From a bacterium (GTDB taxonomy: Bacteria; Zhuqueibacterota; Zhuqueibacteria; Residuimicrobiales; Krinioviventaceae), in assembly GCA_963693055.1 (NCBI GenBank), contig OY843751.1:2848001-2912000 (forward strand): a stretch of 64,000 nt of DNA, in the 5' to 3' direction. The translations under genes and the position numbers were made by a program. Positions within the stretch are counted from its first letter, which is position 1; each line of letters starts with the position of its first letter. Below are positions 1 to 64,000 of the stretch, piece after piece. Under the pieces are notes generated by a model. The model ran no database searches, was not told where the DNA came from, and was given only the letters and a program-made list of their open reading frames with translations.

Positions 1-331
1 CTTTCAATCCTACCGCATAAAATGACGGAACACCCGGCAAAATCTTAACACCTGTACATTGTTCCGGGTTGTTTGCATAGTCCCAGTAAAATTCAATTAT
101 ACCCCTGTGATCTCTCAAGGCTTCAATTTTATCAATCGTTTCTTGTAATTCTGTAATAATCGTTACATTAAATACCCTGTAAGGAATACCGGTAAATATT
201 AAACGGGGTTTTCTGTTTTGCTGTATTTGAATCACAAAAGAACGCTTTGAATTTATTGAGACCTGTGAAACCTCAAAATATTTGAAATTTGTTTCACTTA
301 AATTATATTTTAGTTTTAAAACGTCTGTCAT
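1..331 (-). CDS. Dit-like tail protein paralog, partial (runs off the window; absent from the ORF track)
   Basis: Manual translation from ATG at 331 gives MTDVLKLKY...QNRKPRL...FYWDYANNPEQCTGVKILPGVPSFYAVGLK, which aligns with 331..714. Confidence 0.8.
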   Translation of the reverse strand, partial: MTDVLKLKYNLSETNFKYFEVSQVSINSKRSFVIQIQQNRKPRLIFTGIPYRVFNVTIITELQETIDKIEALRDHRGIIEFYWDYANNPEQCTGVKILPGVPSFYAVGLK

Positions 332-714
332 TAAATCGCCTCGATTTCAACAAAAGTGATTTCAATTTCCTGATTTGCCGCAACCAAACCAACATTATAG
401 AAAAATGGCAATTCAGGAATCAATTTAACAGTAGTGCATTGACCGGGGTTATTTTGATAATCCCAGTACAAAGATAATTGCCCGGTCAAACTGTTTATAA
501 AATTAATCTTTTCGATTGTCTCGGTTGTAAATGTAAAAAATGTTACAATAAATTTTCTCGTATTAACCCCCCAATATTGCAAGTGGGGTTTTCTGTTTTG
601 ATATTTTTGTATTATGAATTCCCGGCTTGTTTGTATCTCAACTTTATTAATTGAAAATTCATCAAATAACAAGGAATCAGATTCATCATATACAATATTT
701 AAAATATCTGCCAA
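331..714 (-). CDS. Putative distal-tail (Dit)-like protein
   Basis: 127 aa in the tail module; similar to 3727..4110 and 1..331. Confidence 0.6.
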   Translation of the reverse strand: MADILNIVYDESDSLLFDEFSINKVEIQTSREFIIQKYQNRKPHLQYWGVNTRKFIVTFFTFTTETIEKINFINSLTGQLSLYWDYQNNPGQCTTVKLIPELPFFYNVGLVAANQEIEITFVEIEAI

Positions 715-718
715 GTCA

Positions 719-3700
719 TTAACTCCAAGTTGTTTCTGGAATATCTAACGCTTCAAACTCAAAGTAAACACCATTATCAAATATGATGGATTTTGATGTA
801 ATTGTGGTCAATAACTCAAATTCTGGGGAATCACTTTTTATCTTTATTTTATCACCAATTTGCAAGCTATAACCCCGTAAATCAGTATTAAAGACAACGC
901 CCCTTATACCGTCCCTGTGAATATTGAATTTTATTCCCGCTACATAATCCGCTAAACTCTCTGAATAAATTCCCGGCAAATACAGCTCCCCAGAAATTAG
1001 AATACCAGTTCTCCAATAGCTTTTATTTTTCCGGTCTGTACCCTCAAAGGTTTTATTGTTTAAATATTCCCCTGTCAGGAAATCCAAACCCCAAAATAAA
1101 TTAATATCATTAACCATTTCGTAATTCTTAAAATACGGGTCAGGAATCAACAACCCCGAATCACTATCAATTTCTATAGGTGTTTCTGATCTCTCCCGGA
1201 ATGAGAAAACATTTTCCCGGCCCCAACTATCTGGGTATGTAAACGCATCAAAATGCCCCCCAATGGTTTCAATGGCTTCAAGTACAGTAATTTCCCTTTC
1301 CATTGTAATAGAAATAGCTATACTGTTGTTTTCACAATACAAATATTCAGCATCAAAATTGTAATCTAAATCAGGGCTTGAAATTTGTTCCCAAATCACA
1401 TTAGAACCCGCCGCCTTAGTTGTACCAGAATACGCGCTTGCAAGATTCAATGTTATAAAAGGCGGGTAACTGTTTTGAATATCCATTCCCGAAACGGTTA
1501 CGCTTGTACCGTTAATACTCAATGAATGTCCATTTTTCAAAAATACCGGTATTTGTACATCTATTGTTACAACTGTAGCACCCGGAACCAATGCCCCCCG
1601 CAATGTTCCTATAGTTTTTTCCCCAAAATAACTACTCCCATTAATTGATTTTTTGGGAATACCTGCGTAATTAACAAGTAAATCATAAAGGATATTTACA
1701 GGGTTTTCATTCTCCCATGAAACACCTGTTGTAAAAGTTATAACATCCCCGCCACCTATCGAACCGCCCCAAGCCGCCGGGGTTATGGTTAATTGTTCGC
1801 CTTGTGTACTAAATTTTTCTGTTGAATATTTGTACACATTAAAACCTGATGAACCGGGGTAATAAATGTAACCAGATTCAACCACTAACCACATATTGTA
1901 TGAACCTACATAATCAGGAGGACAAGCTGGCGAATATATTGTTTCGTAATGTACAGGATTTTCCGGGTCTGTGCCTATATCAAATATGGTTATAGCACCA
2001 TCATAGCCATTTATGGAAAATAAAAAACTCCCATCAATATCTAAACCATAACCGCCTAAAAAATACGGTTTTCCATCATAAACAAAAGTATTTGCAATTA
2101 CTGGATTGCTTGGGTCAGAAATGTTTGCAATTACTAATGTACTTTCACCTTTGCCGCCCTTCATGTAGGCGTAATCCCCTAAAATACGAATATTCACACA
2201 ACCCACCGGCAAATCAAACACAGTTACTAATGTCGGGGCTGTAGGTGTTGTGTTGATGTCAAAAATAACCAATTTTTTATATGTTGGTGAAACGGTGTAT
2301 AAATAATCCCCATCAATTACAGATTCGTAACATTGAATCATATAATAAGGATATTCTTGCCCACCAATCCTTGTAACATAGGTTATATTGTAGGGATCAC
2401 TGATATTGAAAATATATACATAATCGTGCCCGGTTGCATAAAGATAATTTCCGTTAACAATTGCAGTATAAAAAAAAGCGTCATCAGGAACACCATTTTG
2501 CCCCGCTACAATTGAACCTGCATAGCTTGGTGTTAAAACATTACCAACAAGAATGCATTGTATTGCACCTACAACGTCACTACCAACAGGGTAATCGTGA
2601 ACAATAAAAACATAATTATCTTTTTTTGTAACACTGCTATAAAAAACAAATTCATCTGAATATGATGTTTCTGACCTACAAATCACATTTTCTGGGTCAT
2701 CAACATCTAAAATTACAAGGTCTCTGCTGTTCGTACCTGCCAAATAAATATATCTATTATCTTTAATGTATTGATAAAAAACACTGTCTAAAGCATCGAC
2801 CTCACTTCTGCCAATTAACCCAAGCAACCGGTTACAACTTCTCCCGGTTTCTCCCGGCCCTTTTAATGTATAGTCAGTTGTACCGTTAAATGTTGCAGAC
2901 CATTGCCCTAATTTGCAACCAGATTTAGGGTAAACCTCTGAAATATCAAAGGTCGGGTTTATTTCATCATTCCAATAACTAGAATCAATCAGGGTGCCGC
3001 TTTCATTTGGTATCATTAATTTTGTACTATCTGTATCGGCACCAGTCAATTCTTTATTCAACAACTCAATTTTATAATCACCAATGGTTACTAACAATTG
3101 TTCGTCAACACTTTCAGGGGATTTCATCATTACCCCCCTGTATAAAATTAAAGGGTTAGCAGTTGAATCACTAACAAGCTGAATTTGAATTGTTTCCCTG
3201 AATGTGTTCATGTATACCAAAGAACCTAATGCAAAGCTACGGCCTACCCTGCCAGTTAACTCAATTGTATCAAAAGTTGCACCGGTGGTAAAACTATTTA
3301 CCGTTACTTGTACGGTACCAATAGAACTCCCCTCCTCATAATCTGGGCCGGTTACCTTGATTGTTTGGCCCGCATGAAATTCCACACCCTTAATCTTTTT
3401 AATTTTAATCAAGGTTTCTGAATAATGTACAGATTCATACAATTCAACCTGTACGTTGTAAAAAGGGCTTTTTGAATTGTATGGGTTTAAAAACCCGTCC
3501 GGGTCTTTTAATGAAACCGATACATCTTTTAAAATTGGCCTACGTTCATAGTTTACACTCAATTCACGTTCGGTAATTATTTGCGTACATGAATCAATTC
3601 CGTATCTACCGGATAAAATCACATTTCTATTTTCAGGGTCTAAAACAAATTCTAATGAAAGCGATAAACCTGCAACTTTCTCTATAGCATTTTTCCAGTC

Positions 3701-3739
3701 TGTAGGTAAATTTGTGTAATCTGGCATTATTTCAAGCAC
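719..3739 (-). CDS. Tail tip/baseplate hub protein with inserted LVIVD-repeat beta-propeller
   Basis: Second gene after the TMP; repeats LVILDVDDP, VYIFNISDP, LVIFDINTTP, LVIANISDP, ITIFDIGTDP. Confidence 0.75.
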   Translation of the reverse strand: MLEIMPDYTNLPTDWKNAIEKVAGLSLSLEFVLDPENRNVILSGRYGIDSCTQIITERELSVNYERRPILKDVSVSLKDPDGFLNPYNSKSPFYNVQVELYESVHYSETLIKIKKIKGVEFHAGQTIKVTGPDYEEGSSIGTVQVTVNSFTTGATFDTIELTGRVGRSFALGSLVYMNTFRETIQIQLVSDSTANPLILYRGVMMKSPESVDEQLLVTIGDYKIELLNKELTGADTDSTKLMIPNESGTLIDSSYWNDEINPTFDISEVYPKSGCKLGQWSATFNGTTDYTLKGPGETGRSCNRLLGLIGRSEVDALDSVFYQYIKDNRYIYLAGTNSRDLVILDVDDPENVICRSETSYSDEFVFYSSVTKKDNYVFIVHDYPVGSDVVGAIQCILVGNVLTPSYAGSIVAGQNGVPDDAFFYTAIVNGNYLYATGHDYVYIFNISDPYNITYVTRIGGQEYPYYMIQCYESVIDGDYLYTVSPTYKKLVIFDINTTPTAPTLVTVFDLPVGCVNIRILGDYAYMKGGKGESTLVIANISDPSNPVIANTFVYDGKPYFLGGYGLDIDGSFLFSINGYDGAITIFDIGTDPENPVHYETIYSPACPPDYVGSYNMWLVVESGYIYYPGSSGFNVYKYSTEKFSTQGEQLTITPAAWGGSIGGGDVITFTTGVSWENENPVNILYDLLVNYAGIPKKSINGSSYFGEKTIGTLRGALVPGATVVTIDVQIPVFLKNGHSLSINGTSVTVSGMDIQNSYPPFITLNLASAYSGTTKAAGSNVIWEQISSPDLDYNFDAEYLYCENNSIAISITMEREITVLEAIETIGGHFDAFTYPDSWGRENVFSFRERSETPIEIDSDSGLLIPDPYFKNYEMVNDINLFWGLDFLTGEYLNNKTFEGTDRKNKSYWRTGILISGELYLPGIYSESLADYVAGIKFNIHRDGIRGVVFNTDLRGYSLQIGDKIKIKSDSPEFELLTTITSKSIIFDNGVYFEFEALDIPETTWS

Positions 3740-4110
3740 TCCATAAAAGTTAAATTATGTTCAATATTTGCCGCCGGTTGGCCATAATAAAATAATTGCT
3801 CATTGTATTCAGGATATAAAAAGGCGGTTATCTTTTTACTTTCATCATTTTGATATTGGTAATAAATATCCATTTCTTGACATTCATCAACAATCTGTTT
3901 GATCTTATCTTTTGTAGTTCTGTATTTCTCATAAAATGTCAATGTTAAAACATTCCATTCATCACCTTTTGTTTTCAAGTCTGGTAATTGCTTGTCATTC
4001 CCCAGTAACTCACATTCAGTTGTTGGTACTAATTTTCCTGCAATGGCTTCATCTTGCAAAAAGTCAATGTTTGTACCGTCTTTTAAAACTATTTTAACAG
4101 CTATTCCCAT
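3727..4110 (-). CDS. Distal tail protein (Dit)-like
   Basis: 127 aa immediately downstream of the TMP, the canonical Dit position. Confidence 0.6.
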   Translation of the reverse strand: MGIAVKIVLKDGTNIDFLQDEAIAGKLVPTTECELLGNDKQLPDLKTKGDEWNVLTLTFYEKYRTTKDKIKQIVDECQEMDIYYQYQNDESKKITAFLYPEYNEQLFYYGQPAANIEHNLTFMECLK

Positions 4111-4128
4111 TTTTCAAAAACTCCATTA

Positions 4129-7100
4129 TTACGGTTTAAATGGTTCTCTGGTTGTCTGCCTGTTGCGTTCATTAAACTTAATTCTTGGTTGTATCGTGTT
4201 ATCTACGTACTCATATTCCCAAGTAGTCCGGGGGCCGGGATTTTTGATAATCACAGTAGGCGGGTTAATTACCGGGTTAAAATTTATTTGACCTTTAGAA
4301 TTACCCAATACTGTAGAATCGAGAGTATTATTAAAAGCCGCTAAACGGTCGGCCCCAAATTTGGATGTTACGTCACGTCTCAAGATAAATTCATTAGCCT
4401 GTACGGTTGCAAGTCTTTCATCTGAATTTAAACCGCCTGAATGAAATTTCACCAAGTTCCCACGTTTATCATAATTTTTTCGGCCCTTAACTTCATTTTC
4501 TTCTAAACCACTTAAATATATTTTGAGTTTTTTAAGCTCATTTTTGGCTTCTGAAATATCAACATTTAGTGTAATGATCTTGTCAAAAACTTCTTTCATT
4601 TTTCCATCTACAACGTCCAAATCATCAAGCAAGGGTTGAATCTCTGCAGTAAATTCAATTTCATTTTGTTGATATTCTCCTAATAATTCATCAAGAATAC
4701 CCTGTAAATATGACCCTCCATCTGATACGTCTTGCTCAAACATTTCTGTTGCCGCATCCCTGTCAATAACTCCACCCATTGCCTGATATTGTTTTATTAA
4801 AGCGTCAAGTTGTTTTTTATAATCTCTATAGGCTTCGCTGTCAGGATCAAGCGTACCTAAAAAATCTTGCATCCTAACAATTGCAGAATTGATTTCGCCC
4901 TCAACTCCAGAACCCTCTAAATCTTCGCCGAAATATGATAATTTACTCAAAGCATCCGCCGCTAAATCCATATCTGACGTAAAATTATCATAATCTTGAA
5001 AAAGATTATCCAGTAACCCACTCCACTCTATATTTAATCGCTTTGTAACTCCTGTGATTTCTTCAAGTATCTCATACAGTTCATAAAAGCCGCCCAAGTT
5101 TCCATGATCCTGCATCATTTCCAAAATAGATTTTTCTTTAAATTGTTCAGGCTCAATGGTAGCAGTATCCCCACCAAACATTTGATGGAAATGATTTTGG
5201 AATGCATCCCTATTATATCCAAAAAGTTCATTCATGTCTGTTACTTGATATTTTGACATTAAATATTCTTGTAATCCCTCGTCATTGAATCCTGAAAAAA
5301 TATCAAGGTTATCAATTTTACCCTGTACCCCCTCCATTTCTAACTCAAGTTCAAGCTGAATTTTATCAAAAGCCTCTTGCTTTTCGTTTATCTCTGCAAT
5401 GATGTCTTTACGTTGTTGGAAAAGGTCGTCAAATTCCGCCTTGAGTTCGGCCCTCAATTCAACTTTTTCATTGATCTCATTTTTAAGGGCTTCCACTTCC
5501 TCCCGTGTGGCTTCAATTTCTTTTTGTTGTTCTTGATAACTGTTATTGGTGGATGTTGTCATTTCATCCGTACCATATTGCAAATCGTACATTCTTGCAA
5601 TTAACGCATCAAGTTCCGCTTTTAAATCTTTATATGCTTGAGAATCCGGGTTTAATTTTGAAAGTTCGTCTTGCATGCCCTTAATGATTTGGCCAACACG
5701 CTCATCCATGTCTGTTTCATCAAAATCAATCCCGTAATATTCCATCTGGTCAAGTATCGCATTAGCTTCCGCCGCCTTACCAGTAGCAGAATCAAACCCC
5801 TCAAACATGGCAAGATGTACCAATTCCCACATGTCCGCAAGTTTTTTAACCGCTTCGGTTTGTTCTTCTACATTTTCGGTAGTATCTTCAAGCTGTATGT
5901 TATGATCTATCAAATATTCATCTAAAGTAGCATATTCACCATTTAAAACCGCAACTGCACCGTGTGCCCTATACACAGACATTGCTAATAGTTGGTATGC
6001 TTCGCTTTGTGGGTCAAGGGTTGCCATTATAGCTAAAGACATATTAATTTGTTCGTTTAATAAATCTATAGCCCCAGAGTAATCATAATTTGGCCCCAAT
6101 AACTCAAAAGCCCGTAAACTTTCCTCAACAAAATAATCAATATTTTCCTTTTGTCCCTCAAAGGCGTAAAGCCCTGCAAACATTGCCGTTAATTTTGCAA
6201 GTTCTTGTTGTGCTTTTTCGGTTAAATCCTCAAGTATAGCAATATTTTTTTCTGCTGAATCTCGAAACGTTTCCGGTATTCTTTGCATTATCGTTTCAAG
6301 GTCTGCAATCTGTTGTAAATATTCATCTATTTGGGCCTCAAGGGTTTCCACCAAACTAGATGAAAAATGCTGTGATAAATCGTCAACAATTTCTTGTGTG
6401 GCAAGGATTTCATCACCAAGTAAACCCATATTGCCAATAATGTCATCAACAGTATACTGTACAATTTCTTTGCTGCCACCGAACAATTCCAGACCGATAT
6501 TAATTGCACCAAGCGCAACAGTAGCAGGATTAAACCCTGATGTAACCATAGTCGCTAAAGATGAACCAATGCTTTTAATCGGTTCGGGGATGCCTGGCAG
6601 TTTTTGTATCATTTGGTCAAGAAATCCCGCATAATCGGCCCACTCATAGTTAGCCGCTTCTGTTGATCCTGCAAGTTTATCCATTGCATCTTTAACCGCT
6701 TGTTGCTCGTCCGGGGTTAACTCATACAAATCTAAAGCACTTTGCAGTCTATCAATATGCTCTTGCTGTGGATCTTTTAAAACATCGTGTGCATCTTTTA
6801 AAACTGCAAGTTTATCTCTATAACCAGAAACAAGTAACGCCCCGTTTGTTAAATATTCATTATAATCTTTTTGAACGGTTCGGGCTTCCCCTGTAACGGT
6901 TGCAATATCGACAAGTGGCTGAGTTTTTAGGTTGTCGGTTAAGGCTTTAGCTGCTCCCGCCGCTGTACCTGTTGCGGTTCCCAAATTTTCAACACTTGTA
7001 CCCAAACTATTTGTAGATTTAACAGATTTGTTTTTGATGTATAAATCAAGTTCCTCAAGTTCATCATAGGAAGCTTGCAACTGGTCGTTTAAATTTTTTG

Positions 7101-8808
7101 TATTATCACTCAAACCTTTCACGCCAAAGGCAAGACTACCTTGACCGCTACCACCAAAACCAGTAACCCCGCCCCTCCCAGAAAGGTTCTTGTTCATCGT
7201 GTCAAGTTTACCATTTGCAGATTTGATTTGTTTCTCAAGTTTTTCAGTTTGTTTCTGTAGTTCCTCTTGCCTTTGCTTTGCAATTTCAATGTTCATGTTA
7301 GCAAATTTTTTGCTTGTTACATCTATCTCAAGCCCTAACTCTGAATAACGTTTTTTCAATTCATCGGTAACGGTTTTCAATTCAATTTGTTGTTGCTCGG
7401 TTAAATCTTGTTCATTCCATAATGTGTTAAATCTACCCTCAAGGGTTTCAAGTGCTGAAATCTCTTCGCTTACACTATCAATTGCATTAACTTTGCTAGA
7501 CCAATAAACATTCATTGCAGAATTTACCGCTGTAATTGCCGCAACAATACCAGCCAAAGCCAAGCCCGCCGGGCCAAAAGGCAAGGATGTAATCATTGTC
7601 AATGCACCGCCTACAGCTCGAATCCCCTTAGCTGTACCGGCTAAACCACCCAAACCAACGGCTAAAGCTGACAGACTTGTAACAACACCCTTAACCGCTC
7701 CGGGGTGGTCGTTTAATACTTCAAGTAAATCTGTCATTATTGGTAAAGCGGTATTTTGTCCGGCTTCGATAAAAGCACCCACAACAACATTCTTTAATAA
7801 TTTAGCCTGATTTTCAAGAGTTCCCATTTGGACCTCAAAAGCCCGATCTGTGGCACCCATTGCGTTATACATGGCCTCGGTCTTTTGCCGCAAAGTATCA
7901 GATTGTGTTCCCGTCAATGCGTAATATGCAAGCATTGCCTCTTTACGGCCTAAAACTTTTCCAATAGATACATCGTATTTTTCCGTATACCCTTTGAGGG
8001 CATCCATAGCATTACCCAGGGTGCCAAACTTTTCAATCAGTTCTTTGCCAGAACCAACACCCAAAGCCTTAAAAGCCGCATCCATTTCGTTAGACCCTTT
8101 AATTAATGCGGTCATAACCGATTCAGCTTGAGTCATTACCTCGGATGTGTTTCCAGTAACACCCGTTAATGTTGCTGTAATACCTGCCAACTCTTCAAAG
8201 TCAATACCCAATTCAGATGCCAACGGAATAGCGCCCTGCATGGATGTTGCAAGTTCTGACATTTTAGTTTGGCCCAACTCGATAGTTTTAAACGCAATAT
8301 CTGAAATCGAACCAACCTCTGACCATTCGTAACCGTACCCTTTAACAACAGCACTAAACAAATTAAAGGTGTCGGATGAATCCGCCACACCTGCAATTGC
8401 ACCTTTTGCGGATTGTTCTAAAACTCGCAAGCTGTCAGATGCGGGTACAGTAGCAGAAACAACCTCATAACCCAAACCCGCCAAAGCTGTTGCGGTAATA
8501 GGAACGCTTTCAGATAATTCTAGCAGATCACCACTTAACTTTTTAAACCCCGCCGGGTCTCCGGTCATCAAGGTGCCTATATCTGCAATCTTAGATTCGT
8601 ATTGCCCCGCCGCTACAACCATAGCACCAAAGGCCGCCGTACCAGCCGCCAAAGCAACGGTTAAAGTTTTATTCATGTTTTTAGCAGAGTTTGCCGCCGC
8701 TGTATCCGCCGCCGTTAATCCTTGCTTGAAATTATCAAGGCCACCAATTCCCAAAAAGGCTACAATATCCCCAACACCCGCAACATTACCAAGTCCGCTA
8801 CCGAACAT
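4129..8808 (-). CDS. Tail tape measure protein (TP901-like core)
   Basis: 1559 aa, Ala/Gly-rich N-terminal TMP core, coiled coils, C-terminal FHSGG...EFIL motif. Confidence 0.93.
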   Translation of the reverse strand: MFGSGLGNVAGVGDIVAFLGIGGLDNFKQGLTAADTAAANSAKNMNKTLTVALAAGTAAFGAMVVAAGQYESKIADIGTLMTGDPAGFKKLSGDLLELSESVPITATALAGLGYEVVSATVPASDSLRVLEQSAKGAIAGVADSSDTFNLFSAVVKGYGYEWSEVGSISDIAFKTIELGQTKMSELATSMQGAIPLASELGIDFEELAGITATLTGVTGNTSEVMTQAESVMTALIKGSNEMDAAFKALGVGSGKELIEKFGTLGNAMDALKGYTEKYDVSIGKVLGRKEAMLAYYALTGTQSDTLRQKTEAMYNAMGATDRAFEVQMGTLENQAKLLKNVVVGAFIEAGQNTALPIMTDLLEVLNDHPGAVKGVVTSLSALAVGLGGLAGTAKGIRAVGGALTMITSLPFGPAGLALAGIVAAITAVNSAMNVYWSSKVNAIDSVSEEISALETLEGRFNTLWNEQDLTEQQQIELKTVTDELKKRYSELGLEIDVTSKKFANMNIEIAKQRQEELQKQTEKLEKQIKSANGKLDTMNKNLSGRGGVTGFGGSGQGSLAFGVKGLSDNTKNLNDQLQASYDELEELDLYIKNKSVKSTNSLGTSVENLGTATGTAAGAAKALTDNLKTQPLVDIATVTGEARTVQKDYNEYLTNGALLVSGYRDKLAVLKDAHDVLKDPQQEHIDRLQSALDLYELTPDEQQAVKDAMDKLAGSTEAANYEWADYAGFLDQMIQKLPGIPEPIKSIGSSLATMVTSGFNPATVALGAINIGLELFGGSKEIVQYTVDDIIGNMGLLGDEILATQEIVDDLSQHFSSSLVETLEAQIDEYLQQIADLETIMQRIPETFRDSAEKNIAILEDLTEKAQQELAKLTAMFAGLYAFEGQKENIDYFVEESLRAFELLGPNYDYSGAIDLLNEQINMSLAIMATLDPQSEAYQLLAMSVYRAHGAVAVLNGEYATLDEYLIDHNIQLEDTTENVEEQTEAVKKLADMWELVHLAMFEGFDSATGKAAEANAILDQMEYYGIDFDETDMDERVGQIIKGMQDELSKLNPDSQAYKDLKAELDALIARMYDLQYGTDEMTTSTNNSYQEQQKEIEATREEVEALKNEINEKVELRAELKAEFDDLFQQRKDIIAEINEKQEAFDKIQLELELEMEGVQGKIDNLDIFSGFNDEGLQEYLMSKYQVTDMNELFGYNRDAFQNHFHQMFGGDTATIEPEQFKEKSILEMMQDHGNLGGFYELYEILEEITGVTKRLNIEWSGLLDNLFQDYDNFTSDMDLAADALSKLSYFGEDLEGSGVEGEINSAIVRMQDFLGTLDPDSEAYRDYKKQLDALIKQYQAMGGVIDRDAATEMFEQDVSDGGSYLQGILDELLGEYQQNEIEFTAEIQPLLDDLDVVDGKMKEVFDKIITLNVDISEAKNELKKLKIYLSGLEENEVKGRKNYDKRGNLVKFHSGGLNSDERLATVQANEFILRRDVTSKFGADRLAAFNNTLDSTVLGNSKGQINFNPVINPPTVIIKNPGPRTTWEYEYVDNTIQPRIKFNERNRQTTREPFKP

Positions 8809-8827
8809 AAATCAACCACCTCACAAT

Positions 8828-8871
8828 AAAAAACCCCGACCCAAATCAATAAATGATTATAGGCCGGGGTT
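8828..8871 (-). terminator. Terminator-like hairpin before the TMP gene
   Basis: aaccccg...cggggtt inverted repeat followed by a U-run on the minus strand. Confidence 0.5.
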
Positions 8872-8892
8872 AATGAAATTTTCTGTAATTTG

Positions 8893-9234
8893 TTATTCTG
8901 AATAAACCGTTACTGATCTTTCAGAATCTTGTTCAACAATCAATTTGCTATTTTTTTCAAAAATAGAATCAATATTAGCACCTTTAGTATTAGCGTAAAA
9001 TGTACAAGCAATATCCGTATAGTGCCTTTGTATCTTATATAAATCCCTCTCAATAAAATTCAGGATTTGTTCATCTGTGTTTACATATTCATGTAGTGAA
9101 TTTATTAGAAATGCCCGTCTGTACGGGTTTTCTAAATCGCTAATTAGCCGGGGGTCGAATGGGCCGTTATAATTAAACTTTTCAGCAATTGCAACTTGTA
9201 AATCCCATTCCGGTATTTCCCCGGCCTGTATTAG
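8893..9234 (-). CDS. Tail assembly chaperone GT extension (-1 frameshift product)
   Basis: 113 open codons with no ATG (LIQAGEIPEWDLQ...SVTVYSE*) in the -1 frame after the slippery A_AAA_AAC at 9240-9234. Confidence 0.8.
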   Translation of the reverse strand, partial: LIQAGEIPEWDLQVAIAEKFNYNGPFDPRLISDLENPYRRAFLINSLHEYVNTDEQILNFIERDLYKIQRHYTDIACTFYANTKGANIDSIFEKNSKLIVEQDSERSVTVYSE

Positions 9235-9866
9235 TTTTTTACTTTACTATTCACCTCACGCATTTTATTAGCAAGGCCCAAATAAGCACCATAAATGGCA
9301 GTTTTAACCTCTGGATTTACTGCTATAATTTCCCTGAATTGCTCTTGCTTTTCATAATCCGATAAAAGCAGTTCTTTTGTTTCTACACTTTTAATATATT
9401 TTGGAACAAATTCAAGCACCGCATGATCTTTGGTAGTATTCCTTGCTACTTGATGGGCTAAACTTTCAGGTCTTTTTTTGTTAAGTGATAACCTGAAATC
9501 CTGCACCTCTTTTAAAATCTGCTTGGTTGTTTTCTGCTGACCCTTGTCAAGTTTTTCATTTTCAGCTTTTAAAATACCCTCTCTCACTACACAGGCACCT
9601 TTTACATGGGCATCCCATTCGATTGTATTAATGGGTCTTTTTCCTAGCCCTAATTCAATATTATCAACAAGGGCCATCTGGTAGATTTTTTCTTCATCCC
9701 TTGCCATATTTAACCAATCCGACCCGGTTAAAAACGCCCGGATTGTATTACCCTCTGAAATAGGAATATCAAACTCGAATTTTACTACTCGTTCCTTGTT
9801 TGCATTAAATAACAAATCTAAAGGATTTTTCACGTCATCGCTGTTAATATCAACCACATTACTCAT
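9231..9866 (-). CDS. Tail assembly chaperone (G-like)
   Basis: Lies between tail tube and TMP; ends GTA AAA AAC TAA. Confidence 0.8.
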   Translation of the reverse strand: MSNVVDINSDDVKNPLDLLFNANKERVVKFEFDIPISEGNTIRAFLTGSDWLNMARDEEKIYQMALVDNIELGLGKRPINTIEWDAHVKGACVVREGILKAENEKLDKGQQKTTKQILKEVQDFRLSLNKKRPESLAHQVARNTTKDHAVLEFVPKYIKSVETKELLLSDYEKQEQFREIIAVNPEVKTAIYGAYLGLANKMREVNSKVKN

Positions 9867-9868
9867 TT

Positions 9869-10144
9869 TTAATTTCTCCCTGTAGCTTCTTTTACTTTGT
9901 CGTGTACATTTCTCTTTAACTCTAAATATTTTTCTTTTAACTGAATCGGGTTTACTTTAAACTCGGGCAATTTTATTTTGTCCGAAATATCTTTAGGTAA
10001 ATCATTCCAAACTATTGCAATAGTAACGGCCCGTTTAAAGCCGTTACTATGCACAGGAATAAAACTACTCGGTTCATACCCAAGCAAAATAATTGTTGCC
10101 GCTTCAAATAAACAGTCTGTACTATATGAACCTTTTTCCATCAT
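9869..10144 (-). CDS. Small phage protein, DUF5659-like
   Basis: YSTDCLFEAATIILLGYE resembles the DUF5659 N-terminal motif. Confidence 0.5.
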   Translation of the reverse strand: MMEKGSYSTDCLFEAATIILLGYEPSSFIPVHSNGFKRAVTIAIVWNDLPKDISDKIKLPEFKVNPIQLKEKYLELKRNVHDKVKEATGRN

Positions 10145-10152
10145 AAAGCCCT

Positions 10153-10959
10153 TTATACAACAGCTTTAGCGTAACAAACTTCTAAATACTCGTTAGCCTC
10201 TAAAGCGGTTTCAAGGGAAACAACGCCGGTAGATTCTGTTACACCATCAATCAAGCGGGTACCCTGAATGTCATTTGCACCCCATTTTTTGATATAAACA
10301 AAATTGTCAAGAACCCAGTCAATCAATTCGCCGTTAGCCGTTTTGGTAACCAATTTTACCGGGGTTGCGTTCAATGCAAAATCTGTAGCGCTCCCGTCTC
10401 CCTGAAAAACTTCGGTAACCAATTCAGCGCCTTTATTCAAAACAAATGGGTCAAATTTTGAATAAAAAGGCAATGACAACATATTGTTATCTTTTGCGCT
10501 ACCTGCATTGAAAGCCTTGAGTATAATGTCTTGATAAACAAGGGTCTGTTGTACGGTTTTTCCATCTTTAGCCCTTTGGACAACCTCAATATTTGCAACA
10601 GGTCTATCCTCAACCCTCGAAATAGGCAGGGCGTATTGACCTTCAGAACCCCAGGTTATACCCAATGTTTCCGCAAAAAACTCAACCGCATAAATAGCCG
10701 GTAACGAAAATGTCCCATCGAATTGATAATCTTGCCGAAATTTTGTTGACCTATTAAAGCTACCTTGCACAAAAACTTCAACCTCTGTATTCGGGGTGGG
10801 TGTATTTGCAGTAATAGCGTCAAGGCCGTTAATTGCAAAAGTAGAAACCGGGTTTGCAACAGTCTTTGAAATTGGATGAATCCGGGTTAAATTGTTTGCA
10901 CCTACATTAATTTTGGCTTCCACCGGTGTAGATACTTGGTAATTTCTCGCAACTGACAT
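10153..10959 (-). CDS. Major tail tube protein
   Basis: 268 aa, beta-rich, position between tail terminator and chaperone; C-terminal FQGDGSATDF accessory domain. Confidence 0.7.
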   Translation of the reverse strand: MSVARNYQVSTPVEAKINVGANNLTRIHPISKTVANPVSTFAINGLDAITANTPTPNTEVEVFVQGSFNRSTKFRQDYQFDGTFSLPAIYAVEFFAETLGITWGSEGQYALPISRVEDRPVANIEVVQRAKDGKTVQQTLVYQDIILKAFNAGSAKDNNMLSLPFYSKFDPFVLNKGAELVTEVFQGDGSATDFALNATPVKLVTKTANGELIDWVLDNFVYIKKWGANDIQGTRLIDGVTESTGVVSLETALEANEYLEVCYAKAVV

Positions 10960-10976
10960 TTTTAAAATCTCCTATC

Positions 10977-11456
10977 TTATGCCGTTAAATTAATAGTAAA
11001 TAAACATCTAAAATCATTATTATCTATATCTATGGGCCTATAATCATAAGAGTTGAATAATATGCCCTGTGTAAATAATGTTTGATCTGTAAAAGTATCC
11101 CCGCCCAACTCAACAGGGAATGTAATCTCATAAAACTTTTTAAGGTTATTAAAATAACTCAACATTTGCGATTCCATTATGTTAAGTTCTCCCGGCCCAC
11201 CGTGTTCACGGCCTACCCACAACCCAATTATTAAACTCCAATTATTTATATTCTCCCCACCCTGAAAACCAAATGTTGCAACCGGCTTGGGAGATTCAAT
11301 ATAAATTATCGGCTTTTCAAAGTTCTCAAAGATCTTTGTATCTGGGTAATTTAAAATAACATCCCAATCTGTAAATGGTGAAACGGTTTCACTCAAATAA
11401 TTAAACAGGGAATAAACTACCTGTTGTATGTCATCCACTTTATGAGACGTTCGCAT
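10977..11456 (-). CDS. Tail terminator/completion protein
   Basis: Size and synteny. Confidence 0.55.
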   Translation of the reverse strand: MRTSHKVDDIQQVVYSLFNYLSETVSPFTDWDVILNYPDTKIFENFEKPIIYIESPKPVATFGFQGGENINNWSLIIGLWVGREHGGPGELNIMESQMLSYFNNLKKFYEITFPVELGGDTFTDQTLFTQGILFNSYDYRPIDIDNNDFRCLFTINLTA

Positions 11457-11908
11457 TAACCTACCTTTTGCCCTGTGCGCCTAATGGCAAGGGTCAATTC
11501 ATAATTCCATTTATTCATAACAGCCGGGGCCAACAACCGTATGGGGTCTGACAAATAACGCCGGGGCTTTGTATATCTGTTTCCCTCATGTACATCTTTT
11601 ACATGCCCTGCAATACGTTCATCAAAGCCAATAGCTGTTAAATGTATAAAGTTTTCATATCTACCTAACACAGTAGTAAACCTAGCGTTAGATAAGTTTG
11701 ACGTTCTCCGGGGAATGGGTGTCTTGCCAATTCTGGAATCGTCTTTTCCTCTTACGCTTGGGTGTATGCCCGGCCCGGATATGTTTTTAATCACATCCTG
11801 CATTACTCTATCATTACCCCACACAACAGCTTTTTCTATCGCTTCGGGGTACATCTTGAGTATTTCCTCAACCTTTTTTGAGAAATTATTTTGAACGCCG
11901 TATTGCAT
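11456..11908 (-). CDS. Neck/tail completion protein (HK97 gp10-like)
   Basis: PRRTSNL and VHEGNRYTKPRRYL motifs typical of gp10-like proteins. Confidence 0.65.
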   Translation of the reverse strand: MQYGVQNNFSKKVEEILKMYPEAIEKAVVWGNDRVMQDVIKNISGPGIHPSVRGKDDSRIGKTPIPRRTSNLSNARFTTVLGRYENFIHLTAIGFDERIAGHVKDVHEGNRYTKPRRYLSDPIRLLAPAVMNKWNYELTLAIRRTGQKVG

Positions 11909-11909
11909 T

Positions 11910-12428
11910 TTATTCCTTTTGACTTAATACCACAAGTTGACCCACTTGGTCACTGGTAGAAAAATTAAACACATTTTTCACAATGTACTTTGTCCCGTCA
12001 TACAAAATATAATCGCTTGATTTGTTCAAAGTGGATAAATTCAAAAAAGCCCCGTCACTAACCCGGACGGTTCCGAACAATGCCAAATCACTCTCTTGAA
12101 TTTCTCCAATTTGTTCAAGTTGCTGTTTGTTTAATAGTCCAGACCCAACATTTAAAACCAAAGGCGAAAAGGTACCCTTGCATATTGTTTCTGTTGGTGT
12201 ACCGTCAATAATACCAGTACCCTTGCAATCCAATTCATCCGGGTTTAACCTGTGCCATTCTCGACTATATGAACCGTCTCGATATTCCAAGCAGGGACAA
12301 GAATCCCCGCCGGTCTTTTGGTTCAAAATAAAACTTTTACCATACGTCAACAGATTCACGCAAAACATTTCAAGGGGTGTCATAAACTCAAAGCCTTTCC
12401 CTTGAATGAATACGGCCTGATATAACAA
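11910..12428 (-). CDS. Head closure/stopper protein (true start probably about 12383, MTPLE)
   Basis: Synteny; CPC...CKGTG motif. Confidence 0.55.
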   Translation of the reverse strand: MLYQAVFIQGKGFEFMTPLEMFCVNLLTYGKSFILNQKTGGDSCPCLEYRDGSYSREWHRLNPDELDCKGTGIIDGTPTETICKGTFSPLVLNVGSGLLNKQQLEQIGEIQESDLALFGTVRVSDGAFLNLSTLNKSSDYILYDGTKYIVKNVFNFSTSDQVGQLVVLSQKE

Positions 12429-12775
12429 TCAATTAAATACAAGTAATCATTGATTTCTTTATTCAATATATCAATCATTTCTTTTTTATCGTTAGCCGGT
12501 ATGGGCTTTATTTTAATCGGCCCTGCTACATGTTCACGGGTCGGGGCCGAACTAATAACCCTTTGTGCTACAAAAGCAATTTCCGCCGCTTTTGCAAGTC
12601 CTTTATCATTATCAGTTAACCCGGTAAAAGATTTACTATTTTTCTCTAATACCTTATTTAACCATATATCCCCCGTTGGTATGTACGGGGTTGTCTCTAA
12701 AAGAGAATCAGGAATTTCAACGGACGTCAAAACTCTCAAGCGATTTCTAACGTCCGCCGCTGTTATGTTTGCCAT
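12380..12775 (-). CDS. Head-tail adaptor
   Basis: 131 aa helical protein starting MANITAADVR; synteny. Confidence 0.6.
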   Translation of the reverse strand: MANITAADVRNRLRVLTSVEIPDSLLETTPYIPTGDIWLNKVLEKNSKSFTGLTDNDKGLAKAAEIAFVAQRVISSAPTREHVAGPIKIKPIPANDKKEMIDILNKEINDYLYLIDCYIRPYSFKGKALSL

Positions 12776-13200
12776 TATTTAAAAGTCATCCATTGAAAAG
12801 AAACCGCCCCGGTTGTACCGGTTTTATTTAAAGCAAAAAATAGTGTATCAGCCCCGGCTTTTGCCGTCAAAGTCTGTACTGAATCTGCATTGCCTGACAA
12901 TGTTGCAATTACTTTATCTGTAGGTAATGCGCCCGCACACAAAACGGTATCATAAGCGGCATTCACTGCAAAGGTATCTTTCCCTGCAATTGTTGAAGAA
13001 AAAGCCAAGCTATCCGAAAAGGTCGGGCCGCTCAATGTTTTGTTTGTCAATGTAAACACACCGGTTTTAATCCATTTTTCAGCTTTGGGCCATTGATCCC
13101 AAACGATACCGGCCTCACCTGCACCCCACAGGGGAACAGAAACCGATACAACCAAACCAACAAAAGCAATTGAAAGCATTAATAAAAGTTTTTTGTTCAT
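12775..13200 (-). CDS. Signal-peptide-bearing protein in the head module
   Basis: N-terminus MNKKLLLMLSIAFVGLVVSVSVPLWG is a Sec-like signal; mature part is beta-rich. Confidence 0.7.
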   Translation of the reverse strand: MNKKLLLMLSIAFVGLVVSVSVPLWGAGEAGIVWDQWPKAEKWIKTGVFTLTNKTLSGPTFSDSLAFSSTIAGKDTFAVNAAYDTVLCAGALPTDKVIATLSGNADSVQTLTAKAGADTLFFALNKTGTTGAVSFQWMTFK

Positions 13201-13224
13201 TTCAAGAAATCCTTTGTTATTGTG

Positions 13225-13252
13225 AAAAAGCGGGTGTTTATGGCACCCGCTT
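13225..13252 (-). terminator. Rho-independent terminator after the major capsid gene
   Basis: aagcgggtg/cacccgctt stem plus U-run. Confidence 0.75.
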
Positions 13253-13264
13253 AATTATCGGTTA

Positions 13265-14386
13265 TTATGAAGCGTCAAGCGCACCAATTGCGTTCTGGTC
13301 TACAACTGAAAAGGCCGAACGTTTAGAAATTACAGTCTTTACAGATTGATTTGTAATTACCTTGTCCGTCTCTTGCAGGTGAAATGCATCGTTTGTCACG
13401 TATTCAATCGCATTAGCAGAATCAACACCAATTACTTTATCAGGGTCAGAGATAACGTCTCTATCCCATTCAATAACTTCCGGCAATGTAAGGGATGTCA
13501 TTCCCCACTGTGCCGCCGGGTTAGACATATCGCTCAAAGCGTCCCGGATGTCAATTGCACGATCTTTTTTGGCTACAGCTTTATTTAGCTGGTATGGTTG
13601 CGGCAACGCAGACGCTAATTTAATAACGTCTTTCTTGGTTATAGAACCGCTTGTTTCAACTGATTGCGTATTATCCGCTAACAACCCGTTACTTGTTGAT
13701 AATGCACCGTCACCATTAAACAATACATTGATAAGGGCATCAGATTCCTGCAAACCAATTTGTTTACCCATCCTCTCGATAGCCAAAGCAAAAATATTAA
13801 TTCTTGCTGCCATCAGGATTTCATAACCATAATCCAAAGTTCTACCAAATTTACCCAAAGAAATATTTTGCTTTCCATGTTTAATGGTAGTTGTTGGAAA
13901 TTCGGTTTTACCTGCTACCTTTTTCCATTCACGATCTTTTTCTTGATCTTCAAGGTACAGTTTAGCAAAACTCAACTCGTCAATCCCTGACATTATAGCA
14001 ACAAGCCTGGGGACAATAGAACCCTGCAAAGAACCTGCATAAACTCTGTTGGAAATAAATTCAGGGAACAAAACGCTTGTACCCGAACCAACAAAAAATT
14101 TATCCACTTTATCTGTATACATTCCAAACGCTTTAACGTCATGGGCTTCTAACTGCATTTCAAAAGCAGTTTTAGGAACTTCTTTTCCCTGCTTGGCAAG
14201 GCTTGCTTGTTTTAAAGCAACCTCAAAATTCGTAAGGCCAAAATAGGGCGTTGGTTCCATTCCTTTTTCTATTTGGTATTCCTCAAGCCAACCGGAAAAG
14301 GATTTTCCAGTCCTTGCGGCTTGCTCATACATACCCACCTCAAGGGGGATACGTTTAATTCCGTTTACTTCTTGCATTGCTGGCAT
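13265..14386 (-). CDS. Major capsid protein (HK97 fold)
   Basis: 373 aa, LFPEFI and KFGRTL motifs, followed by a terminator; synteny. Confidence 0.85.
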   Translation of the reverse strand: MPAMQEVNGIKRIPLEVGMYEQAARTGKSFSGWLEEYQIEKGMEPTPYFGLTNFEVALKQASLAKQGKEVPKTAFEMQLEAHDVKAFGMYTDKVDKFFVGSGTSVLFPEFISNRVYAGSLQGSIVPRLVAIMSGIDELSFAKLYLEDQEKDREWKKVAGKTEFPTTTIKHGKQNISLGKFGRTLDYGYEILMAARINIFALAIERMGKQIGLQESDALINVLFNGDGALSTSNGLLADNTQSVETSGSITKKDVIKLASALPQPYQLNKAVAKKDRAIDIRDALSDMSNPAAQWGMTSLTLPEVIEWDRDVISDPDKVIGVDSANAIEYVTNDAFHLQETDKVITNQSVKTVISKRSAFSVVDQNAIGALDAS

Positions 14387-14429
14387 CTGTGTAACTCCCA
14401 GTTTATTTTAAATTCAATTTCCGGACGTA

Positions 14430-14879
14430 TTAAAACAATACATCTACAGTTTCATTTGCGGTATCTTTGGCAATCACCTTGCCCCGTCCACCCTCTCCAC
14501 CGTCTTTTACAGCGTCATAGTCATCACCCGAAACAACAACAGTATCACCTATTGCAATAGTGCCGCTATATGCCAGGTTCGCAATAACACCCATACCATT
14601 ATAAGCGTCGTTTTGATCTTTGTAACTGAACAATTCAACACCCAACAGGTAAGACGTTCCATCTTTTTCAACAGTAACAAGCCTACCGTCAAACTCTCCA
14701 CCGTCCGCCGGGCTTGTTACTTCATACCCATTAATCCCGGTATAAGCAACAAGGCGACCCTCTGGGGTCTCATTGTTTGCCAATAGTGCGGTAATTTCAT
14801 CCTTGAATGTGGAATCAGGAATACAGGTAACTATTAACTTTTCCCCCTGATCTCCACCGCCAATACTCATATTTTGCAT
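14430..14879 (-). CDS. Capsid decoration/cement protein
   Basis: 149 aa beta-rich protein between protease and capsid genes. Confidence 0.6.
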   Translation of the reverse strand: MQNMSIGGGDQGEKLIVTCIPDSTFKDEITALLANNETPEGRLVAYTGINGYEVTSPADGGEFDGRLVTVEKDGTSYLLGVELFSYKDQNDAYNGMGVIANLAYSGTIAIGDTVVVSGDDYDAVKDGGEGGRGKVIAKDTANETVDVLF

Positions 14880-14922
14880 TTCAAAAACTCCCTAATTTAT
14901 AATAAATTTGTTTATTTCTGTT

Positions 14923-16458
14923 TTATCGGTTCAACACAGAAATATTAACCGGGGCCTGAAAACGGTTCGGGCCTTTGGGCTTTGCATTTTCTGCATTATC
15001 CGGGGTGTCTGGGTTAAATTTGCCGTCCGGTGGATTGCTTTTTTCATAGATGGCTTTATAGTCATCAATGAAATGTTGAATTTCAGAGACAGGCAGTTTT
15101 TGCATAAACTCAAGCCGTTTTTGGCCCTCATCCCCTGTGGGGATAATCTTTGCAAGTTGACCCAGTCTTAAGGCTTCGGCTGCTTTTTCAGCTTTTACGG
15201 CTGTTTCCATTTCTGCCAACGCTTTAACCCGTTCAATGGAATAGCTTTCACCAAAAACACCTTTGATTTGGTCAAGTTCGTTTTGAACGGCTGTTAATTG
15301 ATCTGTAGATTTTACTGCATCGGCTTCGTAAATATCTACAGCACTTTTAACGGCTTCAATAACCGCATTTTTAACAGCGTCCTGGGATTCATCCGAACCG
15401 ATCAACAAAGTTTTAGAAAATTTCTTTTCCTTAACTTCATAGTCAATTGTAATACTCTGTTTTGCCATTGTGTTAACCTCTTTTGAATTTTTATTATCAG
15501 TTACATTATTAAATTCCGGTACTTGTTCGCCTGCTAACACCTTGCAAATATTTTCAAGGTCATTATCAGAGAACGATAAAAAAGCCGGGTTATACGCTTG
15601 TAATGCACTTTTAAGCACCTTACGGGTACCCGCACCATATTGCGAACCAAGAAACACAAGTGAACCCTCTAACGCTTCGGCCTCTCTTGTATCTGCATTT
15701 TGATATTCCCAATATTCCACACCGTCCCCGTCCGGGGTCTTTACAGGGTCAAGAATGGGCGCACGAAATCCTATTGACATATCCCGCATAATCCCGGAAT
15801 CAATCTTGTCTACTTTTTCGGTATCAGTTGCAAGTACATAATACTTTGCAACAAGCCAATAAATAGCCCCGTCTTTTTTTTCAATTTTCGCTAATTGCTT
15901 TTTGAGGGTCTTGTCAGGGTGTCCGCCTACAAAATCAATTACTTCATCAATAGACATCTTTACAAGTTTGGCATCAAAAAAACGCCCCTCACCTGTACCG
16001 CCCCAATCATGCCCGTAAAGCAAAGCCCGGCCCGGCAAAGTTTTAACAAAGGATTTCAATACCTGTGCGGAAAAACGTTCCCGGTCACGGTCAACAAAAT
16101 TATGGGCTAAATATGACTTGTAAACTCTAAAGTCATCCATTGAAAACCTGTCAGGGTTTGCCATGTATTTTCTCATTAACTCAAAATCGGCTTTCGTAAC
16201 ATCAACAGATTTGGCCCGGTAACCTGCAAGGGTCTTATTCAACACATTGTCATTTTCAGGTACCGGTATAATGCCCTTTATAGATTCGATACAGTCCGCC
16301 GGGGCTTTAAATTCTCCACCGTCAAATCTTAATATATTTTCATCTTTCATATATATAACATTGTCCGGCAAACGCTCCGGGTTGATTTCAATACCCTTAA
16401 CGTCAAGCAAAAAACCTAACCCGTTCATGTGTTCAATTTTATCAATAAACTTTTTCAT
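14923..16458 (-). CDS. Prohead protease fused to scaffold
   Basis: VDRDRERFS, LYGHDW, MSIGF and LEGSLV protease motifs plus a coiled-coil C-terminus. Confidence 0.8.
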   Translation of the reverse strand: MKKFIDKIEHMNGLGFLLDVKGIEINPERLPDNVIYMKDENILRFDGGEFKAPADCIESIKGIIPVPENDNVLNKTLAGYRAKSVDVTKADFELMRKYMANPDRFSMDDFRVYKSYLAHNFVDRDRERFSAQVLKSFVKTLPGRALLYGHDWGGTGEGRFFDAKLVKMSIDEVIDFVGGHPDKTLKKQLAKIEKKDGAIYWLVAKYYVLATDTEKVDKIDSGIMRDMSIGFRAPILDPVKTPDGDGVEYWEYQNADTREAEALEGSLVFLGSQYGAGTRKVLKSALQAYNPAFLSFSDNDLENICKVLAGEQVPEFNNVTDNKNSKEVNTMAKQSITIDYEVKEKKFSKTLLIGSDESQDAVKNAVIEAVKSAVDIYEADAVKSTDQLTAVQNELDQIKGVFGESYSIERVKALAEMETAVKAEKAAEALRLGQLAKIIPTGDEGQKRLEFMQKLPVSEIQHFIDDYKAIYEKSNPPDGKFNPDTPDNAENAKPKGPNRFQAPVNISVLNR

Positions 16459-16466
16459 TTCGGCCT

Positions 16467-16775
16467 TTACTTGGTTTTTGCGGGTACGTCTTTGAATGTT
16501 GCACGGGTCTCTGTGAAAGACTCTTTTTGACCGGTTTTCTTTTCAGGTTCAACCTGTGGCGCAACCGTCACTTTTTTAGCCCGTTCGATTGCCAGTTTTA
16601 GCTTGGGATGCATGGCACCCAATATAAGGCGTTTAACCGTTTTACTTTTCCCGTTTTCATAACGGTTGTACAGCTCGTAATCTCGTTCGGTAACATTAAA
16701 CTTTTTGCCGTCTATATTTATAATTGGCATTTTATTAACCTCTCTTTTAAATTTTAGTATACATTGCTTTAACAT
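16467..16775 (-). CDS. Hypothetical protein (start probably MPIIN)
   Basis: In-operon ORF. Confidence 0.55.
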   Translation of the reverse strand: MLKQCILKFKREVNKMPIINIDGKKFNVTERDYELYNRYENGKSKTVKRLILGAMHPKLKLAIERAKKVTVAPQVEPEKKTGQKESFTETRATFKDVPAKTK

Positions 16776-17619
16776 TTTCTAATATGTTCAAGAAGTTTGA
16801 ATCTTTACGCAAAATACCAGTAAACAATCCGGGGCCATCCGCAAACCATTCACTTGTTTCATAACCCCATACAACCGCCGGGCATCCTGTGGCCCCTGCT
16901 ATATGAGCAATACCAGAATCACGGCCTAAAAACATCAAACTATTTTCTAATACATACCCAATTTGTCCAAGCGATAATTTGCCACGTAAATCAAGGCCGT
17001 AAATATTTTCGCCACAATTCAAGGGCTTATCATTACCAACAAAAACAACTTTTACCCCCAAGTCTGCTATATAGTCAAGTAGGGGCATTATAAGTCTGGG
17101 TTTTATGTTTTTGCTTTTCACCTTATCAATATTCCTTAGATGTACGGTAATGTATTTGTCTGGTAAAAGGTAGGCAGGTTTGCAAGGCTTTTCAATATTT
17201 TGTGGGTAAATCATGCCAAACTTTTTTATATTTTTTGACTCTCTTTGTATTACTATCCTATAGACGTTTGGCCCTGAAATCCGCCTAAATTGTCCGGGAA
17301 TAGATGAAACAAAGATCTTTACAAGTCGTTTGTTGTTTAGGTGGGCCTTGAATTGCTCCCAGCTTTCCGAAAAAATTACATATTCCCCCGGATTGTCAAG
17401 CAAGTATTTTTCTTTTATATTAGTAGATACAATTAAATCCCCTAGACCCTCCCCAAAGGGAGAAAATAAAGTAACCCCGCCCTTTATATTTTTGGGGTAC
17501 TGGCCCATATAAATCACAGTAAAACACCGGGGGCAAATCAACCCCCGGTTACTGAATTTTTTATAGTCCGGCTTTGCACAAGAAACCACCTCCCCACACA
17601 CCGAACATTTAAAAAACAA
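16747..17619 (-). CDS. Glycosyltransferase family 9 (heptosyltransferase-like) with N-terminal zinc finger
   Basis: GLGDLI; DLRGKLSLGQ...FLGRDSGIAHIAGATGCPAV; CSVC...CPRC. Confidence 0.85.
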   Translation of the reverse strand: MFFKCSVCGEVVSCAKPDYKKFSNRGLICPRCFTVIYMGQYPKNIKGGVTLFSPFGEGLGDLIVSTNIKEKYLLDNPGEYVIFSESWEQFKAHLNNKRLVKIFVSSIPGQFRRISGPNVYRIVIQRESKNIKKFGMIYPQNIEKPCKPAYLLPDKYITVHLRNIDKVKSKNIKPRLIMPLLDYIADLGVKVVFVGNDKPLNCGENIYGLDLRGKLSLGQIGYVLENSLMFLGRDSGIAHIAGATGCPAVVWGYETSEWFADGPGLFTGILRKDSNFLNILENVKAMYTKI

Positions 17620-17968
17620 TATTCCCCCCTGATTGTTGACGTAACACCTGCTTTAGCTCTTTACGCTCGTCATCTTGTTTTTTATTTTGATCTAATGCTT
17701 TTTCTACTCGGTTGTTAATACGTTGTATTGCAAGGTCATGGTCATGGTCAACCTTTTCTCGTTCTTTGATGCAAACCGTATTAATATTGATCTTTGAGTT
17801 TAACGGGAAAAGCCAAGCCGTTAACAAAGCATTTGCAGTAAATGACATTATCATAAAAACCAACGTCACAATAACGCTTGTTTTTTCAAATATCCACCCA
17901 CCGTTCCCATCACTTTTAAAGTTCTTTTTTGCCATTTGTCCGCCTGAATTTGTTAGTAAAATTTTCAA
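17609..17968 (-). CDS. Single-TM coiled-coil protein
   Basis: Hydrophobic VIVTLVFMIMSFTANALLTAWLF followed by a charged helix. Confidence 0.6.
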   Translation of the reverse strand: MKILLTNSGGQMAKKNFKSDGNGGWIFEKTSVIVTLVFMIMSFTANALLTAWLFPLNSKININTVCIKEREKVDHDHDLAIQRINNRVEKALDQNKKQDDERKELKQVLRQQSGGNIVF

Positions 17969-18104
17969 TTAATAGTTTTACCCTTAAAAGAAACATTTTC
18001 CTGTTTATCGCTTTGACCTGTTTGTTTAATGGCTTTGATGTTTTTTTAATATCAAAATATTCAACTTTGCCAAATTCTTTTAATTTGTCCTTTACGTCTT
18101 TCAT
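17916..18104 (-). CDS. Small basic hypothetical protein
   Basis: ATG overlaps the upstream stop codon. Confidence 0.45.
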   Translation of the reverse strand: MKDVKDKLKEFGKVEYFDIKKTSKPLNKQVKAINRKMFLLRVKLLIENFTNKFRRTNGKKEL

Positions 18105-19291
18105 CTTAATAACCCCAGGTTGCTTGCTAGTTCCTCAATACTGTATGGTACATCATAGGGAGACCCCAAAGGTTGCCCGGTTTCTGGGTCTGTTCGTTCC
18201 CACTTGTTTTGAACCGTTCCGGTATACTGGTAATATGGAACCCGTATACAAAGACAATGCGGGTGCGTATCATATACCGGGCTTGGCCCCTCCCCAAAAT
18301 TCCACACCTCATTACTAAATACTTGGCAAACCTCACAAGCATTTGAAGCGGTTGACCATTGTTCATATTTAACCCCGGATTCTTGGCCCCAATAATCAAA
18401 CGCCCGGTTAGATGCAATAACGGTTTCACTACGGGCTAACCGGTTCCAATGCCATAAATGCCCCTCACCAATAGCTTTATGTATGAACCGGCCTACCTGC
18501 ATAGGATAAAGCCCATCTTTTGCCATCTGCTTTAATAATACGGCTAACTCTTTGCGCTTGGCAATTGTCAGGGGCGCACTTATTCGCTGTACTGCTGTTT
18601 GTAACATAGCCCTGAAATAATCATTATCAAGGGCCATTATTATAGTTTGCAAATACTCAAGCATGTGTTCTGGGGCAACTGCAAGGGCCATTTTTTTAGC
18701 ACGGTTAAACCCAATTGTAAAAGCGTTTAAAATAAACCACTCAACAATACTCATTTCCGCATCTGCTTTAGTGAATCCGCCGGCTAAAACTATGCTTTTA
18801 GGCGTTATTATTTTCCCGTCCGAAACGTCTAAATTCCCTACAAGGTCTTTTTTCCACTGGTCAAAAATACGGTCAAGGCCGTTTTGCATGGAAGTTGTAA
18901 ACTCAAAGCTACCGGATTCATCTACTGTATCGTTCGATACGCTTTCCCGGATAGCGTTAATATCCGGTAGCTTTAACAAAGTCAAAATGTCCTTTTCATA
19001 TTCGGTCACTTTTTCAGCAAACGCCTTAAAAAAGTCAACCTGTAGTTTTTGCATTTCCCGCCACCGGTGTTTTCTACCGGCTAACTGCTGTTCTATAACG
19101 CTAGAACTTTTTAACCTGTGGTCATCACAACCACAGGCCCGAAATACCTTATCATGGCCCGGCAAATTGTCCGGGACAATCAACCCCTGTGCCACGCTTA
19201 AAATATGGTTGTGATCATCCCAGTACAAAGAATTCGTTTCACTCAAGGCCGGATGTTTCCCCAAAGCCTCAATTAATATTTTATTTTCCAT
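18101..19291 (-). CDS. Minor head morphogenesis protein (MuF/SPP1 gp7-like)
   Basis: RLARSET, CEVC and HPHCLC motifs; follows the portal; start reassigned to MENKIL. Confidence 0.85.
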   Translation of the reverse strand: MENKILIEALGKHPALSETNSLYWDDHNHILSVAQGLIVPDNLPGHDKVFRACGCDDHRLKSSSVIEQQLAGRKHRWREMQKLQVDFFKAFAEKVTEYEKDILTLLKLPDINAIRESVSNDTVDESGSFEFTTSMQNGLDRIFDQWKKDLVGNLDVSDGKIITPKSIVLAGGFTKADAEMSIVEWFILNAFTIGFNRAKKMALAVAPEHMLEYLQTIIMALDNDYFRAMLQTAVQRISAPLTIAKRKELAVLLKQMAKDGLYPMQVGRFIHKAIGEGHLWHWNRLARSETVIASNRAFDYWGQESGVKYEQWSTASNACEVCQVFSNEVWNFGEGPSPVYDTHPHCLCIRVPYYQYTGTVQNKWERTDPETGQPLGSPYDVPYSIEELASNLGLLR

Positions 19292-20657
19292 ACATTGCCC
19301 CCAACATATCAATTGCTTGTTTTTCCTTGACCCGTTTTTCAATCACCTTTAATACACGGGTTAATGGTGCGTTTGACGCTTTTGTACCCAACAAGCCCCG
19401 GTTTATCAATTCATCTTTAAATTGGGTTTCATCAATAACCCCGTCAAGCATCATATTAATTAAACGGTTGTAGATTTTTTCCGCCGCTTGCGCCCGTAAA
19501 TATTCGGCCTTTGCTTTTTCGGTTTCATCCATCAGGTTTACAGGGTTCCACTCTATACCAAAATCATGGGCCGTCAAACCCTTTACAATTAAAAACTTTT
19601 CTAATATCTCATTTATAATAGGATCAAGTTTTTTTCTGTTTTCCTGAATGTTGGCAACAATCATATCATTTTGGTGTGTTGACATCCGTTCGGTAGATGT
19701 CCACTTGTACAAGCCAAACATGAACGGGGGAAATTCTGTCTTGGTAACAAGTTGCTCTAAAACGGTTCGGGTCGGAATTTCCAAATCCATTATTTGACCC
19801 TCTGCACCCAAAACCTTTACATCAACTTTTCCACCGAATGATGTACCCCCGTAAACATCTTGAACTTTGCCGGTTTTCCGGGCCGTAAAAGATTCGGTCA
19901 ATTGCGATTGAATATTGTTAGCAACTTCTAAACTATCATCTGTATCCATTCCCTCACCACCCTCAACAATTACCATAAATGTAGGGTCTCCTACTCTCCA
20001 AATAGCATTTTCTATGCTTTTAAAGATCCTTGTAAAAACTTGAGACATAAACGGTAATGAGTAAAATAAACTATAACCCTGTGGGTTACCGTCCCGGTTG
20101 TCAAACGACAAACAGAAAATATTGTCAAGTTCGGTTATAACGTTCTGGGCCACAATTCCCGGTAAATGCTGAATTAAAGAAATTTCCCCCTGTTTGCTCT
20201 TGATCTCAACATAATTAGCTTTAACGTTTTGCAGTTTATAAACATCAGTTAAAGATTCATTAAAAACCAATTCCCCGTAACCCATACCTTTTACAATAGC
20301 ACTATCTGCTAATTGGGAAACAAAAGAGTTTAACCCTTTTTGTAAATGGTTTACCTTAACCCCTGCTATAAATTTTTCCAATTCCTTTCTAGTTTGCTCG
20401 TTTTCGCAAACAGGTCTAAACCCACCAATTAGCCTAACAAGTTTAGTTGTAGCTACATCCATTAGCGGAATCGCTTCCCTTATACCATCGTATAAGTCCA
20501 TGTTTATTTTCCCAATATGGTAAGTAGAAAACAATTCAGAGAATGGTGTATCATATTCCGAACGCATACGACCCAAATACCGCCGGGCCACATTTTCATT
20601 ACTTTGTTTTGCACCTGTTATAAATTTAGGTAAAGGTATATTTATTTTCATTATCAA
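19281..20657 (-). CDS. Portal protein
   Basis: 458 aa directly after TerL; NPQGYSL motif. Confidence 0.85.
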   Translation of the reverse strand: MIMKINIPLPKFITGAKQSNENVARRYLGRMRSEYDTPFSELFSTYHIGKINMDLYDGIREAIPLMDVATTKLVRLIGGFRPVCENEQTRKELEKFIAGVKVNHLQKGLNSFVSQLADSAIVKGMGYGELVFNESLTDVYKLQNVKANYVEIKSKQGEISLIQHLPGIVAQNVITELDNIFCLSFDNRDGNPQGYSLFYSLPFMSQVFTRIFKSIENAIWRVGDPTFMVIVEGGEGMDTDDSLEVANNIQSQLTESFTARKTGKVQDVYGGTSFGGKVDVKVLGAEGQIMDLEIPTRTVLEQLVTKTEFPPFMFGLYKWTSTERMSTHQNDMIVANIQENRKKLDPIINEILEKFLIVKGLTAHDFGIEWNPVNLMDETEKAKAEYLRAQAAEKIYNRLINMMLDGVIDETQFKDELINRGLLGTKASNAPLTRVLKVIEKRVKEKQAIDMLGAMYGK

Positions 20658-20663
20658 AAGTCC

Positions 20664-22163
20664 TTATCTTGGTTTTGCAAGCTTGAATTTTGCGGCCTTA
20701 AATGACCGTTTCCCTTTGTAAAATGTTGCAAGCAGGGAATCTAATTTATCCGGGCTACGTCCTATACGATCTTTTATATTTTTTTTACTCTCTATTTTAA
20801 TATTGCCGTTACTCATTACCTCAAAGGTCGGTGCGGTCAATTCCTGTATTAATTCGTCATCCGAGGGCAAAGCTAACTTTGCATCATGTTCCGGGTTCAA
20901 TGCATCCCTTAAGCACCAATGTAGCCAAGCCCGAACATTTAAAAACTCAAGTTCCCCGGTAATATCCTTTTTATCTTTTCCACTCTCTGAATGTTTTACA
21001 CTATATACACTTTGCCTTAATTCTTTCAACCGTGAATATACCCCGGCACCCTCTCCAATTGTATCAATAAAAGCAGACCCGCCACCTTTCAACCTATTTT
21101 TTACCTTTCCTGCAACTTCCATATGTACGGTGTCTTTGCCGCCTAATGTATCTATTGTTTCAAATTTTGTAACAATATCCCCGTATCTATAACAAAACAT
21201 TGTATTGTCAGTACCCCACCCCGCCACATCTACACCCAGCGCTAAAGGGTCTGGAAATTTATCAGTAACCCCGGAACGTTCCCACTCTCTCCACCGATCA
21301 ACCGCTAAATCTATCCAATGCAGGGGAATGAGTTGCCCCTCGGCTTCTTTGGGGAATTCACCTAAAACCTTGACCCGAAACAAATCATTAGGCCGGTACC
21401 ATTTACCATCGAATTTAAAATCTAACTCTGCAAGGCTTGCGGCCTCCTCATTAACCGGACGACACCATATTTGAACCCTTTGCTTTACCCAGTTATACCC
21501 TACCTGACCCGGTAACATCTCTGTTTTTGCCCTGACATTAACCGTATTTAAACTTGATAGCTTGTGTTTAACATACAGCGGGGAACGTGTCGAGTTAAAT
21601 GCTGTGCCAGTTGTACGTATGGGGTTAAAGATCAACAATAATTTGTGGTTTTCCGCTGTAAGTAACCCCTCCATAGCGTCGAAAGATTCATCAGGCACCC
21701 CGCTTGCCTCGGTAACAACAACCATAATATTAGGGCTATGGTATCCCTGCCAGGCTTCTTTATTTTTATCCGCCGCCTTGAACCCCTCTAAATACCATTG
21801 TGGGTTGTCGTCAAATTTTATTTTGGTGTTTAAAACTTCTCCACCCAACGGAATAAGTGCATTATTGTAAACATTTGCAATTTCAGGCATCATAATTGAA
21901 TGAACCTGCCTACCTGTTGGGGCTGTAGAAATCACTTTAGACGGGCAATGCAAATACAAGAAACATAAAGACGCTACAGCCGCAATAAAATCCTTGCCCC
22001 GGCTGTTACCTGATCTCACAGAAACCCGGTAATTCTCTTGAATGTCTCGTAAAATTTTCCTTTGTTCCCGGTCAAGCCTAACACCTAAAACGTCACGGGC
22101 AAACTTATTCCAATCATTTTGAAACGATTCAATTAATAATATGTCTTGATCTGTGGGGGTCAT
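20664..22163 (-). CDS. terL: Terminase large subunit
   Basis: Walker A SGNSRGKD, Walker B VVVTEASG, nuclease LGVDVAG...D and RSPDKLD. Confidence 0.93.
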   Translation of the reverse strand: MTPTDQDILLIESFQNDWNKFARDVLGVRLDREQRKILRDIQENYRVSVRSGNSRGKDFIAAVASLCFLYLHCPSKVISTAPTGRQVHSIMMPEIANVYNNALIPLGGEVLNTKIKFDDNPQWYLEGFKAADKNKEAWQGYHSPNIMVVVTEASGVPDESFDAMEGLLTAENHKLLLIFNPIRTTGTAFNSTRSPLYVKHKLSSLNTVNVRAKTEMLPGQVGYNWVKQRVQIWCRPVNEEAASLAELDFKFDGKWYRPNDLFRVKVLGEFPKEAEGQLIPLHWIDLAVDRWREWERSGVTDKFPDPLALGVDVAGWGTDNTMFCYRYGDIVTKFETIDTLGGKDTVHMEVAGKVKNRLKGGGSAFIDTIGEGAGVYSRLKELRQSVYSVKHSESGKDKKDITGELEFLNVRAWLHWCLRDALNPEHDAKLALPSDDELIQELTAPTFEVMSNGNIKIESKKNIKDRIGRSPDKLDSLLATFYKGKRSFKAAKFKLAKPR

Positions 22164-22870
22164 TAAAATAGCCTTGCCTGTGTGGTTTCTTTCTCAATCC
22201 GGGTCAATGCATCCCGGTAATAGTCCGTATCAGTCTCAAAAGCTATCCAACCAAAACCATTATTCTCAAAAGCTACAACACTTGAACATGAACCCGCATG
22301 AGTATCCAGAATTTTATCCCCCGGATTTGCGTATTTATCTAATAGCCATTCATACAATTTTACAGGCTTTTGTGTGGGATGTATACGTTTTTCTTTTTTA
22401 TCTTTATTGCCGTGTTGTGGGGCGTTACGTCCCACGTATTGACCCTGCTTGAAACCGTTCCATGTATAATAACAGATTTTAGCAGGTTTATTAAATGATG
22501 TCCAAGCAAGTTCACAATCTGCATACGTATCTAAGCAATTGTTTTTATCCCACACAATAAATGATTTTGTTGGGCCTAAAAAATCAAGGAAATAATTACC
22601 ACCCCAAATAATTTGATTGTTAGAAACTCTGAAAAGTTCATCAAAATATTGTTGCTTGGGTATCTCATTATCCCATTTTTTTTGTTTATAATTAAACCTT
22701 TTTATCTTTGAACCTTTGCCTCTTGTGGGCTTGCCGTAAGAGGCTTTTATTTTTCCGGCAAAATCAATCCCGTATTGCGGATCTACAATAGCCAATTCAA
22801 AATATTTATTCGGGAATTGTTTCATCCCATCTATACAGTCCATATTATACAATGTGTTTAATTCAAGCAC
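22163..22870 (-). CDS. N6A/N4C DNA methyltransferase, beta class
   Basis: DPQY motif IV, HPTQKP, motif I ILDTHAGS. Confidence 0.9.
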   Translation of the reverse strand: MLELNTLYNMDCIDGMKQFPNKYFELAIVDPQYGIDFAGKIKASYGKPTRGKGSKIKRFNYKQKKWDNEIPKQQYFDELFRVSNNQIIWGGNYFLDFLGPTKSFIVWDKNNCLDTYADCELAWTSFNKPAKICYYTWNGFKQGQYVGRNAPQHGNKDKKEKRIHPTQKPVKLYEWLLDKYANPGDKILDTHAGSCSSVVAFENNGFGWIAFETDTDYYRDALTRIEKETTQARLF

Positions 22871-23139
22871 TTGTTTAATTTCCTTTGCTCTTGTCTGTGT
22901 TTTCTATCATAACCTAAATGGCACCTTTGGCATAATGCCCGTAACCGTTCATCCTTTACCTGCCAATTTTCCGGGTCATGGTCAAGGTGTGCAATGGTCA
23001 AAATAACCCTTGACCCGGTTGCAGGATTAACGCTATAATTCTGTACCCCGCAAAATTCGCATTCATGCCCGGCCCGATTTAATACTCGTTTTCGGATTTG
23101 TTTCCAGTCAGGGGGATATTTGGAATAATCGCAAGGCAT
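22858..23139 (-). CDS. HNH endonuclease
   Basis: CEFC...LTIAHLDH...LCQRCH. Confidence 0.85.
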   Translation of the reverse strand: MPCDYSKYPPDWKQIRKRVLNRAGHECEFCGVQNYSVNPATGSRVILTIAHLDHDPENWQVKDERLRALCQRCHLGYDRKHRQEQRKLNKCLN

Positions 23140-23495
23140 TAATTTAATATTCCGTCCGGGTCAATCTTTTTTAAATAACTTTCAGGATTTTCATAACGTA
23201 TATTGCCTACTACCCTTGAGTTTTTATTCAGAATAACACGGTCTTTTGTGCAGGCAAAGCAGAGCAAGTCAGGATTCCAATATATTACCGCCTCTGCACC
23301 CGCTTCATCATGTATTATATCTCCCTCATATACCTTTGCACCATTCCTAAAAATATCACCAATTAACTGGTCACTTTTTTCAAGATTAGTAGGGCCAATA
23401 AACGCTTCTGTATCTCCCTTTATATAACCCCAATAATGGAAGTGGCTAAGTTTACCATCCACATAAACAGGTTGTCTAAACTCTAAAGGTCTCAT
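23139..23495 (-). CDS. YopX-family protein
   Basis: MRPLEFR...NGAKVYEGDII...VVGNI. Confidence 0.75.
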   Translation of the reverse strand: MRPLEFRQPVYVDGKLSHFHYWGYIKGDTEAFIGPTNLEKSDQLIGDIFRNGAKVYEGDIIHDEAGAEAVIYWNPDLLCFACTKDRVILNKNSRVVGNIRYENPESYLKKIDPDGILN

Positions 23496-23499
23496 AATT

Positions 23500-23814
23500 T
23501 CATTTCTCTCTTTCTTTTACAATCTCAACTACATCTAAATAGCAATCTGTCAATATTTTAATTTTAAAATCTTTGTTTTTCCCGGTTATCTCAATACCCT
23601 CTTTGCAATAAATTGATGGGATGTCAACATTGCAATTGTGGCAATACACAAAAGTATTATATTCCGACCAATCTAACGTCTCGTTAATTTCTCCACGCTT
23701 TACCGTATTGCAGACCGGACAATATAAACCCATTTCCCAGGGTAAGTATACCGGGCAACCTTTGGGGCGCAAGCCTACAACTTTTTCAGCTCGTTCATTC
23801 TTTGAATATCCCAC
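23500..23814 (-). CDS. Zinc-finger hypothetical protein
   Basis: CPVC...CHNC. Confidence 0.6.
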   Translation of the reverse strand: MGYSKNERAEKVVGLRPKGCPVYLPWEMGLYCPVCNTVKRGEINETLDWSEYNTFVYCHNCNVDIPSIYCKEGIEITGKNKDFKIKILTDCYLDVVEIVKEREK

Positions 23815-24095
23815 TATTTACCGGCCCTCTTTTTGAAATATCCCAAATAACAAATATACCTAACCTGAATTGATCTATCCCCGCCGATTTTTCTAACTAT
23901 TTTATGAAAATCCCTACCCGCCGCTTTAGCACAATAACGCCTTGAGCCTAAAGCAAGGCTTTTCATTGTGTAACCCACCTCAAGAAATGAACTTACATTA
24001 TTTCCCGTTTTATTGTTATGGTAATACACTTCTATTTCATACCAAAACCGCCGCCCGGTTAATCGGCTGCATAATGCAACTATACTATCAATCAT
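23814..24095 (-). CDS. Hypothetical protein
   Basis: In-operon ORF. Confidence 0.5.
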   Translation of the reverse strand: MIDSIVALCSRLTGRRFWYEIEVYYHNNKTGNNVSSFLEVGYTMKSLALGSRRYCAKAAGRDFHKIVRKIGGDRSIQVRYICYLGYFKKRAGK

Positions 24096-24221
24096 TGCGG
24101 CCCCCGTTTAATAGCATTTCTTGTCCACGCAACAACAAGCACAGTACCGGCAATTACAGCAATACAAAGCGCACCGGCAAAAACCCAAGCAACAACATAA
24201 GGAATTAAATCCCAATTCATT

Positions 24222-24446
24222 TTATACCCCCGCCGGTCTTTGTTCAAGGGTGTTTTCCCAGTTTTTAACCCGGAAACCCAAACGATTTAAAATTGTCGGC
24301 TTTTTTGCCGTGAACCAATCAGAACCAAGCCAGAAACCATTCCTTAATATTGACGGCTTGGAACAATACCAATACCAAGCCCCTGTTTTATCTTGTGCTA
24401 ACCAATTCGCATTCTTGGGGGCGTTTTTCCAACTTGGCTTTTTCAC
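24222..24446 (-). CDS. W..AP..A.W.AQD..G family phage protein, copy 1
   Basis: WKNAPKNANWLAQDKTGAWYW...WENTLEQRP. Confidence 0.7.
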   Translation of the reverse strand: MKKPSWKNAPKNANWLAQDKTGAWYWYCSKPSILRNGFWLGSDWFTAKKPTILNRLGFRVKNWENTLEQRPAGV

Positions 24447-24628
24447 TTGTCCCCCTTTGCCCTATGATGTCGACAAGTCCCGCCCTGTACCGTTGGCCGT
24501 TCTTTAACCTCACAATAACCCACGCTTGAACAAGTGGTAGGTTCGCCGTCTATTTCCGCCCGGTTATCCCAATGCTTACAGGTTATACAATTTTTGTTTC
24601 CACTCTGTTGAAATGTCCATTGACCCAT
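24443..24628 (-). CDS. Cys-rich small protein
   Basis: CITCKHW...GYC...TCRHH. Confidence 0.55.
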   Translation of the reverse strand: MGQWTFQQSGNKNCITCKHWDNRAEIDGEPTTCSSVGYCEVKERPTVQGGTCRHHRAKGDK

Positions 24629-24630
24629 TT

Positions 24631-24840
24631 TTACACCTCCGGTCTATTGATTAAAGTTTTTTGCCATCTTGGGTTTCCTCTTGATCTCTTGTAAAACTGG
24701 TACCGGCCTTTTGACCAAGTCCAGCCCAAAGAATCCGGGCTTTTTATCGCCGGTTCATATTCGTAAAAATATATTTCGCCGCTTCTATCTTGCGCCGCAT
24801 ATTTAAACAATGCGGGAACCTTGTTCCAGTCGATTTTCAT
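24631..24840 (-). CDS. Same family, copy 2
   Basis: WNKVPALFKYAAQDRSG...WQKTLINRP. Confidence 0.7.
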   Translation of the reverse strand: MKIDWNKVPALFKYAAQDRSGEIYFYEYEPAIKSPDSLGWTWSKGRYQFYKRSRGNPRWQKTLINRPEV

Positions 24841-25238
24841 TGTTTCGCCTCGTTTACACTGATTAACATTTTCGCTTTATTTTCCAACTCTACAAAATTT
24901 TCATATCTATTTCTTTTTTCATCAAATGGCATATTGTATATATTTTTTCTCGAATATTTCCCAGACCATTCAACAAAAGACTTAACCAATGCGGCACAAT
25001 CTCGGTAATATTCAACAGCCTTTTCACCTTGCGCTAATATATCTGCTGTAGGATGCAAAGCCCAACGCTTGACTAATTCAGGTTTTACAGGGCCTATAAT
25101 TGAAGCTGTAAAAAACCCACTATCAACATAAATACCTGAAAGAACCATTCCCTTTTTTGTTTCAAAAATTACCTTTTCCATATCATTTTCTGGCAAACGT
25201 TCCGTACACTCAAAAAACTCAAATAAAACAAGATTCAT
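24837..25238 (-). CDS. Hypothetical protein, DUF551-like N-terminus
   Basis: CTERLPE...VKRWALHP. Confidence 0.5.
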   Translation of the reverse strand: MNLVLFEFFECTERLPENDMEKVIFETKKGMVLSGIYVDSGFFTASIIGPVKPELVKRWALHPTADILAQGEKAVEYYRDCAALVKSFVEWSGKYSRKNIYNMPFDEKRNRYENFVELENKAKMLISVNEAKQ

Positions 25239-25242
25239 TTTC

Positions 25243-25620
25243 TTACACCTCCACCGGTCTTGACTCTAATGTATTTTCCCAGTCAATATTATTTACCAAA
25301 TTAGATGACGGGACACGATAAATAACCCCCTCAGATTGCCATATACCAACACCAATTAATTTCATTGGCTTTTTAGAATAAAAACACCATTCCCCTGTTT
25401 TATCTTGTGCTAACCATTTAGCCCATTCCGGGGCCGTATCCCACTTTGGTTTAATATCACATGAAATGAAAAATTCTTTATCAAAAGGAACAAAAACAGA
25501 ATTATTTTTATATGTACTCGTATAAATCCACCCGCCCGGAACACGTAAGATTCCATACGTACAAAATTCAGTCTCAAACCGTATAGATTCATGTAATTTT
25601 AATTCATGCAGTCGGTTCAT
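25243..25620 (-). CDS. Two-domain fusion: RVPGGWIY domain plus family copy 3
   Basis: N-half matches 35083..35274; C-half WDTAPEWAKWLAQDKTG...WENTLESRP. Confidence 0.7.
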   Translation of the reverse strand: MNRLHELKLHESIRFETEFCTYGILRVPGGWIYTSTYKNNSVFVPFDKEFFISCDIKPKWDTAPEWAKWLAQDKTGEWCFYSKKPMKLIGVGIWQSEGVIYRVPSSNLVNNIDWENTLESRPVEV

Positions 25621-25622
25621 GC

Positions 25623-26132
25623 TTAACCCTCTCTTTTTCTGGCCTTGCGCTTCTCGCTAGCCTTTTGCAACACTTCGGCAAAAGTTACCGTACTATCAAC
25701 CTTTAAATGTTCCGGGGCGTTCAACCCTAATAACTTGCACCGTTCCGAAATACACCATTGCACACCTGCAAGGTAGCGGGGGTCTCCGGGGATTTCCTCT
25801 AACCGTTCGCCGATCTCTTGTCTCGATCTATCAATTTCATGTACATCTTTTGAATGGGTTACCTTTTTCCCGGCCTTTGACGCTTCCCACGCTTCCCAGT
25901 ATTCCCGTTCAAGTTTGTTTATACGCATGAGTTCACGGGTGCGCTGTTCATCAATATTCTTTAACCCGTCTTTTTGCCATTGCGCAATTAAAAAAGCTAT
26001 ATCACGGCTAACTGTAGCTTGAGAGATTCCCAGTTTTTGAGAGATTTCAAATTGTATATAACCCTCGTTATACATCCTTGAGACCTGTAGTCTATCCCGT
26101 TCGGCTTGCGCTTTTGTTCTCGGTTTTCCCAT
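25623..26132 (-). CDS. terS: Terminase small subunit (N-terminal HTH)
   Basis: QFEISQKLGISQATVSRD HTH and ERCKLLGLNAP motif; first gene of the packaging region. Confidence 0.7.
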   Translation of the reverse strand: MGKPRTKAQAERDRLQVSRMYNEGYIQFEISQKLGISQATVSRDIAFLIAQWQKDGLKNIDEQRTRELMRINKLEREYWEAWEASKAGKKVTHSKDVHEIDRSRQEIGERLEEIPGDPRYLAGVQWCISERCKLLGLNAPEHLKVDSTVTFAEVLQKASEKRKARKREG

Positions 26133-26184
26133 GTATCACCTTAATTATTACGTTTATACACTATTGCATACACTCTTGGATATT

Positions 26185-26720
26185 AAAAAACCGGCCCGTT
26201 TCACCTTGTCCCCGGCCAAAGGTACAAGGCATTAATAGGCCGGTTTATATTTTAAAGGGCTTGACTGTCTAAAAATTACACAATAACCAAAGGAGTTATT
26301 TTATTTTACCAAGCCCTTTTATTTACACTATGCGGGGCCATTAATGAACAAAGTACAGATGTTCGACCCCGCCTATTTTATGGGGTTTGAAGCAGGCCCA
26401 GGGTGCGACCCTGATAATCCGGGGCAATGTAACCCGGAAAGGGCTTCAAACCGCCTGCCTAGTTCGCCGGTCTATTCCCGGCTGTCAACTCTGTTGTGGA
26501 ATCTGTCGTCACGTTAGCCCTAAAAGATTTAATAGGGTCGAAACCAAAGCGGTATCCTTGTTGTACTTTTTGCAGTTTTTCCAACTACTTTCCCGCTAAT
26601 CAACCGGCATCCCCGTTGGTCAGGTCTGCAAACCCTTGCAACAGTTAAGGTATCGGCTCCACAACTTACAGACTGCATCAATACCGGGAATCGAACCCGG
26701 TCAAGTACCATAATTGACGT
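26185..26720 (-). ncRNA. Candidate large structured RNA with two tRNA-like elements
   Basis: About ten inverted repeats tile the intergenic region; perfect T-arm CCGGG-TTCGATT-CCCGG at 26700-26684; ends in a hairpin plus U6. Confidence 0.6.
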
Positions 26721-26727
26721 TACAACT

Positions 26728-27000
26728 TTACATCAAAAAAGCATTTTTTTGAATTTCTCCCGCCCACTGCTTAAACGTTTTTTCTCTCAAGCTAATTGTT
26801 ACGATCATATTCATTACATCCCGCTTACTTTGCCCGACTAAAAACACTTTGCCGGGGAATCCACGTTGTACCATAACAAAAGCATTTTTCCTACTTTCAT
26901 AAAACGCTAACCTTATAACGGTTTGAAAATCAGTTGCATAATCAGTTTTTTTCATTCTCCTAATATAAGGCTTATATATTTTACGCTTTTTCATTAGCAC
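26728..27000 (-). CDS. Hypothetical protein
   Basis: In-operon ORF. Confidence 0.5.
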   Translation of the reverse strand: MLMKKRKIYKPYIRRMKKTDYATDFQTVIRLAFYESRKNAFVMVQRGFPGKVFLVGQSKRDVMNMIVTISLREKTFKQWAGEIQKNAFLM

Positions 27001-27003
27001 CCT

Positions 27004-27204
27004 TTACAATGTGAATCTTTGGTGATCCTCTGTTATTTCCTCATGGTTTACATTGAACTCAACAGCGTATAATAAAGCCCGGTCTGATAACGGTTTATCA
27101 CTCACATCACAATCCCGTATCACTGCACTTGTACCGTCCCTATAGGTAACTTGAACGGTTTTCCGTATTACCATCCGGGCTATTTCTTTGCTCGATTCTG
27201 GCAA
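27004..27204 (-). CDS. Hypothetical protein
   Basis: In-operon ORF. Confidence 0.5.
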   Translation of the reverse strand: MPESSKEIARMVIRKTVQVTYRDGTSAVIRDCDVSDKPLSDRALLYAVEFNVNHEEITEDHQRFTL

Positions 27205-27408
27205 TTACTCTACAACCTCGGTTAACAGTTTTTCATTAAACCAATCACTATCCTCTTGACCTGCAACATAATATACATTCTCCCCGTCACTATACATCAA
27301 CGAATCAATCTCACCAGTAAAACCATTTTCCGCCTTAACAGTAGTGCCTTGCTCGTATTTAAAGTGAACCGTAATTCCTTGCGACATTTTTTCACCTCTT
27401 GCTTTCAT
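27205..27408 (-). CDS. Small SH3-like hypothetical protein
   Basis: FKYEQGTTVK...GEIDS...YYV...WFNE pattern. Confidence 0.5.
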   Translation of the reverse strand: MKARGEKMSQGITVHFKYEQGTTVKAENGFTGEIDSLMYSDGENVYYVAGQEDSDWFNEKLLTEVVE

Positions 27409-27523
27409 TTTATATTTACCCGATTAATCCGGGATTCACTCAAGTTCAATCTCAAAATTAAGGGCGGGGAAATGAGGGTGTAACCCCGCCCCTGTTTGAG
27501 GGTATTGCATGGTATAGAAACAT

Positions 27524-27718
27524 TTATTTATAACGTCTGTAATAAATATCTTTAACTGTACTTGGTGCAAGTTCCTCTTGCCTTGCTACCTCCTCATAAG
27601 CTATAGGCATATAAGGGTATATTGATTGTTTTTGTAAACGCTTTGCCACATCCAAAACCGCCGCACGTATCCGGTCGTACTTAATTCGTGTTGATCTTTT
27701 TTTTGGGGCTTTAATCAA
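27524..27718 (-). CDS. Small HTH protein, candidate late regulator
   Basis: YEEVARQEELAPSTVKDIYY HTH-like; first gene after a promoter/attenuator unit. Confidence 0.55.
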   Translation of the reverse strand: MIKAPKKRSTRIKYDRIRAAVLDVAKRLQKQSIYPYMPIAYEEVARQEELAPSTVKDIYYRRYK

Positions 27719-27740
27719 TTACCAAAACCTTTCACCTATA

Positions 27741-27843
27741 AATAAAAAAACACCGGCAACACTATAATTACTTATAGTGTCCCGGTGTGTTTATAAATAT
27801 AATAAATGCACCTTTTAAAGTCAAGTTTTATTTATGTTTATTT
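27741..27843 (-). promoter_or_regulatory. Sigma70 promoter plus proximal hairpin terminator, unit A
   Basis: TTGACT(27824-27819)-N17-TATATT(27801-27796), then hairpin and U7. Confidence 0.75.
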
Positions 27844-27855
27844 AGAATAAGTATA

Positions 27856-27884
27856 AATAAAAAAGCCCCGGTATTTCCGGGGCT
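27856..27884 (-). terminator. Rho-independent terminator
   Basis: agccccgg-tattt-ccggggct plus U-run. Confidence 0.75.
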
Positions 27885-28105
27885 AGATTCGCAAGGTTTG
27901 GGTAATAGTATTAAACTTATAGCCTTTGATATGAATTATTATAAGTTTTACCTTGCTACATTTTGTGTTTTTGTGTTTTCAGCTAATTTGGGTTTAATCA
28001 TTACACATGAAAAACCTGTTTAGGTGTAGTTTACTGGATCGGGTCTCCTGTTTTAAGTTAAATGGTTTATGACCATGTTTTATATTTGCCGGGATTCCCC
28101 GGATT

Positions 28106-28396
28106 TTACGCCGCAATTTTTGGGTCTATAACTGGCAGGGTAACACCCGCCTCTTGCAAGGTGTCTGCAAAAAACGATTCCAGACCCGTAATAACATCAC
28201 CCGTAATTTCGGGTAAATTTTCATCTGCTACAGCATCAGCACCAAAGGTTTTACAGGCTACATAACCCTGATAGCAACCTCTCAACTGATCTTTTGACAA
28301 ATTTTCACCTTTTACTAAAAGGTCTGCTACATGCTTGGCACCGGTTACCATTGCCGGGCCAATTGTGCTAAAGGCTTCTTTAATGCTTAAATCCAA
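28106..28396 (-). CDS. Hypothetical protein downstream of the lysis-like gene
   Basis: 96 aa ORF with GAGGCGG RBS. Confidence 0.6.
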   Translation of the reverse strand: MDLSIKEAFSTIGPAMVTGAKHVADLLVKGENLSKDQLRGCYQGYVACKTFGADAVADENLPEITGDVITGLESFFADTLQEAGVTLPVIDPKIAA

Positions 28397-28420
28397 TTTA
28401 CCGCCTCTTTCAATGAATAA

Positions 28421-29245
28421 TTAAAATGTTTTGGAAATCAACCAAGTGTAACCCCGGTTAATCCAGTTGATTAACTTTTGTAATATAGTATACAAAACAC
28501 CTGCCTTGCCATTTGTTGCGGGCTGGCTTTTATAGGCTTTATGTGCAACACCCCCTACTGTTAGGGGATAGGAAACAACTTCCAACGCTGTAGCGACCTC
28601 AACCTGACCCGCCGCTTTTAATACTTGCGAACCCAACAAACCAATAGTACCCAAAGCGGTTTTTTTACCGTCAAGCCAAGCCCAAGCCTTTATATAAAAG
28701 GGTATTTTTGGCCCTTTGTGGTCTGGTTCTGGGTACGGGTCTTTGAATAGAGTTGTGTATTTTTTGGCTATGTCTCTCCATTCATCCGTGTTGGTGTCTA
28801 CAACCTGTAAGGCTTTTGTTGTGTATGTTTTCCCTGTTTCATCCAGTACAGAAACAACAAAGGTTTCTTTTTTTACAATTGTTTTAATGAGATCAAAAGC
28901 CTTTTCAGATTCATAAAGCCGGGTTTGTGTATCTGAAAAATTAAACCCAACAAGTACACAGCCCGTTGTATCATTCACAAAATTACCTTTATGAATCTGT
29001 ATATTATCCCTGTCAATAACATTAAACAATACAAAGGATCCATTGCCGTTTTGAGTATTAGGATTAAACTTGCACTTGTACCCGGTCACATTTGCAGGTA
29101 TACAAGAAATATCCCTTTTGTTCATTTTCCACGGACGTTCTAACGTATGGCAAATAAAATCATTGCCATAATAAAGGCTTCCAAAAACCAAATTGGCAGA
29201 AACCTTTTTCCTAATTAATGTTAAAGTAATTTGATTATAACCCAT
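28421..29245 (-). CDS. DUF5675 putative lysin with holin-like C-terminus
   Basis: CHTLERPW, SCIP, IQIHKGN...TTGCVLVG; C-terminal WLDGKKT plus hydrophobic helices. Confidence 0.75.
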   Translation of the reverse strand: MGYNQITLTLIRKKVSANLVFGSLYYGNDFICHTLERPWKMNKRDISCIPANVTGYKCKFNPNTQNGNGSFVLFNVIDRDNIQIHKGNFVNDTTGCVLVGFNFSDTQTRLYESEKAFDLIKTIVKKETFVVSVLDETGKTYTTKALQVVDTNTDEWRDIAKKYTTLFKDPYPEPDHKGPKIPFYIKAWAWLDGKKTALGTIGLLGSQVLKAAGQVEVATALEVVSYPLTVGGVAHKAYKSQPATNGKAGVLYTILQKLINWINRGYTWLISKTF

Positions 29246-29275
29246 TGTTTACCCTTTTATTTATCCTATAAACGC

Positions 29276-29377
29276 AAAAAACCGGATGCACTACAACAAT
29301 CGTTGTAATGTCCCGGTTTGTGTTATAAAAGATACGGAATAAACCCGGAAAAGTCAACCTTTATTTATGTTTATTTT
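29276..29377 (-). promoter_or_regulatory. Sigma70 promoter plus proximal hairpin terminator, unit B
   Basis: TTGACT(29357-29352)-N17-TATCTT(29334-29329), then hairpin and U6. Confidence 0.75.
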
Positions 29378-29386
29378 AAATAAAGG

Positions 29387-29629
29387 TCAATCAATTATAG
29401 TGAAACAATCCTTGCATGCATACCAGAATATAAACCCCTTTGGGCTTAAATCAATCCTTTGATAAAATGAAAAAGCAGATTCCCCAGGTTCAATATTACA
29501 CTTGCACCCGGCGCACGTCCGGGGCTTTGTGGCTTTAACAATAACGCCCCTATATTCCAAATCTTGCAATTGATCTATAGGGGTATCATTATGTTTTAAT
29601 CTGTGATTGTTTGTAAATAAATAGCGCAA
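29387..29629 (-). CDS. Zinc-finger protein
   Basis: CAGC...CKDC. Confidence 0.55.
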   Translation of the reverse strand: MRYLFTNNHRLKHNDTPIDQLQDLEYRGVIVKATKPRTCAGCKCNIEPGESAFSFYQRIDLSPKGFIFWYACKDCFTIID

Positions 29630-29974
29630 TTATTCCCCGCCTGTTGTGGCCCGGCTTATCCTTATAGCCTCAATATTTCTATGGTTATCAACAGCATGCA
29701 ACCAATCAAGCATTTCTTTAATTGTGGTTTGCTCATTACAGATTTTTGTTGCCGGTCTTACCTCCCACGAATCCGGGCCGGTCTGCATAGTTACATTTAC
29801 TACAAGTACAAATTTTTCAGCACAAAACAAATCCCGTTTTATGAATTCATTCCAAGCATGTGACCGCTTGGGTTCATCCACCGGTTCAAGTCCGGTATCA
29901 TCTTTACCGGGTGCAAGGAATCCCGTTTCCCTGTAAAACCTATCTGCAAATTTTTCAAATTCATTATTATTCAT
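29630..29974 (-). CDS. Hypothetical protein
   Basis: ORF with FYRETGFLAPGKD phage motif. Confidence 0.6.
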   Translation of the reverse strand: MNNNEFEKFADRFYRETGFLAPGKDDTGLEPVDEPKRSHAWNEFIKRDLFCAEKFVLVVNVTMQTGPDSWEVRPATKICNEQTTIKEMLDWLHAVDNHRNIEAIRISRATTGGE

Positions 29975-29992
29975 ATTTTAACCCTCACGTTA

Positions 29993-30015
29993 AAGCCCCG
30001 GATAAACCGGGGCTT
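29993..30015. terminator. GC-rich hairpin, possible terminator
   Basis: aagccccgg-ataaa-ccggggctt. Confidence 0.55.
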
Positions 30016-30021
30016 ATTATT

Positions 30022-30408
30022 TTATTTTATTTGATCTTTAAAAGTCAAAGTGATTTCGGTTTGTGTTCGCTGTGAATTCATGTAAAACGGGAAATGATTA
30101 AAACGTATTATATAATATGGGTCGTCATTAAAATATGTCGCTATGGTTTCAACGTTATTAACATCAAAAAAATTATCTTTACCTACAAAAAACCTATGCG
30201 CTGTATAATCAATTAACTCAAATTTAAAATTCTTTTTACATTCAGGGAAAACTATATTAAAATTCCCATCAATTTCCTTACCTTGCTCCGCTGGGTGGGT
30301 TTTAACCGATACAAAAAGGCTTTTAAATTTTGGTTTGTTTTCATTTACAAATTTTTCTACAAATTCATGTATTTCAATAATTTTTTTAGCTTTTTCAATA
30401 GCATTCAT
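30022..30408 (-). CDS. Hypothetical protein
   Basis: ORF with GAGGG RBS. Confidence 0.6.
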   Translation of the reverse strand: MNAIEKAKKIIEIHEFVEKFVNENKPKFKSLFVSVKTHPAEQGKEIDGNFNIVFPECKKNFKFELIDYTAHRFFVGKDNFFDVNNVETIATYFNDDPYYIIRFNHFPFYMNSQRTQTEITLTFKDQIK

Positions 30409-30456
30409 TTTTCAACCCTCATTTCAAAAAGTTACCTAGGACAAGCCGGGGGTATA

Positions 30457-30651
30457 TTACGAATCTTTATAAATAGATTTTCTATAATTTATATTACCCT
30501 CAAATAATATTCTTAACGTGCTAAACTCTGTCATTTCATTAACTAATTGTTCTGGCAATGCCTCAATTAAATCTTTGAGACCATTTAAACCTTTTTCCAA
30601 TTGTTCGGTTGTTAATCCTTTTAAATGTCTATCTGTTTGCCCTAAAGTCAT
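30457..30651 (-). CDS. Hypothetical protein (start MTLGQ)
   Basis: GAGGG RBS upstream of the ATG at 30651. Confidence 0.5.
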   Translation of the reverse strand: MTLGQTDRHLKGLTTEQLEKGLNGLKDLIEALPEQLVNEMTEFSTLRILFEGNINYRKSIYKDS

Positions 30652-30728
30652 TTTTAAACCCTCATTTTTATATAAATACATGGCCCCGGCCCTGCGCCGG
30701 GGAGAGTATTTACAATAGTTTTTAATTG

Positions 30729-30971
30729 TCATTTTTTTTTGAAAAGAACAGAGCAACCATCTTGCCTTTTATAAACTGTACCGTCATCGCCGGTAGCTTC
30801 ATAACCCATACATCTATTTTGTCTACACCAATTATCTTTGTTTTCTTGACACAGGCTTCTTGCGTCGCAATCTCTACAAATGTTATAACCCTTATAAATT
30901 TTAGGCACGGCAATAAAATCCTTTGGGGCTTCTGTTTTATCAATTTTTCCATTTTTTTTCTGACCTATCAT
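30729..30971 (-). CDS. Cys-rich small protein
   Basis: CRDCD...LC...WC...RC; GAGGG RBS. Confidence 0.55.
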   Translation of the reverse strand: MIGQKKNGKIDKTEAPKDFIAVPKIYKGYNICRDCDARSLCQENKDNWCRQNRCMGYEATGDDGTVYKRQDGCSVLFKKK

Positions 30972-31019
30972 ATTTTCAACCCTCTTGTTTATTTGTTAAT
31001 CCCTTAATTATTACGGTAT

Positions 31020-31048
31020 AGTATACAACATTCAGAAATCAATGTCAA
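31020..31048 (-). promoter_or_regulatory. Near-consensus sigma70 promoter
   Basis: TTGACA-N17-TATACT, downstream of a hairpin at 31088-31114. Confidence 0.7.
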
Positions 31049-31168
31049 GCTTTATTTTACTTTTTTTCAAAAAAACATAAATAAAATGCCCCGCACACCG
31101 GGAATGGGCGGGGCCGAAATTGTGAATTAATTGTAAGTTTTACCCTCTCTTTTTAATTAACATACCAT

Positions 31169-31471
31169 TTAGTTTTTAGCTTTAAAATATTTGTAACGTC
31201 CGGTAACATAACCCAAAGGGGCCGGCACCAACAAGCCGCCCAAATTACCAAACATAAAAAACCCTGTATGTGTACCTTTGGCAACTTCAAGGCCGATAAC
31301 ATAACCACCCAATAGCATCAAAACCATTCCACCCCCCAAAGTAAACCACTGTTGCAAGTGATACATCCAAGTAGACCGTGAAACATTATCAACCTGCATT
31401 TTTTCATATTTTGCAAATTCAATTCCTGCAAGAAATAAAGCAACAACTAGAAACAAATAAATATTAAACAT
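31169..31471 (-). CDS. Small membrane protein (about 3 TM)
   Basis: Hydrophobic segments; AGGAG RBS. Confidence 0.6.
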   Translation of the reverse strand: MFNIYLFLVVALFLAGIEFAKYEKMQVDNVSRSTWMYHLQQWFTLGGGMVLMLLGGYVIGLEVAKGTHTGFFMFGNLGGLLVPAPLGYVTGRYKYFKAKN

Positions 31472-31501
31472 TTTTTTAACTCCTTTAATAGTTTTATTAA
31501 A

Positions 31502-32008
31502 TCAAAAAGCATTTAATACAAAATGTAATTGTATCAATTTTACATCATTATCAATTTCAGGCAAAATCTTATCTTGCTCGAAATCAAAAACAACAACAAC
31601 AGATTCAACATCATACAAAGCAATAAACGTTTTCTCTAACTCGTTTCTTTTTTTATTCCATTCATCCAAAGGCAGGGCCAAGCCCACCCCTGACAAAGTT
31701 AAAGAAATTGGGTATATACCTTTTTCCATATTTCCGGGGGAGAATACAAAGATTTCAGCAACCATTATTTCATTGGATTCTTGCAATGGTGCAGATTCAA
31801 GAATTAAATTACTATATACTTGTTCCCCGAAAATCTTTGAAAATGTTTTATCAAAATCAACCTTAATTGTTTCCCAGTCACTTAATGATAAACACAAAGG
31901 TAAATCGTTTGATGTTAAAGTCATTTCAAAACATTCAATGTGATAATTATTGCAATTCGGGCATTTCTTATATACCTTGATCTTATCTGTTGTGTACATC
32001 TTTTCCAT
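31502..32008 (-). CDS. Hypothetical protein
   Basis: 168 aa ORF. Confidence 0.55.
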   Translation of the reverse strand: MEKMYTTDKIKVYKKCPNCNNYHIECFEMTLTSNDLPLCLSLSDWETIKVDFDKTFSKIFGEQVYSNLILESAPLQESNEIMVAEIFVFSPGNMEKGIYPISLTLSGVGLALPLDEWNKKRNELEKTFIALYDVESVVVVFDFEQDKILPEIDNDVKLIQLHFVLNAF

Positions 32009-32011
32009 TGT

Positions 32012-32209
32012 TTAACCCTCAAATTTATCTATTATCTTTTGTGTTTCGGCCTCAAAAATAACTAATACTCTTTCCGCATCTACTCGGTTAGATTGCCCGG
32101 CGTTAAACCGGGCTGTTGTAACCTTTGCCTTGAGTGCTTGAACCTCTAAAAGCAATTTTTTATAATTGTCCTCTGCGTCAACCTGGGCGAATAAGTCATT
32201 TTCTCCCAT
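32012..32209 (-). CDS. Hypothetical protein
   Basis: In-operon ORF. Confidence 0.5.
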   Translation of the reverse strand: MGENDLFAQVDAEDNYKKLLLEVQALKAKVTTARFNAGQSNRVDAERVLVIFEAETQKIIDKFEG

Positions 32210-32211
32210 AG

Positions 32212-32841
32212 CTACGCCTTGCCATTACTGGGATGTTTACCGTTTCCGTTTGCGCTACCATTTACCGGGATGTATACATTATTATTTCCGGCCTGTACAA
32301 TTTTCCAGTATTCAGATAATATTTTAATAAAAGGAATAGCAGTTAATGACAAAGGCAAACCCAAAGCCCACGCTAACCCACGATTAAACGCAATTCCGGG
32401 GGCCGCCCCGAATAGCTTTGCCGCATTTGTGGCAATTTCTGAATTGATTAAAATATAAGTAAATGCTGAATATACATTCCCTACAACCTGCAAGGAAACC
32501 AAAACCGCAATAATACCCCAAATAAAATAAACCGCTAATTTTGGCAATCGATTCAACTCAATCAAGGCCGCAAGTGATACAATAGAAAAATACTCAAACG
32601 CACCGGCTAAAACACCTGCAAGTATTGGATTATTACCAATACTAAACCATGAAAACAAGTGTATTGCTGAAATGATGGAAATAGACATAGGGGCAAAAAG
32701 TAACATACCAATAACTATATATTGAAATGTTCTTTGCTTTCCTTGCTTTACTTTGCGTCGTTGGTATTTCTCCCGGTTTTTTATTTTCTCCCGGTCTTTT
32801 CTCTCTTGCGCTTTTCTGGTTGCATCACTAACACTATTCAT
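32212..32841 (-). CDS. Multi-pass membrane protein (about 4 TM)
   Basis: Basic N-terminus followed by four hydrophobic helices. Confidence 0.65.
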   Translation of the reverse strand: MNSVSDATRKAQERKDREKIKNREKYQRRKVKQGKQRTFQYIVIGMLLFAPMSISIISAIHLFSWFSIGNNPILAGVLAGAFEYFSIVSLAALIELNRLPKLAVYFIWGIIAVLVSLQVVGNVYSAFTYILINSEIATNAAKLFGAAPGIAFNRGLAWALGLPLSLTAIPFIKILSEYWKIVQAGNNNVYIPVNGSANGNGKHPSNGKA

Positions 32842-33152
32842 TTTTTAAACTCTCCTATCTTGTTCTTTATTGTTATTTTGAATTTTTCAATTAAGCCCGG
32901 TTTAACCGGGGGTTGTATTTTTTCTGGAATTACAAAACCGCTTTTCTGGAAATACTTTAATAAATTGCAAAACTCTATCTCTCTTTGCTCATATTCTTTT
33001 TTGGATTCAATCAAGAATTCATGCGCCCAAATCATTTCAAGAAATTTTGAATATCTTTCTTGAGTTTTTGGGCCTCGCTTTTGTCCACCGGCCCGAACAT
33101 ATATCCAATGATGAACGCGATTTAATAACTGTTTTCTTTTTGTGGCTTCCAT
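32838..33152 (-). CDS. Hypothetical protein
   Basis: In-operon ORF. Confidence 0.55.
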   Translation of the reverse strand: MEATKRKQLLNRVHHWIYVRAGGQKRGPKTQERYSKFLEMIWAHEFLIESKKEYEQREIEFCNLLKYFQKSGFVIPEKIQPPVKPGLIEKFKITIKNKIGEFKK

Positions 33153-33159
33153 TTATCAC

Positions 33160-33393
33160 CTAAAAAATCCCTTTAATCAAGTGCTTAGGAAACATCACTT
33201 TTATTTGTCGTTCAACAATATTCATATCACCCTTGTATTTTCTTTTCAACTTTGTAACCTGTGATTCTAATAATGGGCATTTCTTTAATTTTTCAATTAC
33301 ATTTTCTCCGGTCGAAATACCGCAAAAATTACCATTACTTGTATTTGTTGCGAATTGGCAAACATCTTTTTTCAAAGAACAACGTCCATTCAT
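33160..33393 (-). CDS. Cys-containing small protein
   Basis: Translationally coupled ORF. Confidence 0.5.
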   Translation of the reverse strand: MNGRCSLKKDVCQFATNTSNGNFCGISTGENVIEKLKKCPLLESQVTKLKRKYKGDMNIVERQIKVMFPKHLIKGIF

Positions 33394-34001
33394 TCAAACA
33401 AACCTACAAACTTTTTTAAAATTGAATCCTGCGGCCTGATCTCATTAATATATTTAAATCCTACAGGTGTGGCATATTTACTATATGTTTTACAGCTAAA
33501 ACCTACTTTAACCCTGATTTGATATTCCCCTGATTCCGGGAATTTCATGATCTGTGGAAATGTAGCTACGGAATCTAAATATACAACCCGTTCACCTGGC
33601 ACCCATGAGGGCCACCCGGAATTAACCCCGGCACTGTCAGGGCGTAAAAGTTCAAGATCTTTTATATTTACCTGACTATCTAAAGGCACCTCATAATATA
33701 AATTATTAACTACAACCTCTATTCTGTCATCCCGGTAAAACGTTTTTGCTGTACTATCAAGCGTACCGGGTTTTAATTGCTTATAAAAAACCATATAACC
33801 ATCTATTTTTTCTGGGTCATATTTTTTATAAAGAGAGTCATAAGGAACCGGGGCCGGGTCTTGACCTTGCGCCGGGGTTCCCTGATCTGGGTTTGTTTGA
33901 TGGTCACAAAAAACAAAAAATAATGATAACGTCATCAACAAACCATTAACACCAACAATTGACAAACAAAAGTAAACCAAAAACGAAATAATTTTTTTCA
34001 T
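33390..34001 (-). CDS. Exported or membrane-anchored protein, possible lipoprotein
   Basis: Long hydrophobic N-terminus ending FVFC, Pro/Gln linker, beta-rich domain. Confidence 0.6.
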   Translation of the reverse strand: MKKIISFLVYFCLSIVGVNGLLMTLSLFFVFCDHQTNPDQGTPAQGQDPAPVPYDSLYKKYDPEKIDGYMVFYKQLKPGTLDSTAKTFYRDDRIEVVVNNLYYEVPLDSQVNIKDLELLRPDSAGVNSGWPSWVPGERVVYLDSVATFPQIMKFPESGEYQIRVKVGFSCKTYSKYATPVGFKYINEIRPQDSILKKFVGLFE

Positions 34002-34012
34002 GTCGCACCTTT

Positions 34013-34627
34013 CTAATTAGTTAAATATAGCCCGTTTTCTACCATAGATTCCGGGGGTGTTACATCTGTACTTGTTAAAGTTTTAGCAAGATTTCCTATT
34101 AAAATAGATTGCTCTAAACTCATGGATTCACAATTATCTGAAATATTTTCAGGCATTGGAGTAATTCCATGCTTTTCAACCATTGCGTAAACAAGATTAC
34201 TTGAATTTGTTTTATATTCTTGCTCAATTAATCGTTTAGCCTTTTTGTATGTAGATTCTATTTTATCAAATTCTTTTACATATTCATCCCTGTAATGATT
34301 ATAATACAGGGTAAGGAATAACCCTTGCTTTCTTGTTAATTCACCACATGCGTAATCATTTTTCCACCACAAACCAGATTCTTTTAAGTCCAATAAATGA
34401 CCTGCAATGTGAACAAATAACTTGAAAATATTTCCTTTTCTATCACCTACTTTAAACCGATATAAAAAAACATCCTCTTTAATCAGGTCATCAATTGTTA
34501 ACCCGTGTTTTTCTAAAAGTAACTCTAGTTTTTGCTTTGCAACTTTTTTTTCGTTTTCCGTACCACGTTCGGACATTACTTTAATGTTTCGTAACATATC
34601 CTTTACATCTTGCATGCTTTTAGACAT
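34013..34627 (-). CDS. DUF2786-like protein
   Basis: GTENEKKVAKQKLELLLEKHGL helical hairpin motif. Confidence 0.6.
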   Translation of the reverse strand: MSKSMQDVKDMLRNIKVMSERGTENEKKVAKQKLELLLEKHGLTIDDLIKEDVFLYRFKVGDRKGNIFKLFVHIAGHLLDLKESGLWWKNDYACGELTRKQGLFLTLYYNHYRDEYVKEFDKIESTYKKAKRLIEQEYKTNSSNLVYAMVEKHGITPMPENISDNCESMSLEQSILIGNLAKTLTSTDVTPPESMVENGLYLTN

Positions 34628-34644
34628 CCCTCAAACCCTCATTA

Positions 34645-35079
34645 TTAAAATGGTGTTTTATCGCTCAATTTGTTTTGTAAATCTCGAATGATAAAATCTT
34701 TTTCAGCAATTAAAGTTTCCAGTTTTAAAATTTTTGTCTCAAGTTGTACATTCTTTGTTACCTGCACCCGGTACCCATTCACACAGTTAATGATTTCTTG
34801 ACCGTTCAAAAATGAATTTATTGGCTTTCCAAATTCATCAAGATTAATACATTCAGCAATCAACCTCCCGTTTGCATCTGTTATAATGTTTGCTGAAAAC
34901 GTCCACGGTAACGGGGATATTTTAGCAGGTATTTTAACCGGCTTTTTGGGTTCTTGATCTTGCAACAATTCAGTAATTGCCAGATATGTTTCAGGGGTCA
35001 ATTTAATAAACTTGTCCCCGCTGTGTTCATCCTGACCGGTTACTGCATTATTTAATATTTTTAAAACCGTTTCACTCAT
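34645..35079 (-). CDS. Hypothetical protein
   Basis: SPLPW...IAEC...CVN phage motif. Confidence 0.55.
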   Translation of the reverse strand: MSETVLKILNNAVTGQDEHSGDKFIKLTPETYLAITELLQDQEPKKPVKIPAKISPLPWTFSANIITDANGRLIAECINLDEFGKPINSFLNGQEIINCVNGYRVQVTKNVQLETKILKLETLIAEKDFIIRDLQNKLSDKTPF

Positions 35080-35082
35080 ATT

Positions 35083-35274
35083 TCAATCCACTTTTTCTAA
35101 TTCGTTAAATTCATCATTGTACGGAACAAAGACACCATGACCGGGGTAATAATCTTGTTTAATTCTATCCCACTGCCTGTAAATCCATCCACCTGGAACA
35201 CGCTTCCATTGACCGGTACTGTCATTTTTTCCACCAACTTCAAATAACTCAAGATCATAAATTGATTTGTTCAT
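35083..35274 (-). CDS. RVPGGWIY-domain small protein
   Basis: Paralog of the N-half of 25243..25620. Confidence 0.6.
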   Translation of the reverse strand: MNKSIYDLELFEVGGKNDSTGQWKRVPGGWIYRQWDRIKQDYYPGHGVFVPYNDEFNELEKVD

Positions 35275-35828
35275 TACGCCGCCTGTGCCTTTTGTTCAAG
35301 TTCCGCTTTATAATCGGCCCATAATGTATAAATTGTTAAATCTCGATTACGGGGCCATTCTCTTTTAGTTTGTGATAAATACTGCAAAGCCTGAAATGTT
35401 TCCGACCCTAGCCCGGCCTGTGCTTTTTGAAAAATCTTGCTACCCATCAGGGCCGCATCATTCACATGTTCGGAACCGAATTCCCGCCCAAATTCATCAC
35501 AGCACATTATTTTTTTAAAGGCAGGTTTCCACCCTTGATTGTTCCATTGCCTCGGATGTACCATAATATGATTCGGGAAAATCTCCTGAATTAATCCTAC
35601 TTGCTTTTGTACTTTAAAAGCGTTTTTCCTATAAACACCCCGAAAATTTTCATATCTTTCAATGAAAGCAAAATCAATATTATGATGGGCTTTCATTTTC
35701 TCAAGGCGATCTACATAAGGATAAAAACCCTCATAAACGATTGTACTACCTGTAATGATTTTACCGTATTGGTCAAAGATAGCCGCACCCGTTAATTTAC
35801 CGGGGTCAAAAGATGCAAGATTAATCAT
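35274..35828 (-). CDS. RuvC-like Holliday junction resolvase
   Basis: FDPGKLTGAA, FIER, HVNDA. Confidence 0.7.
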   Translation of the reverse strand: MINLASFDPGKLTGAAIFDQYGKIITGSTIVYEGFYPYVDRLEKMKAHHNIDFAFIERYENFRGVYRKNAFKVQKQVGLIQEIFPNHIMVHPRQWNNQGWKPAFKKIMCCDEFGREFGSEHVNDAALMGSKIFQKAQAGLGSETFQALQYLSQTKREWPRNRDLTIYTLWADYKAELEQKAQAA

Positions 35829-36429
35829 TTTTAAATTCTCCCTTTAATTGCTTAACCTTTTTATCTGGTAATACAGATTCAAGTTGTTTCTGGAAATCTA
35901 CAGGTAAATTTTTTGTAGCGTCAAACACAGCCCCACCAATTTGTTTAAATGGCAACCGTCCGGTTTTATCTACAAACTTTTCAACTTCTGTTAACCCCTT
36001 ATGTGAATTAACAAACTCTTTATAAACCACACCCGCCGGGGCTTCAATTATTTTCTTGTACCACTCAACAACAAGGGGGAAAATATACCCCTCGTTCTCT
36101 TTTTCCATTTGCGTTTTTAGCTTACTGGATTGTTTCCCAATTTCAGGGGAATTATAACGTTTTATCCAGTCATTAACACGAACCCATAAAAAAGCCGCTT
36201 CGGTTTCCTTGTCTATTTCCGGGCCTAGCAATTCCTTTATAGATGGGAAAAAGCCAGTATTCTCTTGGAAAAATATTTCAGCATTTTTTCTTATTTGCTC
36301 AATATTCAATTTTCTCAAAGCCTCAAAATAAAAGTCAATAAATTGGGCTGTTAATTTTCTCTTGTTTGCACTGACCTCATTAATTGAAATCATTAAAGCC
36401 GCAAAATCGGGGCGGTCTTGCTCTGTCAT
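35821..36429 (-). CDS. Putative helicase loader/inhibitor
   Basis: Follows the initiator; FFPSIKEL motif. Confidence 0.55.
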   Translation of the reverse strand: MTEQDRPDFAALMISINEVSANKRKLTAQFIDFYFEALRKLNIEQIRKNAEIFFQENTGFFPSIKELLGPEIDKETEAAFLWVRVNDWIKRYNSPEIGKQSSKLKTQMEKENEGYIFPLVVEWYKKIIEAPAGVVYKEFVNSHKGLTEVEKFVDKTGRLPFKQIGGAVFDATKNLPVDFQKQLESVLPDKKVKQLKGEFKND

Positions 36430-37400
36430 TATCTCCGGTTCTCCATGTATTCCGCTACCTGCCTTTCAATATCCCCCGATATATCCCTGATTTCCCCGGA
36501 ATCGTTCGCTTTTTTACCCTTGCCCGGATTTGATGCCATAAAACCGGTTATAAGGTCAACCGTTTTTTCAATGCGTTCTTGGTTATACAGATAATCATAT
36601 TTTCTTATAAACCCTGAATAATATTGATCTTGCATAAAATTTTTAGCGGCCTGAATAACACCGGCCCGTCTTATTTTTACATTTCCGGACAGGTTGCGCA
36701 ACCGTAAAAACCTTGATCTAGTGAACTGCAAATCATTTTCCCCCAAAATTTCAATGATTTCTTTGAAAACTTGGTATTCAGGGGTAATAATATATTCATC
36801 ATTTGGTTTTTCCGGTTGGTTTGCTTCGCCTTGTGGCCCATCCGGGGGTGGGGGCGTTTCTCCCCCCTCTGTATCTGTATCTGTATCTGTATCTGTATTT
36901 GTATCTGTATCTGTATCTGTATTTGTATCTGTATGGTTGAACGCCTGTTGAACGTCTGCTGAACGTACGTTAACCGCTTGTTCTTGTTCTGCTGGTTTAT
37001 CGTTCAGCGTCTGTTCTTTGTCTGTTTGGCTTTTGTTTAGTGTTAATTTCTTCCCTTTGGCCTGATCTTTAATTCTACGCTTTGCGGATTCTTTTCCTGC
37101 ATTTGACGCTTTTACTGATTTTTCACGTACTTTTTCAAGTTCGCTTTCAATTCGATAGTTATACAAAAGCCCGTCTTGTTCCTCAAAAAACTCTAAAATG
37201 GTAGGCTTTATCTGTTGCCATTGTTCCGGGGTAACCTTTGCTATCATTGCAAGACGCTTATCATTGTTCGGAATTGCTTTTCCTCTCTGGTAATAGTTAA
37301 CCATTAACAATAAATATGCACCGCTTTCCAAACCGTCAAGGTGTGCCGTATCTGCTAAAAAATCCGCCATGTATAATTGCATGTATGGAATAGATGCCAT
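36429..37400 (-). CDS. Replication initiator, DUF1376/YdaU-like
   Basis: PYMQLYMADFLADTAHL...GAYLLL; internal repeats. Confidence 0.85.
   Translation of the reverse strand: MASIPYMQLYMADFLADTAHLDGLESGAYLLLMVNYYQRGKAIPNNDKRLAMIAKVTPEQWQQIKPTILEFFEEQDGLLYNYRIESELEKVREKSVKASNAGKESAKRRIKDQAKGKKLTLNKSQTDKEQTLNDKPAEQEQAVNVRSADVQQAFNHTDTNTDTDTDTNTDTDTDTDTEGGETPPPPDGPQGEANQPEKPNDEYIITPEYQVFKEIIEILGENDLQFTRSRFLRLRNLSGNVKIRRAGVIQAAKNFMQDQYYSGFIRKYDYLYNQERIEKTVDLITGFMASNPGKGKKANDSGEIRDISGDIERQVAEYMENRR
36868..36977. repeat. GTATCT/GTATTT hexamer array (about 11 copies) plus G(T/C)TGAACG repeats; probable phage origin
   Basis: Repeats lie inside the initiator gene, as for lambda O iterons. Confidence 0.65.
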
Positions 37401-37418
37401 TTAAAAAACCGTCCTGCT

Positions 37419-37889
37419 TTAATCGTTCAATGGTAACAAAAGTGATTCTGTATTGACTAAAAGGGCAACTTCATCAAGCAAACTAATTTCCTGCAATTTG
37501 TCTAGTTTATTAAAGTTTGCGCCCTCAACCGGGTAAACAAATTTAATCATTACAAACACCTCTTTATTACCCTCAACAATTTTATCTTTAGTGTTTGCGT
37601 TTTTCACGCCGCCTAAAACTTGCACCTCGTTAAAATTGATTTGAAATTTTTCATCTGCTTTTTGCAGTCGTGAAATTTTATTCATATCTTTGAATAAATT
37701 ATCACCTAAAGAAAATTCAAAAAACACAGTTACTATTGATTGAAACCTATTACCCAAGTCTTTTTTAGTTATATCAAATTTTTTTATGGTACCTGCTAAC
37801 TCAAGTTTATATCTATCGTTTTCCATTGTCCGCCGCTCCAAATCTGCATCTAAAATGCCCGCCGCCTTTAGGGGTCGGGCTGTACCCAA
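37419..37889 (-). CDS. Hypothetical protein (start probably MENDR)
   Basis: ORF. Confidence 0.55.
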   Translation of the reverse strand: MGTARPLKAAGILDADLERRTMENDRYKLELAGTIKKFDITKKDLGNRFQSIVTVFFEFSLGDNLFKDMNKISRLQKADEKFQINFNEVQVLGGVKNANTKDKIVEGNKEVFVMIKFVYPVEGANFNKLDKLQEISLLDEVALLVNTESLLLPLND

Positions 37890-38133
37890 GTTTTTTTAAT
37901 GATAATTCTGTTTTTACTGGGTCATCTATAAAAGTAGTTTTTAAACTAAAAAATTCGTCTTTATGTTGTAAACCTATCCACCACCAATTTTCCCCGTCTG
38001 GCATTTCAACAGGATTAAAAACCCAAAATTTAAACTTTTTGATTTTTTTTAAAAATTCTTGCCATGCTCCGTACTTTAATTCCAGAGGGTCAAGTTTGAA
38101 AAATATTCCGTTGTCAACTTCTTTAATCTGCAT
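37813..38133 (-). CDS. Hypothetical protein
   Basis: ORF. Confidence 0.5.
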   Translation of the reverse strand: MQIKEVDNGIFFKLDPLELKYGAWQEFLKKIKKFKFWVFNPVEMPDGENWWWIGLQHKDEFFSLKTTFIDDPVKTELSLKKLGYSPTPKGGGHFRCRFGAADNGKR

Positions 38134-38135
38134 GA

Positions 38136-38492
38136 TTAAAATTCTTTTCCGTGTTTATATGGTCGTGTTTCGTTATATCGCATTTTTGCAATAATTGCAT
38201 CTGCAAGGTCGATCTTGTGATATTGGCAGTAGTCCATCAAACGGATAACAACGTCCGCCGCTTCTAATTCGAGTTCATCAAATTCAGGAATCTTTTTACT
38301 TTCAGGATTTCCACCCCGCAAAGCCTCCAACATTTCCGATACCTCGGAATGTATTAAAGCAATACTTTCCCCATGTGTTGCGGGTTTATCCCACCACCCG
38401 GATTTACAAGCTGTTTTGTGTGCATGTTCTTGCACAATCTCAAAAATACCCTTAAAAGCATCCGTTAAACTATTTGTTAATTCCATTATCAA
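38136..38492 (-). CDS. MazG-like NTP pyrophosphohydrolase
   Basis: LIHSEVSEMLEA, ELEAADVVIR, KMRYNETRPYKHGK. Confidence 0.8.
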   Translation of the reverse strand: MIMELTNSLTDAFKGIFEIVQEHAHKTACKSGWWDKPATHGESIALIHSEVSEMLEALRGGNPESKKIPEFDELELEAADVVIRLMDYCQYHKIDLADAIIAKMRYNETRPYKHGKEF

Positions 38493-38519
38493 AACACCAT
38501 TCTATTTTAGTTAAGAGTT

Positions 38520-38541
38520 GCCCCGGATTCAATTCCGGGGC
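38520..38541. terminator. GC-rich hairpin after ssb
   Basis: gccccgga-ttcaat-tccggggc. Confidence 0.5.
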
Positions 38542-38562
38542 GGTTCACTGATTTACTGTTAA

Positions 38563-39015
38563 TTAAAAAGGCAAGTCGTCCGAATCGTTGTCGTAATTAT
38601 CTTGACTGTAGTTAGTCTGTGATGGTGGGTTTTGATGGCTTCTATTGCCTTGATTGTTATTTGTGCTGCTTTGGCTTGATTCTAAAATAGAAATGTGTTC
38701 CGCTTGAATCTCTGTCATATATCGTCTGGTGCCGTTATTGTCCTCCCATTGCCTTGTTTCAAGCCTACCGACAACGTGAATACGGTTCCCTTTTTTAGCA
38801 TAGCTATCCAGATATTCGGACATTTTACCCCAAACTACAACCCTTGACCATTCAGTTTTTTCTTGGTTTTGCCTGTCACTTGTTTTAAAACCTACGGATG
38901 TGGCTATAGAAATAGTTGCTACCGCTGTGCCGTTTGGGGTATATTTTAATTCAATATCTTGACCCAGCCTACCGATTAAAATAACTTGATTAAAACTACC
39001 GTTTTTATGATGCAT
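38563..39015 (-). CDS. ssb: Single-stranded DNA-binding protein
   Basis: NQVILIGRLG...DDLPF. Confidence 0.95.
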   Translation of the reverse strand: MHHKNGSFNQVILIGRLGQDIELKYTPNGTAVATISIATSVGFKTSDRQNQEKTEWSRVVVWGKMSEYLDSYAKKGNRIHVVGRLETRQWEDNNGTRRYMTEIQAEHISILESSQSSTNNNQGNRSHQNPPSQTNYSQDNYDNDSDDLPF

Positions 39016-39033
39016 TGTTAAAACTCTCCACTT

Positions 39034-39294
39034 TTATAATTCAAGCCTGATCTCTTGCACTTCATCAATAGTCAGGTAATGATATTCTTTTAAAATGAAA
39101 CATTCAGGGTTTACGCATCTGTAGGAATTGTAAACAGGGTCATAATTCATTTCGTTTTCGCAACCTGGGCACTCTACATATTCCCCGCCTGTACCATTAT
39201 AAAAATCAACGTTTGCTTGTTCCGCTACATCTTTACCACAAATCATTGTATTACTCATTTTTAAACCCCTTTTCCTCAAAGTTATTACTCCCAT
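39034..39294 (-). CDS. Zinc-ribbon protein
   Basis: CPGC...CVNPEC. Confidence 0.55.
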   Translation of the reverse strand: MGVITLRKRGLKMSNTMICGKDVAEQANVDFYNGTGGEYVECPGCENEMNYDPVYNSYRCVNPECFILKEYHYLTIDEVQEIRLEL

Positions 39295-39793
39295 TCAATA
39301 CGGCCCTTTCATGGCCTATATCATAGGTAAACATTTCCCCTGTAGATTCGTCATAAAATTCGCCCTTGCTTGGAATAATAATATTATGATTTTCTACCGC
39401 CCACTTTTGAATTGCAGGAAATGCGTTAATAATATCTGTTTTACCTATGTTCCCAATTTTAGCCATTGACCGCCGTTCACTTAACCCGGTAACCGGGTCG
39501 ATCTTTTCCGGGAAAAAATTTTGTTTCAAGAGTTCATGCAAATAGTCAAGATCCTCTTGTGTTTCATTACCCAGTAATTCCCGGCAAATAATACGTACTA
39601 CAACACCCCGAAAAAAACGCAACCACGCAAGGTCGAAATCATTATTTTCAACTGTATAAGAAATTTTAACCCGTGTGTTTATATGGGCTTTAGGGAATTC
39701 ATGCAACCCCTTACGGGCATCCGAATCTAAACGTATAGACCCGGTTTCATCAATAAAACCCCACCTTGCAATTGTGCGTTTAATTCGGGCCAT
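39251..39793 (-). CDS. Hypothetical protein, weakly NinB-like
   Basis: FFRGVV...LHELLK...WAVENHNIIIP. Confidence 0.45.
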   Translation of the reverse strand: MARIKRTIARWGFIDETGSIRLDSDARKGLHEFPKAHINTRVKISYTVENNDFDLAWLRFFRGVVVRIICRELLGNETQEDLDYLHELLKQNFFPEKIDPVTGLSERRSMAKIGNIGKTDIINAFPAIQKWAVENHNIIIPSKGEFYDESTGEMFTYDIGHERAVLNGSNNFEEKGFKNE

Positions 39794-39795
39794 TA

Positions 39796-40488
39796 TTAAT
39801 ATATCCTTGCTGACGGATTTTTTACAAGTTCAGCACCCGGTACAACGTCGCCTTGCTTTAAATTCTTTTTTATGTCAGTTAAATTAAAGTCTTTTTCCTT
39901 TACGATATGACACCCCAAAGATTCTATAAATTCATCAAGGCTATCTTGATCTGTAATAACTCTTGTTTCAATAATCTCAAGGGAGCCACCTACACGCAAA
40001 TATTTAACCATTTCTTCATAACTCATTTTTTGGGTGGTGAATTTGCGCAAGTAACTCACTGGAATTTGATTAGGTTCAATCATTTCAGCTTTTTCAGAAT
40101 ACACCAAGCGAACTTTTTTACCGCTTTCCGGACCAGAAATTTCTTTTTGGCCTGTTTTTTCCATATAATATGCCAAAGCATTTTTTAAAGATTTAATCTT
40201 GTTATCAATTGTTTTATGTTTTTTGCTGTATTGGTCGGCCCAATTTTTGTACTGATCTCGCTTAGTCTCAAGATCGGACAAGAAAAAGATATAATTGTCA
40301 ATTTTTTCAATGGCAAGGTCTACAATTCTTTGCCATTCTATTTCTTGTTCCTCTGTGAGCTCTCCATCACATTCAATTAACAGGGATTCCATTCTCTTAA
40401 ATTCTTCCCCATAATCAAATAAAGATTTTTTCTTTGGTTTATCAATTTTCTCAACCGGCGCCTGTAATACATCAATAATAGTTTCCAT
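39796..40488 (-). CDS. Siphovirus Gp157-like protein
   Basis: Coiled coil; IKKNLKQGDVVPGAEL C-terminus. Confidence 0.8.
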   Translation of the reverse strand: METIIDVLQAPVEKIDKPKKKSLFDYGEEFKRMESLLIECDGELTEEQEIEWQRIVDLAIEKIDNYIFFLSDLETKRDQYKNWADQYSKKHKTIDNKIKSLKNALAYYMEKTGQKEISGPESGKKVRLVYSEKAEMIEPNQIPVSYLRKFTTQKMSYEEMVKYLRVGGSLEIIETRVITDQDSLDEFIESLGCHIVKEKDFNLTDIKKNLKQGDVVPGAELVKNPSARIY

Positions 40489-40507
40489 GCTTTCAACCCT
40501 TTTTAGT

Positions 40508-41413
40508 TTAGTTAACTTTTTCTTTTTGTGCTTTTTCCTTGTTTACTTTAATGATAAGGTCACCCTCTTTTTTTAATGCTTTTAAAAATTTATCCTGATC
40601 TTTTGCCGGAATTTCTGTTGCGCTTTGCACACCAAAATCACCCAACACCTTTAAATACAAGCCGTGTACCCCGGTTTGTTCGAAAAACCAGTTGCGCCAT
40701 TTTTTAACACTTTCCTCAAAAGTTAAGGGCGCTTGAGAGGAACCATTGTTCCCATTTTTATTTCCGTTTTGATTTCCGTTAGGTTTTTTGTTTGGCTTGC
40801 CTTTTAAATTTCCATAACCCCGCCCATCATCATCAAACTCATTAGTAGCTAATCCAGTTATTGCAAGCAATGTATATCTTTTTAAATATGAATCTGTTGA
40901 ACCGATTCCTTGCATATCATTTTTACCGCCTGTTAGATCGGCCTTTGCATAAAGTGCAGTAGATTTACTATACCCCTGAATATGTGTTATTCTACATGTA
41001 ATTTTAATATAATTATCTGTTTGCTCTTGAATCCATTCATGAATTAAATCGTTTTCTGCTAAACCGTCAATTATTGCAGAAACAACATTACCAATAGAAG
41101 CATGGTCGTATTCGACAAGGGTACCATCTTTTTTCCTAAATTCAACATGCTTGTCTTTTACAATCCTCGGAGCATTCTTTTTAAATGCAATCATTGCAGT
41201 ATTGTAGGCTATTTCAGCGTCACGCTCTTCAAGACGTTGATGTAATTGAATGATTTTTTCAAGGCGCTCAACGTCAAGGTCTTTTTCCAACGCTAACGCA
41301 ATAACACCCGCTGCTGTAATGTTTTGCAATATAGCAGGGTCTATAATTTGCATATCTTGACTTGGTATAACTGTAGGTTTGGTTTCTTTTTTTTCTTCAC
41401 TCATAGTAAACAC
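40508..41413 (-). CDS. ERF-family single-strand annealing protein
   Basis: GGKNDMQGIGSTDSYLKRYTLLAITGL...DDDG. Confidence 0.88.
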   Translation of the reverse strand: MFTMSEEKKETKPTVIPSQDMQIIDPAILQNITAAGVIALALEKDLDVERLEKIIQLHQRLEERDAEIAYNTAMIAFKKNAPRIVKDKHVEFRKKDGTLVEYDHASIGNVVSAIIDGLAENDLIHEWIQEQTDNYIKITCRITHIQGYSKSTALYAKADLTGGKNDMQGIGSTDSYLKRYTLLAITGLATNEFDDDGRGYGNLKGKPNKKPNGNQNGNKNGNNGSSQAPLTFEESVKKWRNWFFEQTGVHGLYLKVLGDFGVQSATEIPAKDQDKFLKALKKEGDLIIKVNKEKAQKEKVN

Positions 41414-41416
41414 CTT

Positions 41417-41680
41417 TTAATTAATGCAAAAATTGCCAGTTAATTCTTTTACTTTTTCGGTTTGTGCGTTGTACTGGGTCAACAATCGTTCATCCCCGTA
41501 AACATCATAGCTTACTTGGGAAATGAAAAACTGTTTAACCCGTTCCCGCTGACTATCCATAACCCTGTATGTAATTTCCTTATCTGGATTTGCTTGCACT
41601 AAATCCCGTGTTACATTTCCGCTTTGCTCAAAGTCATCAATAAAGATTTCCATGATTTTTTCAATGCTTATTCTTTCCAT
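41417..41680 (-). CDS. Hypothetical protein
   Basis: ORF. Confidence 0.5.
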   Translation of the reverse strand: MERISIEKIMEIFIDDFEQSGNVTRDLVQANPDKEITYRVMDSQRERVKQFFISQVSYDVYGDERLLTQYNAQTEKVKELTGNFCIN

Positions 41681-41696
41681 GCTTTTACCCTTAAAA

Positions 41697-41954
41697 TTAA
41701 ATGAATTGTTTAACTTCGGTTTCTGTACCCTCTACAAATTCCAAAGGCTTGTATTGTGAAAAATTTTGTAATTTTAAATCAACCTCGTGACGCGAAAAAA
41801 CACCACAAACAGGAACAAAAACGCCCGTCTTAATCATTTGCAGTACCTTATTATCACCTACACCGGTTAAATAGATACATAATTCTGATTGGTTCAAGAA
41901 ATCTTGCTCTTGTAAATCCTTTTTTGTTAATCCTTTAACCCTTGCCCTGTTCAC
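41697..41954 (-). CDS. Excisionase-like winged-HTH protein
   Basis: FLNQSELCIYL...MIKTG...FSRHEVD. Confidence 0.5.
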   Translation of the reverse strand: MNRARVKGLTKKDLQEQDFLNQSELCIYLTGVGDNKVLQMIKTGVFVPVCGVFSRHEVDLKLQNFSQYKPLEFVEGTETEVKQFI

Positions 41955-42009
41955 CTTAAGCCCTCAATCTCAAAATAAATGTTGAATTATTAGAAATATT
42001 TATCTATAT

Positions 42010-42186
42010 TTATAAAGATTTTTGTTGTTCGAGTTCTGCAATTTTATCTTTTACTATTTGTTCATTTACATAACCCATCTTTAAACCTTGTTGGGTCAAT
42101 AGCTTTTTATATCTCTGTTTTAATTCCCTTGAAACCCAAAGCGGGGATTTTTTTTCAATATTTGAATTGGTTTTACTTTTTGACAT
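42010..42186 (-). CDS. 58-aa ribbon-helix-helix-like protein in the cro position (below the ORF-track cutoff)
   Basis: MSKSKTNSNIEKKSPLWVSRELKQRYKKLLTQQGLKMGYVNEQIVKDKIAELEQQKSL*, divergent from the repressor. Confidence 0.6.
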   Translation of the reverse strand: MSKSKTNSNIEKKSPLWVSRELKQRYKKLLTQQGLKMGYVNEQIVKDKIAELEQQKSL

Positions 42187-42351
42187 TTATTGACCTTTAT
42201 TTGTAATGTTTTGAAATATTACCAACAACTGTAAATAATTTAACAATATTTTTATTAATGTCAAGAATTATTTTAAATAATTACAAATAAAAATAAATAA
42301 AAATATTTATAATATAAACGATTAATTAATAATACTTTAAGTGGGGTCAAA

Positions 42352-42702
42352 ATGAAAGTTGAGACGAAAAGTTTAAAGAACGCAGTTGAATTGATTTTAC
42401 AAGAATTAAATACAACGCCTGATGAACTGGAAAAAATTACTGGGGTCTCAAGGGTTACAATATTTAATATTCTGAATTTGAAAAATCCAACTACTCAAAG
42501 GGGGGTCGCTCGGAAGTTAGCAGAAAAAACAGGGCATGCCTTAACGGTCAGTCCTAAAGGAATTTGTACATTTACAAAATTAACAGAAAATTCTAACGAA
42601 TTAAATCAAGATGAATTTGAATTAATTAAACTTTATCGGGGACATTCTCCCGAAATAAAGCAAGCGGTCAAGCACCTCTTGGGGTTGCGGGGCGATAACT
42701 AA
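42352..42702 (+). CDS. XRE-family repressor (cI-like, no S24 peptidase domain)
   Basis: TPDELEKITGVSRVTIFNI HTH; LNQDEFELIKLYR tail. Confidence 0.8.
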   Translation: MKVETKSLKNAVELILQELNTTPDELEKITGVSRVTIFNILNLKNPTTQRGVARKLAEKTGHALTVSPKGICTFTKLTENSNELNQDEFELIKLYRGHSPEIKQAVKHLLGLRGDN

Positions 42703-42722
42703 AAAGTGGGACGGGTAAAGAT

Positions 42723-43013
42723 ATGGAAATGAATGCAGACGAAAAGAGCATATTGCAAGCAATTAGTGGGAACAACATTAAATCACTGGTAATTTTTTTG
42801 GAATGTCTTGATAATTTTCAAGACATTGAAAAAGATTTATCTCAGGATCAAAAAAAGTTGATTCTTGGAATGGTTCATAAATGTTTAAATGTTGCTGATG
42901 TTTGTAATTGTAGGCTGGAGTTTGAAAGGATCACTAATAAAGAAACAGAATTAATACTGGAGGGTGTAGAATATGATTCAAAATTTTCACAAAAAAATTC
43001 AAAGTCTTTATAA
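42723..43013 (+). CDS. Hypothetical protein in the immunity operon
   Basis: ORF. Confidence 0.5.
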   Translation: MEMNADEKSILQAISGNNIKSLVIFLECLDNFQDIEKDLSQDQKKLILGMVHKCLNVADVCNCRLEFERITNKETELILEGVEYDSKFSQKNSKSL

Positions 43014-43527
43014 TGAAAACATTCAGGAAAACGAAACCTTGCTTTATTGTTTTCCGGGGCCAAAGAAACAAGGGTTATTTTGTACTGACAAAAAAGTGTT
43101 AATTTTAAAATCAGGATTTGATTATAGTGGTACAATTGTTACACAAATCCAATTAAAACAAATAACAGGGATAAAAATGTTTGAACCTGGGGGCATAAAT
43201 AGCATGTTTTCATTGCCGTATATTGAAATACAGTCTGCAAGCTATCAATCATTTTCAAATTATAGAAATGTCAAGGGAATTGTATCTGCACCTAATGGAA
43301 TTTGGTTTGAAAAACCGGGGCTTGTTGTAGAATATTTTTTCAAGGAATGGGCTTTCCAATTACAACAAATTATAGAGGAACAAGTCAAACCAAAATCAAA
43401 CCCCGCCCCGGAAAAAACCGGGGTTAATTCCATGAATGATCTTGAACGATTGGCGGAATTATATAGAGAGGGGCTTTTAACTGAAAGCGAATTTACAGCG
43501 GCAAAGGCAAAAGTTATAGGGGGTTAA
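42973..43527 (+). CDS. Bacterial PH-like domain plus SHOCT protein
   Basis: LFCTDKKVLI; LERLAELYREGLLTESEFTAAKAKVI. Confidence 0.8.
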   Translation: MIQNFHKKIQSLYNENIQENETLLYCFPGPKKQGLFCTDKKVLILKSGFDYSGTIVTQIQLKQITGIKMFEPGGINSMFSLPYIEIQSASYQSFSNYRNVKGIVSAPNGIWFEKPGLVVEYFFKEWAFQLQQIIEEQVKPKSNPAPEKTGVNSMNDLERLAELYREGLLTESEFTAAKAKVIGG

Positions 43528-43528
43528 T

Positions 43529-44680
43529 ATGGAACCTGTACCAGTCCGGGCAAAAGTTAGGGAGAGAAAAACAGGCTATCAATTTACAATTGTTTTCAAT
43601 AATGGTACTGAAAAATATTTCACAAAACAATGTACCGAACAAACAGCAAACGAAATCCTGTTAATGATTAAAAATAGAATAGCATTAAATACTTTTAATA
43701 TCAAAGATTTCCATTTAACTACAGAACGTTCTATTTCATTGCAATTATATGCAAATACGTATTTAACGTATAGAGAAAAATTAATTCCATCCGGAAAAAT
43801 CTCAATAGAGACATGGAAAAAAGATTATTATAGTTTTAAATTGTTTTCTGGTAAAGTTGGAAAAGGTATATTAATTACTGCCATTTCTCCAACGGTTGCA
43901 ATTGATTTTGTAAACAACCTAATTGATAATAATTACACCCCGTCATCAATAAACGGTTATGTTAAGCATTTACGGGCGGGGTTTAATTGGGGAGTGAAAA
44001 ACGGGAAATTAAAAAGTAATCCTTTTGAATCTGATGAAATCCCCCGGATAAAGCAGGAAAACAAAAAAAGAGTATTTACAAAAAATGAAATTAGTGATTA
44101 TATTAAACACACAAAAACATTGCCTACAAGGTGGAAATTAGACGTTTTTTTAATAGCACTCAATACAGGCTTGAGACGTTCCGAAATTTTCAAGTTAACT
44201 AAAAATGATTTAATTATAACACCAAAGCAAGGCGGGGGCAATATTTACAATTTGAGAGTACAACGAAAAGGAAATAAAATTCAAGTTGTACCCGTCCGGG
44301 GCAAAACAACACTATTAATAAAAGAACGTATTGAAATTTTAAACAACAAATATGAAACAACAAAGATCTTGAGGGCTTCCAAGCAGTCACAAAACCCTTT
44401 AGCAAAAGAACGATTAAAAGGCGGGTTTCTGTTTTTTGAGATCACAACACCCGCCGCAATCACAAGAGAAATCCGGGAAATTTTAGACCACTTGGGGATT
44501 AAAGCCCGGTTTCATGATTTACGTAAAACATACGGTACAGACCTCATTGAGCATGGTGCAACACTGGAAACCGCTTCAAAGCTGTTGGGCCATGCAGACC
44601 TACGCACAACACAAACCTTTTATACTGAAATCACAAGTAGTAAAATAATCCAAGAAATTCAAGACATCCCGGAATATTAA
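43529..44680 (+). CDS. int: Tyrosine integrase
   Basis: TGLRRSE, HDLRKTY, LLGH and catalytic Y. Confidence 0.95.
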   Translation: MEPVPVRAKVRERKTGYQFTIVFNNGTEKYFTKQCTEQTANEILLMIKNRIALNTFNIKDFHLTTERSISLQLYANTYLTYREKLIPSGKISIETWKKDYYSFKLFSGKVGKGILITAISPTVAIDFVNNLIDNNYTPSSINGYVKHLRAGFNWGVKNGKLKSNPFESDEIPRIKQENKKRVFTKNEISDYIKHTKTLPTRWKLDVFLIALNTGLRRSEIFKLTKNDLIITPKQGGGNIYNLRVQRKGNKIQVVPVRGKTTLLIKERIEILNNKYETTKILRASKQSQNPLAKERLKGGFLFFEITTPAAITREIREILDHLGIKARFHDLRKTYGTDLIEHGATLETASKLLGHADLRTTQTFYTEITSSKIIQEIQDIPEY

Positions 44681-44687
44681 CAGATTC

Positions 44688-44735
44688 GGGGGCAAGGCCG
44701 GGATTTGGGGGCATATAGGAGGCATTGCGGGGGCA
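44688..44735. repeat. Four GG(G/A)GGCA direct repeats, probable integrase arm-type sites
   Basis: At 44688, 44707, 44718 and 44729, between int and the tRNA. Confidence 0.55.
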
Positions 44736-44772
44736 AAAAAGAAAAAGGTCAAAGCTATTAACTTTGACCTTT
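44735..44772 (-). terminator. Terminator downstream of tRNA-Pro
   Basis: aaaggtcaaag/ctttgaccttt 11-bp stem plus U-run. Confidence 0.7.
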
Positions 44773-44790
44773 GTTTTTATTGCGTTTAAG

Positions 44791-44865
44791 TCGGGGCGAG
44801 AAGATTTGAACTTCCGACCCCTTGACCCCCAGTCAAGTGCGCTAACCGGGCTGCGCTACGCCCCG
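44791..44865 (-). tRNA. tRNA-Pro(GGG), CCA not encoded; prophage attachment site
   Basis: CGGGGCGTAGCGCAGCCCGGTTAGCGCACTTGACTGGGGGTCAAGGGGTCGGAAGTTCAAATCTTCTCGCCCCGA folds as a cloverleaf. Confidence 0.96.
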
Positions 44866-45239
44866 ACGTTATGGTTATTATTACTATCTATAATATCAAG
44901 CATTGCTTCAAGTTCAGCTTTAATATCTTTAATCAAATCGTCTCTTTTCAAACTTGAAAAAGATAACTGCAACTTGGGTTGTTGCTTGTTATTTTTCATT
45001 TTTATTAATCGCTGTTTAGCACCTTCAATTGTATATTTCTGCTGATACAATAATCGCTTAATAAGGAAAATGACTTGAATATCATTTTTTTTATAAATAC
45101 GATTTCCAGCTCGATTTTTAGCAGGTTTAAGTTCAGTAAATTCTGTTTCCCAATATCTCAAGACATAGGGCTTTAAACCAGTTATCTCGCTGACTTCAGC
45201 AATCGAATAATACAATTTTTTGATGGCTTTTTCTTCCAT
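44856..45239 (-). CDS. MerR-family transcriptional regulator
   Basis: YYSIAEVSEITGLKPYVLRYWETEF; start reassigned to MEEKA. Confidence 0.9.
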   Translation of the reverse strand: MEEKAIKKLYYSIAEVSEITGLKPYVLRYWETEFTELKPAKNRAGNRIYKKNDIQVIFLIKRLLYQQKYTIEGAKQRLIKMKNNKQQPKLQLSFSSLKRDDLIKDIKAELEAMLDIIDSNNNHNVGA

Positions 45240-45305
45240 CAACTTCCTCTTCAGAGGACCACATTCAAAATCAGAATTAGAAAATAATGATAATTGTGTC
45301 AATAA

Positions 45306-46082
45306 TCAAGTATTTTTTTTAGTATTTTTCCAAGATTGTTTTTTGACCATTACTGTTCCATTCGAACATATATTGATCATACTTTGCAAAATAAAATAAA
45401 TTCTCATATATTTCAAGTAAATTTTATTCATAAAAGTAGTTTTATTATCAAATAGATAAACACCAATCCTGGGTATTTTAAATTTATTTTCAGCAGCTGA
45501 CAAACTTTTCCCCATAATCACGCCGCCATTATATCCAACCTTGCGACATACCTCTATCACTGATTTATTGGTATTACCAAAAGGATAAGAAATATATGGG
45601 CAAAAGTTACTTACTTTATTCTTTAACACTTTTAATGAATCACTTAATTCATTGTATACCAAAGAATTAGGGATTTGCGTAAGGTCCATGTGTGACATGG
45701 TGTGTGAACCTATTTCCCAACCATCATCATCCAGCTCTGAAATTTGCTTCCAGGTTAGATGTGGAAATTTTATCCAACCGATATTTACATCCCACGTATT
45801 CATTTTACCACAGTAATCAGGATTAACGAACACTGTTGCCTTTAGTCCATATTTTTTCAGAATAGGATAAGCAAAAGTGAAAACAGATTCATAACCATCA
45901 TCAAAAGTAACAGCAATTCGCTTGTTGTTTGGCGAATTGCTGTTAAAGTAATCTGTTAAAGTATGGAACGTAAATCCTTGTTCAAGGGCCCATAGTACCT
46001 GGTTTTCAAATTGCTTTGGAGTAACACGTGTTATGCCAAAGTCAAAACGTGTATCTACCATATGGTATGCTAGAATACTCAA
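45306..46082 (-). CDS. Polysaccharide deacetylase (CE4/NodB)
   Basis: TFDDGY, IGSHTMSH, SYPFG. Confidence 0.9.
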   Translation of the reverse strand: MSILAYHMVDTRFDFGITRVTPKQFENQVLWALEQGFTFHTLTDYFNSNSPNNKRIAVTFDDGYESVFTFAYPILKKYGLKATVFVNPDYCGKMNTWDVNIGWIKFPHLTWKQISELDDDGWEIGSHTMSHMDLTQIPNSLVYNELSDSLKVLKNKVSNFCPYISYPFGNTNKSVIEVCRKVGYNGGVIMGKSLSAAENKFKIPRIGVYLFDNKTTFMNKIYLKYMRIYFILQSMINICSNGTVMVKKQSWKNTKKNT

Positions 46083-46085
46083 GAA

Positions 46086-47219
46086 CTAGGATATCACAGA
46101 GTTTAAAGATTCAAAGGGCAAGTCAAATGCTTCGGCTACACCTTCATAGGTGATCTTGCCATTAATTATATTGATACCTGGAGACAACTCATCGTTGTCT
46201 CTTAATGCTTTTAAAAATTCATTTTTAGGTAACTTTGATTTTTCAGCAATTTCAATAGCATAGGGTAAAGTTGCATTAGTTAAACCAATAGTTGAAGTCA
46301 TTGGCACAGCTCCAGGCATATTCGCAACTGCATAGTGTATAACACCATCAATTACATATGTGGGGTCCTCGTGAGTTGTGGGGTGTATTGTCTCAACACA
46401 TCCACCCTGATCAACTGCAACATCCACAATTACAGTTCCAGGTCGCATGATCTTTAACATGTCTTTGGTAATCAAATTAGGAGCTTTGGCGCCAGCAATC
46501 AAAACAGCACCAATTACCAGATCTGCAGTACTGATTGATTCACGTACAGTATAAGGACTGGATTTGATTGTAGCAACATTTTTAGGCATTACATCATCAA
46601 GATAGCGCATACGGTCAAGATCAATATCAAGTATAGTTACATTTGCGCCCATACCGGCTGCCATTTTTGCTGCATTGGTACCTACAATACCTCCACCTAA
46701 AATAACAACATGAGCAGGTCTAACACCAGGTATTCCACCCAATAAAATACCTCTACCGCCAAAATATTTTTCAAGATACTTGGCACCTTCCTGAACCGCC
46801 ATACGTCCGGCTACTTCGCTCATAGGGATTAACAAAGGTAATGTACCATCCGCTTTTTCAACAGTTTCATAAGCAATACAGGTGGCCTTACTTTTAATCA
46901 TTGCATCAGTTAACTCGCGAGATGCTGCAAAATGAAAATAAGTGAATAATACTTGTCCCTCTCTGATTAAATCATATTCAGGTTTCAGAGGTTCTTTAAC
47001 CTTCATGATCATTTCAGAGCGATCAAAAATTTCTTTCGGGGTGTCTACAATTTCGGCACCAGCATTAATGTACACATCATCGGAAAAACCGCTTTCCACA
47101 CCACCATTCTTTTCAACAAGAACTTTGTGACCCTTTTGTACAAGGATTTCCACACCGGCAGGAACCAACGCTATACGATTTTCGTTGGTTTTAATTTCCT
47201 TTGGTACACCGATAATCAT
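46086..47219 (-). CDS. ald: Alanine dehydrogenase
   Basis: IGVPKEIK, MSEVAGRM, VANMPGAVP. Confidence 0.95.
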   Translation of the reverse strand: MIIGVPKEIKTNENRIALVPAGVEILVQKGHKVLVEKNGGVESGFSDDVYINAGAEIVDTPKEIFDRSEMIMKVKEPLKPEYDLIREGQVLFTYFHFAASRELTDAMIKSKATCIAYETVEKADGTLPLLIPMSEVAGRMAVQEGAKYLEKYFGGRGILLGGIPGVRPAHVVILGGGIVGTNAAKMAAGMGANVTILDIDLDRMRYLDDVMPKNVATIKSSPYTVRESISTADLVIGAVLIAGAKAPNLITKDMLKIMRPGTVIVDVAVDQGGCVETIHPTTHEDPTYVIDGVIHYAVANMPGAVPMTSTIGLTNATLPYAIEIAEKSKLPKNEFLKALRDNDELSPGINIINGKITYEGVAEAFDLPFESLNSVIS

Positions 47220-47235
47220 ACTGACCTCCAATATG

Positions 47236-48495
47236 TTAACATGGCGTTAACATGGTTAAAGTAAAGTTAGACTCGGTAAACACCTGATTTGCTAAATCCG
47301 TCAAATCATTTGGAGTTACGGCGTCAATTTTTTGAATTATAGTTTCAATTGAATTATGATGCCCACTATAAATTTCGTTCTCCCCTATTTTTCTCATTCG
47401 TCGGCCACTGCTTTCAAGGCCAAGTATTATATTGCCTTTTACATGAGATTTAATCTTGTCGAGTTCAATATTACTGATTGGCTGTTTAAGAATTTCGTTA
47501 AATTCGTTTTTAACCAATTCTATAGATTGATCAATTTTATCCTGAGCGCAAGCCATATATACACCAAAAACACCGGTATCGCGCATTATATCTGTAAAAC
47601 TATAGACATTATAAGCGAAACCATATTTCTCTCGTATATTTTGAAACAAACGAGAACTCATTCCTCCACCTAACAATATATCCAATAGTACAAGAGGATA
47701 TTTTCTATCGTCATTGTAGCCAAATGTGCGAACTCCCAAGCATAAATGTCCCTGCTGGACTGTATCAAATTTAATATTGTTAAATTTCACATTGGGAGAT
47801 TCAATAAAAGGTGGAAAATTGGTAAATTCAGAAACCACAGTTTTTTCAAAATACTTTTTTACCAGGTCTACAAATTCTTCATGCTTTACATTTCCAGCTG
47901 CAGCAACAACAATTTTACTGGTTGTATATTGGGAATGCAAATAATTTCTCAACTCATTTGAATCAAAACGAGAAACATTTTCCTGAGATCCATATATAAA
48001 GTAACCCAGTGGATGCTCAGCGTATAAATCCTGGTAAAAATTGTCCAACAACAACTCTTCAGGATCTTCTAAAGCATGATTAATTTCAGCAAGAATTACC
48101 TGGCTTTCCAGTTTAACATCTTTACTATCCATCTTGGGATTAATAATAATATCGGAGAGAATATCTACTGCAATTTCCGTATGATCATCAAGAGAATGTG
48201 CTGTATATAAACTAATTTCTTTACCGGTAGAACCATTCAAACCTCCACCAACAGCTTCAAGGCTTGATGCAATTTCTCGGGCACTACGTGTATGTGTTCC
48301 TTTAAAGAGCATATGCTCTAAAAAATGTGAGATACCGTTATTTTCCAACGTTTCGTTGCACGAACCCACATTCACCCATACACCCATAGAAACCGAACGT
48401 ACAAATGGCATTCGCTCAGTTACGACGCGAATGCCATTATCAAGAATTGTTCGATTGACTGTATTGTTGATATCAACATTTTCTAATACTGACAT
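47236..48495 (-). CDS. M16 (pitrilysin-family) zinc peptidase
   Basis: HFLEHM inverted zincin motif; GGGMSSRLFQ. Confidence 0.92.
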   Translation of the reverse strand: MSVLENVDINNTVNRTILDNGIRVVTERMPFVRSVSMGVWVNVGSCNETLENNGISHFLEHMLFKGTHTRSAREIASSLEAVGGGLNGSTGKEISLYTAHSLDDHTEIAVDILSDIIINPKMDSKDVKLESQVILAEINHALEDPEELLLDNFYQDLYAEHPLGYFIYGSQENVSRFDSNELRNYLHSQYTTSKIVVAAAGNVKHEEFVDLVKKYFEKTVVSEFTNFPPFIESPNVKFNNIKFDTVQQGHLCLGVRTFGYNDDRKYPLVLLDILLGGGMSSRLFQNIREKYGFAYNVYSFTDIMRDTGVFGVYMACAQDKIDQSIELVKNEFNEILKQPISNIELDKIKSHVKGNIILGLESSGRRMRKIGENEIYSGHHNSIETIIQKIDAVTPNDLTDLANQVFTESNFTLTMLTPC

Positions 48496-48508
48496 ATAAT
48501 ATTTTATA

Positions 48509-50587
48509 TTATTCTTCTAATAATACCTTACGGCTCAATACCATTTTGCCATCAGGTTCAATTTTCAACAATTTAACTTTAATTATTTCACCAACTTTGA
48601 GAACATCTTCAACTTTGGCTACTCGCTTTACATCAATCTGTGATATGTGCAGCAATCCTTCTTTACCAGGAAGAATTTCCACAAAAGCACCAAAATTGGT
48701 TATCTTTTTAACTTTTCCCTCATACACAGTATCAGGTTCCGGTGCTGCAGTCAGGTCTTTAACACGTTGATAAGCTTTTTCACCAGCTTCCTGATCTACT
48801 GATGCAATAGTAACTGTACCATCATCATCAATGTTTACAGTTGCACCGGTTGTTTCAGTAATATCACGTATAGTTTTACCTCCCGGTCCAATCACCGTAC
48901 CAATTGCATCTACAGGAACTTTGATAGTCAAAATTCGGGGTGCATGGGTAGACAGTTCTTGTCTGGGTTCCGGTAAAACAGCAATCATCTTATCAAGCAA
49001 AAAGAAACGAGCGTCTTTGGCTTTTTGCAGTGCATTTTTCATAATCTCTGGTGAAATACCTTTGATCTTGATGTCCATTTGTACCGCAGTGATACCTTCA
49101 TGGTTACCTGCAACCTTGAAATCCATATCACCAAAATGATCTTCGTCACCTAAAATATCGGTCAAGATAGCAACTGTATCACCTTCTTTAATTAAACCCA
49201 TAGCAATACCTGCAACATGGCTTTTAATTGGCACACCGGCATCCATTAATGACAGGGAACCCGCACAAACAGTGGCCATTGAAGATGACCCATTAGATTC
49301 CATTACATCAGAAACAATACGCAATGTATACGGAAACACTTTTTCTGTGGGAATTACAGCTTTGATAGCACGTTCAGCCAGGTTACCGTGCCCGACTTCT
49401 CTACGACTGAGTCCACGTATAAATTTCACTTCACCAGTACAGAATGGAGGGAAATTGTAATGCAGCATATAATTTTTCCAAAATTCACCTTCCAGACCTT
49501 CAATACGTTGTTCGTCTATTTTTGTACCCAATGTACTTGTTGCCAATGCTTGTGTTTGGCCACGTTGGAACAATGCTGAACCGTGTACTCTTGGCAATAA
49601 TCCAACTTCGATGTAAATATCACGAATTTCATCCAATGAACGTCCATCAAGACGTTTACCTTCTTCAAGAATGTTCTTTCTCAAAATTTCTTTTTCAAGA
49701 TCATGGAAAATATTCTTTATACGTTTTTCCTTTTCAGGGAATTCTTCAGCCAATTGCTCAAGAATGTCAGTAACCAAATCTTTTAGTGCTGTATTACGTT
49801 CATCTTTTTCTTTAATTTCCAAACATTCTGGCAATTTATCTGCACTCAGTTCTTTAACACGATTTTCCAATTCAGTAAAATCTTCAGGTTCAGGTATTTC
49901 CAGTTTAGGTTTCCCTGTAGCTTGAACCATCTCTTCCTGATATGAAATTATTTTTTTAATTTCTTCATGACCAAAACTTAGAGCTTCAAGCATTTCTTCT
50001 TCAGAAATTTCTAAAGCTTCACCTTCAACCATGGTAATTGAATCTTTGGAAGCAGCAATGATAAGGTCCATGTCGCTGGCAGCTTTTTGTTCAAAGGTTG
50101 GATTCACAACAAATTTACCATCAATTCTACCAACACGAACACCTGCAATGGGACCTTCAAAAGGAATGTTTGATAAGCTCAAAGCCAAAGATGCCGCAGT
50201 AATACCTAAAACATCGGCATCATTTTCACGGTCGGCTGAAAGAACCATAACCATGATTTGTACTTCATTTAAAAAATTATCTGGAAACAAGGGTCTTATA
50301 GGACGATCAATTAATCGGGCACTTAGAATTTCTGTATCAGAAGGACGACCCTCACGTTTCAGAAAGCCTCCTGGAATTTTACCTACAGCATATGCTTTTT
50401 CCCGATAGTCTACAGAAAGTGGGAAAAAGTCCTGATCGGGTGGTGCATCTTTGGAACATACCGCGGTTGCATGTACAACAGTTTCACCCAATTGTACCCA
50501 TGCAGCACCATTGGCCTGTTTAGCCAGTTTACCGGTCTCCAGGATAAAAGGTTGGCCATTAAGGTCGTATTGTTTTTTATGAATCAT
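48509..50587 (-). CDS. pnp: Polyribonucleotide nucleotidyltransferase
   Basis: RREVGHG, ESNGSSSMA, GDMDFKVAG, KH and S1 domains. Confidence 0.97.
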   Translation of the reverse strand: MIHKKQYDLNGQPFILETGKLAKQANGAAWVQLGETVVHATAVCSKDAPPDQDFFPLSVDYREKAYAVGKIPGGFLKREGRPSDTEILSARLIDRPIRPLFPDNFLNEVQIMVMVLSADRENDADVLGITAASLALSLSNIPFEGPIAGVRVGRIDGKFVVNPTFEQKAASDMDLIIAASKDSITMVEGEALEISEEEMLEALSFGHEEIKKIISYQEEMVQATGKPKLEIPEPEDFTELENRVKELSADKLPECLEIKEKDERNTALKDLVTDILEQLAEEFPEKEKRIKNIFHDLEKEILRKNILEEGKRLDGRSLDEIRDIYIEVGLLPRVHGSALFQRGQTQALATSTLGTKIDEQRIEGLEGEFWKNYMLHYNFPPFCTGEVKFIRGLSRREVGHGNLAERAIKAVIPTEKVFPYTLRIVSDVMESNGSSSMATVCAGSLSLMDAGVPIKSHVAGIAMGLIKEGDTVAILTDILGDEDHFGDMDFKVAGNHEGITAVQMDIKIKGISPEIMKNALQKAKDARFFLLDKMIAVLPEPRQELSTHAPRILTIKVPVDAIGTVIGPGGKTIRDITETTGATVNIDDDGTVTIASVDQEAGEKAYQRVKDLTAAPEPDTVYEGKVKKITNFGAFVEILPGKEGLLHISQIDVKRVAKVEDVLKVGEIIKVKLLKIEPDGKMVLSRKVLLEE

Positions 50588-50661
50588 TATTCCTCCATTC
50601 GAATTCAATACCCGATTAATACTGTTTTACAGGTATATGAACAATAGCACTGTGCTATTAA

Positions 50662-52002
50662 TTAATTCACTGCTTGTTCTGCAGTTTCCAACAAATCTGT
50701 TAATACAGGCTCAAATTTTTCCAATTTAAGCGCATTAAACAGATAAACAGAAGCTTTTTCTGTTGTTTTAATATATTTTTTATCACCTTTTGTCTTGCCA
50801 ATATGGAGTTCCAGGAGAAGATTATTATCCTGAAATAATTTGCATACTACATTTGGCGCTTTTAATCCATATTGATCAAGTGATGATGGATTATCTGATA
50901 CAAATTCATCTACAGTCATTCGTGATGCTTCGCGTACAATGCCCATCATTTTCCAATTTCTTGCTTTGGCGTTATTTTCTGATTCAATAAACCACGTATC
51001 TGATGTATCTTTAACACAAACAAGGTGTTGTTTATTGTATAATAATTCAACTTTATTTACAAAATCAGAATTAATATCTGTAATTTGCTTGTTTCTGAAT
51101 GCTGCAACCGGGGCCATAAATCTACCAACAAACGTTGTATCTACCATAAAGATATTGCTTTTCAATTCATCTTTAACATAGCACTTGTTTCCGATTTTAT
51201 TACCAACAAGCAAAGTTTTTACAAATTGATTATCACCTAAAATAAAATTGAGCTTCATTGACGGTTTTGATAATCCATATTGAGATAATGTACCAGGAGT
51301 ATCAATAAACTCTTTAACTTGCTCGCTGTTCAGCGAGTTGGTAATGGCGCTTATCTTTGTAGAAGTAACCTCCCACTCTACAGGTGATGTAATATTCCAA
51401 GAGGCTCCATTCTTTTTCAAAACAATTGTGTCATATTTATTTTGGATTTTGATTTCGCTCAACATTGAGCTTTCAATATCCAGTAACTTTTTATCACGCA
51501 TGTCAAACAATGTTTTTTCCAAAAAATTGCCAAGACTGGTAGTTGTTAAAAATACATCATCACTTCCGGAACGTTTGGCAAAAATATTTGCCTCTGTTGG
51601 TGTTTTATCTCCGATATAAAAAGTATCTAAAACACTCTGGTGTCCAATAATTAACTTTCCTTTGGCTGGTGACAATCCAAAATTAGAGTATTGTGAAGGA
51701 TCAGAAGACACTGTCCTTTCCATATTTGCCCAGCCAAAAAGACTGGTAATTGAATTTACAGCACTGTTATCAGCCGCGTATTCAATTGGTTTTGTAATTT
51801 TCCAGTTATTAACATTTTTAACTAGATGTATACCCAAAGGTTCTATTATGATTTGATCTATACTGTCTTTTTCAACTGTTAACAGTTTTCCAGCTATCTG
51901 TTCTTGCTCTTTTTTATCTTTATCCGATTTATTTAAAAATAGTACGGTTGCAACACCTATAGCAAAAACGATAGCCATAACAAGTGTTGTTTTAAAATTC
52001 AT
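50662..52002 (-). CDS. DUF4340 domain protein
   Basis: N-terminal TM and repeated YGL..P motifs; typical partner of GldG-like genes. Confidence 0.75.
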   Translation of the reverse strand: MNFKTTLVMAIVFAIGVATVLFLNKSDKDKKEQEQIAGKLLTVEKDSIDQIIIEPLGIHLVKNVNNWKITKPIEYAADNSAVNSITSLFGWANMERTVSSDPSQYSNFGLSPAKGKLIIGHQSVLDTFYIGDKTPTEANIFAKRSGSDDVFLTTTSLGNFLEKTLFDMRDKKLLDIESSMLSEIKIQNKYDTIVLKKNGASWNITSPVEWEVTSTKISAITNSLNSEQVKEFIDTPGTLSQYGLSKPSMKLNFILGDNQFVKTLLVGNKIGNKCYVKDELKSNIFMVDTTFVGRFMAPVAAFRNKQITDINSDFVNKVELLYNKQHLVCVKDTSDTWFIESENNAKARNWKMMGIVREASRMTVDEFVSDNPSSLDQYGLKAPNVVCKLFQDNNLLLELHIGKTKGDKKYIKTTEKASVYLFNALKLEKFEPVLTDLLETAEQAVN

Positions 52003-52057
52003 CCAGATAATCTCCACAATTTGTTTTAACTGGTTGCTACCCACTATCTGAAAACAA

Positions 52058-52088
52058 AAATTCTGCCGGAATTTACTCCGGCAGAATT
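52058..52088 (-). terminator. Hairpin between the GldG-like and DUF4340 genes
   Basis: aattctgccgga/tccggcagaatt plus U-run. Confidence 0.6.
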
Positions 52089-52091
52089 GGA

Positions 52092-53645
52092 TTATTTTCG
52101 TTTAACGTATACAACAATTCCAGTGATAAAAATCAATACAGGTAGTAATATTACACCCAAATACAAAATCAATCGAGATTGTTTTTGAGTTAAATTTAAA
52201 CGCCGGTCTTCAGGATTTTTAGGACGAACTGATATTAGATCTTCCTCTTCTGCCAACCAGCTTATAGTGTTCATAAATAAATCATTATTTCCCTGAACAC
52301 TCAGGTAACTGTCACTTGCAAAATCCGCATCTCCAAAAACGGCAATTCTGGATTTAAACTCTTTAATTTCTCCATTATCAGGAGCATACGCAGGATTCAC
52401 AACAGACTTTTCGCTAACGGCGAAAACAGTCACAGGACCCTTAATATCCTGGTTATCTTCAAATGATACCCGATCAGACACAATTGGACTGGTTTCAGCC
52501 CAACTTTGAGGACTTGTTTGAGCAATTGAAGTAAATGAAATATCCGGCGCTTTATCCGGGTTTTCAGCAATTGATCTTGCAAGCGGGAAAAAAGTCATTA
52601 CATTAAAATCTTTAGATATTGCATGATCTCCATACTTGGAAACAATTGGAATTGTTGGACCTGCCCCAAAGAGTTGGCCAATACCAGACGCATCCACCAC
52701 AATATCATTACCAATTACAAAACCATATTTAGCTAAAAAGTCACTATAACCTGATGGAGAATCACTATCAATCAGGAACATGGCTTTTCCACCACTGGCC
52801 AAATAGTTGGTAATTTTTTCTTTTTCAATATCAAATAATTCAGTCTGGGGATCAGCAATAATCAGTACACTACAATCATCAGGAATTGAATCTTGAGGAT
52901 TTATTGCAAGTACTAATTCACTAATCTGGTAATTTTCGTCTAAAATAGATTGTTTGGCTTTGGTGAAACCAGTTTGCGATGCATTATCAAAATCTCTTTC
53001 ACCATGTCCTTTAGAATAATAAATCTTTTTAATTTTATCACGTGTAACAGTAATAAGCGCATTGGTTATTTCCTCTTCGGTAACATTATTGATTCTTTCC
53101 TGTTTGCCAGCACAATCAAAAACAATGGTACCATAAGATTTAACACCAAAATTTTTAGTAATTCCTGGTTTTTTATCAGGATCTACAAATTCATATTTAA
53201 GCCTAGATGTAAAATGAGAATACTCGTCAAGCATTTCCTGTAAACGTGCTTCTTCACCCGTTTTAAAGAAACCGGTAATTTTAACATCTTTATCCAAATT
53301 TTCCAAAACTTTGCGGGTTTGCTCAGCTAAGCTGAAAAATTTAGATGCGGTTAGATCTGCCCGATACGAGAAACGAGCAAATAGTATGTTAACAACGATT
53401 ACAATACCCAAAACAAAAATGATCATAAAAGCCGCGTTTGTACCAAATTTTGTTGATCTACTGTTTAATCCTGTTTTAATGGTATTGAATTTTAAAATAA
53501 TAAAAGTTAAAAGTAAAAACAATCCGGATCCAAGCAATACCCAATTGAGTACGCCCATAACCAGATTAATTGAATATATAATCAAGCCTAGCAAGACCAA
53601 TGCAAGTCCTAACCAGCCAACAATATTTGCGAATTTTTTAATCAT
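52092..53645 (-). CDS. GldG-like ABC auxiliary component
   Basis: DLTASKFFSLAEQT, GHGER, GNNDLFMNTISWL. Confidence 0.85.
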   Translation of the reverse strand: MIKKFANIVGWLGLALVLLGLIIYSINLVMGVLNWVLLGSGLFLLLTFIILKFNTIKTGLNSRSTKFGTNAAFMIIFVLGIVIVVNILFARFSYRADLTASKFFSLAEQTRKVLENLDKDVKITGFFKTGEEARLQEMLDEYSHFTSRLKYEFVDPDKKPGITKNFGVKSYGTIVFDCAGKQERINNVTEEEITNALITVTRDKIKKIYYSKGHGERDFDNASQTGFTKAKQSILDENYQISELVLAINPQDSIPDDCSVLIIADPQTELFDIEKEKITNYLASGGKAMFLIDSDSPSGYSDFLAKYGFVIGNDIVVDASGIGQLFGAGPTIPIVSKYGDHAISKDFNVMTFFPLARSIAENPDKAPDISFTSIAQTSPQSWAETSPIVSDRVSFEDNQDIKGPVTVFAVSEKSVVNPAYAPDNGEIKEFKSRIAVFGDADFASDSYLSVQGNNDLFMNTISWLAEEEDLISVRPKNPEDRRLNLTQKQSRLILYLGVILLPVLIFITGIVVYVKRK

Positions 53646-54427
53646 CTTCCCCTCCATCTTGCAGATTCGATCGAAATATAAGAAAGGAATAGACCCATAA
53701 AAATAAAACTGATATAGAAAATAATATGCTTGGTGTCAATAACACCTTTGGCAAAATCATCAAAATGTTCAATAAGAGAAAAATTTGATAATATTTTACC
53801 AATTTCCGGATTGACAAAACTGGAAACCCAGCCAATGGCCCAAAAGAATAAAATAAAAGTAACTGTACTAACAGCTGCTATGATTTGATTATCGGTAATA
53901 GTTGAGAAAAATAACCCAAAAGAAACATATGATAATCCTAATAACAGCATCCCCAAATAACCACTAAAAATGGGACCAATTTCAGGTTTTCCAAAAACCA
54001 TTAACAATAACATATAGATAAAAGAAGCTGCAAGCATGATAATGAAAAGTAAACCTGCTGCAGAAAATTTACCCAAAATGGATTGAAAATTAGTAACTGG
54101 TGATGTTGATAAAAGTTCTATGGTACCTGTGCGTTTTTCATCCGAAAATAAACGCATTGTTACAAGTGGAAGAAAAAACAATGCAAACAGGCTCATATTA
54201 TGAAAAACAGGACGAATAGCCATCATATTGACATTCAACTTTGGAGGTTGCATTTGATAGTATTGCGCCTGCATATCCGCTTGCATGCACATTTGAACAA
54301 AATTTGAAATAATTAGATAAAAGAATAATCCGGAAAGTAATAGAAACAATCCAATTACAACATATGCAATTGGAGACGCAAAGTAGGATTTTAACTCCCG
54401 ATTCATTATTGCAATATAATTTCTCAT
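53642..54427 (-). CDS. ABC-2 permease (GldF-like)
   Basis: RELKSYFASPIAY, EKRTGTIELL. Confidence 0.88.
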   Translation of the reverse strand: MRNYIAIMNRELKSYFASPIAYVVIGLFLLLSGLFFYLIISNFVQMCMQADMQAQYYQMQPPKLNVNMMAIRPVFHNMSLFALFFLPLVTMRLFSDEKRTGTIELLSTSPVTNFQSILGKFSAAGLLFIIMLAASFIYMLLLMVFGKPEIGPIFSGYLGMLLLGLSYVSFGLFFSTITDNQIIAAVSTVTFILFFWAIGWVSSFVNPEIGKILSNFSLIEHFDDFAKGVIDTKHIIFYISFIFMGLFLSYISIESARWRGR

Positions 54428-55374
54428 TCTACGGCTCCCTCCTCTTTGGTTGTCAATTGCAGGAACACATCTTCAAGACTAATATCTTGAGACTTTTGTT
54501 CATACAATGACCATCCATTTTCCACAATGGACCTGGCTACAAGAGGTCTTATTTCTACTGACGAATTAGATTCAATTATAATTGAACCCTGTTCCGGGCT
54601 GGTTCCTTGTTCTATACGGATTGTATCGACCCCTTGAATAGTACTCAGTTTGGATTCAATATCCTTCAAAGGGCCCCCTACCTGAACTGTCAGTTGTTGG
54701 GAACCGGCAAGGTTTTTAGTCAGGTTTTCTGGTGTATCTTCTGCCACAACCTTGCCTTTATTGATGATAACCACACGTTCACATGTCATACTTACTTCGG
54801 GAAGTATGTGTGTACTCAAAATAATAGTGTGATCACCAGCCAGACTTTTAATTAATTCACGAACTTCGATGATCTGTTTTGGATCAAGACCAACAGTAGG
54901 TTCGTCTAATATTAATACTTCGGGATTATGAACCAACGCCTGGGCCAACCCAACACGCTGCTTATATCCCTTTGATAGATGTTTAATAACTCGATTACTT
55001 ACATGGGTAATATAGGTCTTACCCATAGCATCATTAACAGCTTTTTTGTTTTGTTTTGCTTCAACACCTTTAATTTTAGCAACAAATGAGAGATAATCTT
55101 TTACTCGCATTTCCTGATATAATGGTGGTGTTTCAGGTAAATAACCAATACGTTTTCTTACTTGCATTGATTGTTCATGCACATCAAAACCGGCAACGGA
55201 TGCAGTTCCTGTTGTTGCAGGTAGATAGGTTGTTAAAATACGCATGGTAGTTGTCTTACCAGCTGCGTTCGGGCCTAAAAATCCCAAAATTTCACCTTTT
55301 TCTACCTGAAAGGAGATATTGTCCACAGCTGCAAACCGGCCATAATAACGTGATATGCCTTTCACGTCAATCAT
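54424..55374 (-). CDS. ABC ATP-binding protein (GldA-like)
   Basis: GPNAAGKTT, LSKGYKQR, LDEP. Confidence 0.92.
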   Translation of the reverse strand: MIDVKGISRYYGRFAAVDNISFQVEKGEILGFLGPNAAGKTTTMRILTTYLPATTGTASVAGFDVHEQSMQVRKRIGYLPETPPLYQEMRVKDYLSFVAKIKGVEAKQNKKAVNDAMGKTYITHVSNRVIKHLSKGYKQRVGLAQALVHNPEVLILDEPTVGLDPKQIIEVRELIKSLAGDHTIILSTHILPEVSMTCERVVIINKGKVVAEDTPENLTKNLAGSQQLTVQVGGPLKDIESKLSTIQGVDTIRIEQGTSPEQGSIIIESNSSVEIRPLVARSIVENGWSLYEQKSQDISLEDVFLQLTTKEEGAVE

Positions 55375-55427
55375 TCGAAAACCTCCTTTCTAATGGTAAA
55401 TGATAGCTAAATTATGAGAATACTGAT

Positions 55428-55697
55428 TTAGCGACGAATACCCAACTTTTTGATCAATACACGGTATTCTTCAATATCATTATCCTTGAGATAATCAAGC
55501 ATTCTTCTACGTTTACCTACCAATTTCAGCAAACCTCTTCTTGAATGATGATCTTTAGAATGAGTTTGAAAATGCTTTGTTAAATCATTGATACGTTCGG
55601 TTAAAATTGCAACCTGTACTTCGGTATTACCGGTATCGTTGCTGTTTGTACCAAATTCTTCAACAAGTTGCTGTTTTCTTTCGTTTGTTACGGGCAT
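55428..55697 (-). CDS. rpsO: 30S ribosomal protein S15
   Basis: [10 protein letters not shown]...KDHHSRRGL. Confidence 0.97.
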
Positions 55698-55717
55698 TTA
55701 AAACCTCCAACCATTGT

Positions 55718-56653
55718 TTACAATTGCTTTAATATTTCAAAAGCTGTTTCTTTGTCATGTTTTATTTGTGGTAATAATTCATGTGCTGAATTAAACTTTA
55801 TATCATCTCTAATAAATTTAGTAAAGTATAATTCAACATGCTTGTTATAAATATCTCTGTCAAAGTCATAAATATGAGATTCAATAACCTTGTGTGACAA
55901 GTTAAATGTAGGTCTGGGACCCACATAGGTTACTGAATTAAATATTTCATTGTCAATTTTTATATGTGTAGCATACACACCTTCTTTAGGTATAAGCTTG
56001 TATTGAGAATAGGGTTTTATATTTGCAGTAGGATAACCTAATTCTCGGCCACGTCCGTCACCTTTTACAACTTGACCGGTAATAGAATATTCTCTACCTA
56101 AAAGATTAGATGCTTTTTCAACATTACCATCATAAACCATTTTTCGAACAAGTGTGCTGCTTACTATTTCATCTTTGATTGTAACCGGAGATAAAGATTC
56201 AATTGAAAAATCATTATCATTGCCATAATCTGATAATAAATCGATATTACCTTTACGGTTTTTTCCAAATGAATGATCATGTCCAATAATTATTCGCTTC
56301 ATATGAAGCTTTTCAAGTAAAATCTGAGTAATAAATTCTTCAGCAGTCATCGACGCAAAAGCACTCGTGAAATTGGTTACAATTAACCTGTCTAAACCCA
56401 TACCTTCCAGGAGTTTTGATTTCTCTTCAATTGTAGTCAAAAGGTTTAAAGGTATTTTTCCACGGTTTCCAACAACTAAACCGGGGTGGGGTTCAAAGGT
56501 TACAAGAGTAGATTTGGCATTTAATGATTTTGCACCGGCAACAAGATTATTAATAATTTCTTGATGTCCTTTATGAATACCATCAAAAGTGCCAACAGTT
56601 ACAACGCTGTCACTTTTTAGAAATATATTATTAAAATCCCAGATCGTTTCCAA
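55718..56653 (-). CDS. ribF: Riboflavin kinase/FAD synthetase
   Basis: GTFDGIHKGH, GRELGYPTAN. Confidence 0.95.
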   Translation of the reverse strand: METIWDFNNIFLKSDSVVTVGTFDGIHKGHQEIINNLVAGAKSLNAKSTLVTFEPHPGLVVGNRGKIPLNLLTTIEEKSKLLEGMGLDRLIVTNFTSAFASMTAEEFITQILLEKLHMKRIIIGHDHSFGKNRKGNIDLLSDYGNDNDFSIESLSPVTIKDEIVSSTLVRKMVYDGNVEKASNLLGREYSITGQVVKGDGRGRELGYPTANIKPYSQYKLIPKEGVYATHIKIDNEIFNSVTYVGPRPTFNLSHKVIESHIYDFDRDIYNKHVELYFTKFIRDDIKFNSAHELLPQIKHDKETAFEILKQL

Positions 56654-56668
56654 TTTCAGTATTATCCA

Positions 56669-57343
56669 TTAAAAACTGTTTTTATGCAAATATTTATTAA
56701 CATCATTTATTTCTGTCGTAGACTTTAAATTAAACTCACCTATTCTAACACGTGTTAATTTTTGCAAATATCCACAAGTATTTAAATATTTACAAATATC
56801 TTGTGCAAGAGTACGAATATAGGTGCCTTTAGAACAGGTAACTTGCATTTTAACGTGAGTAAGTGAAATTTGTTTCAAATTCAATTTGTAAATTGTAATT
56901 TTCCTTTTTTCCAATTCAACCTTTCCACCATTTCTAACTATCTCATAAGATCGTCTGCCATTTACCTTTAATGCAGAAAAGTCTGGCGGAACTTGCTCTA
57001 TAATGCCTGTAAATTGTTCACTGGTTTTACGCAACAAAATATCATCAAGTTCAACCAGATCACAAGTTTTTACAATGTTACCAGAAACATCTAATGTATT
57101 AGTTTCAGAACCCAGATAAATATCTGCTTCATATTCTTTTTCCGAGTCCATCAATTCACTTACTCGCTTGGTAGCGCGACCAACACAGACAAGCAATACT
57201 CCATCTGCAAATGGATCGAGTGTACCTGCATGCCCAACTTTAAAATTGGGGAAAATGCGTTTAACATACCGGACTGCATCGTTTGACGACCAACCAATAG
57301 GTTTATTTATGTTTAATACAATATCCGGTTTTTCAATATTCAT
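56669..57343 (-). CDS. truB: tRNA pseudouridine(55) synthase
   Basis: GHAGTLDP, CSKGTYIR; start reassigned to MNIEK. Confidence 0.95.
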   Translation of the reverse strand: MNIEKPDIVLNINKPIGWSSNDAVRYVKRIFPNFKVGHAGTLDPFADGVLLVCVGRATKRVSELMDSEKEYEADIYLGSETNTLDVSGNIVKTCDLVELDDILLRKTSEQFTGIIEQVPPDFSALKVNGRRSYEIVRNGGKVELEKRKITIYKLNLKQISLTHVKMQVTCSKGTYIRTLAQDICKYLNTCGYLQKLTRVRIGEFNLKSTTEINDVNKYLHKNSF

Positions 57344-57359
57344 AAATTCTAAAACTTGG

Positions 57360-57704
57360 CTATTTTTCTGTTCGTATCTGCTGTAATAATGTTTCAATAT
57401 GATGTGCATAAGCAGCAGAATCATCATAATAAAAAGCCAATGTGGGTACATGTCTTAATTTCATCTGCTTACCCACAGCACTACGCAGCATTCCTTTTGA
57501 ACGTTCTAACGCATCCTGAGCATTTTCTAACTGGTCATCTTTAAGAACGCTGAAATATATTTTTGCATGACGAATATCATCAGTAACTTTAACTTTGGTA
57601 ATAGTAACAAATTGAACAGCAGGGTCCTGTACTTCTCGCAATAATTGACTGCTGACCACATTTTGTATTACCGATGCTACTCTGTCTGCTCGTTTATAAT
57701 TCAT
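57360..57704 (-). CDS. rbfA: Ribosome-binding factor A
   Basis: RADRVA...LRHVPTLAFYYD. Confidence 0.95.
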   Translation of the reverse strand: MNYKRADRVASVIQNVVSSQLLREVQDPAVQFVTITKVKVTDDIRHAKIYFSVLKDDQLENAQDALERSKGMLRSAVGKQMKLRHVPTLAFYYDDSAAYAHHIETLLQQIRTEK

Positions 57705-57709
57705 AAAAT

Positions 57710-57994
57710 TTATATTATCTCTTTTTGATGATCAAGTATTTCCACCTGATCATGATTATCCAGAAAATTAAAGATTCTGGTAAATGTTTGTTCAATAATC
57801 TTTTTTTCATTTGCTACAATAGAAATACCAATTGTAGCTTTTTGCCATTTATCAAGTTCATCTACTTCTGCAATGGAAATATTAAACTTGTTCTGCAATT
57901 TATCTTTAATGCTCTTAATTACGAATCGTTTTTCTTTTAACGATTCACTTGCAGGAATTATTAATAGAAATTGAAAAATTCCTACCAGCATCAT
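57710..57994 (-). CDS. DUF503 (YlxP) protein
   Basis: SLKEKR...FNISIAEV; between infB and rbfA. Confidence 0.88.
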   Translation of the reverse strand: MMLVGIFQFLLIIPASESLKEKRFVIKSIKDKLQNKFNISIAEVDELDKWQKATIGISIVANEKKIIEQTFTRIFNFLDNHDQVEILDHQKEII

Positions 57995-60631
57995 TTATTC
58001 CAAAGTACGTTTGGTTTCAATGAGTTCATAAGATTCGATAATATCATTTACTTTGAGATCATCGTAACCTTCAATACCAATTCCACATTCAAAGCCAGAA
58101 TTTACCTCTTTAACATCATCCTTGAAGCGTTTGAGGGATGAAATCTTGCCGTCATGAATCAAACGATCATCACGATAAAGTTTTACACGATGATTCCTGT
58201 TGATTTTGCCATTGGTTACATAACATCCGGCAATTGTACCAATCTTGGGGACCTTGAATGTTTGTCTGATTTCCACAGTACCCACATTTTGTTCCGTAAT
58301 AGTAGGTTTGAGGAAACCTTCAAGGGCTGATTTTACATCTTCAATAATATCATAAATAACTTCATATGAACGAATATCAACATTTTCTTTACTTGCCAGT
58401 TCACGAGCCTTGGTGGTCGGGCGTACATGAAAGCCGATAATAATTGCTCCTGACGCAGAAGCTAACAATACATCAGATTCGGATATAGCGCCAACACCAC
58501 GGTGAATGACATTTACAGTAACTTCATCAGTTGATAATTTCAACAATGAATCAATAATAGCTTCAATTGAACCATCAACGTCAGCTTTAACAACGATTGA
58601 GAGTTGTTCAACCTGGCCTTTCTGGATCTGTCTTGAAATCTCATCCAATGTACGTGGACGATTACTCCACAGATCATGCTCACGTTGGAGTATTTGACGT
58701 TTTTGGCTAATATCTCTCGTATCTCTTTCAGATTCCAACACAATAAAAGTATCACCAGCCTGAGGTAAACCGTCAAAACCCAATACCTGTACGGGTTGAG
58801 AAGGACCAGCTAACTTTATACGTTTATTTCGTTCGTCAAGCATTGAACGAACTTTACCGCTATAGGTACCTGCTACAAACGGATCGCCTACTTTTAAGGT
58901 TCCTGTTTGTACCAAAATTGAAGATACAACACCCTTGCCTTTGTCAAGTCGGGATTCAATTACTACACCTTTAGCTCTTCTATCAGGGTTCGCTTTAAGA
59001 TCTAGCATTTCAGCTTCAAGTAAAATTGACTCAAGTAGTTGATCACAAGCTTGACCTGTTTTTGCGGATATTTCTATGCACTGGTACTTTCCGCCCCATT
59101 GCTCAATCAATACATTATGTTCAGCAAGTTGTTTTTTGATCATATCAGGGTTAGCATTGGGCTTGTCAACTTTATTAATAGCTACTACAATAGGGACTTC
59201 AGCAGCACGAGCATGACTGATAGCTTCAATAGTTTGAGGCATCACATTATCATCTGCTGCTACAACCAGAATTACAATATCAGTAATCTGGGCACCACGA
59301 GCACGCATAGCTGTAAATGCTTCGTGACCAGGAGTATCTAAAAATGTTATGGCTTTGCCATTCAGATGCACTTCATAAGCACCTATGTGCTGGGTAATAC
59401 TACCAGATTCTCCAGCTATAATATTACTATTACGATAATAATCAAGTAATGAAGTTTTACCATGATCCACGTGTCCCATGATGGTTACAACAGGTGGTCT
59501 GGGTTGAAGATCTTCATCTTCATCGTCTTCATCCATTTGTTCTAAAAGATCTTCACCAAATTCTGCGAGTGGTTCAACTTCATATTCGTATTCAGAAGCG
59601 AGCAATGTTATAGAATCCATATCAAGTCGTTGATTAATAGAAACCATCATACCTAGTTCCATACATTTTCTAATCAACTCTGTAGATTCAATATCCATCA
59701 GGTTTGCAAGTTCAGCAAGAGACATAAACTCACTAACTTTGATAACTGGATTAATTTCACTCTCTTCTTCAATATCTTCCTGTATTCTACGTTTACGCTT
59801 TTTGCCTTTAGCAGAATCATCAATGGATGCCAAAGTTTGACGAATATTTGATTGAATTTCTTCTTCATTAAATACAGGACGGCGTTTTTTCTTTTTCTTT
59901 GAACGCTTTGATGTTGCCAAAGCTTCTTCTGGTTTAGGCTGATCTTCACCAGTTTTTTTACCACGAGGCTTACGACGACGCTTTTTACGTCCCTCCTGAG
60001 ATCCTTTATCCGAATCACCATGCCCTGCTCCATCTTTCGGTGCCGGAGATGTTTTTTCACCAGGTTTTTCTCTGGTAGACTTTGATTCAGCTTTACCTTG
60101 ATCTTCTTTGGGTTTTTGGCGACTTCCTTTTTGCTCTGGTGGTATTTCTATAATTTTTAATTTTTTCTTTACACGTGGTTTTGGCTTTGCTTCTTGTTCT
60201 TCAGTAGCTTTCGGGATTTGCTGCGATGGACTGGAAGCCTTTGCTTCATCTTTAGTATCTACTGGTTGAGATACTTCTACTGTACGATCTTGTTGCTCTT
60301 GCCTGTGTTTCAACTTGGGCATTTCTTCAGCAAGCTCTTTGGCAAAACGAATACGCCTTTCCAGCTCTTCTTTGGCTTTTTCGCTTTTTTCCTTTTCGAT
60401 CGCTTGTTTATCACGCAATCTTTTACGGAATTCCTGCTCTTCATCAACATTTTCAACAGGCTGAACAGTGGTCTCTCCGAATTTTTCCATTACCTTGTTA
60501 TACGCATCATCCGATAAAGGGCTCATATGATTGCGTATATCAAAGTTAAGACCGGTGAGATATTCGATCAAAGCTTCGTTGGAAATATTAAACTCTCGCG
60601 CAACTTGAAATACTCTTTTTTTAACAGCCAA
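57995..60631 (-). CDS. infB: Translation initiation factor IF-2 (TTG start)
   Basis: GHVDHGKT, DTPGHEAF. Confidence 0.97.
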   Translation of the reverse strand: MAVKKRVFQVAREFNISNEALIEYLTGLNFDIRNHMSPLSDDAYNKVMEKFGETTVQPVENVDEEQEFRKRLRDKQAIEKEKSEKAKEELERRIRFAKELAEEMPKLKHRQEQQDRTVEVSQPVDTKDEAKASSPSQQIPKATEEQEAKPKPRVKKKLKIIEIPPEQKGSRQKPKEDQGKAESKSTREKPGEKTSPAPKDGAGHGDSDKGSQEGRKKRRRKPRGKKTGEDQPKPEEALATSKRSKKKKKRRPVFNEEEIQSNIRQTLASIDDSAKGKKRKRRIQEDIEEESEINPVIKVSEFMSLAELANLMDIESTELIRKCMELGMMVSINQRLDMDSITLLASEYEYEVEPLAEFGEDLLEQMDEDDEDEDLQPRPPVVTIMGHVDHGKTSLLDYYRNSNIIAGESGSITQHIGAYEVHLNGKAITFLDTPGHEAFTAMRARGAQITDIVILVVAADDNVMPQTIEAISHARAAEVPIVVAINKVDKPNANPDMIKKQLAEHNVLIEQWGGKYQCIEISAKTGQACDQLLESILLEAEMLDLKANPDRRAKGVVIESRLDKGKGVVSSILVQTGTLKVGDPFVAGTYSGKVRSMLDERNKRIKLAGPSQPVQVLGFDGLPQAGDTFIVLESERDTRDISQKRQILQREHDLWSNRPRTLDEISRQIQKGQVEQLSIVVKADVDGSIEAIIDSLLKLSTDEVTVNVIHRGVGAISESDVLLASASGAIIIGFHVRPTTKARELASKENVDIRSYEVIYDIIEDVKSALEGFLKPTITEQNVGTVEIRQTFKVPKIGTIAGCYVTNGKINRNHRVKLYRDDRLIHDGKISSLKRFKDDVKEVNSGFECGIGIEGYDDLKVNDIIESYELIETKRTLE

Positions 60632-60673
60632 AAAAAACTCCCGTTGTTATGGCGCTACCTATTCACTATTCAA

Positions 60674-62143
60674 TTATTCTTTATCTTCTTTATCCGGTGT
60701 CTCATCAGTAGATTCTGACTCATCTTCATTAGTCTCATCTACGTCCGATTCATCTTCTTCCGATTCATCTTCTTCCGATTCATCTTCTTCCGATTCTTCA
60801 ACTACCGGCTCTGAATCATTTTCAATGTCATTAGAATCATCAACTAAATCTTCATCATCAGATTCTTCAGGCTCTTCCACTTCCTGGCCTTCATCTCCCT
60901 GATTTTGAAAATTCTTTTGCAAAGACTCTTTTAATTTCTCTGCGGTTTTTTCTCCAACACCCGGTAAATGGGTCAACTCGTCAAGATCTGCCTCAACAAT
61001 ATCACGTATTGTTTCAAATCCACCGACAAGCAGAGTCTTTTTTAATTTTCCTGGAATATCTTCCACTTCGGTAAGTGGCAGATCAAGGCCGCTTTCAGAC
61101 TCTATTATCTCTTTATACTCATCATCACGAACAGTCTGAATGTCAAAATTAGTTAACCGTGAAGCCAATCTACGATTTTGACCACCTTTACCTATTGCCA
61201 AAGAAATTTGCTCATCATCCAAAACGGCAATTACTTTACGAGCTTCTTCGTCAATAACAATACGCTTTGGTTTTGCTGGACTAAGAGCACGAGTTATAAA
61301 AATTTCAGGTTCGCTGCTCCAGTTGATGATATCTATTTTTTCATTATTTAATTCTTTTACAATTGCCTGAATACGCATTCCTTTCATACCCACACAAGCA
61401 CCAACAGCATCAATGCGTTTATCGTTAGAATAAACAGCAATCTTTGTTCGTTCGCCCGCCTCACGGGTAATTGCACGAATTTCAATAATACCTTCATAAA
61501 TTTCAGGCACTTCAAGTTCAAACAATCTCGAAAGAAACATGGGATCAGAACGTGAAATAATTATCTCAGGACCACGAGCCGTTTTTTTAACTTCTTTGAT
61601 CACTGCACGTATGGATTCACCACGTCTATATTTTTCATTTGGTATTTGTTCATACTTTGGCAAAACCATTTCAGTGTTTTCTGCATTGATAAAGATTTCA
61701 TCACGATTGATCTGACGAATCTCTCCACTAACAATTTCACCAGAACGGTTTTTAAATTCATCGTATATTTGTTCTTTTTCAAACTCTTTAATACGCTGAT
61801 TCAGGTTTTGTTTCGCTGAAATAATTAATCTACGGCCAAATGCAGCAGGATTAATGATTTCAAGGTATTCATCGCCCAGTTCCAAATCCGGTTCAGACTC
61901 TTGGGCTGTCTGAATATTGATCTCTGTAACCTCATCTTCAACATCTTCGACAATAGTCTTGCTTTGGTAAATTTCAATTTCACCTTTTTCCATATTGACA
62001 AAAACATCAAAGTTATCAGAAGTACCATACTTTTTCTTAATCATGGACAAAAAGATTTCTTCCATGATTTTCGTCAACACTTCTTTTTCTACATTTTTTT
62101 CTTTAATGAGTGCGGCAAAAGCCTGAACAATTTCACTTTTCAT
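60674..62143 (-). CDS. nusA: Transcription factor NusA with acidic tail
   Basis: VGACVGMKG, SLAIGKGGQN. Confidence 0.97.
   Translation of the reverse strand: MKSEIVQAFAALIKEKNVEKEVLTKIMEEIFLSMIKKKYGTSDNFDVFVNMEKGEIEIYQSKTIVEDVEDEVTEINIQTAQESEPDLELGDEYLEIINPAAFGRRLIISAKQNLNQRIKEFEKEQIYDEFKNRSGEIVSGEIRQINRDEIFINAENTEMVLPKYEQIPNEKYRRGESIRAVIKEVKKTARGPEIIISRSDPMFLSRLFELEVPEIYEGIIEIRAITREAGERTKIAVYSNDKRIDAVGACVGMKGMRIQAIVKELNNEKIDIINWSSEPEIFITRALSPAKPKRIVIDEEARKVIAVLDDEQISLAIGKGGQNRRLASRLTNFDIQTVRDDEYKEIIESESGLDLPLTEVEDIPGKLKKTLLVGGFETIRDIVEADLDELTHLPGVGEKTAEKLKESLQKNFQNQGDEGQEVEEPEESDDEDLVDDSNDIENDSEPVVEESEEDESEEDESEEDESDVDETNEDESESTDETPDKEDKE
60744..60794. repeat. 15-bp tandem repeat x3 (EEDES) in the nusA tail
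   Basis: tccgattcatcttct repeated. Confidence 0.85.
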
Positions 62144-62167
62144 GTTTAAATACCTGTCTTGTAGTGA

Positions 62168-62620
62168 CTAAAATTCAATAATGATTTTAGCGGACTTTAA
62201 TTCAGTTATATTGAACACATGTTCTTTATCACCATCCGTTAAAACGACCTGTTCCGCTTCAACAGTATGTATGGTACCTGTTTTTTCTAAACTTTTCTCT
62301 TCATCACCAAGCACTACTTTGACCTTTTCGCCAATATTGCGCTCAAAATCTCGGGCTGTCTTTAAGGGACGCGTCAAGCCAGGAGAAGAAACCTCAAGAA
62401 CATAGCGCTCTTGAATTACATCATCTCGCTCAAGGATTTCAGCAATAGTTCTGCTGGTTTTTTCACATTGCTCAAGCTTAACTCCACCCTGCCTGTGAAT
62501 ATAAATACGTATAATCCGTTTGCGGCTATTACCCAAAATTTCCAAATCTACCAGTTCAAGATCCATCTCCTCAAGAACAGGTAGAACTATTTTTTTTATA
62601 ATCTCTATATCAATCGCCAT
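62168..62620 (-). CDS. rimP: Ribosome maturation factor RimP
   Basis: YVLEVSSPGLTRPL. Confidence 0.95.
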   Translation of the reverse strand: MAIDIEIIKKIVLPVLEEMDLELVDLEILGNSRKRIIRIYIHRQGGVKLEQCEKTSRTIAEILERDDVIQERYVLEVSSPGLTRPLKTARDFERNIGEKVKVVLGDEEKSLEKTGTIHTVEAEQVVLTDGDKEHVFNITELKSAKIIIEF

Positions 62621-62637
62621 ATTTTTCACTTTACAAC

Positions 62638-62703
62638 AAAAAAGTGGGCCCGGTGAGCCCACTTTGAGTTTATAAATATACTAAAGAAAATCCTTAAAAT
62701 CAA
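62638..62703 (-). promoter_or_regulatory. rimP-nusA promoter and rimP-leader attenuator
   Basis: TTGATT-N17-TATATT, then AAAGTGGGC...GCCCACTTTTTT. Confidence 0.75.
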
Positions 62704-62729
62704 GAATTTTCTATTGTTCAAATAAAAAA

Positions 62730-63398
62730 CTACATTACGGATTTGAGCAACAACGCTTCATCTTTTTCCTCAGAATCCGGATAATCGTGAACAATGGTAT
62801 CATATAACTCTGCAGCTTTTTGTGGGTTTCCTGCCAAACTATAGCAATTGGCTGCTTTTAATAAATTCTCAGAAGCTGTAAAAGATTCAGGGAATTTGTT
62901 AGCAGTTTTTACATACTGCTGTGCTGCTTTTTCGTATTCTTTTAATTGCTCATGACAAGCTGCAACAGCCGCCATGGCAGAGGCTTTTACATAATCATCA
63001 CCTTTAAAACTTTTTGCAAAATCGGAAAAATGCTTTTCAGCCTGTTCGTAATCACCTGTTTGAAACAGTGCGTTACCAAGGTAATATTGGGCCAATTTAC
63101 CGCTCTGAGTTGATCCATAGGTGCTGATAATGTTCTGCAATACTGGCTTGGCTGATTCGTAATCATTGCTTGATATGGAACGCATAGCAATTGCCAATTC
63201 TACACTTGCAGAAGATTCAGCTTTTTGTTTTGACGATATTACATAAAAAGACAATAGTAAAACAACAACAATTGCACCTATTCCGATAAACAGAATTTTT
63301 GAATTGTTTTCAACCCAATCCTGGGCATTAAAATAAAAAGTAACTAACTTGTCTTCTTTTAGTTCTTTTTTTGTCAGACGCTTTCTTGGTGTAAGCAT
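62730..63398 (-). CDS. Membrane-anchored TPR protein
   Basis: KELKED, one TM, TPR helices. Confidence 0.85.
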   Translation of the reverse strand: MLTPRKRLTKKELKEDKLVTFYFNAQDWVENNSKILFIGIGAIVVVLLLSFYVISSKQKAESSASVELAIAMRSISSNDYESAKPVLQNIISTYGSTQSGKLAQYYLGNALFQTGDYEQAEKHFSDFAKSFKGDDYVKASAMAAVAACHEQLKEYEKAAQQYVKTANKFPESFTASENLLKAANCYSLAGNPQKAAELYDTIVHDYPDSEEKDEALLLKSVM

Positions 63399-63499
63399 GT
63401 AATTCCCTGTTATTATTTATCAACTCTATAACCAATAGCCGGATAATGTAATGAATAGAAAATAAAAAATCAAGAATAAAAATAAAATTTTAACATTCA

Positions 63500-63868
63500 T
63501 TAGTCAGGTGGTCTTGCTTCTTTAGCGCTAACAGTAACAATTTCATATGCATTTGAAGCAACTGCAGCAACAAAGATCATAACAAATGTAACAAGCGCAA
63601 TATCACCCCATGGTGTTCCTGCAATTCCCAACCACTCACATGCTTTGATAAATAATGGCATTGAAAAGAAACTGACCAATAACGAAAAAATAATACTGAA
63701 AAATATACGGCTTTTATTTTCCCTTCCCCCTGCAAAATATGAAATAATAAATATCCCAACACCCAAGGTTAAAGCAATAATAGATATTGTGTCATTAAAT
63801 ACAATCCAGTGAATACCACTGGATGTTTTTTCTATTGAAAATAAAGAATCCGCTTGTGCAATTTCCAT
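63500..63868 (-). CDS. Membrane protein (about 3 TM)
   Basis: Hydrophobic segments. Confidence 0.6.
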   Translation of the reverse strand: MEIAQADSLFSIEKTSSGIHWIVFNDTISIIALTLGVGIFIISYFAGGRENKSRIFFSIIFSLLVSFFSMPLFIKACEWLGIAGTPWGDIALVTFVMIFVAAVASNAYEIVTVSAKEARPPD

Positions 63869-64000
63869 ATAAATCCCGGGTTAAAATCCCAATTTATAAA
63901 CGATTACATTGTATAAATTTGATAATTGATATGCAAGCAATTTCTTGATTTTTGATTGATGCTCTTATTGTTCTTCCTCATTGTAATAAAACATGTATTT

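Follow-up and report, generated by a model that had tools for sequence, protein, structure and literature searches.

The window (the whole 64,000-nt stretch of DNA that was analysed) is part of a single 6.5-Mb contig. The prophage that carries the locus is approximately 50.5 kb long and is bounded by a repeat of at least 40 nt of the tRNA-Pro(GGG) 3′ end; genes for an integrase, the large terminase subunit (terL), the portal, the major head protein and the tape measure were found in it. Between ORF 26728 and the ATG codon of terS (26132) lies a gap of approximately 595 bp, which a first-pass annotation had put at about 590 bp and had described as non-coding, structured on the minus strand and elevated in GC content. 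All three descriptions hold, and the GC content is 46.5% in the region compared with 37.2% in the prophage. Contigs assembled from three runs of a single sample, perhaps the one behind this assembly, carry an identical stretch. The features in and around the gap, with the modules lettered in the order of transcription, are as follows.

27745..27824, minus strand: nearest strong sigma70-type promoter (TTGACT-17-TATATT), followed at once by a long hairpin and U7 (z −6.5)
26728..26994, minus strand: gene for a basic 88-aa protein from a family without a name (20 K/R, 6 D/E), immediately 5′ of the array
26676..26719, minus strand: module A, tRNA top-half minihelix (MFE and centroid fold, z −1.9)
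26493..26665, minus strand: module B, 173-nt multibranch domain with a 9-bp closing helix (helix p ~0.9; z −0.9; orphan)
26466..26487, minus strand: module C, 22-nt leader hairpin, UGACA plus 5-bp stem plus GAA(U)AGA loop
26390..26459, minus strand: module D, four-way junction of 69 nt with the shape of a tRNA, separated from C by 6 nt
26332..26372, minus strand: module E, bulged hairpin (z −3.8 with hand-chosen ends; orphan)
26254..26319, minus strand: module F, 11-bp stem with an inner hairpin (z −2.8 with hand-chosen ends; orphan)
26185..26246, minus strand: module G, extended hairpin plus U6, predicted intrinsic terminator (z −3.6)
26139..26153, minus strand: operator-like palindrome, consensus CCTTAAT-N-ATTAAGG with 2 mismatches, overlapping the terS ribosome-binding site
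25623..26132, minus strand: likely terminase small subunit (HTH protein, phrog_645), with homologs directly before terL in L147, L148, L149, L153 and L154

The label terS is a fair one by synteny, because homologs of ORF 26132-25623 lie directly 5′ of terL in these five related elements; in two of the relatives (L147 and L149) similar terS-terL cassettes were seen. The host genome (G000, contig C1) also holds small elements with a repressor, terS and terL at 4.033–4.035 Mb and 4.142–4.146 Mb, and a related portal and major head gene lie approximately 110 kb from such elements. The protein of ORF 26728 matched no Pfam or PHROG family. Its own family comprises 66 clusters at E ≤ 0.001, shares the conserved motifs KPYIRR and VxVQRG, and was not found in the other 166 genomes of the phylum or in phage records. 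Its predicted structure (model pLDDT 96), a folded alpha/beta domain, gave no clear fold match (best Z 3.1), and a weak lead to L18 (score 0.84) was not borne out by fold searches. ORF 26728 is a real family, and no evidence links its protein to the RNA array.

All helices listed in the first-pass annotation are present where it placed them on the minus strand. The folding excess over shuffled sequences holds for the whole region, where it is moderate (z −2.4 to −3.6), but not for short windows. Two shuffle tests of the whole region gave z −2.76 and −2.41, and a third with a pair span limit of 180 gave −3.62, which tied for second among 45 windows of 536 nt (14 shuffles each) and had the lowest energy of all. 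Fixed 120-nt windows over the region gave only z −0.1 to −1.3, and 45 of 447 such windows in the prophage fell below −2. The excess was located in the 3′ part (z −5.2) and at 26380-26460 (z −2.95). Stems are intact across the region, with G-U instead of broken pairs, and these G-U pairs occur on the minus strand; this strand is itself G-rich, and the strand signal is hence weak. The stretch is most likely a transcribed RNA, since A and C belong to phage RNA motifs that are conserved and covary, and since minus-strand G-U pairs occur in the helices. Elsewhere on the minus strand, two 120-nt windows in the tail/head-tail region, 9961-10080 and 11801-11920, gave z −6.0 and −6.7.

Four features were absent from the first-pass annotation: a T-arm minihelix (26719-26676), the pan-phage identity of the hairpin at 26482-26466, a tRNA-shaped unit (26459-26391) and a palindrome (26153-26139). 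Module A, the minihelix, begins 8 nt past the stop codon of ORF 26728 and consists of an acceptor-like stem of 6–7 bp, a 12-nt GG-containing linker and a canonical T arm (GGTTCGATTCC), without a D stem, anticodon arm or encoded CCA. The T arm carries the GGTTCRANYCC motif of t-elements and abuts the acceptor-like stem. A was the sole match in the 6.5-Mb host genome of a descriptor that was drawn from A itself, and it was also the only match in the window, a weak one (10.9 bits, E 3.6), of a model built from three minihelices excluding A. The fold recurs with different stems in L159, L164, L024, L046 and L096, and in an alignment with six other contigs 4–6 of the 6 acceptor pairs and all 5 T-stem pairs are kept despite sequence changes. 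A pattern scan returned 49 loci in 18 distinct groups, most of them ordinary tRNAs; five groups (24 loci with two stem types, those of L159 and L164) are this minihelix, just past a stop codon. L159 and L164 were found with A's own T-arm sequence and are not independent for that arm, and the minihelices of L024, L046, L094 and L096 came from loci fetched for module C. At L159:1494-1535 and L164:1493-1535, in a gut mobile-element family of 24 loci, the minihelix after the stop codon is followed by a terminator-like hairpin. A was also considered as tmRNA (RF00023, including the two-piece form), but only the T arm matches (14 bits compared with 47) and the acceptor pairs locally; ARAGORN called no tmRNA in the region, and the host tmRNA was found elsewhere.

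Module C is a widespread phage hairpin. A pattern scan of IMG/VR returned 120 loci, 40 of which had short flanks, and approximately 1,300 matching stretches were estimated in that collection; the exact sequence of C with a leading GT was not present there. The copy described here has UGACA, a 5-bp stem and the GAA(N)AGA loop, its stem covaries among phages, and it stands 6 nt before a tRNA-shaped unit, within the 4–8 nt of the full motif. Eight of nine stem variants are fully paired at all four free positions, an outcome with a chance of about 2% for each variant. A tRNA on the same strand was found in the locus of 27 of the 99 distinct copies (none was antisense), and in 19 of the 99 it lay no more than 25 nt downstream. 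In blastn of phage records, C had one match within a tRNA cluster and another 5′ of a DNA polymerase gene. The host genome contains one copy only; the four further pattern matches in the phylum have imperfect stems and were taken as chance, and a search with C plus the first bases of D gave nine genome matches, namely three perfect stems, one partial stem and five that were chance-like. A stem-closed domain directly before C, as formed here by B, was not enriched among other copies (3/62 compared with 1–11/62 at control positions). A literature search, with most subscription papers outside its scope, returned nothing relevant on hairpin C or on such arrays. Six supplementary files of PMC10690425 held no match for C or A, and either may be among the unnamed candidates of that study.

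Module D has a 7-bp acceptor, a short D-like arm, a 6-bp arm with a 9-nt loop centred on CAU, and a T-like arm with the non-canonical loop GTCGCAC. It thus has the geometry of a t-element without its T-arm motif. When D is trimmed, the cloverleaf is the MFE fold (−31.8 kcal/mol, z −2.45); with eight more 3′ bases, an alternative 10-bp helix (26452-26443/26393-26384) wins (−33.9 kcal/mol, p 0.95), and the acceptor has p 0.05–0.96 depending on the context. During transcription the cloverleaf could form first. The geometry of D occurred in 10 of 5000 shuffles and at 16 of 6367 prophage positions. A 7-bp acceptor with an abutting 5-bp/7-nt arm, 4–8 nt after C, was found in 18 of the 96 other copies, compared with 0–2 of 60–89 at shifted positions; the other 78 have no tRNA-shaped unit behind them. 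tRNA-like units also stand behind C in L216 and L218. Approximately 150 nt after C, L216 carries a large tRNA-like unit with an acceptor, a canonical T arm and an expanded middle domain, which had no Rfam match at gathering score. As for a canonical tRNA (RF00005), ARAGORN and Rfam found none in the region, and D gave no match even at E ≤ 10.

The remaining modules are orphans or resemble terminators. For module B, the first-pass annotation had proposed a multibranch domain closed by a perfect 8-bp helix; the helix exists with p ~0.9, but it is at chance level (perfect 8-bp helices spanning 50–300 nt were found at 1–11 of 62 control positions), and the domain has z −0.9 when the minus strand is folded, compared with −3.5 for the plus strand. 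An AGCGG/CCGCT helix within it is present as sequence but is not among the pairs with p > 0.5. Modules E to G are closed hairpins joined by short A-rich linkers, without long-range pairing. G is plausibly a terminator, as judged from its hairpin and U-tract: its layout (ACCGG...CCGG plus U-tract) is that of the hairpins near 27786 and 29317, and it lies 52 nt before terS, although a simple terminator scan did not call it. G was also tried as DUF3800-III (RF02962), which scored 22.5 bits (E 0.045) where more than 43.8 is needed and lacked 53 model positions; no DUF3800 match was found among the neighbours scanned.

Searches for homologs gave the same picture. The covariation that the first-pass annotation had named as a check exists for A and C, which recur with compensating stem changes, but no homologs of B, E, F or G were found. 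In blastn of 50,697 phages, the whole region or modules B and D–G gave only C plus chance matches; 72,556 plasmids held no homolog of the region, and 167 genomes of the phylum gave four short matches, of which those inspected were chance or coding. The host genome has no second copy of the region or of B and D–G. Patterns for B and G returned nothing in IMG/VR, and a two-block pattern for B gave three matches in metagenomes, all chance matches inside ORFs; a one-sequence model of B, run without a positive control, gave one coding match among 150 other genomes and none in 50 virus records. Relatives were also sought by protein, which gave five loci for terS, two for portal and, for terL, none in IMG/VR and six other places in the phylum; the related prophages stand at 40–60% protein identity, and the array was absent from all protein-based relatives inspected. 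No Rfam family matched the region at gathering score, in keeping with the earlier claim of an undescribed RNA, and E ≤ 10 gave fragments only. GOLLD (RF02032) was not found in the region at gathering score or E ≤ 10, nor in the genome at E ≤ 1, a search in which controls also fell below the cut-off. ROOL (RF03087) gave no covariance-model match in the region and none in a genome search that had no positive control.

The slot before terS was compared with the positions of C in other phages. Downstream ORFs were scanned for 57 C loci: HNH, terS or terL follow at 8 of them, head genes at 4 and lysis genes at 3, and early genes follow at many of the rest; C also stands in early operons. In L024 and L094, the order is a RinA/ArpU-like regulator, minihelix A, C, further units and HNH, and in L097, L084 and L081 the corresponding array contains true tRNAs; L024/L094 and L084/L089 are related pairs and not independent. 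When the upstream ORF was scanned at 43 C loci, Q-type antiterminator genes were found at three (L029, L034 and L054). C therefore does not replace Q. In lytic phages, C was also found before tRNAs.

Directly before terS, G is followed by an AGTGTAT direct repeat, a weak −10 and the operator-like palindrome; the −35 is weak as well. This prophage contains all three perfect copies of the palindrome genome-wide and 6 of the 24 with two or fewer mismatches (0.19 expected); four of the copies have a near-consensus −10 box 4–5 bp in front of them. Other copies were seen at 31002-31016 and, left of the window, at 2843806, 2844568 and 2844689 of G000 C1; the palindrome marks start sites of strong promoters that lie in the accessory regions flanking the late operon at its two ends. 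A phage repressor probably binds there, and one distinct from cI, since no palindrome was seen at the cI/cro gap. terS is thus likely under its own DNA-level control downstream of G, and with an operator-like palindrome of its own behind the terminator-like hairpin, RNA antitermination would not be needed. This layout recalls the Ltr-type phages (RinA, ArpU, LtrC) of Gram-positive bacteria, in which a terminator is followed by repeats and a separate activator-dependent promoter just before terS (PMC3753634). Both have a terminator or a candidate one, repeats, and a separate promoter, here a candidate, before terS. Unlike the Ltr systems, however, this prophage gave no Ltr-family match among the proteins scanned, and the site here is a palindrome common to strong promoters, to which a repressor may bind.

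More than 1 kb separates the array from the nearest strong promoter (27824). This promoter and its twin at 29357 belong to twin cassettes at 27845-27745 and 29380-29280 (minus strand), each with an AT-rich upstream tract, a TTGACT promoter, a hairpin of 16–17 bp and U6–7; the inner stems differ between the two but remain paired (z −6.5 and −4.5). By their layout, these cassettes could be small RNAs of approximately 50 nt or promoter-proximal attenuators. Regulated read-through, if it occurs anywhere, is likelier at the terminator-like hairpin behind the 27824 promoter than at G. The first gene behind this promoter (27524-27718, minus strand) encodes a 64-aa HTH-like protein, homologs of which directly follow terL in related elements.

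We give about an even chance to a processed-array reading, in which the stretch fills the tRNA slot of the phage and is cut into small RNAs. The array is uncatalogued and made of two recurrent phage motifs, one tRNA-shaped unit and orphan domains. At least seven separately folding modules stand before terS, at a place that tRNA genes occupy in other temperate phages. We infer that these modules would be transcribed as one precursor; that the host would cleave it at A and D, which both look like tRNAs, by means of RNase P together with RNase Z or exonucleases; that hairpin C would mark or shield the start of D; that hairpin G would end the precursor; and that transcription would resume for terS at a regulated promoter of its own (26185-26139), which would make an RNA antiterminator unnecessary. 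Cleavage would set free the message that lies upstream, domain B, and D as a tRNA-shaped RNA, and the host genes for RNase P RNA and RNase Z both score over the cut-off. Our leading guess is that the released RNAs would serve as tRNA decoys against tRNA-targeting host defences.

The freeing of B and D by cuts at A and D is proposed by analogy with the t-elements of plant mitochondria, tRNA-like folds with a GGTTCRANYCC T-arm motif for which a role in guiding RNase P and RNase Z, and thereby in setting RNA ends, has been suggested (PMC1920247). Module A shares this motif; by contrast, the present array is in a bacterial prophage, A has neither D nor anticodon arm, and cleavage here is a prediction. 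Another related system is phage T4, in which RNAC and RNAD are extra small RNAs in the tRNA cluster (PMC3014915). Like them, the modules here would be small structured RNAs in a tRNA region, whereas the array is without a canonical tRNA and belongs to a temperate phage. If the processed-array reading is right, the tRNA slot of a temperate phage can hold uncatalogued RNA parts without any tRNA, two widespread and unexplained phage motifs are joined in one compact 540-nt unit, and the array would give direct access to a long-standing question, the function of the additional small RNAs found in phage tRNA regions. A more far-reaching version, which we consider unlikely, is that the array holds mimics only and no true tRNAs: tRNA-shaped punctuation would release B, a 173-nt RNA of a new class, and D, a bistable decoy for tRNA, the cloverleaf of which would be locked by 3′ trimming, and the ORF 26728 protein would be the binding partner in a late counter-defence.

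A different account, which we hold to be rather unlikely though worth weighing, is that the locus is made of relics and housekeeping elements: A and D would be decayed tRNA genes, C would have come along with them, E–G would be terminator or stabiliser hairpins, and the sole function would be to end the upstream transcript. The orphan status of B, E, F and G and the lack of excess in 120-nt windows are consistent with decay, as are the degenerate T loop and D arm of D, its loop centred on CAU as in tRNA-Met, and the real tRNAs that occupy the slot in other phages. However, the cut-down fold of A recurs with changed pairs in unrelated contigs, stems are intact region-wide with G-U rather than broken pairs, and C matches its motif perfectly and keeps the usual distance.

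The first-pass annotation had proposed one RNA of about 540 nt as a candidate. In the corresponding account, the stretch would be a large ornate non-coding RNA of a new class (this length, or approximately 255 nt for A-B-C) acting in trans like GOLLD and ROOL. Its size would be near that of ROOL (581 nt, PMC5737381), its prophage location in a tRNA-type slot would fit (PMC12286853), and the stretch resembles GOLLD and ROOL in being a large structured non-coding region. The lowest folding energy of the 45 windows, the terminator-like hairpin at the 3′ end, loop-loop candidates in B and a possible 9-bp long-range helix between A and C point in the same direction; competition from this helix lowers the T stem of A and hairpin C to p 0.46 each in the whole-region ensemble. 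We nevertheless regard a single ornate RNA as unlikely. Other, unrelated phages carry A and C without B; neither the whole nor B has a homolog in the 167 phylum genomes, the 50,697 phages or the 72,556 plasmids; and neither GOLLD, ROOL nor any other Rfam model matched. Unlike GOLLD and ROOL, the array is a modular row of closed hairpins, with nothing in E–G that pairs over long range and without evidence of pseudoknots or multimers.

The annotation had also considered a cis-acting antitermination or late-control RNA, and this claim fared no better. Here, the nascent RNA would modify the RNA polymerase so that it passes G into approximately 29 kb of late genes, either through hairpin C, which would offer the basic upstream protein a boxB-like site, or through a put-like fold. 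C is similar in size to the boxB hairpin, and like it is a short hairpin with a purine-rich loop; a nut site suppresses termination in cis with N protein and boxA. C often heads operons, the ORF 26728 protein is basic, a structured RNA stands upstream of a terminator-like hairpin with U6 and a long operon, as in the lambdoid nut-boxB and HK022 put systems, and no Q-type or N-type match was found among the prophage proteins scanned (30 per scan, a subset of the ORFs). We think this account quite improbable, as C also stands behind Q-like genes and before tRNAs in other phages and an operator-like site lies 3′ of G. N peptides are unstructured, whereas the upstream protein is predicted to be folded, and neither a boxA nor an N partner was identified for the array. 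The put RNA of HK022 is approximately 70 nt, has two stems and lies within approximately 270 nt of the early promoter (PMC9378689), in contrast to the much larger array (~540 nt) far from any strong promoter. The evidence supports neither a new giant RNA nor a new antitermination mechanism.

That the overlapping ORFs of 50–70 aa are real genes and the structure incidental is highly improbable, because the candidate on the coding strand, a 60-codon ATG ORF (26711-26529), has no relative among 5.8 billion proteins, no clear ribosome-binding site and an overlap with the canonical T arm of A, and neither it nor the three plus-strand ORFs matched PHROG or Pfam, an outcome in line with the non-coding status claimed earlier.

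Two further observations were made elsewhere in the window. At 24222-25452, two small ORFs share a common duplicated C-terminal module (70–76% DNA identity), and at 36868-36934 tandem 6/12-bp repeats, encoding a Thr-Asp run, lie within the replication initiator gene and mark a likely origin region.
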